The notes beneath the pieces were generated by a model that had not been told where the DNA came from, searched no databases, and worked only from the letters and a program-made list of their open reading frames with translations. A stretch of DNA of 62,095 bases, filler included, from Choristocarpus tenellus KU-1152 (taxonomy: Eukaryota; Protista; Phaeophyceae): the NCBI GenBank assembly GCA_964200185.2. It is 11 parts of 11 records of this genome, joined end to end, with 100 filler letters (N's around TTAATTAATTAA, not from the genome) between each part and the next. Parts side by side here need not be neighbours in the genome. Positions count along the whole stretch, not along the records: positions 52,124 to 62,095 come from CAXNAD020003232.1; 10 more parts are not named here. One strand, given 5' to 3'. The first letter of the stretch is position 1. Every line of letters starts with the position of its first letter. The position numbers were made by a program, and so were the translations under genes. This document shows positions 1 through 62,095 of this stretch, in pieces.

Positions 1-2984
1 GGCGATTTTAAAATGGTTCTTCCGGTTTTACCCGGCAACCAGCAATTGGTACTTTCCCCTTTCCTGGGCAGTATGCCCCCCCCCCCCCCCCCTCCCCCCT
101 CCATTAAAATCATAATCAACTAGTAAGGAGCAGGGAAAACGGAAGGACATACATACCTCGAAGCATTCTCCATTGTATGCATGTACTCAAATGCATGCTT
201 CAAGTGTGTGTGTATAAAGTACAAATTATGTACCCTACTTCAAACCATTACACAGATCCACAAGATAAGGTGTACTTCAGAATATGCGCACAGGAGTTCC
301 CCTCCCTCATAGAAAGTACCACATTTTCAACCTAAAAGGGTCCACTTTTCTGATTTAGAAATCAAAATCAGCTCTGACTCTCACATCATACAGGTGGGCA
401 TAATTTGTCACATTCTGTAAGTTTCCAGGTGATATGGAACACAAAAATGATCAAGTACAATAGGTGTTCCAACTCTTCCAACCACCGCACATATTTTATC
501 ATCCGTATCAAAGCGGCATATAAGGACAAGAGGTTGAACCCAAACGAGGATTTGTAATACTTTCAAGGAGAGGGGGGTTCCACACAACACCATCAAAATA
601 CACGCTGATGCAACAGCACAAACAAACAAAAAAAATTACCTACGTTCAGATCATTAATATTATACTATAATCAATACTATATTACGAACAAGTCAAGGAC
701 AATCGAAGGCAAACGAAAAGTAAAAAAGTGGTCCCAAACATTTCAATACGCTTTTGTAACTCAGTGCCATCAAGACTTGAACGGAATGTACATGTTTGGA
801 CCCTCAGGGGGGTGGGTGGTGACACATACACAGATAGAGATGATATAATCAGAGTGCTTGAATATTCGCAATCGATCTAACTGTTTCTCGGGACCCAGCG
901 CTACCGTGCTAGAAAAAAAAATGTCAACAGCTCAGAAAACGCAAAACACACACACAAGACTCATCATTTTTTCGGGTGTATGTGAATGGTAGTCAATGCT
1001 ATGATTTGATTAAACTGCAATTATTCGACATGAAGAGTCAAGAGTCAAGAGTCCAGAAGGAATTCTCAATAGCTTATTTTCTCATGCACATGGACATGCA
1101 TGTTCCACTCACAGAATCCCACGGCACTATTCATTTTGGGTTTGGATAAGCCCTATCCCTAACCTCAACTCCAACCCTATCCCTATCCCTGTATCTAATT
1201 CTAACCTGCTCTGATTTGTTGTTGCAGGGCACAATTCAATTGTACAGTCTAGTGCACAAAAAAAATATCAAGCAATGAATCAAAACTCATAAATACTCTC
1301 AATTCACAAGACTCTGAATTTGTCCTCACAGGTACCAATGCAAAGAGTTAAGAAAAGAACCAGTGTTTAGGTTTGCGAGATGGCAGGCCAGTACAATGGG
1401 ACAACAGAAGAAATTACTAAATTGCTCTTATACAACAGAAAAAGAACACATTAATTAATTGATCAATTATTTGTACTATCCAACAGACCAAAAACCTGGT
1501 CAAGCGCATTTATAATATGGGTGCCTCTCTCTACCACGTAAGTGTACCTTAGGGTTTGGGGGAGCTAAGAAGCAAACGAGTGGGATATTTCATGAAGAAC
1601 AAATTGCAAGAAATTGAGTTGACTTGAAAGTGGGACCTCACTTCTTAAAAAAAAATGTCAGAAAAATTACAGTAATGGTTCTAAGGATGGAAAATTGTCC
1701 AAATTATAACAAATGGACACAAGCACTTCTGCCGCCAGCAGATATATATAATTTTTTTGAAGCATATTTTCAAAACCAATAGACTAGCATTTAAGATATA
1801 GCATCAGTTCTAGATGCCTTTTTAAAACAGAACTATGGTAAATTCATTCTGAGAACACACTAAACAGGCAGCACTAATCGAAATAGGGTCATTCAACAAT
1901 TCTACTTCCACATAGTGTAGAGTACCCTATCCATCTAGCCAATGCTCACAACAACAGTGACAAGATACAAAAACAAATATCATGAGGGAAGGAAAGCCCC
2001 CTTCAAGGTGTTTGAAAATCCATGCAAGTGCAGAGAGGGGTACAGCGAGAGGCACGGTTGATCATGATTTGCAGCATTCTTCAAGGTCGTATTGTCATCA
2101 GAACCATCTTGCACATGATGTAGCCAAACCTCATGCATACAACAAGATATTGACGTAACGTACCACCACACTTTCAATACACCAATCCACAGGTGACTAT
2201 ATTGCCTGGGTGGAACAGGGACATCTCAACATCTTCATAACATCAAGTGACTTGGGCATCGTGCAGCCTAATCCATGGACCTTCAAAGCACTAGTGGTCT
2301 CCCCACATCCCTGTCGGGACCACACTTAAAATACAACTGGATAATAAAATAGTACTTCTCATACTGCTATATATGTAGAATGTAGTTCATTTAATGTACT
2401 CAAAGAGCCAGTCATGTTTTCCTCTCCACAGCACCAGGATGGGGGCAATACAGGTGCAATTCTAAAGCACAAAACAAAAGGACTTGAATTTTGAAAAAGC
2501 CTTGCAAGGTGTGCAAAATGTACTGTGCAGATAGGAGGACATAATGGTGCACTTTAAGAATGCAATGTAGCAACCTTGTTCCCCTTCAATTTTGAATGCG
2601 TAAGTGGCGTATTGCGTTGCATGAGGTGTAGACATTTCTCAATACAAACACCAAACTAACACTAATTCTAATCCAGAATGTCATCAAATATAGGACACTG
2701 TATATATTAACATGTATGGATGGAATGAAACTGCAAAAAAAAGGGGCAGTGAAAAAAAGGCAAGATTGATCCAATGGATGGGAATGCATGCATGCATGGT
2801 ATGGAGTGTAAGCACATGAAGAGGATGGTTGGAAAAGATGCAAATATGGACAACTCAGTCTATACTAGAGCGCTTGAGGATTAGGATTCAACATCAAGCA
2901 AATCCCTGCACAAGTTACTGTGGTGTACAACTGCAAAAACAAGAACGTTTTAAATACATCCTTACGGAGTAGTTGCTTCACAAA

Positions 2985-3164
2985 GGCCCGAAGTATCTGT
3001 TGGAGGGGGGGGTCTACACCAGGGTGTCCATTTGGGTCCTGACCAGGAAAAGTGCACTTACATTATCCATCTGACGCATGCAACCAAATCATTCAAAAAT
3101 CGCGACATGGAAAAACGGGTCCCAAATGGATAGCCACCACCCCCCCCCACAGATACTTTGAGCC
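2985..3164. mobile_element. MITE family B (about 175-180 bp), complete copy
   Basis: Imperfect 14-bp TIRs GGCCCGAAGTATCT / AGATACTTTGAGCC with adjoining G/C runs, subterminal GTCCATTTGGG inverted repeats, and flanking 4-bp direct repeat CAAA. Confidence 0.85.
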
Positions 3165-3229
3165 CAAAATGAGTGTGGTGCCATATATGATTTCCTTGTT
3201 GTCTTCCTGGAGTGGGTAGTGTAACTAGT

Positions 3230-6030
3230 AAAATCGTCAACAGACAACCTCAACATCGACTTGGAGGAGAGGGGCGGAGACACAGTGAGCTATCTGTCCG
3301 ACAAGATAGATTAAAAGATGCTTGGAAGGTGGACAATGACAACAAGAGAGTCCCGTCCAGAGCAAAAGCGCAAAGATGTGCAAAATAATCAATATAGTTG
3401 TCCCAGGATACACATGCAAGAAGCTATAGCAACTTCATTTCTAATTATTCGGAGCCCGCATCTTTTATTTACGGCAATAGTGGCCTGAAATGATTGATAC
3501 CAATAACAGATGGAGCTTACCTTGGGCTTGCGGGCCGTCCGCTGAGCCTCATCCTTACCCCTGCGCAACTCTTCCTCCTGCCAATCCTTGTCGGCTGGCA
3601 CCAGTTGCTTTTCCATTGCGCAGATCGAATCACTCTGCACGGGAAAGCAATCTGAGGGGGTTAGATGTAACTAAATGTTTGATTTACTCGCAAAGTGATT
3701 GGATACAAAGAGAGGGTATCTGTGAGGCCACAATGACTGGGAGATGCGACAGTATACCATCAAATAACAGCAGCACTAGTCACTGGGGGCAATAGAAAAG
3801 TCGATGCAGTATAGTTTTTCTGGTTGGTCAAACATACGCTACGAAAGAGTTGAGCAGGGGGTCCGGAAAAATGAGTAAGTGGGAGACTTGACTCGCAAAA
3901 AATAGGGGCAGGAACTATTGAAAGGGGGTCAGATCTTCAATCCTTGCTTCGGAATTGTTGAGCAAATATTTTTTGTGGTACAAATACTACCATACTACTT
4001 ACTTGAAACCTACAGCTACCCTTATAACATGTGTCTACACCAATACTACCACAAGTCCACCGGTTTCAATCTGGATGCTTGTTGGGAACACTATACTCGA
4101 GTAGTGTACTAGGAGATGCCACAGCGAAAGTTTTTATGCATTCACATGCATCAATCTCATGCCTATACAGCACGTCATACCTGATCTCGTGGCCTCTATT
4201 TCACTTGATCGCCCTCCTCGTGCTCCTAACGCCTCTGCCTAGGTCCTAGTTTAGCACTCCCAATGAATATTTGGTTGTAGTTGTCCCACCTTCGATTTTC
4301 GATGATCCTCGTTTATTGCGCGATCCGCGTGGTTTGTTGCTATGTTGCAGAGAATAGGAAAGGAATAGTGGTTACTGCCAACAAACACTCATATACTTTG
4401 TCTTGTTGTAGAAGAGAGGTCGTAAGTGCGCTGGGCATTCTGAGGTATTAATCAAGAGGTAGGGATTAAGATTTGCGTACGTTGGTGAAGCCTGAGTTAT
4501 CGGACTTGCGCAGACACAGGTTGACGACATTTTGGGTACCCTGATGATGTTCCCTTACGATGTTTACATAGTTTAGGACTTCAGGATTATGTAACCTTGG
4601 TCCTATTTATGAGCTCCTCCTGGAGGGCTTCGAGTGGATAAAAAGACTCAGAGGTTAGGTAGTTTCCAAGGAATCTGTGGTCCTCAATCAAGATTCTACT
4701 TCATTAGCAGACTATCTTCCTTCCTTTATTTCTCCCCCAATACTATCCTGGGAGGTAAAATTGCCCTTAATCGCGCTCCACCGCCACCCAACTTTCATTC
4801 CTGATCAGCTCGAGCTAAATCTACCCAGTGGACTGGGCAATTGCTGTACTCCCGCCAAGTGCTATGGCGCAAGGTAGGTTCAAAGATTTGTGTGAGATTG
4901 CTCTATAAAGGATGCCATGGTTACAACTTGTGGCCACCTTTCATCCTTCAAGTAGTGGCTATAAGTACCTTGTGCTATCAGGGAGTGGTCGGAAGTAAAT
5001 CATTGCCCTTGATCGAGCAACTAACTAGTACCTTCTCAGATAGCTCTAGAATACCTCGTTGACATCATTCTGGTCTCATCCTCCTGATGTATTCCCAGCG
5101 TTAACTTCCTACCGAATAACATCACTACGACTCTTCTACTTTTCTTCTGCGCAGAGATTGTAGCCATAGTTGCGAAAGTAGAGAAAGAGGCATTTAGGGA
5201 TCAGATTGCGCCGAAACAGATAACGACTACTGAGATGCACCTACCTGACAATCGCCCAAACGAGGTTGGGGATATTTCTTACTCCACCTTGAAAGATTTT
5301 GAAGTCCTGCCTAGTACCTTCCCTCACCCCTCTTGCTCTTCCTATCGGCCATCCCTTAACCTTGTGCTGAGTATCGTGTACCCTGCCACCATCTCTCGAA
5401 GGGTAAATGAGGATTAAAGACGCTAAAGGAACAAAATGGGTCAAATATGTTGACACTATTGACAGAAATCGTCCACCAAAACCTTTTCATTCAGCACCCA
5501 TCCCTTAGCTTGGCCAATGCTTTGGCAGAGCCCTGGGCGTGATCCTCAAGAGATCCAGTGATTGACCAATCGAGGGTCAGGTGTTTGCTAACAATTACGT
5601 ATCAGATACCAGCTGTCAAGACAAAGACAGGCAAACAAAAGGTTGCAATATCCCCCTATCGCAAGGCAACCTCAGCTGTGCCAATCTCCCAATTTTTGGC
5701 ATCCTCTGCCACACAAATCCCTATATCCTACTCCTCACCTACAACTCGCCAGGCAGTTAGGCGAGAGTCAAGTCCACACCATAACTTGTGCTGCCAGATA
5801 TTCCTTTACACTCCCTGTATTTTGTCCTAGATTCAGCGTCCTGTCTATGATCAGTCCCAAGATGGTTGTATCATTGCTCATACCACACAGGAGTTGTCTC
5901 ACCACCACACCATCATCTCTTGTGCTAATGGTAGGAGAGTTGTTGGTGATCCCAAAGCTAAGGGCTGGTTATAACAGAGTGTTCAATGTTGATTTTTGCT
6001 TGAAGTCACAGAAACTACAAGACTGACTTG
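3230..6030 (-). pseudogene. Heavily decayed Copia pol remnant (integrase to RT)
   Basis: Minus-strand VLVDDFC (about 5462-5483, integrase core), ARSRAMIYF..DSTRYL (about 4960-5018, SH3-like) and LSVDDF (about 3232-3249, RT YVDD-like) occur in Copia order. Confidence 0.4.
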
Positions 6031-7303
6031 ATAAAATATAATGCTCTGACAAGGATGCACTCGTGCCAAGTACCTCAAGTCAAATGGTGCTCAAGTCATG
6101 ATCTTGACAGTTGACACAGCATCACCAATGTGGAGGGTGGAATTGCAGAGTCGGTATAGAGGGGGGGGTAGTTGGACAAAGTGGTCCATGGGGCTTAATT
6201 TTCATCACTTCCTCAGTGTTTTTCTGGAGTTACACTACCATATCTGGTACTTACTTTATTGAGTACTGATACACACTGAAGGCATCTTATCATATCTTGC
6301 TGTGGATTTCATGCCTTTGCTGTGTTGTGGGACACTCTGTCTTGTAATCCTTTCTTGTCCTTCCCTTCTCATCACCTACAAAATTTTAGCAGTTGTAATT
6401 TAGTTTGTATGAAGGTTGGAGCTCGTGATACGTATTATTATTGCAAGTAATAGGTGGTCCAATTTTGAAGTGCCTTCAGGAACAGGTTCATTTCTATCCA
6501 GTTTGGAGTGATTTTGAGTCGAACCAACCCTTGGGGTGCTGTAAGATACCACAGTTTTGATGCCCTATTTGCTGATGATTATTCTGTGGATTTGGTCTAG
6601 GCAGAGAGATGTAATAGTAAAAAAGTCCTCTTACGTATGACTTAACATGTCATGATAACGCCACAAGGATACACAGGCCCCAAATGGACGCCTAGCCCCC
6701 CCATGTAGGATACTATGGTCCAGTGGTTAGAAACAACAGAGGTGCTTACAACATCAAACTTTTTATCTTGCAGAAAATTTCGCCCCACCTATCTTCAGGA
6801 GTGGCATAGCAAAGATGCTAACCATTCAGCATTTTTTAGCTGTGTTTTGACACAGGTATGACTGCCCTCGATGTTGCTTCTTATTCCCCGATGATATCTG
6901 CCAAGGTCACTGAGCATCAAATGTACCCTGTACTTCCCTAGTATGCTCTTCCAAAGTTATACTTCAGACTTCTAGTTGTTGTTGTAATATTTTCAATACT
7001 GTTTGTAGCAAATATCGTTTTTGCAGGTGTTGTGATAGGGGGGAAATAAACAACATAATAGAGAGCTCCAAAAATATATCCAGTAATTACATATGATGAA
7101 GTCCTTCATGTGTCATAGTACTTCAGCCCATGTCAATCATTTGCATCCTGTATACAACTTGAGAGCGTTCCTAATCACAACACATATTCCTTGCACCTTG
7201 TTCATTACACTGTGCAACATATTCGGCCCTGACCCCCCCCCCCCCCCCCCCCCTTTTTCCCCCTCTAAAAGGAGGAGGGGGGGGGGGCGGGGGGGGGAGG
7301 GAG

Positions 7304-7403
7304 NNNNNNNNNNNNNNNNNNNNNNNNNNNNNNNNNNNNNNNNNNNNTTAATTAATTAANNNNNNNNNNNNNNNNNNNNNNNNNNNNNNNNNNNNNNNNN
7401 NNN
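7304..7403. other. Artificial contig linker N44-TTAATTAATTAA-N44 (first of ten)
   Basis: Identical 100-bp linkers with stops in all six frames occur at 7304, 13072, 16995, 21721, 27827, 32423, 39559, 43872, 49122 and 52024. Confidence 0.97.
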
Positions 7404-8589
7404 CCCCCCCAGATACTTTGAGCCAGGTTCTGCATGCAAAGAGACAAAAAAATTTAGCAAAAAGATCTTAACTTGTGTTGTTTTACCAAAGTAACAATAT
7501 GTTCCTTCCTGGAAAGTAAGGATCCTGTTAAGCACGACTCACTGCGTGAAAACAAAAGACCGATTGGGAATGAACTGGTTGATATGTGTGGTGGAAGGTT
7601 CCACCGTGAGACTAAACCAATTTTCAGGGACCGAACAAGATGGACTGGTCCCTTGTGGAGTACCCCATCTTGTGTGGTTTCAGATAGGGGAACTGATCCT
7701 GGTTGGTTAGTTGTTTGTTAATGAAGTGGAATGGTTGTTTGCACTATCTGATTGCTGATATTGTAAAGTGCTCCCCTCCATACTTTTTCTAGCATAGGGG
7801 GGTTAGGTTTAGTGGGAAGTGGAGCTGAGATAGTTCTGGTACTGCTATGCTCATCTAATTTTGTAGACTGAACCATCGCATTGCTACGTGGAAGTCGAAC
7901 TGAATTGAAGTTTGGTGTGGTTCAATATATACCTCCTATCTTTTGGTATGAGTTGTACAATGGAGGAAGGAAAAGGAGTTTGTAAGTCATAGTCAGGTTA
8001 CTGATAGCAAAAAAAAAAGTGTGGTTACTTAGCCTGGAGCAGTCACTGTCCCTTTACTCCATGGCTCTGGTTCTGCTCCCCATCCATTTACATGCCTGGT
8101 GTGCACCCAATAAGATTGCCTCTCCCTGACTCGACGGACACATTGTGCAGGTGGTACTCTTTGTTTTTTTTGTGACTGTGACCATGTACAACATCTTCTG
8201 CATTTACGTTACTGCTTTTCTGAGGTATGAGCAAAACCTGGGTAGGAATGGATGAGGAAGGGAAAGGGATGATTGAGGGAAGTGAAGTAGTAGTAGTAGG
8301 GTAATTGTGTTCTTCTGTATGGGTGATTGGGTGATTGGGTGGTTGGGTGGGCAAGGCGGGGTATGCATTTGGGTATCTCTAGCATATGGAGGGTCTGCGA
8401 TGATGTGATGAATAAGACCCAACCTTAAGGCTCAGAGGCGCTGATGTGAAGGCGGTTTAGTTACCCACACCCATCTCTATTGCCCATCTCAGGGTCTGAC
8501 AGGATGAGATGGTTAGGATTCCGGTGTGTGGTAGACAATAAGCAAAATATTATCCTACAGTACTGAGGCTTGGTGAAGCATGCCTCCCC

Positions 8590-8800
8590 TCATCCTCGGT
8601 CCTTCTGAGACAATCCCATAGTGTATGCGCTGAAATATGCCACCAAAGATGTGTGAATCTCCTGTGCAGCACGCAGATACTGCTCTGCCTACAGGTTTCC
8701 CCCACTGCCAGTCCTGGAACTGCTCTACCCATACCTTGATCAATGGATGCTGTTTTCCACTTGTGTGTTGGATGGCAAATATCACTTGAGAAATCAAGAC
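8590..8800 (-). pseudogene. Possible CRE-like RT remnant in an intron
   Basis: VPGLAVGETCRQ, then in another frame IFQRIHYGIVSEG, resemble CRE RPIAVGETLRR...QYGVG. Short and degenerate. Confidence 0.3.
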
Positions 8801-8870
8801 TGGTTGTTGTACCCACCAATACTCCCTGGTCACATTGCACTGTCTCTTTTTTAAAACTCTCTTTTTGCAG

Positions 8871-11161
8871 TGCAATCTGGCATGCCATCCTGGATAACTT
8901 TCGCCCAGTGAGTGTCTGGGGAACAGACCTAGTAATCTTTTACCTTATCACAGATGGACAGTTCGGAGAGGCTTGGAACAAGTACAGCTGGTTGCAATTC
9001 TCAGGGATGATGGTGAGGAAGGGCCTTTTGAAATGTTGTTTGGTTGAGGAGATCGTTTGTTGATTGGGTTGGGTTGGGATGAATACCTACTTTGACGGAT
9101 GTTGAAGGTGCAGAAAGGTTCTTGTACGATGTGATCTTCAGGTGTTGCAATTGTTGTTCACCATCTAAGATCATTCTAAAAAAAAGCTGCTCAACAATAA
9201 CTACAATGTACAGGCCCAGTGAAGGAAGTGCTCTTCAACTTGTATCATGTGCACCAACTGGGTGCACCCTGTCTAAAGACAATCAGTTGATACTGCTGTG
9301 CTTTATTCCTGTCGAAGACACCTTTTTTCTACGAACTATTGCATTTTGAACCTTTTCATAAGCTACGAAGGCAGTCTGAAACCAGATTAAATGAGTTAAT
9401 CAAGACAGCATATTACAGGGTTGATTATCAGACAGGCTACCTTATTTTCTGAGGCATCATCAAATACATAATCTCAATGAGTCAAATAATTTAAGAGGGT
9501 AGGGCCGTATCCATTCGGGGTCCTAAATCCAATGTTGCGATTCTGATGAATTTGGGCTATCGTGTTTGTTAGCAAGTGTCAATATCCTTGCTCTACAAAC
9601 ACGTTTCATAGTCCTATACGTTTTAGGGTTAGGGTTAAGTGTTCACACAGAAAGCCGAAAAAGGGCATAAAAAACCCGTGGGAAGCCAAGCCCCGAATGG
9701 ACAAACAGGGCCAAACTCCTCCCCTCTTAAATGCATTGACTCAATGTAACATAAGATATGAGTACCTCTCGCATATCAAATGATTTTTTCTAATGTCGAA
9801 TAGTCTTCAGTTGGTGGAAAACATACTTGGACTGTATGCAGTATACCACGGTCCATTTGTTTGGCTCCACAAAGAAGCTGTTTGTGGTAGATTGGGGGCA
9901 TTGAGAGAGTTCCACCCAGGTTCATTTTCCATTTCCTTAAGGGGAATCTGATTGTCACTACATTCTCTTATGGTGTAGAAAATTAAAGGCTTGAAAATAG
10001 CTCCTCATCTATTCACGGTGGGTGGTTTTTCTTGGCCTTATATTCGATTAATAGTGGTTAAGTTTTCCGATTTGACTTTAGGGAGAATAAACCTTCAAAT
10101 GGTTGTGATGGTTTTTCTGTCTGAAGATTTTAAATATATTACCGGGTTGTTATAATTTTGTATTAATTGTCTACATTTTTCTTTGATAACAGCAATGATA
10201 TTCCCCAGAGCATACACACTTTGAACTACAATACTCGAAGATTCGTTTGGTGTTTGATATATGTATGTACATTGTACAACACTAAATTTTGTACAACATA
10301 GTTCCTGGTCAGACACAGCAAACTTGTAGATATTTTCCTCCCTGATGCCAAATGGAAAGTCGGAATATGAATAGGTCTTATATAGCTGCAGTAAATAAAT
10401 CAAATCTCTGCCGAATGCGTTTATTAGTTCTTTTTGTAGACCACTAATTTTCGCATTCCATTAATGATGGCCTCCCTGCCTATTGCACCAGTTTGTCCCT
10501 TAGAAAGCTCTTCAAAGCAGGTACGCATTAATTTGTTACATCTTTTTGATGATCGAGATTATGCATCTGCCTTATTGATTGCCCTGCACACATGTTGTTC
10601 TATTGTAGTACACCGGTTTTGTTCCCCTTAACAAATGATAGCACTACTAAACTGCCTCTCAATGGGATACCACGAACTATTCTTGCCTCCTGTACCCCCA
10701 AACCCAAGGGTTGTCACCCCCCCACTCCCATACACTGGTCACCCTATTCCAATCTCTCCCTAACCCACAACCACTTCTTTAAGGTGTTATTCGTTGGCAC
10801 AGCTGTCTACAATGGCTCCCTCCGCATCCCAGGCCTACCCTACCCTTCAGCATACTCCTCCATTGGTGATGGAAGCGAAACCCCTGGCATGCGAACCAAG
10901 GCATCTCTCGCATCCCCAGCCCTCATGCAATCCCCCCTCATTCGCCGGCTGTCCATGGATCATGAGAGCCCAGGAAGGGTGCTCTTAATTGCAGCAAGGG
11001 CAAATGCCCGCCGCAAGGATGAGGAGATCAGATTGGGGAACGGGGGAGGCATTATTGCGTCAGTGAGGTCGCTACGGCCACGTGCGGCGAGTGACGAGCC
11101 GGAGGGACTCTTTGTCAGGAGTGGTGATGTTGCTAACTATGGCAATCCCGAAGAGGTCTAA
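8871..11161 (+). CDS. SLC35F6-like (DMT / nucleotide-sugar transporter superfamily) membrane protein, last two exons
   Basis: Exons 8871-9012 (tttttgcag|...ATGATG|gtgagg) and 10784-11161 (ctttaag|GTG...TAA) splice in phase 0. They give SAIWHAILDNFRPVSVWGTDLVIFYLITDGQFGEAWNKYSWLQFSGMM|VLFVGTAVYNGSLRIPG, which resembles the SLC35F6 C-terminal TM segments (LDxxRTxxxW...LQxxGFxxLxxGTxxYN). Upstream exons were not found. Confidence 0.75.
9479..9742. mobile_element. MITE family A (about 260 bp), diverged copy inside the SLC35F6-like intron
   Basis: Ends GAGTCAAA...TTGACTC, flanked by AAT/AAT. The interior (gtccatt...ccaatgttgcgatt...aagtgtcaatatc...gggaagccaagcccc) matches the other A copies. Confidence 0.8.
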
Positions 11162-12693
11162 TTTTTCGTAAGAACTGAGATTGGGGGGGGAGGAGTGTAG
11201 GAGCAGAAGAATGTACGGGTACCAGTCTGCCTCTGTCAGTAGTAGATCGAGCAAGGTGGATGAGGGGAGAGGGGACAGTGCCGCAGTGATGGCGATGAAC
11301 TATGACATGCCTTGGTTAGCACAGCGATATGCAAAATATTTTCTGGTAGTATGTAGTTATGTATTGTATTTGCTGAGCTGTGCGCTTTCACAGGTGTTCG
11401 TTACTTGATTTGGCCTCCTATTTTCATCTTTTTGTTTGCTTCCTTTGTTGATAGACTGCTCTCTGGTGTGTGTGTACCAGTGAGTAGTCTCTACTGCCCA
11501 ATGTTAGGGATGAAAATGAAGGACTCCGGAACACTGTATGTTGAGAGTGAGAGTGTAACCAGACTTTTTTTTGCACTGAGAATTTTGACAATGATAGTAG
11601 TATGGTACACCAAAGCTTAATGTTACACCATGATACTTTTGACTATTTAAGTGATCAACATAAACTTTTGAACAAACGAATACATATATTCTGCCTATAA
11701 CTGTGCTTCCAATTAGTAAACCACACCCTCAGCTAAAAAATCCCCATACTCTTGATACCTAAATCTCAAAGCCCATACTTAATATCAGAATTACTACTAT
11801 GCAGCAGACACTTTAAATAGCCTCCACTTCATTTTTACACAATCGATTTGGTGATCAATGTAGTCATTAGAAAAACAAGAGGTTTTCACTGTAACAGTGG
11901 AAGCACAAAATGTGACGAGTGGTTGCTTCAGGTCATTTTTCCTGTGGCTAAGACGAAACTCACCACATGGTCAAATTACACATGTACTCTGAACACCCTT
12001 CAAAACACTATTTTCTCACATGACCTTGAGATTTGACACAATCAATAGGCAACTAACTGCAGGTTACTCTGAATCAACTCCATATTTTTTGGGGGTATCT
12101 ATTAACTAATTGAGTGGGGCAATCGGTATGGATGATAGTCAAGTACCTCGTCTGGTATTTTTTTTCCCCTAAGGCAAGATATTTGTCATGAACCATGGCA
12201 CACTGATTAATAGTTCACATATACATATATATAGCATATATAGATAGATACACACAAGGACTATTAGTAAGTAGCACATCAGGCGGATTAATGATATTGG
12301 GGCAGATATACTTTTTGATGGAGTGGCACACCTTCCTGTGAATTTTTACTGGCCCTGCATACAAGTATTGGGTTTAGCATTTGCTTCCATGGCAACGTAG
12401 GGCTGGATGCTTCACCTACTTTGGTATAGCACTACGGGAAGATTGCAGTGACGATGCCTTCAGGGCCTTTCAAGGCTACCTCTTGGTGTTTTGTTATCTC
12501 ATCTAAATGGCAGCACCTACGTCATCACCGCTTCCTTTTATTTTCGGAGTTTTCCCGGAATAGCCTTGTTGCAGCACGCACACGAACACAACACATACAT
12601 GCATATAATCCCATTCCAAGAGTCTGTAATATGGAGACTAGAAGGAGTTGGAACAGGGGTGGGTCGTGTATGTGGTTGATGTTTGTACACATT

Positions 12694-12952
12694 GAGCCAA
12701 AGTATCTTGGAGGGTAGCGCCGCGTCCATTTGGGAGCCACAATCCATGTTGCGATTTTGATGTCATTCTTGCTATCTTGTTCGTTAGGAAGTGTCAATAT
12801 CTGTGTTCCGCACACACCTTTTTCACATCATATACACCATATCTACTCCTAAACATTTTGGAGTAGGAAAATGTCATAAAAGAACCCATGGGAAGCCAAT
12901 CCCCAAATGGACAAAAAGGGCAAAACTCGTACCCTCTAAGATACTTTCACTC
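12694..12952. mobile_element. MITE family A, complete copy fused to a family B fragment
   Basis: TIRs GAGCCAAAGTATCTTGGAGGGTA / TACCCTCTAAGATACTTTCACTC, followed directly by family B interior sequence. Confidence 0.85.
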
Positions 12953-13618
12953 GGCTGTCCATTCGGGGCCTATTTTTCCATGTCGCGATGTTTGGGTGAT
13001 TTGGTTGCATTCGTCGGATGGATAAGGAAAGTGTACTTTTCCAGGTCAGGGCCCGAATGTATACCCTGGTGNNNNNNNNNNNNNNNNNNNNNNNNNNNNN
13101 NNNNNNNNNNNNNNNTTAATTAATTAANNNNNNNNNNNNNNNNNNNNNNNNNNNNNNNNNNNNNNNNNNNNATGCACAAGTCGTCAAGTATGCTGAATCT
13201 CTCACTTGGATTATCATCAATATCATCGTATAAAAAGGAACTGATCAACGATGTCTTATCACAATCGGCGAACATAATGATAAAAAAAAATCAATAAGTA
13301 CAAATATATCAAATCTAGAACTTCAATATCATAATAGTGTTTATGAAACCGTCATCAAGACATATCGCCTGTAGCATCAACAGTGAGAAAACTGAAGGCT
13401 CGAGTATGTAGTTGACTCTGAAAACCGTGACTCTGTGTGCCAACCATTTATATTCTGTCAAAAAGATGAAGAAAAGTGTGAGGATGCTGGCTGGGTTATT
13501 TATGTTTCACTGGATGGTAAGGGGTGTTTTAGGTCTCCCGTTGTGAGAAGGAACCTCATCTCTACATCTTGTCGCTTCAAAAAAGTGAACAAATCATACT
13601 TCAACAAGCGATATTGTC

Positions 13619-13792
13619 TAGATTCGAGTGGGGGGGGGGGTCTACATCAGAGTGTCCATTTATTTGAACCAAAACAAGGAAAAGGGCACTTTCATTATCC
13701 ATCCAACGTATGGAACCAAATCACCCAAAATCGCGACATGAAAAAGTTGGCCCCAAGTGGACAGCCGCCACCCCCCCTATATACTTTGAGCC
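13619..13792. mobile_element. MITE family B, copy with degenerate left end
   Basis: The interior (gtgtccattt...cattatccatc...aatcgcgacatg...ggacagccgccacccc...tactttgagcc) matches the other B copies. Confidence 0.75.
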
Positions 13793-14827
13793 TTGACAAC
13801 AAATCATCCCTACCTTTTTCAAGAAACCAATACCAAATTCGTGATATGTCCTTGCCAAAACCCCCACACTCTTTTTCAGGTTTATATTACTTTGTTGTAT
13901 GAGCGCTAGATAAGAAATTGGTGAAGTCAATTGTGTAGAGTGGATGGTCCTGGATCCTGTCTTTTAGAATTAATAGTTACGTACATAAACCAAATCGAAC
14001 CGACTACATGTTTTCAAAGGATACAGTCTACCATTGAAATACACCCTCTCACCATGGTTTGGGACGCACTGTATTTCTCACTCCACAAAAATGACAATTC
14101 AGTTTGGTATGATTTTTTGGAATGGGCCCAAACAGAAAAATATTTTAGATAAAAAATTAGAGGTATGATGTACAAAATAAGATATACCTTATACAGGTAG
14201 AAACTATGGCAACCATCCATTTACATCTATTTTATTATTTAGTAGCTTCAAGTACAATGATGGTGGTGATGTGACACATACACGAAATGTTCCAGGTCAT
14301 TTTTCTCTTGTGTTACCTACCTTACCAACTTCTTACGTGGTACGATTGTTGTGTAAATGTGACTATAGTACTAATAAAACTTTATACATTATTTGAAAAC
14401 AGTATTTTTTTTTTGGCTATATATGATGTGGACCTATTATAGGTGTGATTTGACAGGTCCACACGCTTTTGATTTTGTAACTATTCTTGAAAGTGCACAC
14501 ATTGGATATTTTTTGGGTATTTTTGTACGAATCGAAAGATGCACTTTCGAGGATATAACCAGCAGATATCACCATGGATATGTACTCCAAAAAATTACTT
14601 GGTTTAAATATTGGACCACAACATATCAAAACATCAAAATATTGAATCTATATTTATTGAGTGTCGATGGACAGTTCTGCAGCTGCTCCACTCATCTCCC
14701 ATTGAACCTGTGTGCATGTTTTGAATGTGAACATTTGGTTTGGTAAGAGGTTGAGGGTCTCCCAACCTTCACATTAGAGACCCACAGAGAGGTGGAGGTT
14801 TGGTAGGAAAACAGTGATCAGGTAGGC

Positions 14828-16298
14828 ATGGCTCCCAGGGGGCATACACCAGGCGCTGTTTGGGCTGATACCCGGAGTGGGTTTGTCATTGACAACCCTT
14901 CGCGACAACCAGAAGCTTCAACTGTTTTTGATGACCCTAAGAAGGAGTTTTGCTCAGCGAACACCGACCATTCCCCGACCACCAACGGGTCAACAGGTGA
15001 TGGACACAATAGATTGATCGTGAATACGTCAGAGGAAACCTCGTTTGATTCCCAGGCAGAGGAAGGAGGAGGTACAGGTTACTTAAACCATGACCAGGTC
15101 AAGAGAATCCCACATCATCCCGATGGAGGTCACGGCGGTCCATTTGCTGGCATCTTCAATTTTATGACAGAACATGGGTGGTGGCCGGCATGTTCTCATG
15201 AGACCACCCATCCTCTATCGGTCTCATCAAACCTTGGAACGGATTCACGGTCGAAACTGCGGACAGTAGAGAGTACATGTACGATGACGACAGAAATCGG
15301 GTCACCTCCTACTGTCGAAGGTCAGGACGTGGGGATCTGTTCTAGGCAAGAGGCTTCAAATGCTGGAAATGGAACCGATCAGGGGTCGGTGGAGGACAAC
15401 ACCCTGATTAGTGACGCTCAGGAGTGTGTTCCCAGAGGAGACTTGTGTAAGGAAGAAGTGTCGTCGATAGGGAGAGACGAAAGGCTAAATGTCCTGCAAG
15501 TGCCGTTGAAGACGGAGAAACCACAAGTTTCGAAACGAGTGTCATTTATTGTAAGTCTGTTGACATCTTGACTGTGTGTAGATACTCGGGTGATTAGAAA
15601 GTGTTGGCTGGGGGTGATTGGAACGGTGTTGGTATTGGTACATGTCGCTAGTATCAACTTGTGCTATACTGAGGCATTCTTGGTAAGCTGAGTCCATATT
15701 ATTCCTTCCGTTTAACTACAGGTACGTTCTCCATGGTAACTGCTTTTTAACCCAGTTGTTACTTGTCGAAGTCAGTATCACGGGTCCTACCTAGTTCGTA
15801 GTCGATGGGGTCCAAGAGGAGACCTAGGTGTTTCTTTGATACTCTCAGCCCTGGTCCATACAAGAAGCTTTCCGCAGGTTACGCGTTCACCTTTTAATGT
15901 GGAAGATGATGCTACTGAAGTTTGTGTCGAATTACTGAAAAAATAGGAAACTCGACCCGAGGTAATCAATCTGTGAGAGTACCATCCTCCACAGCCAGTC
16001 CTTCCTCTCTATAACGCGCCCCATCCTATCCAACCTTAGCCCAATATGTTTTAGAACTACAGTCTCCCTGAATAACACGCACTACTAGTCACTCTCCTCA
16101 CGCTGATGAAGTTTTGTATTTTGTGCTCCCCGTTTCAGGAACAGGATTTTGTTCCTTGTTACGCTACCTTCACACCGAAGTTGTCTCACGAAGCCATCGG
16201 GAAGATTGAGTACCGTGCCCCAGAGAGACGTGTACCCTCTGCTGTGGCCCCTCCGAGCTCTGTAGCAAGGCCCAACTATCACGATGCACTGCGCAGAG
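14828..16298 (+). CDS. Cyclin-Y-like protein, 5' exons (cyclin box missing from this contig)
   Basis: Exon 14828-15550 (241 codons, low complexity, donor gtaagt) joins exon 16139-16298 (cgtttcag|GAA...AGAG|gt) in phase 0. The end, SSVARPNYHDALRR, resembles the STVSQPNLKYTIKCV segment that precedes the cyclin Y cyclin box. The gene structure is solid; the family call rests on one short motif. Confidence 0.5.
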
Positions 16299-17199
16299 GT
16301 GTGGGGGGGTGGAAACTGACCTGAGTATTGTGATAAGCAAACTGGGCATTGTTTTGACTTTTTAAATAACGAGGACCATACAAAGTGGAGTGGGGCGTTA
16401 TTTGGGTTATACTATTTTGGAATAGTCTAATCAATGATTTCACTGCTGGTAGAAAGACCGTCTTATCAGTGGGAGTCCCAGTCTAAAAAATCGATTTATG
16501 GTTTCTCCCATTCTGTTGCACATTCCTTGAAGGAGTGGACCCATCTAGCTACATAAGCACAAGTCAAAGAAATAACAATGTATTTGTGTTGTGTTATGTC
16601 GACAGGATGAAAACCCCTAAGAATGCCCATTGCATGTTTGAATGAGTGTGTATGATGTCTGTCGATGCACTCCATACACAATTGATTGGATGCAGACAAT
16701 TATCAAGTGCTAGATACCTCTTGTAACTATTGTCATACCACCATCCTTCCATTCTACTGGATTGTGCACCTCAATGTAGTACAATTCAGGATGCAACAAT
16801 AATGTCACCTACCCACCCAGGTACCCATAGCGATAAGTGTGGGGGTATAATTGTGCATCGGGAGGGTGTGTGCAAGATGCCACAATCGGTGTTACACCCC
16901 TTGAGGGTGGTTTTTACCTAGTGCCTTGCAATGGTACACAATGTGTGCAAGAAAATGATCTTAAAACTTTTGCTTTAAATTTGTTTTTTTTTGTNNNNNN
17001 NNNNNNNNNNNNNNNNNNNNNNNNNNNNNNNNNNNNNNTTAATTAATTAANNNNNNNNNNNNNNNNNNNNNNNNNNNNNNNNNNNNNNNNNNNNCAAATC
17101 CGACCCGTGCGACCAAATTACACCCAAAAAATGAAAATCAAAAAAAGGGTGAAAAACGGACGCCACCCCCCCCCCCCCTCCAGATACTTTGACCCACAA

Positions 17200-17395
17200 T
17201 CGTTCCTTCTTGGGCGCGAAGGGTGATATCGATGAACCATTGGGGGAGAGGGAGGACCCTCTTAGAGTGGGCGACCTAAAGTTCATCTAGGGGGGGTATG
17301 TGATTGAAGATGAGGGCATCAATGCCAAGAAGGCATGTGACGTTCTGCTTAGGAATACCACCAGCTTCTACAGGTGCATTGTTCGCATTGCAGTA
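17200..17395 (+). pseudogene. Second fragment of the same Copia gag family
   Basis: FLGAKGDIDEPLGEREDPLRVGDLKFI*GG..AKKACDVLLRNTTSFYR aligns with FLGAKGDIDEALEYRRIPIRVGDIEFIKG..AKKAYDVLLRSTSGIYR at about 31665-31835. Confidence 0.8.
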
Positions 17396-17503
17396 TCACC
17401 CATCATCAGAGGTGTGGAGGAAATTAAGGGAGCATTTTCTTATACATTAAAATGAGGAAATTGTCAGGTTGCAAAAAATTGTGATGAATGTTAAAATGCC
17501 TAG

Positions 17504-17763
17504 GGGTCAAAGCATATTTTAGAGGGTAATGCAGAGTCCATTTGGGTTCCAAAGTCCAATGTTGCTATTTGATTCAATTTTGCGTATCGTATTTGTTGGG
17601 AAGTGTCAATATCCTTATTCTGCACACACCTTTTCATAGTTTTATACATTTTATCTACCTCAAAACGTTTTGAAGTAGGAAAATGTCATAAAAACCCCGT
17701 GGGAAGCTAGACCCCAAACGGACAAAGAGGGCAAAACTCCTAACCTCTTGAATACTTAGACTC
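17504..17763. mobile_element. MITE family A
   Basis: Ends GGGTCAAAG...ttagagggta / ...AATACTTAGACTC, flanked by TAG/TAG, with conserved interior. Confidence 0.82.
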
Positions 17764-17929
17764 TAGGGGGTCCGACCCCCAAATTACCTTTACCTACAAC
17801 ATCGTGGGAATTGTGAGCGTTCGAGAGTCATCATACAACGTGCTGCTCGTTCAGAATGTTGGACTGGTTGGACCAGCTGGCTATGATGGGATACGAAATA
17901 TTGAAACAGGTCCTACAAATTGCTATACT

Positions 17930-18175
17930 AAGTGAAAGTATCTTGGAGGGTAGGAGTTTTGCCCTGTTTCTCCATTTGGGGCTTGGCTTCCCACGGGTTC
18001 TTAGTGACATTTTACCTTCTCCGAAATGTCTTGGAGTAGGTAAAATGTATACATCTTGAAAAGGTGTCCGGATCAAGCATATTGACATCTCCTAACAAAT
18101 ATGATAGCCAAACTTACACCAAAATTGCAACATTGGATTTTGGACCCAAAACCAACGCGACCCTGTCCAAAATAG
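17930..18175. mobile_element. MITE family A, opposite orientation, one end decayed
   Basis: Starts AAGTGAAAGTATCTTGGAGGGTAG. The interior is the reverse complement of the A consensus. Confidence 0.8.
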
Positions 18176-18481
18176 GACAATAGTGAGGTGTACCTTATTT
18201 TGTGTATGAGAAATGTAACTAATGACATAGTACATCCGGATTATGAATGGGAATATGTATGGGGTTTATTCTGCATTCAACTACTTTGACATAATCATGG
18301 ACTTATGTATGAGGCACAAATAACAATGAACAAGAGCAATGAGAAGACCCCACAAAGGTCACTCTTCTAATTCCATCCATTCTTTCAACGTTCAGCAAAG
18401 GGGGGATCGTGTGAGGCTTCACGCCTTCTTGCCTTCACTACTGATAAATAGCATTACCTCCCAAGGTAAATTGCACAAGTT

Positions 18482-18960
18482 ATGATCCTCAGTAATATGG
18501 AGGCCGACCTGAAGAAAGTTGCTGTCTGGAGGGGGACCAAAGGAAGGTCATTGGAGACCTGGTCCACTTGGAGACTGTCATTGATAAGCGATGCTGGTGG
18601 AAAGGGTTTTTACGAGATTAAGACAAGGAACTACGAGATTCCTGAAACACCCACCACCATCTCAGAGGAGGCAGTGCGAACGGCACATGCCACGCATATC
18701 AAGAACAACAAGGCGTTATGGTTCCTGCTTAATGAAGCAACAAAGGGATCTGCATCGGCAATCGTTTGCATGTTACAAAAACGGGGGTCAACCAGACGGC
18801 AGAGGGGCCTGGCTGGAACTAGAAGGAGTCTACGGAGGACGCGCGGAGGACGAGATCCCCGCGCAGGTCATCACTTTGGAGGCGAAACTCCGAGAACTAC
18901 GGTGCGCAGCGTCTCAGGACAGCACCGATATTGTCGTTAAGCTATAGAGCGACTACTGTT
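18482..18960 (+). pseudogene. LTR retrotransposon (Copia-like) gag remnant
   Basis: Two overlapping frames give ..WSTWRLSL..LWFLLNEATKGSASAIV / DGRGAWLELEGVY..LRELR.., the typical gag DGxxAWxxL pattern, with a frameshift. Confidence 0.6.
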
Positions 18961-19439
18961 GAACTATCCCACACTGGACCAGCGGCTTTTAGATGGTGCT
19001 TTAATGAAGGACAAAGAACAGCTTGGTATAGATGAACAATGTTAATATTACAAGGGCCTTTGTGGTCTCTACTCCGATGACTGAGAAGGTGGGTAAGACT
19101 AGTGCAGCCTACCATGTGGGATTTGCAACGTCCACTGCACTAACCATATACAATACAGTCACTGCATCATATATGGTTAGTGCAGACTTCAACTAAAATA
19201 TACCGAAACATTTATCTGTCACTACTTTTTCCTTATTACTCCTTTACCCCATTACTCCATTATCCCACTGGTGGTATGTATCTTTCCTAATCTACTCCAC
19301 CGATGATGTCTATAGTGTATCAGCAGCACTATCTACGAACAGCACCCATCATTTAACTGCAAAAGAGGTACTGCACAGTGCTCCATAACACTAAGTCGGT
19401 TCATCTCAACCTTCATAGTGCTAGAGTCCACAATCAACA

Positions 19440-21345
19440 GCTCAAATATGTAGCCCGTGGTATGGCACCAACCATGGAGGTGGATGACACACTCCACACA
19501 ATGGAAAATGGCAAGGCTATGGGTCCAAAGGATATTCCTGCTGAGCACTTAAAGCTTGGCCTACAGGAGGACACCATTATCCTCCGGGGTTTGCGTAAGA
19601 TTTTGTTGACTATTTGGAACCAATCTTTGTCACGGGTTTGGAATGATGTGGTCATCACCACCCTTGGCAGGAAGGACTACACTAATTGTATTAACTATGG
19701 GGGCATCAAACTCGTGGTACATGGTGGCAAATCCCTTCTCAAGATCGTTGTACAGCTGGGAGATTACCCAGAAAAGGAGAACATACTTCATGAGGAATGC
19801 TGTGGTTTCTAGTCCCGAAGCCCCACAGTGAACATGTACAATTTATGTGCCCTTCAAAATCTTGCCCAGAAAAGCATGTACCCCTCTTAATGTGTAGTAT
19901 TGATCTACAAAAAGCAAATGAATCTGTTGATTGCGATCTCCTGCAGGTTGTGCTGACCAAGACTAGAGTGCCTGAGAAAATGATTTCTGCCATCTCCCGA
20001 TTTCATGTTGGTATCAGAGCATGTGTTTGCATGGATGATGGCAAGTGCACAGACTAGTTCGGGCTTGTATAGGATCTTTGGAAGGGGTGTGTTTTTGCTT
20101 CAATCCCTTTCCAGCAGCTTGTTCACTAGGGTGCTATGTGTGGCAGTTAAGGAGTTCACCTCTAACCTCTCCACCATCTACAAGTATCTTGTTGTCATCA
20201 AGGGAGCGGCCACAAATAACCACATCACAGTAGGAGCACCAGGGAGTGGGATAACACTTCAGTTCCTCTTAAGAGGTATACTTGATGCCCATGATCCCGA
20301 CATTTTCTCCAAGATCCAAGGGGGTTTGGCTGGTGCTTGTGAAGTTGACCGAATCATTAGGTCTAACTGCGTCAGCAGCAAAGACAGAGACAACATGCCT
20401 TCACCCTCCTAACCAGACTTCAAGAGCCATGCAGATCCAGGCACTGGACCAGATCTACAGACTGATAGGTCTGTTGACATTGGTGGAACCATCAATGACG
20501 ACGTCGATATATCACTATTTGCAACTATGACATAAATTGGAGGATTCAGATAGCTCGGAATTGCCTCACAAATACAACAAGCACTTACTACATCAGGTCT
20601 TCAGTTCCGTATCACTTAACCTTAGGGCTCCAATGCTCAAAGCTAAAGTGCTTGAAGTCTGATACACTGTCATATCATGCACACACTCAACCGGGTTCAT
20701 TATCTGAAACTCTGATCTCTTCACCACAGGTTCCTCCTATGTTGTGGAGGTCTCCACAAACGGAACACATTGATCATGTCCTGTCCAAGTAAAAACGCTC
20801 TTGTAAACATTGGATGTGAAAATATAGAGGCAACAGTGGGCATGTGGGGACTCCTATTTGCTGGGTCAGTTGCACATATGGGGTATGAGCAACTTGGTAA
20901 GGTGTTGATGTTTGGGGAACTTACAACTGGAAAACAGAATCAACGTGGACAAGAGAACTGGTGGACTCCACTACCTTGAAACGTTTGGAATTGAAGCTGA
21001 GGGTTGGAGCGCAAGGGCCACAAACCCAAGTCATCAACACCACCCCCATCATTTTCTGCTGAATTTTGCTTTCTCATCATACTATCTTTTAGGTCAACTT
21101 TCTTGCATCCATTTTACATTTTCAACCTTCTATTCCCTTACGTTATTCTTGGGGGAAAGTTATCTTGTAACACGGGCTCCACTCTTCCTTTTTGACTCTA
21201 TTCTTTGGTTTTCTTGTTCTCTCTTTATTTTCTTCCACTGCCTTACTTTTCTTTTGTGGTCCTTTTTGCCTTTTCTCAAGCAGTGTGTATTACCTTCGGG
21301 CTATGTTATCGACCTCAGATCTGGAATCCCTCAGTCTAATATGAT
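19440..21345 (+). pseudogene. RTE-clade LINE, 5'-truncated RT pseudogene with 3' UTR
   Basis: MENGKAMGPKDIPAEHLK..NYGGIKLVVHGGKSLLKIV..ILHEECCGF, IDLQKANESVD, VPEKMISAISRFH, then LLFAGSVAHM..VLMFGEL and FGIEAEGW. It has many stops and frameshifts. The 3' end motif tctggaatccctcagtc is shared with the copy at 36115-36830. Confidence 0.88.
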
Positions 21346-22854
21346 GGCAATAAGAACAATGATGCATCTAGAAAACCTGATGTGACTGTACCTTACACAC
21401 CATAATTTTTCCATTTTCAACGTACCTCATCAGGTCTGAGCTTAACCCCACTTGCCCTAACCCTAACCTATGAAAGCTCATATATACTTGCCCATACCCA
21501 AGCATAGTACCTCTTAGGCAATTCCAAAGTGCACCACACAGCAAAGACGTTGATAATATGGCATATCACCAAGACCTATCACAATTACTGAGATACAATT
21601 TTCCCATTTCTTTAAAAGGTTATACAAGGCATTGCCTGTGAATAAGCAAGAAAATAACCTTTCCCTCAAGTTTATGAGAACTTCAGGTGACCAACTCAAA
21701 GTATCTGGGGGTTGGGGGGGNNNNNNNNNNNNNNNNNNNNNNNNNNNNNNNNNNNNNNNNNNNNTTAATTAATTAANNNNNNNNNNNNNNNNNNNNNNNN
21801 NNNNNNNNNNNNNNNNNNNNGGGGTTGTTTGCGCCAGGTTGATGTTTGTTGTGGTGTAGAGGTGTGGGTTTGTTGGGGGGGAGAGTTGTAAGAGGAGGAA
21901 TATTCTGCATGAGGAAGAAGAAGAAGATTATGCACTGGAAAGAGCTCTTTTTTTATTTTTGGAATCTCGCCTATTGACAATTGAGGTGTTGGGATCTCGA
22001 CGAAAGGGACACGGAATATTCTGGACCCGCAAAAGATACGGATTTTTTTTGTTGGTCTGAACTCTTTTAAATTTGAGTTTTTGCATTTCGAGTTTTGGAC
22101 CATTTTTTTTTTATTGGGCCTCAAGAAAAAAAAAATGAGAAAAAACCCCGTTGAAGTTATCTTGAATATTTGTGAATATTTTAAGGGCCTGTTGCTTCAT
22201 ATGTACAGGTTTCCCATCTGTTTTTTTTTTGCTATGTTTCTGACCCCCCACACACACTTCGCCAATGTTCCAGGCACATTATGGCAACACTATAATCATT
22301 TCTACTCCCTGTGTCGTCAGTGCCACAACGCCCTACCCTAAATGCGGAAAACTCTCCTTCTGTAGGGTTAGGGATTCCTGAATAGAATATTCAGAACTGT
22401 TCTCTGTGCTTGGTGTTCTAAAGTTGTGCTGCTATTAACGCTGCAATGATATTGAACTGTGTATCAGGACAAAGCATAACAGCCCCAGTACTTATCTATC
22501 GTATACTGCACTCTATCACCCGAGTCTTCAAGCATGGTCTTGACAGTCTCGCCCCTGATGCACCACTGAGCTCTTAAGTCTTGTTTGTAGATAGTGTGAC
22601 TAGTGTTTGGTAAGAGTCCTTTATGTCTCTGATATGACTTGGGGTAAGGGTTAGAGGGTGGTGTGGACATCTCTTTGGGTTCTGTTGCTTGTTGCTGTAG
22701 ATGCAATTGTTCTGTTGCCCATGTTGCTCTCTCTCATGGCTTGTAGTGCCATTTCTCGTTGGTCCTTACTTTGTGGTTGATGTGCATGGACGTTGCAGTA
22801 GGTTGTGACGTTTTTTTAGTGCCTTGTCATTTGCTCTTGATTCCTCCATGTGAG

Positions 22855-22975
22855 AGTACTTCAAGAGTACTTTAAATATACTTCAAATGTACTTCAGTAC
22901 TTCAATTCTACTTCAAGAGTACTTCAAATGTGCTTCAAATGTACTTCAAATGTACTTTAAATGCACTTCAAAAGT
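22855..22975. repeat. 11-bp tandem repeat (TACTTCAAATG-like)
   Basis: Directly visible degenerate array. Confidence 0.75.
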
Positions 22976-23647
22976 GCTTGAGATGCCATTGAGCAGGGAT
23001 GGCACCTTTTTGTCTCTTTGACAGGAGTGGTGGAAGGTAGATGTTTCTCATGCCATTCGATGCTGTGCTGCTTGGTGTCTTAGGGTTAGGGATGGAGGTA
23101 TCTCAGGGGACGGTAATCCGGTTTTTGGAGTGTGAACTGCCTAAAACAGACAGGCAGGGAGGGAGCTGTTTAGAACATGACGAAAAAAGAAAAATGCATG
23201 AGGTGGGACTGTTGAGTCAATGTGATTGGCTGGTTAATGATTGCTCCCCAAGGAGACTCCTCCCAAGTGTGATGCATATTAAGCCCTTCCTTACTCCTCC
23301 AGAAGATGTACCTATTACAAGGTATGGCGATGTACCTATTGGAACCTTTGTGTAGCTTCACGGATTTAAAAATGAAAGAGAAATTCCCGTATCAGTGTGC
23401 ACTGTTACACTAGCTCTAACCCTTGCCATGTTGCTATCCTTTGAAGTGTCCTAACACGATCAAATCCTCGCAAGTGGTTGTATTATTGTGAGACAAACTC
23501 TAACCCCAACAACATTATAGTAGATTATGTTGTACACGCTATTGCTTGTACTCCACTTGTGTACTTTGTGTACCACAACTGCATCTGGACTCACTTTGTA
23601 CAAAATTTGAATGGTTCGTATGGCTACATGCACTCCTCCCTCTGCAG

Positions 23648-26600
23648 GATGTGAAGGCTCCCGTAAACCAGAAGATGGGGGAGAGCAAGCTACGCCTATT
23701 CACAGGGTCAAGGGTCGCCTTCCAAGGGGGTAATTCCGAAGGAGGGGGTTCTGCTGGTGATGATTCTGAAGGGTGAGAGACTGGATCAAGCATATGTCTG
23801 AAACCCTGACCTTGCTTAGGAGCGCCTCAAATGTAGCTGAGCACATGACACTGGTGTGTGGTGTGTTTGTGTCTTCCCCACCCCTGCCGCTTCATCACAA
23901 TCTCACCGAGTCATGCCATGTTCAATTTTTTGTTGACCTTGTTGGTTGCATTGTTGCCTTAGTTATTTTTTTTATTTTTTTTATTTTTTATTTTTTCGAG
24001 TCGATTCGCTCTTGTGTTTGTTCTTAGTTGAATGTTCTTAGTTGAATGCGGGTACACGGCTTGTCACAGAGGGTTGTTGAATTTGCTTCGAGGGTAGAAT
24101 CTTCGGCATGGAAGGTCAAAAGGAGGCGTTCTCTCCGAAATATACATCCAACTACCGCTAAGTGTGTCAAGACATTGCTGGTGTGTCTGATGTGTCTAGG
24201 ATGCGACATGTAGTGATGGTAGATGTTCATGCCCTTGTTTGTACCAATCGGGCTGTGCAGTGTGGCATTACTGTAGTTGTCAGAGGATACTCAAACAATC
24301 TTTGTACCTCTTTTTGCCATCGCTTGATTCTCCCCCCACCCCCCCCCACCCCCCACCCCCCACCCCCGTCATTTGAATGGCTTCTCCTTACGTTTTTTGT
24401 AAAGATGGTCTATTATGCCTTGGTGAGGTCACGTGCCACTTCATCCATGCACTTTGTGTACCACAACACCGGCTCTTCTTTTTTGTGGTTCATCAATCTG
24501 CTGTCTGATTTGTGTTGGTGCTTTCTTTGCCGTTGTCACCTCTCCATTGTTAAAGAGTGAAAGAGGTTCTGAATGAGACAACTAAGGCTGTGAAATACGC
24601 AAGACGTTCTGAATGAGACACTGTATGCCGTATCATCTACTACGGGTACGTTTTTTTGAGGGATCTTGTTTAGGCATGACATTAGGACTGAAATTTTGAT
24701 GTTGTTTCCTTCTGTCTCCCGACACAGGTTCTAAGGAGCGCAGGTCATTGATTCACTGTTTTGCCTACTTAAAGTCCTCTTCCTCAAATAAATACCCTTT
24801 TTTCTTGGTGATACATTGACAATAACCGGAGTTTGTAATTCTTGTGTGTGTCTGACTTGTTGGAGCAGGGGTGAAAGGAGTTCCAATGACTCAGAAGGCG
24901 AGGGCAGTGACGATGGTGAATTGTCGTCAGCTGATGAGGATGATGAGATGTCAATGGAGAGTGCTAATGAGCAAGGAAAGAGTGGGGGGAGGGGCAGGTT
25001 GCCAGAACATGTCGAGGTGGTGTCATCGGAGGGTGATAGAGTGAGACGGAAGACTTTGTTTGATGATGCTATGGAGGAAGATGAGGAGGAGGAGGAGGAT
25101 GAGGAGGAGGAGGATGAGGATGAGGAGGATGAAGGTGAAGAGGATGATGAAGATGAGGGCGAGAGTGAGAGTGAGAGTGAGGGTGAGGAGGGGGCTAGTC
25201 TGGGAGGGGTAAGCAATAAATGGAAGGAGGGGATGGCAAGCAAGGCTGCGGCCAGGTGAGCTGGTTTGTTGGGTGTTATGTGTGTTGTTTGTACTACATG
25301 CAGTAGACGTTTGTTGGGTGTTATGTGTGTGATGGTCAGATTGCACAGATTTTGCTGTTGGATTCAAAGTGGTTTGTAAGTTGTGCCATCTGTTTCTAGT
25401 TTGTTGTTATGGTCAGCACCCTGTCACTGCAGTACCAATCAATCCTTTTGTACAACTTGTAATCTTTTTTTATTTCAGAAAGTAGGGCACTAGTTAGGTG
25501 CCTAGTAGGAACAACAGTGGCTGCAATTTGGTGATTCAATGAAAATGACACGTTATGAACAACCTGGGAGTGCTTGAAAAAAAAGAAAAATTATGTTATC
25601 GTTCTTGTGGAATGACTCATTATATTGCCCTCCATGAGATACACACAATATTTCGACCTTCTTGATCGAAACATGTGACGTACTCCAAAGTATAGTGCAA
25701 TCCTGCTGTGCCTTCAAACATGTCAAGATAATGATCACCCAGACAATGTTGTTTCTAATGTTGTGTTCTTTTCTTCAATGTTGTTGAAGTATTTCAGTTG
25801 TGAAATATTTATGTGAAGTATTTCAGTTATGAAGAAGTATTTCCATTATGAAGTATTTAAATTACTCATGTACAGAGGTCTCCAGATTTTTCAATGTGAT
25901 ACCAAGGCACTAGCCTCGAGTAAGACTGAGTCCTCAGTATCACCGTAGTGTCTCAATATCTCGACATCATGATATTTCAATCCCCCCCTCCTCCCCCCCA
26001 CCTCCCTTGTGTAAGGCAGTAGTCTCGCTCGATCTCCCTTTGGCCACTAGAGCTGCCCATAGCTCCCACTCTCCTAACCCATACTACACTCCCTTCATTC
26101 CCTAGTATTTTAATTCTATATTTTGCTAACTGATCCTTCTCGTGTGAATCTCTCTCCACTCGACAGCATTGCATTGAGACTAACTACTCCATCCATGGCT
26201 TGAACGCACTGCCTTTTTTTTTTTTAATCTTTTTTTGTCATTTTTTTTGTCATCTTTTGTCTTTTTTTTGTCATCTTTTGTCAGTTTTTTGTCCTTTTTG
26301 TAATCTTTTTTTGTAATTTTTTTGTCATCTTTTCTCGGTTTTTTGTACTTTTTGTAATCTTTTTATTTTTTATTTTTTTATCCTTTTTTTCTTTTTTCGT
26401 CATCTTTTGTCAGTTTTTTGTCCTTTTTTTCTTTTTTTTGTCGTAGATTAGTTCTTGCTTTTCCATGTTGTTGGTCCTGAACCTGTTGACTTTGAGGTAT
26501 CTGGCATCAACGATGACATTGACAGTGACTGAAATGAACATTTATACAACATATTTTCTTTTTTGGGACAGGTTCCTTGATCGCAAATCCCGAAAGGCGA

Positions 26601-26650
26601 ATCTCTGGGAGCTTGTGTATGGTCAAAATGGCGCGAGGGAGGCAAACATG
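23648..26650 (+). CDS. BMS1: Ribosome biogenesis GTPase BMS1, internal exons (acidic middle region)
   Basis: Exons 23648-23772, 24869-25255 and 26572-26650 are GT-AG and phase-compatible (2,2). They encode VNQKMGESKLRLF...GDRVRRKTLFDD...poly-E/D...NKWKEGMASKAAARFLDRKSRKANLWELVYG. This matches the BMS1 segments GRxRRKAIF and KWKEDLxxKAAxxFL...NLxxLxYG. Confidence 0.8.
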
Positions 26651-27926
26651 GTGAGACAAGTTGGAATTCGGAGGGCATCACTCTGTGATACTTGCTTGTG
26701 TGTGTCTGTGTGTCTGTATCTGTGTATCTGTGTATCTGCGTGTGTGTGGTGTACCTGAACTGTCTGTGCTCCTTTGAGTGAGTGAGGTTAGCGTGAGTGT
26801 GTAGTCCCCCTGCTCCAGTATCCAAACCTCCTTGGTGTTGTTGTTGAGGTACATCGTTTTTGCTTTGCATTCTTATCCCTAACCCTTATCCTAATATCGA
26901 ACAATACCCTGTATTACATTTTGTACCGCAGTGGTAGCACAGCAGTACCACCACCGCCATAGCCTTGTTTCCCAGTACAAGTACTCCAGTGCTTTGAGGT
27001 ACTGTGAACCGCTAAATACTACACCTTGTACCAGACAGCCAATGTGGTACCGGGTGTGGTACTTGGAACTTCCATTGTGATATCAAGAACGGTAATGGAG
27101 GATCAATCATCTTCCATCTGGGGTCGGCTTGCACAAGCCCCTGACCCCAAGATGTCCGAGCACCTCGTAGACAAACACCTCCTGCTCCTGGGCTCCCCTC
27201 TTGTGGGGGGTTACGGAGTGTGTTGAGGGCCGGGAATATTTGAGACCCGTCAACAACGCCTTGGAGGATAGGGGGAAACCCTGCATTTTTTTTTTCTTTC
27301 TCCCCTGTGGCAACGGGAAATGCCTCGGACACTTACTCGCACGTGCTGTCTGTGATAGAGTCAGGTCTTTCAGGATTGCTTCATACTTCGTCGAGTTGTT
27401 GTGTTTGTGGTAACATTGAGGTTGGAACTTGAAGCAGCAACGTGGTACTTTAGAAAACAGTACGCAATGGCGTGTATGCACGCATGCCTGTATGCATGCC
27501 AACTGATTCTCTCCTTTTTTTTTTTTTACACTTATTTGAGATTGCCTGTTAAGGGCCAACCTTGGTTGAAGAAGTACTCCACAGTAAGCTTTTGTGGTCT
27601 GTCATCCAGGTCTACGATTTGGTTAATCAATTCGCAGTCACTCTCAATGTTCGATGTTCTAGTTTTCTGGGACTTTTGAAGGGACTGGGGGATGTCTGTC
27701 TTGCTCTCTGGACGTGTTCGGTTTGAATAATTAAGTAGTTGTCTAGCCTATGTTTGTAGGAGATCTCTAATCACGTACTGCACACCATTGCCGTTTTGGG
27801 TGTACAGCCAATACAGCCCCCCTCCCNNNNNNNNNNNNNNNNNNNNNNNNNNNNNNNNNNNNNNNNNNNNTTAATTAATTAANNNNNNNNNNNNNNNNNN
27901 NNNNNNNNNNNNNNNNNNNNNNNNNN

Positions 27927-29620
27927 ACCGGTGCAAAGACCCTGGTCGCGGAATCCCTGTCGTCCACTGCGCATGTTGTGGTAGTACTGAACTCCACTGG
28001 TCCTGTCTCGCCGGCCCATCCCCCCGGGGATGGGCCCGCACCCTCAGGGGTCCTTCTTGGTAGACTCTGACTTGGCCTTGTCTCCCTTCCCCGCTTCTCC
28101 CTCCCCCTCTAAGAAATGATCGAGCTTGCAGAAACCATGCTTTTTAAGGAATTTACAATCATTTCCCGCCTGAAAAGTGTAACACGGGTTATATGGCGCC
28201 ATGTCGACGTTCTGACCCTCGACGTGCCCAGTTCTGGTCTCAAAATACCACTTGATGCTCCGTCCTTAGTCCTGTCATCTGGTCGTGGAGATTTGGACGA
28301 CCTCTGTTCCCCCCACATCCTTGCCCTTTTCATCGACCTTGGCCTCGACTCTGTGCTATAGAGCGTGGGTAGCATGTTCCTTGCCTGGCTCAGCATGACT
28401 TCCATACTCGTAAACGTGGGTGTTAGGGGTGGTGGGATCCATGTCTCGGGGGGTAGTGAGGCGTGAATTTATTGCCAACAATGTCTGCTGCTGTCGCAAT
28501 TTCTTTCGCCCACACTTCTAGATCCTCCTCCACTGCTCGATATACCAAATCTACTACAATCCTTAGATGTTCAAGTAGAGTGGGTTTGTTGACCCCATAA
28601 AACGTCCGTACCTTGTATCTTGCTTCTTCTTGTTCCCCCACCACTTTTTTTCCGTTCTCCTCCTTCCCGGGGTCCAGCCCTCTCCGTACTTGCATATTTA
28701 TCTTACTGCTACCACGAAGCAATCGGAGTTATCAGGTAGTTCATAGTCTCCTTTACTCGTCCTCCTCCCCAACTCTCCTTTGGGTATAAACTCCGTTATG
28801 TTGAAGTTATTCATATTCTCCAGTTACTCCGCCACTGCCTCAGAAATATCAGCTTTATCGTCGACTATCCATTATAGTTCGTTCCTTGTAGCCTTGGCGT
28901 CGCCTGCCTGAATGAAAAGGGGGACATACCCAAAGAAAACGAAATATTTCCTCACGTTGACCTTTTTCCATATTAGGATCAGTGACTTCTCTTTCATTTT
29001 TTCGGCTATAGCCGACCACGTTTTTGGTTCCTCCTCATTCCTTGATCTCCCCTCTCCTCTCCAGCCACTGTTTCCTTCATAGCGGCTTGAAATGTTTGCC
29101 TGGTGTAGCCCTCGCAGGATATCCATCATGCTGTCCATCCTCACCGTCAGATTGGCTACTTCTGTTGACAGCGACTGGAGCTTATTAGACTCGCTCGGTT
29201 CTTCCTTGATTTCTTCTCTTTTCCCTTCTCCTTCTTCCATCATCTCGTTCACACCCTCGACGCTTATCTCCAGGTTTCCCCTAGCCCTCTCAATCTCCTC
29301 TCGCATCCTCTGCGCTGAAACCTCTCCTCTCCTTTCCTCTTCTCTTTGATCCTTTAGTTCCCCCCATCCCTCGGGTGTCTTTCTTTCTGTCCCTCCCTTC
29401 TCTTTGTCTGTCTTCCCTCTGAATCCCTCCCAAGATGAATTGTTTTCTTCCGTCCCTCCCTCCCCTCTCTGTACCATGCTCCCTCACGTTGATCTGGTTT
29501 CTCTTTCTCTCTGTTTCTATCTCCCCTGCTGAGCCTCCGTAGTCTATACCACTTACTTAGAAAGCTTACTCGAAAGCTTGCTCGTGGGTCCTCTTGATCT
29601 AGCACCCCTCTCCTTGTCAC
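27927..29620 (-). pseudogene. Retroelement gag/ORF1-like disrupted reading frame
   Basis: A run of same-strand ORF pieces (28872-29477 coiled-coil E/R-rich, 28423-28722, 28109-28405) with no intron signals. No diagnostic domain was recognised. Confidence 0.3.
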
Positions 29621-30891
29621 CCAGCCTCAGATTTCCTCTTCGATTCAATACTGTCCATCCCTTTCTCCTCATGCCTCTGCCTGCCACTCGTTTCTTAACC
29701 TACCACTCACTCCTTAACTCTTCGTTCCTTCCTTGTTAATTCTTATTTCTTTCCTGTCCCCCTCCTTGCCCCGTACCCCCAACCAACCAGAATTCTTCCG
29801 CCCACAAAACTCAGATTACTTCATAAACTTTCCCTTTTGGGGGCATGTCAAAAAAGAGCGGCACAAAATTGAATATTTTGAATTTTTGTTTACAATATTT
29901 GCCTAAAATGGGGTAACCTACTGTACTTCGCGGGAAGAGAAAATAGCGTAAAACATATCCAGATGTGTCTAGTGAAGACATCATTAAACAATCCGAAAAG
30001 ACTACAAATGTAGCACGGTGCTAAGAGTCGAATTCCTCCATTGGGGGAATAAGTAGGAATCGAAGATCTTGGAAATGTTGTTGATAGTCTTGTTCAAAAT
30101 CGTCAGCTAGTTGATGTTGTGGGTGAAGGTTATTGCCAGCGATGTCCATGGTGTCTTGGCCTACGAAGTGCTGCTCTGCAGTTGCAAGTGGTGATGTCCA
30201 TGGCGTCTTCATACACGAACGGACTGGGTGTTGATGTTGTAAGTAGCTATGTCCTGACGGTGTGCGTACTCGAACGAATGAAACAAAGCTTCCCTGATGG
30301 TGTGTCCGTACAGATTAGCAACGCTGCTGCGTTGCAAGAGTGGGAGATAGGGTGATGGATGGGCGTGATTCCTGGTACAGGGGGGATTATGGGGGAAAGT
30401 GGTGGGTTGGGAGCCATTTGGACATGAAGGTGGCCATGGGGAAGTTGGATTGGGTGGGGTCCTGGGCAGGTGCTGCGACCTGTTGTGGGAGGAACAGGAG
30501 AACCCGAGGATTACTGGGAGTACCATCGACCTTATTAGAGGGGGGGAGAACGAAAGCGAATCTCCTGCGGCTACTGAGGCAAATGTGGTGGGGCCTGATT
30601 CAGGAGGTCACACTTCCAGTCCTGCCAGCGCCACCCCAGAAAGGCCCAGCAACGAACTACCCTCTCCTGGATCAGGGGGGAGAGACCTTTGCCCCAAGTT
30701 TCCCCTATTCCCCCCCCTCCAAAACAAATGCCAAATGGTTGGGTCCCCCCATATCTTCTCGTATTTGCAGTGCATGGACCCCCGTCCAACGATGTGCTCC
30801 AAGCCTTTGACATGAGAGTAAGTGAGGGATCCATGCACTGCAGAGATGGGGGGTCGGTGGAGTCCTCTTCAAGGGAGGGTGTGGAGGCAAT

Positions 30892-31154
30892 GAGTCAAAG
30901 TATCTTAGAGGGTAGAGCCGCGTCCGTTTGGGGGTCAAAATCCTACGTTGCGATTATGATGTAATTTTGGCTATTGTGTTTGTTTAGGAAGTGTAAAAAC
31001 CACTGTTCCGAACACTCCTTTTTTCATAATGTATTAATTTTACCTACTCAAAAATGTTTCGGATTAGGAATTTGTGACAAAAAAAACTCGTCGGAAGCCA
31101 AGCCCCAAAGGGACAAAAATGGAAGAAATGGTACCCTCTAAGATACTTTCACTG
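30892..31154. mobile_element. MITE family A
   Basis: TIRs GAGTCAAAGTATCTTAGAGGGTA / TACCCTCTAAGATACTTTCACTG, flanked by AAT/AAT. Confidence 0.87.
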
Positions 31155-31252
31155 AATGTGGAGGTTCGGGCTAGCAGCAAACCCAGGATCGAGGATTCGA
31201 TAGCAGTTACGGGGAGCTGCTGTGAGGAGGACTTGAAGTTGGAAGCAGAGTC

Positions 31253-31506
31253 TGTCGAATAACCTAGTGTTATCCTTACGTTGTTTGTGCTGACACAAGT
31301 ATACAACATAGGCTATACGTACGTTTATATTTGGTTAGGTATGATACAGAATACGTACGTATATAAAATATAATAAGTCAACATTAATCCACAGGTCAGT
31401 GATGATGGATGGTTGACAGGCAATTAATAATTCAGTGTGTGCTTTACCATGTAATTCAACTGCTAGCTTCCGGCGACGAGCCTCATGTGCGCCAAGCTTC
31501 TCAACA
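31253..31506 (+). mobile_element. Putative 5' LTR of a Ty1/Copia element (254 bp)
   Basis: TG...CA ends with an imperfect inverted repeat (TGTCGA / TCAACA), an internal TATATAAAA, and a position just upstream of Copia gag. Confidence 0.6.
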
Positions 31507-31584
31507 CGCTTAAGCGCTTAATCCAAACTCTGGTCAGGGGAGGCGCAGCCAGACTGGTTTGTTTTGAATTGGCATAGCACCACC

Positions 31585-32422
31585 ATGGCTTCTAATGGGA
31601 CCAACACCAAACGCCTCCAGCTCTCGGACGACAATTATGCGGACTGGTTCCCTACAACGCGCGCATTTTTGGGGGCTAAGGGGGACATTGATGAGGCACT
31701 GGAGTATAGGAGGATACCCATCAGAGTAGGTGACATCGAATTCATTAAGGGTGAAGATGTCAGTGAAGACGAAGTCACCAAGGCCAAGAAGGCATATGAC
31801 GTCCTGCTGAGGAGCACCAGCGGAATTTACCGAGCGGAATTCAACAAGCCGCTCGTTCGCGTTATTTCTCACTCAGACGAGAAATAGGAGACCGCGGAGA
31901 GCCTGGGAGCGCTCTAGCCGCGAGGAATAGAAGAAGGGCTAGCCTAGGTGGCAGCTGAAGTACGACTGATCAACGTACATAGCCTGGGATGAAAGGATCT
32001 CATCCCAGAAGACAGGGAAAGCACGCAGATTCCTACGAATATGAAGGACTGTGCTACAGCTGCGGGAGCAAAGGACACCGGCAAGCTGAGTGCCCCTATG
32101 GGAGGGCAGGACCGCCAAAGTTGGTGGGGAATATGTATCGCCAGAGGGGGACTCTGCAGGACGTGGCGGGAATACTAGCTGAACCAGATGAACCAGCTAG
32201 GCCAAGGAGAAAGTTCGAGATGGGATCAGGAGGACCCGCTAGAACAGGGAGAAAATTTAAGACCATGTTAGTCGCGATGACTAACAAAGGAGAGGTGAGT
32301 TTGAATGCTCTCGAAACTTGGTGTTTCGATTCGGGTGCCTCTAATAGTGTAACAAATGACTCGACTAACATGTATAGATTCACCACATGTCCGCCAGGCC
32401 AAAAAATTATTGTAGCTGACGG
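31585..32422 (+). pseudogene. Ty1/Copia gag-protease pseudogene
   Basis: LSDDNYADW gag N-terminus, CCHC knuckle CYSCGSKGHRQAEC, and protease WCFDSGAS...IIVADG. It has internal stops and is truncated by the linker. Confidence 0.88.
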
Positions 32423-33550
32423 NNNNNNNNNNNNNNNNNNNNNNNNNNNNNNNNNNNNNNNNNNNNTTAATTAATTAANNNNNNNNNNNNNNNNNNNNNN
32501 NNNNNNNNNNNNNNNNNNNNNNAGTATCATCTATAGGCCCGTAGATTGGAGCTATACATCCTGTGGAGGTAAGCTTCTGGGGCGCGCTGTATCATGGAGG
32601 TCCTACCGCCTCTCTTCAAACTGGAGAAGGTACTCAGTATTCACCCCAACACTTAGGATTCTTGGTAGCTCCCTTCAATAGCCGGGATTTTTTTTTCACC
32701 TGGTTCGGTGGTCTCCTTGGATGGTTCTGGATCACCTTCGTCATCTACGGGACTTCTTTCTACTTGGCCTCGTTGTGTCCTTCAGTGTGATGACATCTGT
32801 GGCTCCGAGGAAGCCATCACCTATAGTTGTACAACGAGTGATCTCTGACGGCCACAACATCCACCTATATTCGTAAACGAGTGGTTTCTGGCCGCCATGG
32901 TATAGACGTTGCCTGGGTAGTTCTTCCTCGCCATTCGTACATTCACATTTCCAATCTGTTTTTTGTGTGAAACGGTGTTCTATACTTCACAGGTTCCGCT
33001 GGGAATCAGTAATTCGGAGCGATTCCAGCCCAGGGCCAAACTTTGCGAGAATTCCGATAGCAGTCGTGACGGCTCAACGAGTTATGTATCGCATCCACGC
33101 ATCAATAACTTACTTTCCACATTCTCAAAAGAAACGAGGAGATCTGTCGACCATTGTTGGAATCCACGGGTTTAGTTGGAACTGGAGTCCCTAGGTTGAA
33201 AAAAAACCTGGCAGAGTCGGAACTGGAGCCCCTATATTGGAAACAACTGACAGAGTTGGAACTGGAGCCCATATGTCGCCATGCAGCAATTAATACATGC
33301 TGCCGCAGCACGGTTCAAGGTGGTAGATGATACTTATTTTCCTGACCTATGATAATCGCCAGTGTTAAGTGTGAAGCATGTATTCCTAGTTCTCGCTGGG
33401 GGGCATCTTACATGCGAATAGCATGTCTGCCTTTTCGCATTCCAACCAGTGTGAGTAGCCTTGTTATGACATTTACTATTTTATGTGGGTTTTAGACATT
33501 TTTGTTTATATTTGAAACATGATTCTTGTCTTCTATTGTTTTGTGTTCAT

Positions 33551-34220
33551 AGTTCTAAAGGGGGAAGCGTTTATGGCAGTACCCTATTTCAGTGCTATTG
33601 TGATTTTGCATCCATATTCATTTGCGTCGATATTTGTGAGGGTGGAGAATCTTAGTATGACACTCCCTATTTTTCTGAGTCTTTTTTTGTTTATATGTTC
33701 TTTGTTTGTAGGTAGGGCAAGCCTTTATTTGGCAGCACCTCATTTTTGTTTGTGACTGCGAGACATTATCTTGGTGTCCCATAGTTTTTGTTTATAGTTG
33801 TGAAGGGGGACAGTCTACGGCAGTACCCTATTTCAGTGCTATTCTATTTTTGTGCCTGTATTCACTTGTTGATATTTGCGAAGAGGGAGAGACTTGCTGA
33901 GATACTCCCTATTTTTATTTTTTGTGTATGTTCATAGTTCCTAGCAAGGGCAAGCCTCTCATGGTCTTAGTGTCCTGTCGTTGCTGCGTTTTAGTTCTGA
34001 AGGGGGAGAGTCTATGGCAATACCCTATTTCAGTGCTATTGTGATTTTGCATCCATATTCATTTGCGTCGATATTTGTGAGGGTGGAGAANNNNNNNNNN
34101 AGTTCTGAAGGGGGAGAGTCTATGGCAATACCCAAGTCCAGTGCTGCTATTGTTCTTGTGTCTGTACTTGTGTTTGTTTAGCTTGGAAAGGGTGGAGTCT
34201 TTTCAGACAGTACCCTACTT
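33551..34220. repeat. Complex tandem repeat (about 200-245 bp units) spanning a 10-N gap
   Basis: Units starting agttctgaagggggagagtctatggca.taccctatttcagtgctatt occur at 33551, 33796, 33993 and 34101. Confidence 0.8.
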
Positions 34221-34259
34221 TTGACGTGTGTATGAGACTCTGGTGTAGGAGTTTTTCTT

Positions 34260-35400
34260 TTGAACGTTAAGTCAAATGCAGAGTGAGTGCCGTGTCCAAT
34301 TCCCAATAGGCTACACCACTTGTCGAGCAACAACCTTGAGAAGCACTTTGCCAATGTTTTCTAGCAGTGAGATGGCTCTGTAGCTACCACATCGGCCCAA
34401 TTGTAGAGCACCGTGATGACCGCATCTTTCCAAACCTACGGTACATCTTCGTGGTCCTACGTAGTCAATGCAATCTTTTGCAAGTCAGACCACCCAAAGT
34501 ATCAGCAGTCTCATTTTTTTTTTGGAGGTACAGTGTCTGGTCCTCTCAACCTTGAGCCCTTTCGGGTGTTGATGGAAACCGACTTGATTCCACAGTGAAT
34601 GCGGTCTTCCATCTTGTGGTGTCGTCGTCAAGGTAAGTACGTATGAAACCCTGTCCCCTTGGGTATACTGAAAAACGTGTCGACAAGAGCAAGTCTGTTT
34701 GTCTCTGAAACCATCAACCTATGTCCATCATGCTGTTCAAGACATCACAAACAAATTATCTTAGAGTGTGCAGCACCATGGTGTTCATTTAGCGCCCTTG
34801 ACCATCTGTGAGGCTTCTTGCGTTGGGGTTCATACCCCACAGCGATTGAAATATCTTCTGGAAGTACTAGACATCACGAACGGCCTAGTTGGCTCCTTTA
34901 CTGCCAGTCTAACTCCGTGGGTACCTCTCTTTCGTGTTCACCTTTAACTGCAATCACAACGTAATTTGTCTCCGTAAGTTCAACGCCAGACTTTCTACCT
35001 TGCCTTTTCTCTTCGAGCCCAGTCAAATCGCGTCTGTCCACAATCTAAAGCCTGTCTCATTAAACATCGTTGTTGACTTTGGGAAACATCATCAAATTAT
35101 CAGAAATGTAAGTAGTAGAAGTTTGATGTGGCAAAATGATACAACCCTCCCCTGCCACTCACAATACCCCATTAGTAACTATCAAAATACGCCCTTTATC
35201 AGACTCCTGTCAGTCCCTGGATGTTGTCTTGTCAACTTGAAGCTTTGAGGACCAGCTCCTGTAGAGCACAAACTGGGTCCATCACACATCTACTGCATGG
35301 TGAGAAAAACACCACATATTATCGACTTCATGCTGGGGCCCAGCTGGTTACAGCATTTCACCAAGGTCTGAAGATGAGGTGATGGATCCAACTCCGCTTG
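34260..35400 (-). pseudogene. RTE-clade LINE remnant
   Basis: Minus-strand DVP*VWKDAVITVLY (about 34400-34450) matches RTE VPQxWKDAxIxVL. The rest is highly decayed and the boundaries are approximate. Confidence 0.5.
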
Positions 35401-35447
35401 CTTGAACTTCATTTCTAAGCTCAAATCGTCCAGATTTCATCGTCGTG

Positions 35448-35519
35448 GCTCCTATAGCTCAGTGGTAGAGCGTCAGCTTAGTAAGCTGCAGGTCCTGAGT
35501 TCGACTCTCAGTGGGAGCT
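35448..35519 (+). tRNA. tRNA-Thr (anticodon AGT)
   Basis: Cloverleaf: acceptor stem GCTCCTA/TGGGAGC, D arm GCTC-AGTGGTA-GAGC, anticodon loop TT-AGT-AA, T arm CTGAG-TTCGACT-CTCAG. It has the C2:G71 Thr identity pair, no intron and a single T27:C43 mismatch. Confidence 0.93.
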
Positions 35520-36114
35520 AGAAGTGAAGAGATCCTAATATATACACTGTATAAGTATACACACGAATTATTCTCGTCGTAGTACTAACTACTGACTAAA
35601 TGGTTACACTTGGACAAAGGTATTGGGTCTATTACTGCCTTCTTTCTCACGCATTGGGTTCATCCAGACAGGATAGATAGCCCAGGTGTACTACAATATA
35701 TCGAGCTTTTCACGTGGAATAGCATAAAAGAAACAATATTTTCGTGAAGTTTGGAGGCTAACAAGTTCGAACCTGGTAAATTTATACAGGTAGCTGCTGC
35801 TTTAATAGCTGACCTACCAGAACGCCTTTTGCATGTTCTACCAAATGTATATGTTGGTGGATGTTCTTTCCATGTATTTCGCTGGTTCGAACTCTGTCAA
35901 TGCCACATCCTCATGCCTAGAGGTTAAGAGGGGTTGCAATAGCAGAGATGATGGGGAATCCACACAGTTCCGAGTTTCTATATAGATATTGACCATTTAT
36001 TAGGACTTGTTTGAGTTCGCACTTTGACCTCACAGATCAAATTCTCTTCTGTTTCTCTTCATCATGGACCATACAGATAGGTACTGTTGTAAATAAACAA
36101 TCATATAAGCACCT

Positions 36115-36830
36115 CATTGGACTGAGGGATTCCAGACCCATGATCTAAAAAGGTGGTTCAGAGAAGGCAATATGCACTGATTGAGAAGAGTTATCAAGGA
36201 TCATCAAAGAAAAATAAAGGGATGGAAGAAAAAAAATAAAGGAAAGAAAAAAATGTAAGGAAGAAATTGAACCCGCGCTGGAGAAAATAAACACAAAAGG
36301 AAAGAGGAGAAAGAAAATGGACAATTTATGGAAAAGAAACCAGTCTAAAATGAAAGCAGGATTTAGCAGACAGTGATGGCGGAGGTACACTCATACCATT
36401 CCTGAGTTAAACCAATTGAGAGGTGGGCAGGTTTGACCTCTTTTGCGTTCTAAACCGTCTTTCTTACCATATGCAATACACTCTATTTTCATTGCTTGAT
36501 GTGCACAAAGGTGTCCAAAAAAAACTTCCTCTTTCCGCACACATGGTGGTACGAAAATTATGTAAGGGCTCTTTCTGCTCTCGAACAAAATTGAGTCTTT
36601 TTGACCTTCTCGGGATCCTTAAATACAACCCTGCCTACCTCTCAATTGATTTGACTCCTCTGTTGGTTAGTGGCCATGGTACTCCAACCCTCACCCGCAA
36701 TCCTAAACTTGTCGAGGTCTTCTTGGGATCATGTCCATCAGTTCTCCTTTCCACCATTGTATCCGAAGTAGACAAACATACAACTACAAATGGGCAGCTT
36801 GGAAATATAAGGGACTGGATATCTGAACCA
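36115..36830 (-). mobile_element. RTE LINE 3' fragment
   Basis: Minus-strand EDLDKFRIAGEGW (RTE C-terminus), a pyrimidine-rich 3' UTR, and ttctcaa.cagtg..tatt.ccttc...tctggaatccctcagtc as at 21270-21340. Confidence 0.6.
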
Positions 36831-37989
36831 TAGTATCTTAGAGAGTGGCGAGGTAAGGTATGATTCCGTGATCAGCAATGTGGTACACCAATATTTAATG
36901 CAAATGGTTGTGTGAATGTACTTCCGTGTTGAACTTGACTTGAGTATTGAATGGGATGGTTGACTGTTGAATGTTTGATCGAGCGAGTTGAAATAATAGA
37001 AATAATGATAGTATCCATTTACCTCTGTACAGGTATAATATTCTTCTACCATATTAACGTTTTCATGTTGACCCATAGACTAGTCCATTGACGCTGAATA
37101 TTCACTTTCATTCTGGCAACAGTGTTTTTACCCCATCTTTTTCTCTTTTATGCCTTTGTTCTTGGAGAAATCGACGACACATAAAATTATGTGCAGATTA
37201 TATGCAAAATATATTCATACGCCACAATTGATCCACTTCTGGGAGGAGGAAGGGAGGGCTTTCCACTGATTTAACATTGCTAATTGAAGATCATATATTT
37301 AGAACTATTTCTTGTGGGGTTCATATTTTCTATTTTAACGTATTCCGTATCATACCGAAATGAAAAAAATAAACCACTCTTTAGATTCGAGGGAAGTTAT
37401 TCATTTTTTTAAATATCAGTTATTTAGTATCTTTGGGCAATTCTTCATTGCATAGTATTTCTTTCAATAGATCCATTCACCTCCCTTTTCGTTAAATTTA
37501 CACCAAGAAACCAAGGAGTTCCAGCTACAACCTGCCTAGTCAATATTAGATCGTATTATTCCAAACCAAATCCAATTAAAAAATACCAAAGCTTTTTCTT
37601 TGCTCAGTTCTAGTGATTTTTTCGTTTGCCTCTCTTCTGATGGAACACCTTCGTATTAGAGAGATCCCAATATCCAGATTAAACACGAAACTTGAAATAG
37701 CGTATATTGCATAGGTGTATAGGGGGAAACACAAGTTAGGGTTAGAGTGTAGTGTGATGTTGTAGGTTGAGACATTTACATTAGGACTAGGATATGACAC
37801 ATGTGTGGGGACTGCAGTTGGGAATGGATGATGGAATATATTTCTGTAGAAATCATGACTTGTGAACAACTGAGGTGGTGTGAACTGTAGGTATTGGTGA
37901 GCTAAGGGGCGTCAGGTAAGGTTTGCAACTTGTTTTTGGCGCTCCCATCATTCAGTGTTCTTCTCCCTATGGGCTGGTCATACTGCCTC

Positions 37990-39300
37990 TATTTCTCAAG
38001 GTACTCTGCGTAGGGTTAAAAGGGTATCTTTAGTAGGAAGTAGAAGCTCAAAGTGCGTGGCAGGTGAATTGCCGCACAGATTAACATGAGGATCCGTGTC
38101 GTTGCCTCCATTTTTGTAGAAGAGGTGTATAGTCCGATCAGGATATGCACCAAAGGGGAGCATATATAGAGCTAAACTCAACCCATGTAGGCTGTGGTCT
38201 AAGATGCAATATTGGGAGGGATTAGGGTGAGGAATCCACACAATTAGGGTGATATATAGCTCCTCTTCCTCGCACCAAGGACAGTCGTACCAATGTACTT
38301 TTCAGAGGAGAGTAGTCCCCTTTGAACAAGAATAAGGGAGGAAGTGAGATTGTTTTGAGGGCAAGATTTCTTCGAGGCGAGCAAAGGAAACCCTAGAACC
38401 CCAGCCTTAGATCAGTCTGATTAACTCGTTTCAACATTCCGTACGGAATGGACGTGCTGGGCGAGTTGTTGGAGTTCCTGAAGACCACGTACATGCAGCA
38501 CTGTGGTGTAGGCAACCACTTGGCGACATTCTATGACTTTGTTGTGGGTTTGTCGGTAATCCTGTTGAATGGTGGTTGGGGAGACAGGGACCACAATGAA
38601 GTAAACATAGTGGTAAATTAATGGCAATGAGAAAGTGGGAGACTCTTCGCATGATTTGACATCGATGAGACACTGCTAGTGTGATCGTAGTATAGTGATC
38701 AGAAAGGGAAACATCGTGCATGTGATTTTGGAACTCAATTGATGCGAGGATATGCTCACAAGAGCGAGACCAGGGTAATAAGAATTGGGAGATGAGAGAA
38801 GTACTATATGATTGGGGAATACGCATGGTAAGGTCATGGGGGATAGCATACCTGAGACTTGTTTAAATTCATTCAAGAGGGAATATCTACCACAATTATC
38901 ATTCCCGGAGCACAGCACCACGTAGAAGAAGGGGTGTGGCATATCGTTGCCCCTTAAAACCTGAGGGCAGATGGAGGAAGCCTCACACTCTCCCATCAAC
39001 ATGGAATGAATAAGATGTATGTCGCCTTGTCCACATTGCCCATCAAATACCCCAAGGTTATCGTCTGGATAGGTATTTCTACCCAGGAATCTTGTACCAC
39101 ATGCCGTGTACTGAGTACAACTCAATATTGAGGAATGATGTACAGGTCCCGATTTGTCCATACGACCTTGTTGGTCACCATCTACACATGATTTGTAGAT
39201 ATCACTCCCAATTTTATCAGCACGTACAAATGATCCGCCCCCATGTGTTGAGAGAAGATAATTGTGGATTGGTGATCTGTCCCTACATCATTGTTAAGAA
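37990..39300 (-). pseudogene. Possible L1/Tx1-like LINE remnant
   Basis: CPWCEEEE (zf-RVT-like, about 38260-38285) lies downstream of LRGNDMPHPFFYVVL (weakly QGDPLSP-like). Very degenerate. Confidence 0.25.
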
Positions 39301-39897
39301 TATGCTTTTTGTTCATATGCAAAATATGATTCTGTGGGAGAAACATTTAGTTGTTGAAGTATTGTTGGATAATGAAAATATTGTCCGCGGGTTATTATAA
39401 TATAGCCCGATAGTATCTCTTTGTTAGGTGACAACTAAAATATTGTGTGCGGGTTATTTTAGTACAACGGATTGAATGACGGGTTATTAGAGAATATGTG
39501 AATCGTAAGGTGATGACCCCCTTTGAGCTTGGAGGTTCACTCTCCTTTCTTACACCTTNNNNNNNNNNNNNNNNNNNNNNNNNNNNNNNNNNNNNNNNNN
39601 NNTTAATTAATTAANNNNNNNNNNNNNNNNNNNNNNNNNNNNNNNNNNNNNNNNNNNNCCCCCCACACACACACACCCTGCCTGTCCGATACGCTGATCT
39701 GCATTTATCTATTTTCTCGTGCAAGTTGTTGGACTTGCAATACATCGCAAGAGAAGAACAGGGAGAGGGAGAATAAGGCCATAACAGCCCAGGGCTAAAA
39801 TATAGAGGCTGTTCTGTGTGTGATCTTCTCACCCTTGCAGCCATCCCCTACATATAGGGAGTGAATATATTAAGGTAGAAAATCATCTCATCAACAG

Positions 39898-41270
39898 ACT
39901 TGAAGTCTGCCTGCACAGTGTGAAGATATAGAGCAAAGTGCGATGATGTTCGCAACACTGTCTCTGATCAAATCATGCTGCCTCTCAGTGTTGTCAGTAG
40001 CGGTTTTGGTGACTACAAGAGTGTGTTTGCTCCACGTTGGTATCCTCCGTTACCCTTGGTAACAATTTAACTTAAGATCAACATTTACCCTGCTTGCATA
40101 TATCAATGAACAGATGGATTCATGGGTCTCGCATTGGACTTCGAGATAGTCATTTACTACTCATCATCACGATCAACATCTGTATTACCCTATGCGACAC
40201 ACTCTATTCCATTGCTTTATGCTCACAACAGTGCGCGCAAAATAAATGTTCCCGCTTTCTTCAAAGGGATACCATAATCAACCAAAGGCTCTTTCTACAT
40301 TTATTTGTACAAAATGGCACCCTTTTGCATTTTTTCGGGATCTTTAAGATGCAAACCTACCTACCTCTCGATTGGTTTGACTCTTTTCTGAAATCTGTCG
40401 AAAATATTCAAGAGATAGAGAAATCAATGCTTTCAAGCCTAACTTAAGGCTTCATCGATGGGAATATGGGTGAATTAGATTCAAAGTATCTGGGAGGGGG
40501 TGGCGGCTGTCTATTTTGGGCCCATTTTTCCATGTCGCGATTTTTGGGTTACACCAAATATTGAAAAAACTGGCTAAATATTAAAATAAGCCAAACCTTG
40601 GGCAACTCTTGTTTACTTTGGCTCACTCCTTACAACATCACAATATCATTGTTCAAGTCTACTCCTGCATTAGGTGGGTTATGCCTTAACACAATATATT
40701 GTCCCATCATTGATGATGTCTCTACCAGCTTTTAAAATTTGCTGATGGCTGACAGAAGCCCACCCCTGAAGAACTCCATAACCTTTTTGCAGCTGTATAT
40801 GGCCTGTCTAGGATGACTATGGAGCTACAGAAGGGGTAGGAGTGACTATTTAAGATGTACGATATATTGGAGTCGGTGGTGGGGTATTATCCTGCCATCC
40901 AGGTTGTAGTGCATAGCATTCGTCAGCCAGCTGACTGTGTGCTGGCCAAAGTCAGGTAAGGGGGTCATCTCTTAGAGGTAAATGGTTTCGAGAGCAGGTA
41001 GTAAGCCGTTCCTTTTGTTCGGCTCTTCTCATCTCAGACTGCAGTATCAAATCCACCATGATTGCAAGGCAAGTCTCCTGGATTGGCGAGATGGAGTGTG
41101 AAGAGACGAGAAAAGCTGGAGCAGACTTTGCTCAGACTGGGTCGGTAGCCGTCGAACTCGATATAATGATCCCCAGACAGCCGTTCTTTCCAATGAGCTG
41201 GCTCCTCCAGGAGATGAAAGAGGCGATTGAGGCAATGAAGCCGGAGCTGCAGCTATTGTGTCGAATATGA
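39898..41270 (+). pseudogene. Possible decayed multi-exon gene of unknown function
   Basis: Exon-like blocks with splice signals at about 39898-40039, 40793-40955 (donor gtaagg) and 41038-41270. The first two contain in-frame stops. Confidence 0.2.
40478..40550. mobile_element. MITE family B, truncated copy
   Basis: GATTCAAAGTATCTGGGAGGGGG...ggctgtc...catgtcgcgatttttggg. One end only. Confidence 0.7.
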
Positions 41271-41359
41271 TACGAATTATAATAATATGTAACCGAAAGT
41301 ATTCGGGTTCATGGTTCATATTCACATATCTTAGCAGTCTAAATCTGCACAGCTGTAGT

Positions 41360-42260
41360 CAGGCCTGCGCCGGATGGACCTGGAGCAGTAAACCAAGCTT
41401 GTCCCTGAGGATGCGCATGCCCATCGATTGGAACTTGCCAAGATTTTTCTTCTGAAGCGAGAAAGCAGCACCTGTACCTGTCACCAGAGGGGGTAGGACA
41501 TCAGCTGCTGAGGGGAGTGGAGCAGTTACGTCCAATGTGCTTTCTCTGATAGCACACCTCCAAGACCCCCTACTCAAGTGTGAAAGGGTCAGATTCAGGC
41601 CTCCAACTCCTGATTGAGAAGGTCCAAGCATACAACCCCTGAAGGGGAGCCTCGATATTACCAAGGTGCCTGCCGCAATAGCAGACTTCGATGTCCCACT
41701 GCTCATTTTTTAGAAAGGGCTAGAGCTGAGCCTCCAATTCCCCAGGGAGTAGGAACCAAGCATCCAACCCTGCAGGTAGGAGTGTTGATATTTCAAAGGT
41801 GCTTGCCACATGGCAGACCTTGATGTCTCTCGCAGGGAAAGGCACCCGAGTGAGGCATGTGGTTAGTAACAGCTGCCTACACAAAACTGGTGGTGAGTCT
41901 GGGGGAGTGGAGCTTCACAAGCCTCATCAAGGCAGGAGAAGCTGTGGCTTGTTGCCTACATCTAAATGTGAATTTAGCCCTCACGAGCTCTCATGTTCTA
42001 CCTGGCTCATTGCAGGGCCAAGTAGGTGAAACAAGAAGCCCTTCCAACGTGCTCACCATTGGCCACAAGGTATGGAGCTTCACACATACCGAAGCAGGGG
42101 AGGGAATACTGCATTGATCGGGGTTTGGGCAGACCAGTAGCAGCAGTAGCAGGTTTGGAGTGCATTGGAGCATACCCCGTGTTGTTGTTGCTGGAAGAAC
42201 TAAGTGCTCCAGAAACATGCCGCAATCTGTCTGCTAAATTATCAAAATGACCTCGTAACA
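41360..42260 (-). pseudogene. CRE-like (restriction-like-endonuclease) non-LTR retrotransposon, C-terminal remnant
   Basis: Fragments in the expected order, in broken frames: PHSGAF, CYCGRHLG (Zn finger), LDVTAPL...GAA...KKNLGKF (RLE DVTxxxP...AA..K..KY). Confidence 0.5.
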
Positions 42261-42642
42261 GAATACTAAGTGTTGGGACAGGTGTTTCCCCAGAGAACCC
42301 CTCTCAGGGCGTACCTATATATGAACTGTACAAACCAGTAGAACCTACCTATATAGCATGGGGGGGTGAAGTCGACTATTTTCGATTGCACAACCAATCG
42401 GGCGCATAAGTGTTCCGAGTAGTTGCACTTCACACTCACTCGTTATGAACACATTATGGGATGGACATCCTTTCTAAGAGAGAAAACAGCACCACAAAAC
42501 ATATTATGATACTCCACTGTTGTACTACCTATATATCCATAAGCCTGTGCCACGTTGTCCATAACTTTTGAAGGTGATGAAATTCATTTCTGGAAGAAGA
42601 TTTGGAATCCTTGACGAATTTCTGGTTAGCATAACCTCTTTT

Positions 42643-42897
42643 GAGCTAAAGTATCTTAGAGGGTAGAGCCGCGTCCATTTGGGGGCCAAAATCCAATGTT
42701 GAGATTTTGATGTAATTTTGGCTATCGTGTTTGTTAGGAAGTGTCAATATCTACAATTGGACACACCTTTTCATAACGTATACATTTTACCTATTCCAAA
42801 ACATTTTGGAGTAGGAAGATATCATAAAAAAAAACCATGGGAAGCCAAGCCCCAAATGGACAGAGCAAAATTCGTGCCCTCCAAGATACTTTCATTC
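42643..42897. mobile_element. MITE family A
   Basis: TIRs GAGCTAAAGTATCTTAGAGGG / CCCTCCAAGATACTTTCATTC, flanked by TTT/TTT. Confidence 0.87.
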
Positions 42898-42979
42898 TTT
42901 CATAATATTATTACTCACCATCCATCACAATTTTATCAGCCACAGAAAAAGCCCCCATGTCTACCTTCGGTGTGTGTTC

Positions 42980-43871
42980 AAGGTCACTACCCAACTGCCG
43001 TTTCCTTATCCCTGTGTGCTCCACACTGAAGTCATTCCCTCCTTTGTATCTAAGTGCTTGATTGTACACCATGAAAAGGAGCTGTCAAGCCCTCTCAAGT
43101 ATGCTTTCATCATACTCCTCATACTGTTTCGTAATGACCTTCACCTTCTCCTCGACGGACCCAAACCGGTCCCCCAGTCATCGGCATTTCAAAGACCTGA
43201 AGAAGCACAGGTCCATGATATTGAGATCAGGGGAGTTAGATGGTTGCGTCACAAGCCTAATCAACCACCCCTTAGTCTTCCCTGCCCCTGACAAGATTTC
43301 TGAGTTGGCCTTGCCCGTGTGGGGGGTGGCGCCGTCTTGCTGAACGACAACATGCTTCCCCTTCAACCAAGGCATCTTGGTCTAAATTGCAGGAAGTAAC
43401 TCCTCCGTGTACCACTTCCTGTACCACAAAGGGTCTAAAGTACAGTCCTGCTCATACACATCCCCCCCTTTTATGGTTCTTGCTTGTCCTGTCTGCCGTT
43501 TTTGCCACACACACACGCCAAACACCATTCTTTCCATCAAAGGTATGAGCCGAATCTGGGCGGGTGTTGGCTGCAATGATCATGGTTTGGGGGATATGAC
43601 TCTTGTGCTGCACAGTAGGGGACCCTGGAAGGTCGCTATCATCCTCATTATGCGGAAATACCCTAACCCTTTCCCCATCAACCATCACGGTTTCATCCAC
43701 ATAACCCTAACATAGATTGTGTTCGCCATGGAGGTGTACACATCACATTTTCGGTCCTCGTGATGGCAGACAAAGTCTATTCTCCATACGTTTTGCCACG
43801 ATTTAAGCTTGGGTTTGATCCAACGGCGATTCGGCATGGCCCCCATATCATCCAACCACCTGTTTATGGTG
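42980..43871 (-). pseudogene. Tc1/mariner transposase pseudogene, plant-mariner (DD39D-like) group
   Basis: Frameshifted fragments QHKSHIPQTMIIAANTRPD..FDGKNG..RTSKNHKRG, YTEELLPAI, VVVQQDGATPH...QPSNSPDLNIMDLCFFRSL and GGNDF match the plant/oomycete mariner motifs QQDNAxxH and QPxNSPDxNxLDLGFF. It is cut by the linker at 43872. Confidence 0.88.
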
Positions 43872-44084
43872 NNNNNNNNNNNNNNNNNNNNNNNNNNNNN
43901 NNNNNNNNNNNNNNNTTAATTAATTAANNNNNNNNNNNNNNNNNNNNNNNNNNNNNNNNNNNNNNNNNNNNCTAAAAACAACAAAAACCCCCCAAAAAAA
44001 CTAAAATAAAAAAATGACCCCCCCACCCAAACGCCCCCCCCCCCCCCCCCCCCCCCCCAGATACTTTTAGTCACAAGCACAACA

Positions 44085-44172
44085 AGTACCAGTACAATAA
44101 CAAGTACAAGTACCAGTACAAAAATAACAAGTACAAGTACCAGTACAATAACAAGTACAAGTACCAGCACCA
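44085..44172. repeat. 6-bp-based tandem repeat (CAAGTA/CCAGTA)
   Basis: Directly visible. It produces spurious poly-LV and YLYL ORFs. Confidence 0.8.
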
Positions 44173-44235
44173 GCATGTCAACAGTACACATAACCCTCTG
44201 TATTGTACACAGGTTGAAGGTTTCAACACAAGTAC

Positions 44236-44596
44236 CTTGGACTCCAAAAACGCAACGGACCACCAAGCATCAATTTTAACAAAAAAGTCTAAGATTTCTT
44301 TCCACGGAGGTTCCTTACACCATACATCAGCGACACTAGTACACACTGCACCCAAATTATCGCCTTCAGTATCTCTAGGAGTCACCCAAACCACACCATA
44401 TCCTAAACTAAACCACAACCCCTCATCTCCATCCTCAGGGGGATTCGAGGACAAGGCATCAAGAATAACTCTTGCACCAACACAAAAATCTGTGCACCAC
44501 ATCAACTCAATCAGATCCATGTGCGCCTCCCAAGGTGCAGTACCATGGTCTAACTCCCTCAATAAGTTCTCATCACCCCTCCAATACAACACTCCC
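44236..44596 (-). CDS. Probable coding exon of unknown function, possibly part of the CHD-like gene
   Basis: Stop-free, globular-looking stretch GVLYWRGDEN...AFLESK bounded by tag| and |gtact. Its phase does not match the preceding exon directly. Confidence 0.3.
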
Positions 44597-44817
44597 TAGT
44601 CCGCATAACACCACAATACACATACCAAAACCACTAGCAGTAGAGCTCTACACTGACAGTAACCACCAGCAACTGCCACACCATCCCATACATTCTCCCT
44701 CCCCTCTCCCCCCCCCCATCTACCCAATTCCCTCATATATCACACACACACACACAAACACACAAATCTCCGCCATTCCATCTCATTCCATTCCTTCTTC
44801 CACTGCACATGCCTCAC

Positions 44818-47800
44818 CTTCCTCCTCAAGTGAACCATGTGAAGCATCTGCCCGTGCTACTGGTAGTCCAACATTCATCATGTTAACAGCCGAGGGTTCC
44901 TGTGGTGCAGCTTCTCTCTCCGCCTCCCTTTTCTTGTACAACTCTTGTTCATCGTCCTTTTCCCCCTCCTCCTCTTCCATTCTCATCTCAAACACTCTCC
45001 TTTCTTCCTCTGCACCAAGGGATGCAGCCTCAGTCTCACCACCATCACCACAATCTAGATCATCCTGAAAAAAAATAAAAATAAAATAAAAGTAGGTAAT
45101 GTAAGATAAAGTAAAAGTAAAGTAAATGTAACGTAAAGTACATGTAAGGTAAAGTAAAGGTAAAGTAAATGTAAAGTAAATGTAAGGTAAGGAAAAATAA
45201 GGAAAAAAAGGAAAAAGAAGAAAATTAAGGTAAAAAAGAAAAAAAAGAAAAGTAAGGCCAGACACATCAATAGAATAGACAGCCAAAAACACTCCGGCAT
45301 ACACAAAAACAAAATAGGGCCGTCCCAGGGGCAGGCTGCAAACTAAATCAAGAAGATTCCCAAATTCAACCGACTGAGAAATTGGAGGTCTGCGGAGTAG
45401 GATGACACTCTAATACTCTACTTCTTTGATACTATGATACTATGATACTATGATACTATCACACTATGGTACTATGATACTTTGATACTATGGCACTATG
45501 ATACTATGGCACTGTGATACTATGACACTATGATAATTTGATACTATGACACTATGACACGATCATACTATGATACCTTGATCATTTGATACTATGACAC
45601 TATGACACTATCATACTATGACACTATGATAATTTGATGCTATGATATTATGACACTATGATAATTTGATACTGACACTATGACACTATGATAATTTGAT
45701 ACTATGATAATTTGATACTATTTGATACTATTTGATACTATATGATACTTGCCAAAAATAAAAACAAAAAAATGATGCAAGCACATACCATCGCCAGCTT
45801 CTTACATAAGCACATAAAATCATGACTTCACCGTATCAGATCACCAACCAAACCTTAAAACTATATTCAATACACTCAAAACCTACAATCACAACTTCAA
45901 GGCACACACTGGTTGGTTTGATCTTGAGAAAATAATCTAGAATATTGAATATTTATTGCAACAGGCCCTTACTTCCACACGATATTCAAAAATTCAAAAA
46001 TTCGTCTCTATTCTACATCCCACATCCTACTGTACTGCACACACAAGAGGTACCCCACCTAGAATAGCCATCAAGAATAGCCATCAAGAGGTACACCATC
46101 AGTACCGATGACCTCCTTTCAACAAAGGGCAAGGCACATCAAGACAAACAAACACAGCAACACAAGAGCAGGAACCATAATCTCATACTTTCCATACTCT
46201 TAGGAAGGCATTGAGTTTACATTTCATTTCATTTCGTTGGCGGTTTGTCGACAACACTTCTTAAACAAGTCAATCATTTTCATCCGCCAATGACATCCAA
46301 GAACCGGATAACACCTACACCACTGTCTTATCTCTGTGATACCACTGTCTTATCTATGTGATACCTCAGGCCACCAAATAAAAACAAAAAATACAACAAA
46401 AGAGAACAAGACCTAACCCTAAACATAACCCCAACCCTAACCTGAATTCAACATCTCCCCGTATAATGAGAACTACCATTGGTATGTGCCATTCTCCGTC
46501 CATACATATTCCTGCATACATATTCCTCCTGTTACAAAACTTCCTACATTATTGGCTGCTAATATTATTGCTACTAACAATTATATATTATTATTCTTAA
46601 AACAAACAAAAAAAAGTTTGCATCTGAAAATAAACAAAATAAACAAAAAACAACGGCACTATTCAACAGCAAACAAGGGTCACAACAGACAACTAATCCT
46701 AACCCTAACCCTAACATCAATGGCAACAATAACAACCAGAAGAATAATTTCTACAAGAATAATTTCTACCAGAATAATTTCTACAAGTACATGCACCACA
46801 TTCGTCACCGGTGAACACAAAACACCACACACCTTCACACCAGCGACATAATTTCTTTTAATTTATATACCTTGTTGCAATTCACTAACATTACCTAGGT
46901 ACACTTTGACAATACATGATCTCATCTCTAAATTGTACAAATAGGTTACTCAAATTCAGGACCAAATATTCCTTCATCCTAGAGAAGAAAAATCTACATC
47001 TCTAAAACCAGCTATCCAACTCTTCAAACATCTCTATCCCACTTTTCTAGATATATTCTCTCTGTCTTTTAGACAGTTTCTTTGGAATTTGCACATATCC
47101 ACGGACATGTAACTGACATGTAACTGACCTTACGTTGTTCAGCGTATCCTTCACATTCCTTTTTTTTTCACAAAAAAAACAAAAAAAACACCAGACAGAA
47201 CGACTCTCACCATAACCCAGGTCGAGATTCACAACACTACCATCTACCCAGTTCAGTAACAAAATTCAAAATCGAACAGTCTCAGTAACAAAATTCTAAA
47301 AACTATAATAATAATTTTTAAACTTTATCTTCAGAGGGGGTTTTATTATTTTACAACAAGAACAACAAAAAAAATCTTTACCCCACCCAGTGGACTCTCT
47401 CTTTCCCACACTCCCAAAGATTGTACCATACCAGATACAAACACATCGGACCTAAATTAAACTTCACTAAATTAGATTTCAATAAATTAGACTTCAATAA
47501 ATAAATCTCACTAGATTAGATTTCAATAAATTAGATTTTAATAAATTAGATTTTAATAAATTAGATTTCAATAAATTAATCTCACTAGATTAGATTTCAT
47601 TAAATTAATTTTCAATAAATTAAATTTCAGTAAACTAGGTATCACTAAATTAATTTCACTAAATTAATTTCACTAAATTAAATATCACTAAATTAATTTC
47701 AATATACAAAACTTTAAAATGAAAAAAAAAGAGGTTCGCTACCACAGTAGGGTCTTGTCCTTGCCTGGGGGTCACTCTCTCCCGAGAGCAGAGCATGCCT

Positions 47801-48494
47801 TTCCTTCCTTAGCTTAGCCTCATGCTTTGTTTGGGTCACCTCACAAGTAATGATACGCTGAACCTCCACCATATCAGAAGGAAAGTACTCCTGTTTTGTC
47901 ACACAATGGCCACATGGGGTATGTAGGTGTGTGTATGTGTGCAAAAGAAAGCTCAGGAACATATGAATTTTAAATTCAAACCTTTTTATTCTCTAGATGT
48001 AGGGTAAAGGGGGTTAGGGCACACACATAGCAGACAGATGCCTGTACCAAAAGACCAAAAACATTACCTTACAAAAGATATACCTTACAAAAGATATACC
48101 TTACAAAAGATATACCTTACAAAAGACATACCCCAAAAAATTAAAGCTTTGTACATGCAATCCCCAATCCAAACCCTAACCTTCTCCCTAAGCAACTTCA
48201 ACTACAACAGTCTCGAAATCATATCACCCTAAGCCTAAGCCTAAGCCTAAGCCTAAGCCTAAGCCTAACCCAAACAACAAAAAAAAGAAAAACCCTTTTT
48301 TTTCAAAATAAAAAGATTCTAATCCCTCATCTCAAAACCATAAAAAAGAATGCCTTGACCTTCTCCATCAGCTGCTCATCATCACCCACTTGCGCCTCCT
48401 CCTCATCCAAAATTTTCCGCCAACGCTTGCCATGTTCCTGCTCCATCTTACTGTAGAAGCGCAGCAGCTTCTGGCGATTGTTTGGATCCACCCT
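44818..48494 (-). CDS. CHD6-9-like chromodomain helicase DNA-binding protein, internal exons (tandem-chromodomain linker)
   Basis: Exons 48494-48360, 47890-47765 (GC donor CAG|gcaagg) and 45064-44818 all join in phase 0. RVDPNNRQKLLRFYSKM...MEK|EYFPSDMVEVQRII resembles the CHD7/8 segment QKIKRFKxK...FNPDYVEVDRI between chromodomains 1 and 2. An acidic exon follows. Confidence 0.55.
45425..45750. repeat. Intronic 8-bp minisatellite (TACTATGA/CACTATGA)n
   Basis: Directly visible tandem array. Confidence 0.9.
47455..47705. repeat. Intronic ~15-bp AT-rich tandem repeat (AATAAATTAGATTTC)n
   Basis: Directly visible, degenerate array. Confidence 0.85.
48065..48270. repeat. 17-bp repeat (TACCTTACAAAAGATA-like) and (CCTAAG)n array
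   Basis: About 4 copies at 48065-48130, and about 7 CCTAAG/CCTAAC units at 48227-48270. Confidence 0.8.
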
Positions 48495-51188
48495 CTAAAG
48501 AGTTGAATAATTAGGGGGGGGGGTTAACTGGGAAACAAAGTAGCATAAAAATAATACTATAAAAAAATAATACTATAAAAAAAAATAATAGTGTGAGAAC
48601 AAAATATGGCACAATAATAGGAATAGTGCCGTGAGACAGGCATTAAAAAAAACTATTACATATAATAATAATAATAGTATGTACCATGTATAGGACAACC
48701 AACAATAGACATGCCCAACCCTAACCCTCACCCCCAAAAATTAAAATTGAAAAAATCTCATGTTGACCAAGGGAGGGGGGCAGGGGCAGTAGTACCCTCT
48801 GCCGTCAAATCTGTCAACATCTGTCACCATTTCCAAACGAATCAAACATCACCGACCCCATAGTAGGAGGAGATCATCGTAGGAGGAGATCAATTTTCAG
48901 AAACTAACAGAAACTGTACCCATTTTGCAATGACAAGCACTTCCAATCATATAACCAACAACACCACCACCTCTACCACCACCTCTACCACCACCCAACG
49001 AACAACCCCATCTCCAAAAATACCAATCAAAATCACACCAACAAAAAAAAAACTCCTCACATCCCCCTCCTTCAATTCCCCACCAAACTCCCCCCCCCCC
49101 CCCCCCCAACCCCCCCCCCCCNNNNNNNNNNNNNNNNNNNNNNNNNNNNNNNNNNNNNNNNNNNNTTAATTAATTAANNNNNNNNNNNNNNNNNNNNNNN
49201 NNNNNNNNNNNNNNNNNNNNNATACCAAAACCGTTACCGGCTCCCCCCCCGGGGGGCCTGTCTGTCCTTGTACCTTTGGCTTGGTTGAGATCGCTTCCAA
49301 ATCGTAGTGGAGCCCTCCACAAGCACAGAAATATTTTGAACAAAAATATATCCCATTCAAAAAGGGGCTCTTAAAAAGTGCCGCAACATTTACAAAAAAT
49401 ATATATATGGGCACTTTCCGCGCACCATTTTGGGTCAAACCCATCCTCCATAGTATGCTCCATCCTCAATTTTGCTGAGAGGCTGTTAGTAGTACAATCT
49501 TGATAGTGGTAAAGTAGCAAACAGGTGAGTGTTTTTCACATTTATAGTGTTTTATAGTATTTTTCACAGATATTTTATTTCCTTAGGGCTTATACTGACA
49601 TATGTGTAGTTTTCATTTGTTTTCCCCCTGAAACATTTGTAAAATGTAAGAGGGCATAATAATAAATAGGTAACAAATATCTGCACCAATAATAAAAAAC
49701 AAAGTAGAAATTAATAGGAAATGCACTGGAGAAAAACGAAAACGCATATTTTGAACTATCCACATATACATCCACAACAAGCGCGCAAAACCTTGGATAA
49801 GCCAAACGCTAAACATACTATATTACTTACACGCATAATTCTCGATAACAAAAATAGACAGCACTTCGTAATGCTCATACCTCTCCGGTCGTAATTGATT
49901 ATACATAATAAATCCATAGTATGAGCCAAAAACGTACCATGCATAATCATGATACAAACAATACTCACTCACTATAATGTAGTAATTAACGTTGAACTCC
50001 AAATACCCAAAGCATATACACGACAGAACCATTTCTTTTACTATTGTGGAGGGGGACGAAGAATACTAAATCACCTAAGAACCATATTCTTGGATTGGGA
50101 AGTGGAGGGTCATTTACGTTTTGCGCGCGCTTTCTAGGCACACGGGTTTGGGGATATTGAACGAAATCATTTTTAACAAAAACTCTTGAAACCTACGCCC
50201 TCCAATTCGAAATGGACTATATGAGGGCGTCGTTCAAGGACTGTGTGGGCGCAGGGGGGTGAGGAATTTCCTTCATTGATCTTTCCGACGTGCGGAAAAA
50301 GTTGTCAATGGGAGGTGCAGGATCCATGCTCTAATCGACACAACCAGAGGGATGAAGGTGGAATTGTAGTATGCATTCCATTTGTGTTGCTGTATCCGTT
50401 CTGTTCCCCAGAAGATGCTATTTCTTTCTCTCCTGGGTGCCCTTGCAACTTCCTGTTCAATATTTAATCCCTGCACCTAATGTCACAACCATTTCTTCGA
50501 GCTTTGTCAACAGTATTTCACCTGTCTAAGGGATTGCACACACTCAGACGTACACGTTGCAGCAGTGTTGTAGAGCAATAATGCAGCTACTCCTGTGTTC
50601 TACTTGCAACAACTATACTGCCGCCTTCAATGGGCAAAATGGGGTACTGCAGAGCGCAGCGCTATCCAAGGAAAATACAGGGGGGTTACACAGGGGGAGG
50701 AAGAGGAGGGGGTCTTTGCCATGCAGTAGCAACTGTGCTCCAGAAGTCCAGGGAGGACAGGAACAACGAGGGATATGTGCCTTAGTAAAACCGTGATGAC
50801 TGTCCTGTGGGAAACAAGAGAGGGAGAGCACCCCCCACTCAGAATCCACCATGCTCGCGCAGCACACAGAGCAGAGGAAAGGCACATGTCTGATGTGTGT
50901 GGTCTGAGCTTAGGGATAAGGAGGAGAAGCACTACCAGCTACTAGCCACAGTGCTCCAGGAATAACCTGGAGGAAAGGCACGGGGGGGGCTGTGCCAAAG
51001 GAGATGTGTACCTGTCTGATCTTCGGTGCTGAGCCTCTCCTGAATAACGGTAAAGCACCGTAAAAAAGAAGAGATTAAACAGCAACAGGGTGAGAATCCA
51101 CCACCCTTGACGGAAACCTTCAACAACATTCTACCACACTGATCATTTCTACTACTTTTATCACATACCAGTACTACTACGCAGTAGT

Positions 51189-51362
51189 GACCCAAAGTAT
51201 CTCGGGGGTAGGTCTATGCCAGGCTGTCCATTTGGGTCAAAATCAGGAAAAGTGCATTTGCATTATCCATCGGACGTATGCAACCAAATCATCCAAACAT
51301 CGCGACATGAGAAACTTGACCCCAAATGGACAGCCACCCCCACCCCCCAGATACTTTGAGCC
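51189..51362. mobile_element. MITE family B, complete copy
   Basis: TIRs GACCCAAAGTATCT / AGATACTTTGAGCC, 4-bp TSD TAGT, and an interior that aligns with the copy at 2985-3164. Confidence 0.88.
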
Positions 51363-52123
51363 TAGTCCCTACCAAGAAGGGGTCTATATCCCAAGTTTCG
51401 CGCACTGTTGTGAATTAATAGTGTGAACCAGTCTATGCTAAGTTCTTGGCTTCCACAATTTTTTAGACATGCATCCACCACACTCACAGAATCTTCACTA
51501 CACTACCAATAGTGAAGGCGGGCATGGTCCCATAACAATGATAGCTTTATTGCAAGTTACAACTAGCTTGCGCATACATAGTAAGTAGGACAAACTATTT
51601 CTCGTTGGCCATATAGCATGGACAGCATGGATGGATTGGGGGAGAGGGCGGTGGAAAACCTCACGGATTTACGGTGCCCTACGAGCATTATACCGCCACA
51701 AAGTAAATTTAACCAGTATTTTCCTTGCAGAACACCGAAACACATTTATCCGGTGAATTTGGCGACATGAAGAAGAGAGACATCGCCAACGAGCCGTGGG
51801 TCTGCTGCCCCCTTGGCGTGCGAAGTAGGCAAGTACAGGGGTAGTTTTCAGATACCGAGGAAGAAGGTAGAGAACAGATCATTTTCGAAAGAGATGGGAC
51901 TGTCCCGCCCCATGTACACCATATAATGTGAGGCATCAGAAATTCAGGAACAGTGAGCTGATTCTGGGGTCAAAGTATCTGGGGGGTGGGGGTGGTTTGT
52001 GAGGGGGCGTCCGTTTCGGTCAANNNNNNNNNNNNNNNNNNNNNNNNNNNNNNNNNNNNNNNNNNNNTTAATTAATTAANNNNNNNNNNNNNNNNNNNNN
52101 NNNNNNNNNNNNNNNNNNNNNNN

Positions 52124-52201
52124 CAAATCACCCAAAAATCGCGACATTAATAAATTGCCCCCAAATGGACAGCTGCCACCCCCTCCCAGATACTTTGAGC
52201 C
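52124..52201. mobile_element. MITE family B, half copy at contig start
   Basis: caaatcacccaaaaatcgcgac...cccaaatggacagc...cccagatactttgagcc. Similar B ends abut linkers at 7404-7424, 12952-13071, 17095-17194, 21693-21720, about 44035-44072 and 51968-52023. Confidence 0.75.
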
Positions 52202-55177
52202 TCTGAAAACTAAATACCTTCCAAATTTCAAAATTTAGGAATCCCTGTCTGGTGTCTGGAGATAGTAAAATGACTCTGCATTACTAAGACTCCATGCTAC
52301 GCGTGTATAGTTTAATACGTTAAGTAAACAAAGTTGTAGTGATAGTTAAGATTCTTGTCAGCTCGTCGGCGAACAGAAAATATATTTTGCTGGATCTGGA
52401 CCACTGCCAACACCTTCCCGTATATATGGAAATCCTTACATACATTTGCTGCATGGACATATGATGCCGCCCACTCCTATAACCCAGACATCCATACCAA
52501 CACCACACACCAAGGCGACGAACCAACCATAAACCTGCAGCCTGTAAGCCTCTGGGTCACTAGGTGGAAATGACTCTGCAGTTCTTGTGATCCTTGGTGT
52601 GGAACTGGGTGCATCGATATAAATATTTATGATATCTAGATAGAGCGGTCAAAGACGTCAGGCAAGGCAAAAGCTCACTAACAGGAATTCAAAAGGTCAA
52701 AGCGGCCTTCACCTGATATCTTTGAAATGCAATTGCAGTTATTGTTGAGCAGATGGAAGAATGGTTGTACCTAATTTTCATAATTTAAAATGGGTGCGTA
52801 CTATAGTGTGATATTTTCCCCAGCCAGATCTGTAACCTGCTATCTGCGGGGGCATTTAATAGGAGGGGAAAAATCCCTCAAAGGTGAACCAGTGTGTGGG
52901 ATGGTTACATCAGATTCCTTGTCATAGTAGCAACATGTGTTTTCAATGGTCATAGTTCATCAACCACACTTTTGCCTCGGGGCCAAGAAAGCTGGCCCCC
53001 CACAACCACCGTGCATGTATGATCTGCTAAATAAAGTCTGTAGAAAAACATAAGTTTTGATGTGGTGATAATCAGGCTCCTCGTGAAACGTTGGCTGTCT
53101 TGATGGTTTGAAGGACCTCAATCCCCCAACATTAGTCGTTTTATCATGTGAAGAAACTTCAAGTGAGTGTATTGTGTACTGATTGGACTCAAAAGGCTCT
53201 TCCAATGGATATTTGCTCGCTGATCTACAGGTAGTCTAGAATATACAGAAACATCTGCCATCATCTTACATGTGTTGTATTTCCTGGTCTGGATTTGCTT
53301 CTTGTCCCTCCCACGACAACATCTGCAAAACGTATGTGGGCATTAAATATTTCTCAACGTATTGTTGTTGATGTATACTCTATGGAATTTGCAACGAATT
53401 TGGGTTAGGGTTAGGGGTTAGTGTGAGCATGTATGATTATGCCTTGCTTTCGATTACAGGAATTCGATCAAGTTTGTCTTTTCTTGTGACTTTTGCGTGA
53501 GTGAAAGTAAACGAGAGGTACCCAGAGTTGCATTTTAAAGATGCTGACAAATTTTTGCAATATTTATCTATTTTTACTAAATGCTTGAAGCATATTTTCT
53601 GAATAATAGTGTAGAATTTTTTCAAACAATACAGAAATGAACCTTCTCAAGTCAATCTTAGCAGCACTTATCGATAGATATATGGGTGAATTGCAAAATA
53701 TCTAAATACTGACTCAAAATGCGAAACGACCAAGACCTAGGTACCTCTCGTTTACTTTGACACTGTTAATTTCATCAATCCAATTGTCCAAACAGAAGGA
53801 CAAACTAATCAAGGCAAAAAAAAAATCAGTTCTAATTAAGTGCATACCCAACACATGTATCCTTCTCAACCTCCTGTCAACAAGCCCACAGGCACAATCG
53901 TTTGGTTGTCGTTTCTGGGGAAACTTCTGCGTATCGTGGTACGGCACAGGTGCACATGAAACTACACAGCATCAAGTTTTTCCATTTCAAGTCCATCACT
54001 TTTCTAAATTCCCAGGCCTGGGATTGAGAAGAATGTAGCAGAAATGGAGGCGCGAATTTAAGGAGTAGAGTTGTCCACCTATATACATACCTCGTGCTAC
54101 AGTTGGGTGTATGTTCGTGCTGAACAGCTCTCATCTACTCGATCAATGGTGAAAACGTAATACACTCACAAACTGTAGTGCATATAACATGATACTCGGG
54201 AGGACCTCAGAGAACAGTTGAGATCTGATCACACACAGTGCTTGCAACCCCAATCATTGACGGGCACAGCATTTTAGGCTTTCCGTTTCCTGTACAGGCA
54301 GACCTGTATTGTCAAGTCTATGCTTGCAATTGTGTTTGAAGATTGCTTCTCTGTGACTGTTCTCATCTACCTCAAAGCTGGTGGTCACAGCTTTGTGGTA
54401 CCCTGCTCACTTCAAGCGGCAACTTCTGCAATATGCTACACCTGAAGTGCAACGTAGGAGATAGTTCAGTAGATTATATCCGAACTATGTGTGGTGTACG
54501 GGATATTATGCATGCATGCATGAACAGTGTGCCATCTCAAGAGGGAGGGGGAGAAGGTCTGACTTGTTGGGTCACACTTCTCCAAGTAATCCCTTATGTT
54601 CATATCTCCTGTTTCTTTGGTCGTCCTGTGATAGTGAACTCTTGAAGGATGAAAACAGATGGACAAATATCGCATAAAATATTATTGTTGCAAAGTCATA
54701 CATTCATGTTTCTGGTATATCCAGAAGTAAAACTAGGTCTAAAAAAAGCAAGACTCTGCAACCATATGTATGTTCGAAGGCGAGGTTCAAATCAATGCAC
54801 CTTTTTACTTGTGCATTCCTGATGGACTACACCAATACCAGCAGAGCTGCCGCTTAAAATATATTTGCTTTGTTTAGTATCGTTATGTCCTTCACCACAG
54901 AACATATATATACTAAACATTCACGTACAAACCAATAAAAATAAACCCACAACATACATTCTTGAGGACCCATCCACAAAATTAAGAGTTGACTCAGACT
55001 TGCGCTTACTAAACGTAGCGAACGCTATACATACTCATTCTAATGCAGAAGATGTATTGCGCACTCTAATTGTGATGCGATACTCTGCCCATTTTCCAGT
55101 GTAACCTAAATATGGTATATGCCGTAAACCTAATCTCAGAGAAAAAAATATCCATACCGCAGAAAACTCTCCACCTT

Positions 55178-55231
55178 ACACACACACATACACACACACA
55201 CAAGCACACACACGCGCGCGCACGCACACAC
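55178..55231. repeat. (CA)n/(CG)n microsatellite downstream of the terpene-synthase-like gene
   Basis: Directly visible. Confidence 0.85.
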
Positions 55232-55364
55232 AAGTACCCAACGCAAGTAACTGCTGTGAATGCCCTAGATCAAACTACCCTTCATACTCGCGCTAGTGCA
55301 ACAGATAATAGACATTCGCGGCTTTACCCTGCTTGCCTGTCCAGAGGTTTCGAGTTCAAGAGGA

Positions 55365-57020
55365 TCAGTAGAAACACTCATTAAGGCGGCTGTACCATTC
55401 ACGGTCAAAGCCTCTCATGGCTTGAATTTCTTCATCCTGCTGATAAACCAAAAAACGATTCAACCACGCTTTCACTTCTGCGTTAGCCTCATCATACACT
55501 TGTTTCCAGTAGCCTTGCATGTAGACAATGGCTTCATCCGGGGTCTCGAAGTAGTGTGACACAGTCAAATGCGAGTTTTCATCCCGGTCCCGTTGAAGAT
55601 CGTAGAGGTCATTGAGGGCTGCAGCCGCACTTGCAGCTCGTTCAACGGTCCCGTCCTAGAATTCACGTCATTTTAGGATTTCGACAATGTAGGGATCAAC
55701 ACAGTGGACTCTACGGTTATAGGCAATGGAGGTTACCTATTCAGCCTCTCTACTAAGATAGTTTACGTGCATTGGGTCAGTCAATCGCAGCCTCAGTTGA
55801 AGGTGTGATTTCACACCCAATACAATTGTTCGTTGGCGATATATGGGGAAACACAAAGAAAACATTTGATACGGCAAAGCCCCAGAAAGGCTTGAGAATC
55901 TGTGCGTTGCCTTACCTTGGGCCACTCTTCCCCACACCAGACCACGCCAGCACATGGGACAAGACCGCCAGTCCACGCACGATATTCGAGGTACATCTCC
56001 AGTGTAACCTCCTTCATGGTCGCGTCCACCCCATCTGGTGTAGCAGTCATGCGGGTGTACTTGATAAAGTTGAAGATACCCCTGTCAATCTCGGCCATAA
56101 CACGGTTAGAATGGGTGCTGTAGCGAGCATCCACCTGAGCGTGCAATTTGGTAGACATTTTCGTTTTCAGTTGCTCGACATATGTACTGTACTCCAGTAC
56201 GAAGTAGAAATTATGTCTCACTTTTTGAAGAACGTGCAATATGAAAGTTTATCTCTTAGGATCATATTCATTATATACATACCTCGGCGATGAGCTTCTT
56301 GTAATGAGGCCGAGCAGAGTCTGCAATCTTCATTACTGGGCCAAACTTGGATACATCATCACGAGCGAAACGGTGGGCGTTTTCAGCGTCCTTATTGAGG
56401 TCTCCTAAGGGTTGCGATGATGCGGGATACAATAGGCAAGTTCAGGACGACACAAAGGGAATTCTGTTTGCAGCGAACTCCATGCAGCTATTCTGCTCTT
56501 ATCAGTCAAGACCAGGTGGGTATGCAGGCGGAGGAGAGTGTGTGCATGCATCAGTTAGTGGCAGCGCATCAGTTTGTTGTACTTACATCATAAAATGACG
56601 TGGAAATCCTACTATATAGTGGAAAAGGTGAAGTTCGAGAGAAAGCAATTGCATTTTCCCCGCAGCTGGCTTTCTCCCAAACTCTACTGGCATGGATGTC
56701 GTGCGGTGTTACAATTTACGATAATGTAATCACGTATCGATAGGCGGTAGACAAGTCATCCTTCTTTACAAATGCCAGCAAGGGAATGGAAACTAACCTA
56801 TAGGGTCGTCGGGACCGTGGCCTGCCCAAGGGTCATTGTCGATTATCCAGTCGAGTTTCCAGAGCAAGTATGTGTAGAGCTTGTTGATAGTTTCATCTAC
56901 GGGTGGCATGTCGTCCCGAGCCATAATCCGCGCGAAGTCGGTGCTCATTCTGTCCGGTAGTTCCTTGCCCCAAGTACTCTTGTCGGGAAGTGCCTGACAC
57001 TCCCCTGATTGTGTAGACAT
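55365..57020 (-). CDS. Complete 4-exon gene, 284 aa: putative class I terpene synthase / isoprenoid-synthase-fold enzyme (microbial-type, single alpha domain)
   Basis: Hand-spliced exons are 57020-56798, 56404-56283, 56134-55916 and 55655-55365. All three introns are GT-AG with compatible phases (1,0,0), giving 855 nt with no internal stop. Protein: MSTQSGECQALPDKSTWGKELPDRMSTDFARIMARDDMPPVDETINKLYTYLLWKLDWIIDNDPWAGHGPDDPIGDLNKDAENAHRFARDDVSKFGPVMKIADSARPHYKKLIAEVDARYSTHSNRVMAEIDRGIFNFIKYTRMTATPDGVDATMKEVTLEMYLEYRAWTGGLVPCAGVVWCGEEWPKDGTVERAASAAAALNDLYDLQRDRDENSHLTVSHYFETPDEAIVYMQGYWKQVYDEANAEVKAWLNRFLVYQQDEEIQAMRGFDREWYSRLNECFY. The motifs fall in class I terpene synthase order: Asp-rich LDWIID, TLEMYLEYRAWTGGLVPC (pyrophosphate-sensor Arg/effector region), NSE-like NDLYDLQRD. 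Confidence 0.75.
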
Positions 57021-57165
57021 GTTGGGGAAATTGACAAGGTGTAAGAGGAACAACAGACACTGCTTAGTTGGGATCTGGACGCCACTACTTTCTTGTTGTG
57101 GTGTGCGTGGAAGTTGCAGATTGCGATACGTAGTAGTGGATGAGAGTTATGAGTGGGAGTTTTTT

Positions 57166-57172
57166 TTTTATA
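57166..57172 (-). promoter_or_regulatory. Putative TATA box of the terpene-synthase-like gene
   Basis: TATAAAA on the minus strand, about 150 bp upstream of the ATG at 57020. Support is positional only. Confidence 0.3.
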
Positions 57173-58446
57173 GCATTTGGACCATTCTGATCTGATTTGT
57201 GTCGCACATCCTCTGTCTGAGTGATTATTTATGGAACCGACTACAAAATTCACCTTGTCATATCGATGAACTATGAATCGAATTTCAATATATATATGTC
57301 TTTAGTATATTGTTGTTTATCAATGAATAGTTGGAAATGTTAGTAGTAGATACAACAATTGTTGAGATGGCATGGCATTAAATCTTTCAACCCAACGAAA
57401 AAGATCTATCGGACAAATGAATTGAAAATGCGTCAATCTGTACAAAGGTATGGTAAAAGATTAGTGATAGGTGATGCTTCCAAGTAGAATAGCTTCAGAC
57501 AAAAGAAAGGAAGTATAATTTATTTTATGTAAATATTTATGTCACTGGCGATACTAATTCTGCACTACCATAGATTCCTACAGTGATCTATGTCTCTCAT
57601 TCATTGTGCATTGTTTGTGTCACTGAGTTTTTACTTTCTGTTAGATAGGGAAAGACTTATTGGGATCACCAGGGGCGGTGGGCGGCGGGCAAAAATATTA
57701 AGAACCACTTGCTCCTTTTTTTCTTCTATTTCAGTCGACTCTTCGCTTCTTCTTTCTCCAATGACTCACCGCCCATACCTCACTTTTTTTATTGTAGGAA
57801 TTGGACCTTAGTAGTTGTCCTTGTGGATCGGAGAACCTGATTGTTGAACCTTCATTGTTGTGTCCCCCATTTCCTTTTCCATTTTGTATAATTTCTTCTT
57901 TCCTATACCATATTTCTTCCATTTATCACTTTCTCTCCTTTACTACTCATCATGACAAAATCAAGTCAGGGCAGGAACTAGCCTCGACGAACCCACCTAT
58001 TTCATTCAGGAATATTCTACAACGGAAATACACTTCCGTTGGCCATGCGGTAAGAATTTGTACTGAATATGTCCTGTGAGTCTCCGCGAAAAGTTCTCAG
58101 AGACGGATCAATCCATACTATATTGCACTAATACCCTCATAAGTACAGTATTTTATAGTATTTCAAACCAAGAAATGAAACAAACCTTCATTTTACCACA
58201 ATACATTTCAAAGAAATCTGTTTTTTGATATTTTGATGTGTTCATTATAACCACTTCACAGCCACATCAAACTGTATACCTATAACAAATGGACATACAT
58301 AAATTTTTATTATGCCTTCAAACATTTCCACATGTGTCAGATGGGAGAGGAATGGACACATGTATGTCCAGAACATTTGGCGCACAAATATACAACAAAA
58401 AAAACACAATAAAATGAATCCTCAAGGTAATACACAATTTTGTAGT

Positions 58447-58740
58447 TCAACAAAGGTCGGGTTTGCGAAGTGAAGAATGATTGTAGGAATCTGTGTCTTG
58501 TGGGGGCGTAAGGAATTCAGGACTGTAGGATACGGAAATGATTGATGTCAATGAACCAGTGACACAATCCGTAGGTGTCAGTACTCCCTGAATTTTATTA
58601 GGTGCCAGGAATTGGTCAGGGCTGGCACCATAGGTTGCATATGTTTTATGGATGGGGAGAAAGCCTGCAAAACCACCACGGACAAGCTGGCCCTGGAGAA
58701 GAGTAAGTTCGCCCTCTCTATTGCTATTTAGTGCGGTACC
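58447..58740 (-). CDS. Possible terminal exon of an unidentified gene upstream of the terpene-synthase-like gene
   Basis: ttccgactag| acceptor followed by about 97 open codons (GTALNSNREGELTLLQGQLVRGGFAGFLP...PDLC*). No family recognised. Confidence 0.25.
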   Translation of the reverse strand, partial: GTALNSNREGELTLLQGQLVRGGFAGFLPIHKTYATYGASPDQFLAPNKIQGVLTPTDCVTGSLTSIISVSYSPEFLTPPQDTDSYNHSSLRKPDLC

Positions 58741-61700
58741 TAGTCGGAAGTGCAGTAACACCTGGTTAGTGAGTAGCTAGAGTTGGTAAATTAGTAATGC
58801 TCAATCCCTGTATTGAAACAAAAACATAAAAGTGGGGGAAAGACTGAATAGTGATGGCAGGGGTTCATTGCGGTCCGTCACTATCAAAGGCCTAGGGTCT
58901 GAGTCCCTCGACTGGAGGATAACTCTTCTGAATTTCTACTGTAGGAGGGTAAAAAGTAAGATTAAGTGAGAGTGAGCAGTTGTCGAGCGTCCAAGTTATG
59001 GGCTTATGAGAAATGCAAAGAAAAGTTTGAGATGATCTGAACACAACTAGTAATATTACAGGCGACGAGTAGGTTGTGACCCATTGTTTGAGCCAGGTAA
59101 CACCCTGCCTAGCTCTGATTTTGGCAAATATTGATATACCACTCGTATAGAACCACCAACGCAATGAGTCGTGCAACTGGATAAGTGATACATGTGGCAT
59201 CCCAATATTTGACAAGGTCCATACTGCACAAGATATATATATATATATATATATAGGGCGGCAATGTAATTTATTGTAGTCCAAGAGATAGTGAGAGAAG
59301 TAGCAAATAGTGAAATGTGTAATACTTCTGACCACAGACAGGTGGGGATAGGTAAGGGTCCAGCTAGGTTCCAGAGAAAAGTATAGATTAAAATAATACA
59401 ATAATGTGTATTTGTGGTAATGTTGCAAGAGACACAGACAACACCTCGTCATGTGATTGGTCTTGGAAAGTGAAAAGTGCAAGGGTACGGAGCATAACCA
59501 GGCATACCATGATGCCGTATCTAAATAAATGTAGAACATCCAACTTTGTCGAGAAGTCCTTAGGACACTAAGACACTGAAAATGACTCCAGCACACAGGG
59601 CCGACAGATATCCAGTGGAACCCAGATCTTACATGTGTTCAGACAACATTATTTGTACACGATATTTTCTTTGGTATTATTTGTACATGGACATCGATGA
59701 TTGATAAGCACACAATATTAGTTTGTGATGCATGATGCAATGATATAGTTGAACATGTTGAACATATTTTCATGGGGAAAGAAGCAACATATAACTTGCT
59801 CGGGCCCATGGTCAATTCAAAGATAATGAGAGAGAGAAATAATGCATCTACAATGTATTTCTCGAAAAGCAGAAAATATGTGGAAAAGCAACAAGTGTAG
59901 AAAAATATAAGAATTGTAGAGAGCTTCAGACAATAAACAAAAATGAAACAAAACAAAACGAAGAAATTTGAATACAGCAAGAAAGAATGTCCATGTAGGT
60001 GCATCAAGTATGCACCAGCGTCAACATCAAGGCACAACAATGCAACCCCTCCACTCATTCCAAAAAGAAAACAAGTAAAAAAACAACAACGGAGAAGATG
60101 AAAAAATGATGGAGAAAAACGCATCCATAAGACCATATCAGACTGCACACTCCAACACCAGTATCAAGGCGGTGTGGCCTGAACAATCTCGGTGCACCAT
60201 ATCATTCATCAAATAAGTTCTTGACTCCTGTGACTCCTGTCACACACACCGTTTGCACTGCCCGAGGTTAGTTGGTGAACACGGAAGGCTTTGTTGTCAA
60301 TCTGCTCCTCCTGAATTAGTTTGCTGCGGCCTATCTTGTTGTGATGGAATGCAGACGCTCAATCAATGGAAATTTTGTCAGGAATGAACTGAGTTAATTG
60401 GTGTGTAGTCCTCAGTCAGAGGTGGACTGAACAACATGTCCTGTCGTTGTTCGAGCAGCATCTCCCTCATTTCTGGACCTTGCTTTCCGCTATTGGGTGT
60501 GCAAATCAACTTGGAAGTTGAACCAACGCTGATACGATGCGATGGTCCAGTTTAAGCTAAGATGCACTGTCATGTTTCAAACAAGACGTTAGTCATGTTG
60601 AGAAATGATTATGTTTGGTAAGTGTAATGGTATCCCCCCCATTGGGATCCGTGCAGGTGTATGACCCTATTATTGTCCGTATTGGTCAAAAACGGACGCT
60701 GGCACCCCCCCCCAGATACTTTGACCCTATTTTGTCGAGCAACTGAAAATGCATTGAAGAGCGAAGTTTATTAATATCTGCAAAGTTGATCTGCCACATC
60801 AAACAGTAATATATTTCGATTTCACAATAGGATAGTCTAAGAACGCACCTACCGTGCCTAGTATTGTGAAATGCCACAATTCCAATAATTTAAGAATATT
60901 TGATATCGTAGTAGAAACATTTTGGTTCCCCAACGAGTTGATGATTACATAGCACTTGATATTCACGTGTTCACACTCAGCCCCTTGTGTGCCCATGCGC
61001 GCATGCTTCATTTGAATTGAGGTGATCCAAATATGTTTTTAGTCAATTAATTACATGCTACGTAGTAATAATCTAAACTCACAACACCAAACCTGTTCTA
61101 ATCCCCTCACCCCTCACCCTTCTTTCCAGCACAAATATTGGCACCCAGAAGGATTAACAAATAAAGGCCAACGTGATATACTGTCATGATGTGCAGTACA
61201 GGTGTGACCATACTCCCTCCTCTGAGGGTTGGGGAGGTGGTTTCACTTAAACAAGGAAGACCACCACTGCACTCAGCTTGGTTGGCATGCATATAGCATT
61301 GTCTCTTAACCGCCAAAAAAACGTGGGAGACCCCAAAACGAGGTCGGCAAGGCTTCATTCGTAAGGGACCCTGAAGGGGGTCCAGCACAAGGTTTAAGAG
61401 AGGACATAGTCCAAGGAGGAGTGGGACGGGGCAGTTTAACCAATCGTAGCGTAATAACAGTTAGTATCAGTACGTAGAGTGTAGTAGTGGTACGGCGTAG
61501 TAGTGTAACTACAAATATTGTACTCAGTACAACATTGTAGTAGTAGTAACATTGTACAATTTGGAGCATCTGACCACTGGTTGGGTAGTCCCCACAAAAA
61601 GTCAAAAATAAAAGCAATCAATATAGATCTGATCAAGGGAATTAGAACACGAAACAAGTAATAAAGGAAAAAAAAATATATATATATATATATTGTAAAT

Positions 61701-62095
61701 CCAGTCACTTCTTCAGTTCCCATCGATTCATTCTGACCAAACACGTATCCACAATGCGACTTCTATATGATCAAAGATTATAGTAGGAAAGATGTGAGGT
61801 ACGCAAAATATTTTACTCGTTTTGTTTATTATGGTTATCTTTGGCTATTTACTTTGAGAATATCGAGAGTTCGAATACTTTCCACGCTAGACCTTTTTAA
61901 TGTAAAACTTGTTTCGATTTCGATTATCGAAACTTCGTCGACCCAAATCAGTATTTGGTATAATGTTGATTATACTGTTGCGAACAAGTCTAGGCGTACC
62001 AATATTCTCTTGAACACCAATTTACGAGGTATAAAGTAGGTACCCCGATTTTGTTCACCCATGGGCATGCCCGAAAAAAGCGGTACAGAATTGAT

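Follow-up and report, generated by a model that had tools for sequence, protein, structure and literature searches.

The window analysed here, a stretch of 62,095 nt (filler included) joined from 11 parts of the Choristocarpus tenellus genome, carries an intact gene on the minus strand of its last, 10-kb piece, with no other recognisable gene found in that piece. Reading the minus strand and translating the exons, we obtained four exons separated by three GT-AG introns (Table 1), which together give a coding sequence of 855 nt, or 284 codons followed by TGA. The coding sequence was free of frameshifts and stops, in agreement with the first-pass annotation, which had described an uninterrupted four-exon gene for a protein of 284 aa. 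An in-frame TAA lies upstream at 57149-57147, and the next ATG is the start at 57020. The codon split across intron 1 reads GGA (Gly), and the donors of exons 2 and 3 are GAG/GTATGT and AAG/GTAAGG, respectively (slash, exon-intron junction). The GC content was 49-55% in the exons versus 35-46% in the introns, and all three introns contained stops in each of the three frames. This GC contrast and the intron stops, together with the homologue matches described below, place the gene model beyond chance.

Exon 2 had no detectable counterpart when the exons were compared with the homologue P0002, and it was predicted from its open frame, its exon-like GC content, its consensus splice sites and the absence of an in-frame way of splicing exon 1 directly onto exon 3. 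Such a direct splice was rejected because the minus strand, when read through, offered no acceptor of compatible phase. The three motif strings picked out initially, LDWIIDND, YLEYRAWTGGLVPC and NDLYDLQRD, follow one another along the gene in the order first reported.

Table 1. Exons, introns and motifs of the gene, with positions along the window
Feature	Position	Strand	Description
Exon 1	56798..57020	-	ATG start; 74 codons and first base of split Gly codon; donor GT 56797-56796
Intron 1	56405..56797	-	393 nt; GTTAGT...CCTTAG; phase 1
Exon 2	56283..56404	-	122 nt; 40 full codons and 2 nt of split codon; predicted
Intron 2	56135..56282	-	148 nt; GTATGT...GCTCAG; phase 0
Exon 3	55916..56134	-	73 codons
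Intron 3	55656..55915	-	260 nt; GTAAGG...TTCTAG; phase 0
Exon 4	55365..55655	-	96 codons and TGA; most conserved part of the family
LDWIIDND	56832..56855	-	Asp-rich helix motif; D57, D61, N62 and D63 of the gene model
YLEYRAWTGGLVPC	55952..55993	-	Candidate diphosphate-sensor Arg and effector Gly at helix break
NDLYDLQRD	55587..55613	-	NSE-like; family consensus [NH]DLYDxx[RK]D; aligns on geosmin-synthase NSE
RGFDREWY	55392..55415	-	Conserved C-terminal Arg/aromatic motif; candidate counterpart of RY pair

Relatives and selection

Searching 1.84 billion representative proteins with exon 4 recovered only a handful of relatives, including P0001 (E 4e-27) and P0002 (E 6e-11). Two other matches of this search, P0003 and P0004, were repeat proteins matched through compositional bias and were rejected. 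P0002 is an intronless homologue of 320 aa, which exons 1, 3 and 4 match in the same order (residues 43-59 of exon 1 on P0002 116-132, and residues 45-61 of exon 3 on P0002 197-214). When P0002 was compared with the piece by tblastn, exons 1, 3 and 4 were likewise the best three matches, and colinear. P0002 and the window protein share approximately 35% identity, with P0002 being approximately 36 residues shorter in mid-protein. As protein-search queries, P0002 returned only itself, exon 1 found no relatives, and alignment A3 added one further exon 4 fragment, P0005. With a C-terminal alignment as the query, no confirmed relative that might back the initially suggested horizontal transfer with later intron gain was found in metagenome, prokaryotic-genome or viral contigs. 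Among some 15 billion proteins, only approximately five members of the family are known.

Three related contigs of genomic DNA (L001, L002 and L003) keep the position of intron 3, each with an AG immediately before exon 4 and with the same first codon in that exon. L001 and L003 resembled each other at the nucleotide level only within the exon, with a dN/dS ratio of 0.09; strong purifying selection acts on these relatives. The window copy keeps all 21 of the family-invariant residues that fall in exon 4 in alignment A6. The MAFFT alignments A4 and A5, in which the exon 1 and exon 3 fragments were misplaced, were left out. The gene is real and conserved.

Motifs and fold

The candidate active-site motifs were compared with those of class I terpene synthases, using geosmin-synthase domains and an AlphaFold model of P0002 as references. 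LDWIID had been read as a DDxxD motif, and this reading did not hold: where a DDxx(D/E) was looked for at the end of helix D, the window motif LDWIIDND reads D-N-D and is non-canonical. Its counterpart in P0002 is LDQIVDDMLLDDD, and in the AlphaFold model the matching Asp pair of this homologue closes helix 27-45 on its C-terminal side. The stretch VDDMLLDDD of P0002 can be read as DDxxxD, with N62 of the window falling on the position of D135.

NDLYDLQRD, which does not vary in alignments A2 and A6, aligned on the NDLFSYQRE stretch in a set of 13 geosmin-synthase N domains with an hhalign score of 24.7, a score reached by none of 150 shuffles (13.9 ± 2.7, maximum 21.4); the hhalign probability was only 8%. 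Five of the nine positions are identical (N, D, L, Q and R), the conserved basic residue included; Tyr replaces Phe, and Asp stands at both the Ser and the Glu ligand positions. The motif does not fit (N/D)Dxx(S/T)xxxE, and the canonical NSE/DTE motif claimed at first is not what the locus encodes, Asp taking the places of Ser/Thr and Glu. Since NDLYDLQRD nevertheless aligned on NDLFSYQRE above all shuffles, we regard it as a variant at the same place rather than as the NSE motif itself. The first Asp and the NSE Asn are 142 residues apart, compared with 143-144 in 106 geosmin-synthase domains. A more permissive family-level hhalign alignment gave a different register in the N-terminal half, which we regard as unreliable, and hhalign comparisons of P0002 and of exons 1, 2 and 3 singly with the geosmin-synthase domains were weak or null.

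Between these two motifs, YLEYRAWTGG gave a weak alignment (E 0.2) with the geosmin-synthase string YIEMRRKVGG. The AlphaFold model of P0002 has the corresponding Arg within helix 108-118 and the Gly-Gly at the helix break that precedes helix 122-128. The distance from the candidate sensor Arg to the NSE-like Asn is 36 residues in the window and 30 in P0002, versus 45-46 in geosmin synthases. In the C-terminal motif RGFDREWY, residues R81, G82, D84 and Y88 are invariant in the exon 4 alignments. hhalign placed the P0002 stretch TTRGYD near SSRY of geosmin synthases, a placement of low confidence, and the spacing from NSE to the C-terminal Arg is 30 residues shorter than in geosmin synthases.

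Profile and sequence searches were run exon by exon, and full-length tests were run on P0002 as a natural homologue. No Pfam family was found for any exon (E up to 10) or for P0002 (E up to 1), and no NCBIfam family for any exon or P0002, with a control geosmin-synthase domain scoring 1.9e-47 in the family-HMM search. The search against Terpene_syn_C_2 and TRI5 that had been proposed to confirm the assignment gave no match for any exon or for full-length P0002. Against PDB sequences, phmmer or hmmsearch queries built from exon 3, exon 4 and the family alignment returned chance rows only. In the ESM atlas, exon 4 and P0002:95-320 both had TRI5/Terpene_syn_C_2 clusters as their feature neighbours, with scores of 0.90-0.92 and, in rows scoring at least 0.90, 174-186 shared features, on a measure by which one third of shuffled proteins likewise get ten concordant hits.

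Two AlphaFold models of P0002 were searched against known structures. Model 1, covering P0002:90-320, had a pLDDT of 63 and a pTM of 0.61, and its motifs occupy helix ends and a helix break, the arrangement known from class I enzymes. With Foldseek, its best 50 rows all had the isoprenoid-synthase fold, at probabilities up to 0.97, E-values of 0.1-0.8 and TM scores of 0.4-0.5. In an exhaustive VIA search, the best 50 rows all had the class I terpene-synthase fold with Z scores of 13.8-10.4, the best being selinadiene synthase (Z 13.8, 221 of 231 residues aligned, rmsd 3.5), on a scale where unrelated helical bundles may reach a Z near 14. Model 2, made without the rows for window exon 1 and exon 3, was poor (pTM 0.48), and its structure search yielded helical-hairpin matches and no terpene synthase. 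An atlas fold search returned nothing relevant, with TM below 0.5. The class I-like fold anticipated in the first-pass annotation was recovered from model 1 but not from model 2. The broader resemblance to microbial-type class I enzymes stood as regards the language-model neighbours, one AlphaFold model and the NSE alignment, but not as regards HMMs and canonical motifs. Most likely, the product has a terpene-synthase fold with altered metal-binding motifs; for the equivalences of fold and motifs that we infer, the support is moderate.

Known families and alternative readings

The best structural matches of the P0002 model were microbial-type class I enzymes (Terpene_syn_C_2/TRI5), a class that includes selinadiene synthase (4okm), pentalenene synthase (1ps1) and the geosmin synthase N domain. 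Like these, the window protein would be a single all-helical domain, in a class of approximately 280-340 aa, and its elements would come in their order: first the acidic end of a helix, then YxExRxxxGG at a putative break between helices, then ND..x..(R/K)x, and finally an Arg/aromatic pair near the C-terminus. It differs from them in having LDxI(I/V)D(N/D) for DDxxD, [NH]DxxDxxxD for NSE and RG(F/Y) for RY, in having no HMM match, and in being eukaryotic with conserved introns; the two stretches that follow the candidate sensor Arg fall short of those in geosmin synthases by 10 and 30 residues. Giant-virus terpene synthases (Orpheovirus 8jw3, pithovirus and cedratvirus) are also minimal class I domains, of 275-305 aa. 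Orpheovirus 8jw3 was the second-best PDB match of the P0002 model (Z 13.7), and the terpene-synthase-like proteins of pithovirus, cedratvirus and orpheovirus were the best matches in a viral structure library, with a best TM of 0.53 and non-significant E-values of 0.26-2.3. Unlike the viral enzymes, the window family has conserved spliceosomal introns, and no confirmed relative was found in the viral contigs searched.

In some known families, class IB and DabA among them, the class I fold persists with rewritten motifs. Class IB synthases (BalTS, 5yo8; BsuTS/YtpB) combine this fold with two metal motifs rewritten as all-Asp and are missed by ordinary searches (PMC5939612). Compared with the P0002 model, 5yo8 gave a Z of 12.5 over 222 residues, the longest alignment (tied with 29mu), and its 16% identity was the highest among the matches listed. 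Membership was rejected: DYLDNLxD, DY(F,L,W)IDxxED and their Asp spacing (PMC5939612) are absent from the exon translations and from P0002, and 5yo8 had no sequence match at E up to 10. Class IB enzymes are moreover bacterial and approximately 350 aa long, unlike the window family. DabA/KabA of diatoms and red algae are N-prenyltransferases with a terpene-cyclase fold that have lost DDxxD; DabA keeps a canonical NSE, has NDxxA for DDxxD, and carries an extra N/C-terminal helical bundle and a beta-hairpin insertion (bioRxiv 10.1101/2020.03.31.014811). Membership in this family was also rejected, with the NSE altered, no space for the extensions in 284 aa, no sequence match to 6vkz and a structural Z of 10.6, below that of canonical synthases. 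Literature searches turned up nothing relevant on brown-algal terpene synthases or cyclases or on a non-canonical eukaryotic family of this kind.

The reading we prefer, at a probability of roughly 60%, is that the gene is an intact, eukaryotic, intron-bearing one, that its 284-aa product is cytosolic and all-helical, and that its tiny family represents a deeply diverged offshoot of the class I terpene-synthase alpha fold. It is rather unlikely, if still to be reckoned with, that the conserved gene encodes a helical protein unrelated to isoprenoid enzymes, with the likeness owed to short acidic motifs and to modelling as a generic alpha bundle. The missing HMM and sequence links to terpene synthases would fit such a protein, as would the hairpin-only matches of model 2, the empty atlas fold search, the ambiguous hhalign register, and the facts that helical models can reach Z 14 by chance and that one third of shuffled proteins collect ten concordant language-model hits. 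It would be harder to explain why two structure searches across approximately 48,000 clusters each filled their best 50 rows with one fold family, why two separate sequences share language-model neighbours (at least 174 features at scores of at least 0.90), why the NSE-like motif matches NDLFSYQRE at five of nine positions above all shuffles, and why a sensor-like YxExRxxxGG string stands in the right order.

A terpene-synthase fold serving something other than cyclisation, either a DabA/KabA-like prenyl transferase or a catalytically dead binding protein, has to be considered in view of the degenerate first Asp-rich motif of the window copy (DND for DDxxD); we hold it to be distinctly unlikely. 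DabA (6vkz, Z 10.6) does occur among the structural matches, it provides a precedent for DDxxD loss paired with amine transfer (bioRxiv 10.1101/2020.03.31.014811), and the window has N62 where P0002 has D135. Yet similarity to the DabA sequence was absent at E up to 10, canonical bacterial synthases outscored DabA (Z 12-13.8), 284 aa is too short for its terminal helical bundle and insertion, and its NSE is canonical, whereas that of the window family is altered; a dead enzyme is further opposed by the strong purifying selection on the acidic motif. Highly improbable is a non-functional feature, that is, a chance chain of open frames or a copy that died recently and has kept its frame open. 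The lack of homology support for exon 2 and of any other recognisable gene in the 10-kb piece could be taken to favour it, but exons 1, 3 and 4 match P0002 in order, the intron position is kept in three other genomes, every family-invariant residue of exon 4 is retained, the 855 nt hold neither frameshift nor stop, and exons and introns contrast in GC content.

Possible mechanism and significance

If the product is a diverged class I enzyme, as we prefer to think, its mechanism may be sketched by analogy. A prenyl diphosphate would bind at the mouth of the helical pocket, where its diphosphate would be held through Mg2+ on one side by the Asp-rich helix end (D57, D61 and D63 of LDWIIDND) and on the opposite side by the all-acidic NSE variant (N203, D207 and D211 of NDLYDLQRD). 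Basic residues may join in, with R167 of YLEYRAWTGG, R210 and R269 of RGFD as candidates. Ionisation of the diphosphate would then yield an allylic cation to be cyclised, quenched or transferred. Metal binding, substrate and product are proposed here purely by analogy. That the protein is an active enzyme, with a diphosphate-Mg site formed by LDxI(I/V)D(N/D) and [NH]DLYDxx[RK]D, and a source of terpenoids in an algal or protist lineage with no identified terpene synthase, is possible, though on balance doubtful.

Genome searches for terpene synthases usually rely on HMMs and on the DDxxD and NSE/DTE motifs. Families with a preserved fold but rewritten motifs, for example class IB and DabA, came to light late, and each brought new chemistry. 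Should the product prove not to be an isoprenoid enzyme, the gene would still represent a conserved orphan family whose structure would be worthwhile. Were it active, the range of sequences recognisable as class I enzymes would widen. Many diterpenes are made in the Dictyotales, and we know of no terpene synthase described from brown algae; a brown-algal host, if that assignment is right, would therefore raise the value of the gene, which, if active, would be a concrete candidate for terpenoid biosynthesis in the host lineage.

Gene model and surroundings

The minus strand was read directly from 57100 to 55300, and each proposed exon was translated separately. The intact four-exon gene of the first-pass annotation was borne out, the exons summing to 855 nt (284 amino acids plus the stop), and the three motif strings (LDWIIDND in exon 1, YLEYRAWTGG in exon 3 and NDLYDLQRD in exon 4) were found on the exon translations in the expected order. 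An in-frame TAA lies at 57149–57147, and the next ATG downstream is that at 57020. GC content is 49–55% in exons vs 35–46% in introns, and each intron contains stops in all frames. No phase-compatible junction splices exon 1 directly to exon 3, so the gene model requires an exon resembling exon 2; for exon 2, comparison with P0002, an intronless natural homologue, gave no homology support.

Features of the gene and its surroundings
Feature	Positions	Strand	Remarks
Exon 1	57020–56798	−	ATG start; 74 codons plus one base; intron then begins GTTAGT
Exon 2	56404–56283	−	preceded by CCTTAG; split codon GGA; donor GAG/GTATGT
Exon 3	56134–55916	−	preceded by GCTCAG; donor AAG/GTAAGG
Exon 4	55655–55365	−	preceded by TTCTAG; ends in TGA
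ORF, 173 aa	55772–56293	+	antisense to exon 3 and intron 2; without family; in all likelihood a shadow of the gene on the minus strand
(AC)27 microsatellite	55178–55232		133 nt past the gene's stop codon; probable 3′ region
Direct repeat, 31 nt	52172–52202, 60698–60728		90% identity; one copy near each end of the piece, 8.5 kb from the other; may belong to a dispersed element
Inverted repeat, 25 nt	53501–53525, 53737–53761		92% complementary; arms separated by 211 nt; similar to a small hairpin or a MITE-like element

Within the piece bearing the gene (52124–62095), a Pfam family was found in 0 of the 30 other ORFs of at least 55 aa, Rfam gave no match, the repeats were confined to an (AC)n microsatellite and small repeats, and no biosynthetic neighbour genes were visible.

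Relatives and conservation

A phmmer search with exon 4 against 1.84 billion representative proteins yielded two true matches, P0001 (94 aa, 52% identity, E 4e-27) and P0002 (320 aa, 35% identity, E 6e-11); the two remaining rows were repeat proteins and were rejected as relatives. Later searches added P0005 and P0006. P0001, P0005 and P0006 sit on short genomic contigs (L001, L002 and L003) from three sequencing runs, and in each the similarity begins at the first codon of exon 4, DG(T/Q)VE, immediately 3′ of an AG with a pyrimidine-rich run; the position of intron 3 is thus common to four genomes. L001 and L003 could be aligned at the nucleotide level across the exon-4 counterpart only (86% identity), with a dN/dS of 0.09, and the window copy retains all invariant residues of the exon-4 family alignment. 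We consider the gene very likely to be real and probably functional. L001 (SRR23272294) opens with a (CTA)n microsatellite (positions 1–30), and its intron 5′ of the conserved exon exceeds 300 nt, so the adjoining exon falls outside the contig.

P0002 comes from an uninterrupted ORF on a 1336-bp JGI contig, and a tblastn search of the piece with P0002 ranks exons 1, 3 and 4 as its three best matches, in colinear order. Its roughly 95 low-complexity N-terminal residues (1–95), which have no counterpart in the window, could be either upstream read-through or a targeting peptide. Opposite exon 2 of the window, P0002 (residues 136–196) falls about 36 residues short of the window model, a difference located between the first motif and the sensor Arg. 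Searches of JGI metagenome contigs, 185,579 prokaryotic species genomes and IMG/VR turned up no relative, and the horizontal transfer suggested in the first-pass annotation is therefore without a candidate donor.

Predicted fold and motif comparison

Profile HMMs, which the first-pass annotation had proposed as a check, failed to identify the protein: Pfam gave no family, whether for the individual exons (E up to 10) or for P0002 (E up to 1), NCBIfam gave none, and sequence and profile searches of the PDB returned chance rows only. By contrast, the ESM-atlas clusters nearest exon 4 were TRI5 and Terpene_syn_C_2, as were those nearest P0002:95–320 queried independently (scores 0.90–0.92; P0002 rows of at least 0.90 share 174–186 features), a lead rather than proof by the method's own calibration.

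Full-length questions were addressed with P0002 in place of the window protein. An AlphaFold2 model of P0002:90–320 (model 1), with window exons 1, 3 and 4 and P0001 as alignment rows, reached pLDDT 63 and pTM 0.61. All of its best 50 Foldseek rows in the PDB were terpene synthases or dehydrosqualene synthase, with probability up to 0.97, but E 0.1–0.8 and TM 0.4–0.5. When VIA was run exhaustively against 48,161 cluster representatives, the best 50 rows likewise all had the class I terpene-synthase fold, from selinadiene synthase (Z 13.8, 221/231 residues aligned, rmsd 3.5) to Z 10.4 at rank 50, although helical models may score Z 14 without kinship. In the viral structure library, giant-virus homologues were the best rows. 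A second model, from which the rows for exons 1 and 3 were omitted, reached only pTM 0.48 (residues 46–130 at pLDDT <50) and matched helical hairpins only. With those rows included, pTM rose from 0.48 to 0.61 and the model, otherwise non-compact, became a terpene-synthase-like bundle (mdfb3aca9021e, m8540c0087d5b). Of the two models, one thus points to the terpene-synthase fold and the other does not, and the fold call depends on that single model of a homologue with 35% identity; we put the probability of a terpene-synthase fold at about 0.7.

In model 1 the Asp pair lies at the C-terminal end of a helix, the Gly-Gly coincides with a break between helices, and the next long helix ends in the NSE-like motif, a predicted layout that would match that of class I enzymes. 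We compared the family with 13 non-redundant geosmin-synthase N domains retrieved by motif pattern, one of which was confirmed as Terpene_syn_C_2 (1.9e-47). The NDLYDxxRD of the C-terminal family profile falls exactly on their NDLFSYQRE (score 24.7 vs 13.9 ± 2.7, maximum 21.4, in 150 column shuffles). YLEYRAWTGG aligns weakly with YIEMRRKVGG. For the family, hhalign gives a probability of only 8%, and under a permissive alignment the N-terminal half falls into a different register. The first Asp and the Asn are 142 residues apart, vs 143–144 in 106 geosmin-synthase domains, whereas the sensor Arg to NSE-like motif spacing is 36 vs 45–46, and that from this motif to the C-terminal Arg 66 vs 96. 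Neither motif is canonical, the first being D-N-D and the NSE variant all-Asp.

Proposed mechanism and assignment

From these sequence features we infer that the protein would be a minimal class I alpha-domain enzyme, in which Mg2+ would link a prenyl diphosphate to D57/D61/D63 and to N203/D207/D211, while R167, R210 and R269 would grip the diphosphate, whose ionisation would give an allylic cation. The odds that it is an active prenyl-diphosphate-ionising enzyme are roughly even. The terpene-cyclase reading of the first-pass annotation is partly supported by the language-model neighbours, one P0002 model and the NSE-site alignment; against it stand the altered motifs and the missing profile match.

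Rewritten sites are known in this fold: class IB enzymes carry DYLDNLxD and DY(F,L,W)IDxxED (PMC5939612), and DabA has NDxxA for DDxxD, with an altered reaction (bioRxiv 10.1101/2020.03.31.014811). The class IB enzyme BalTS (Z 12.5), DabA (Z 10.6) and an Orpheovirus enzyme (Z 13.7) are among the best 50 VIA rows of the P0002 model. Membership of class IB or of the DabA group was rejected, since the family's motifs depart from both definitions. The gene is best classified as a eukaryotic branch of the class I terpene-synthase fold that is rare, bears introns, escapes HMM detection and has altered metal-binding motifs.
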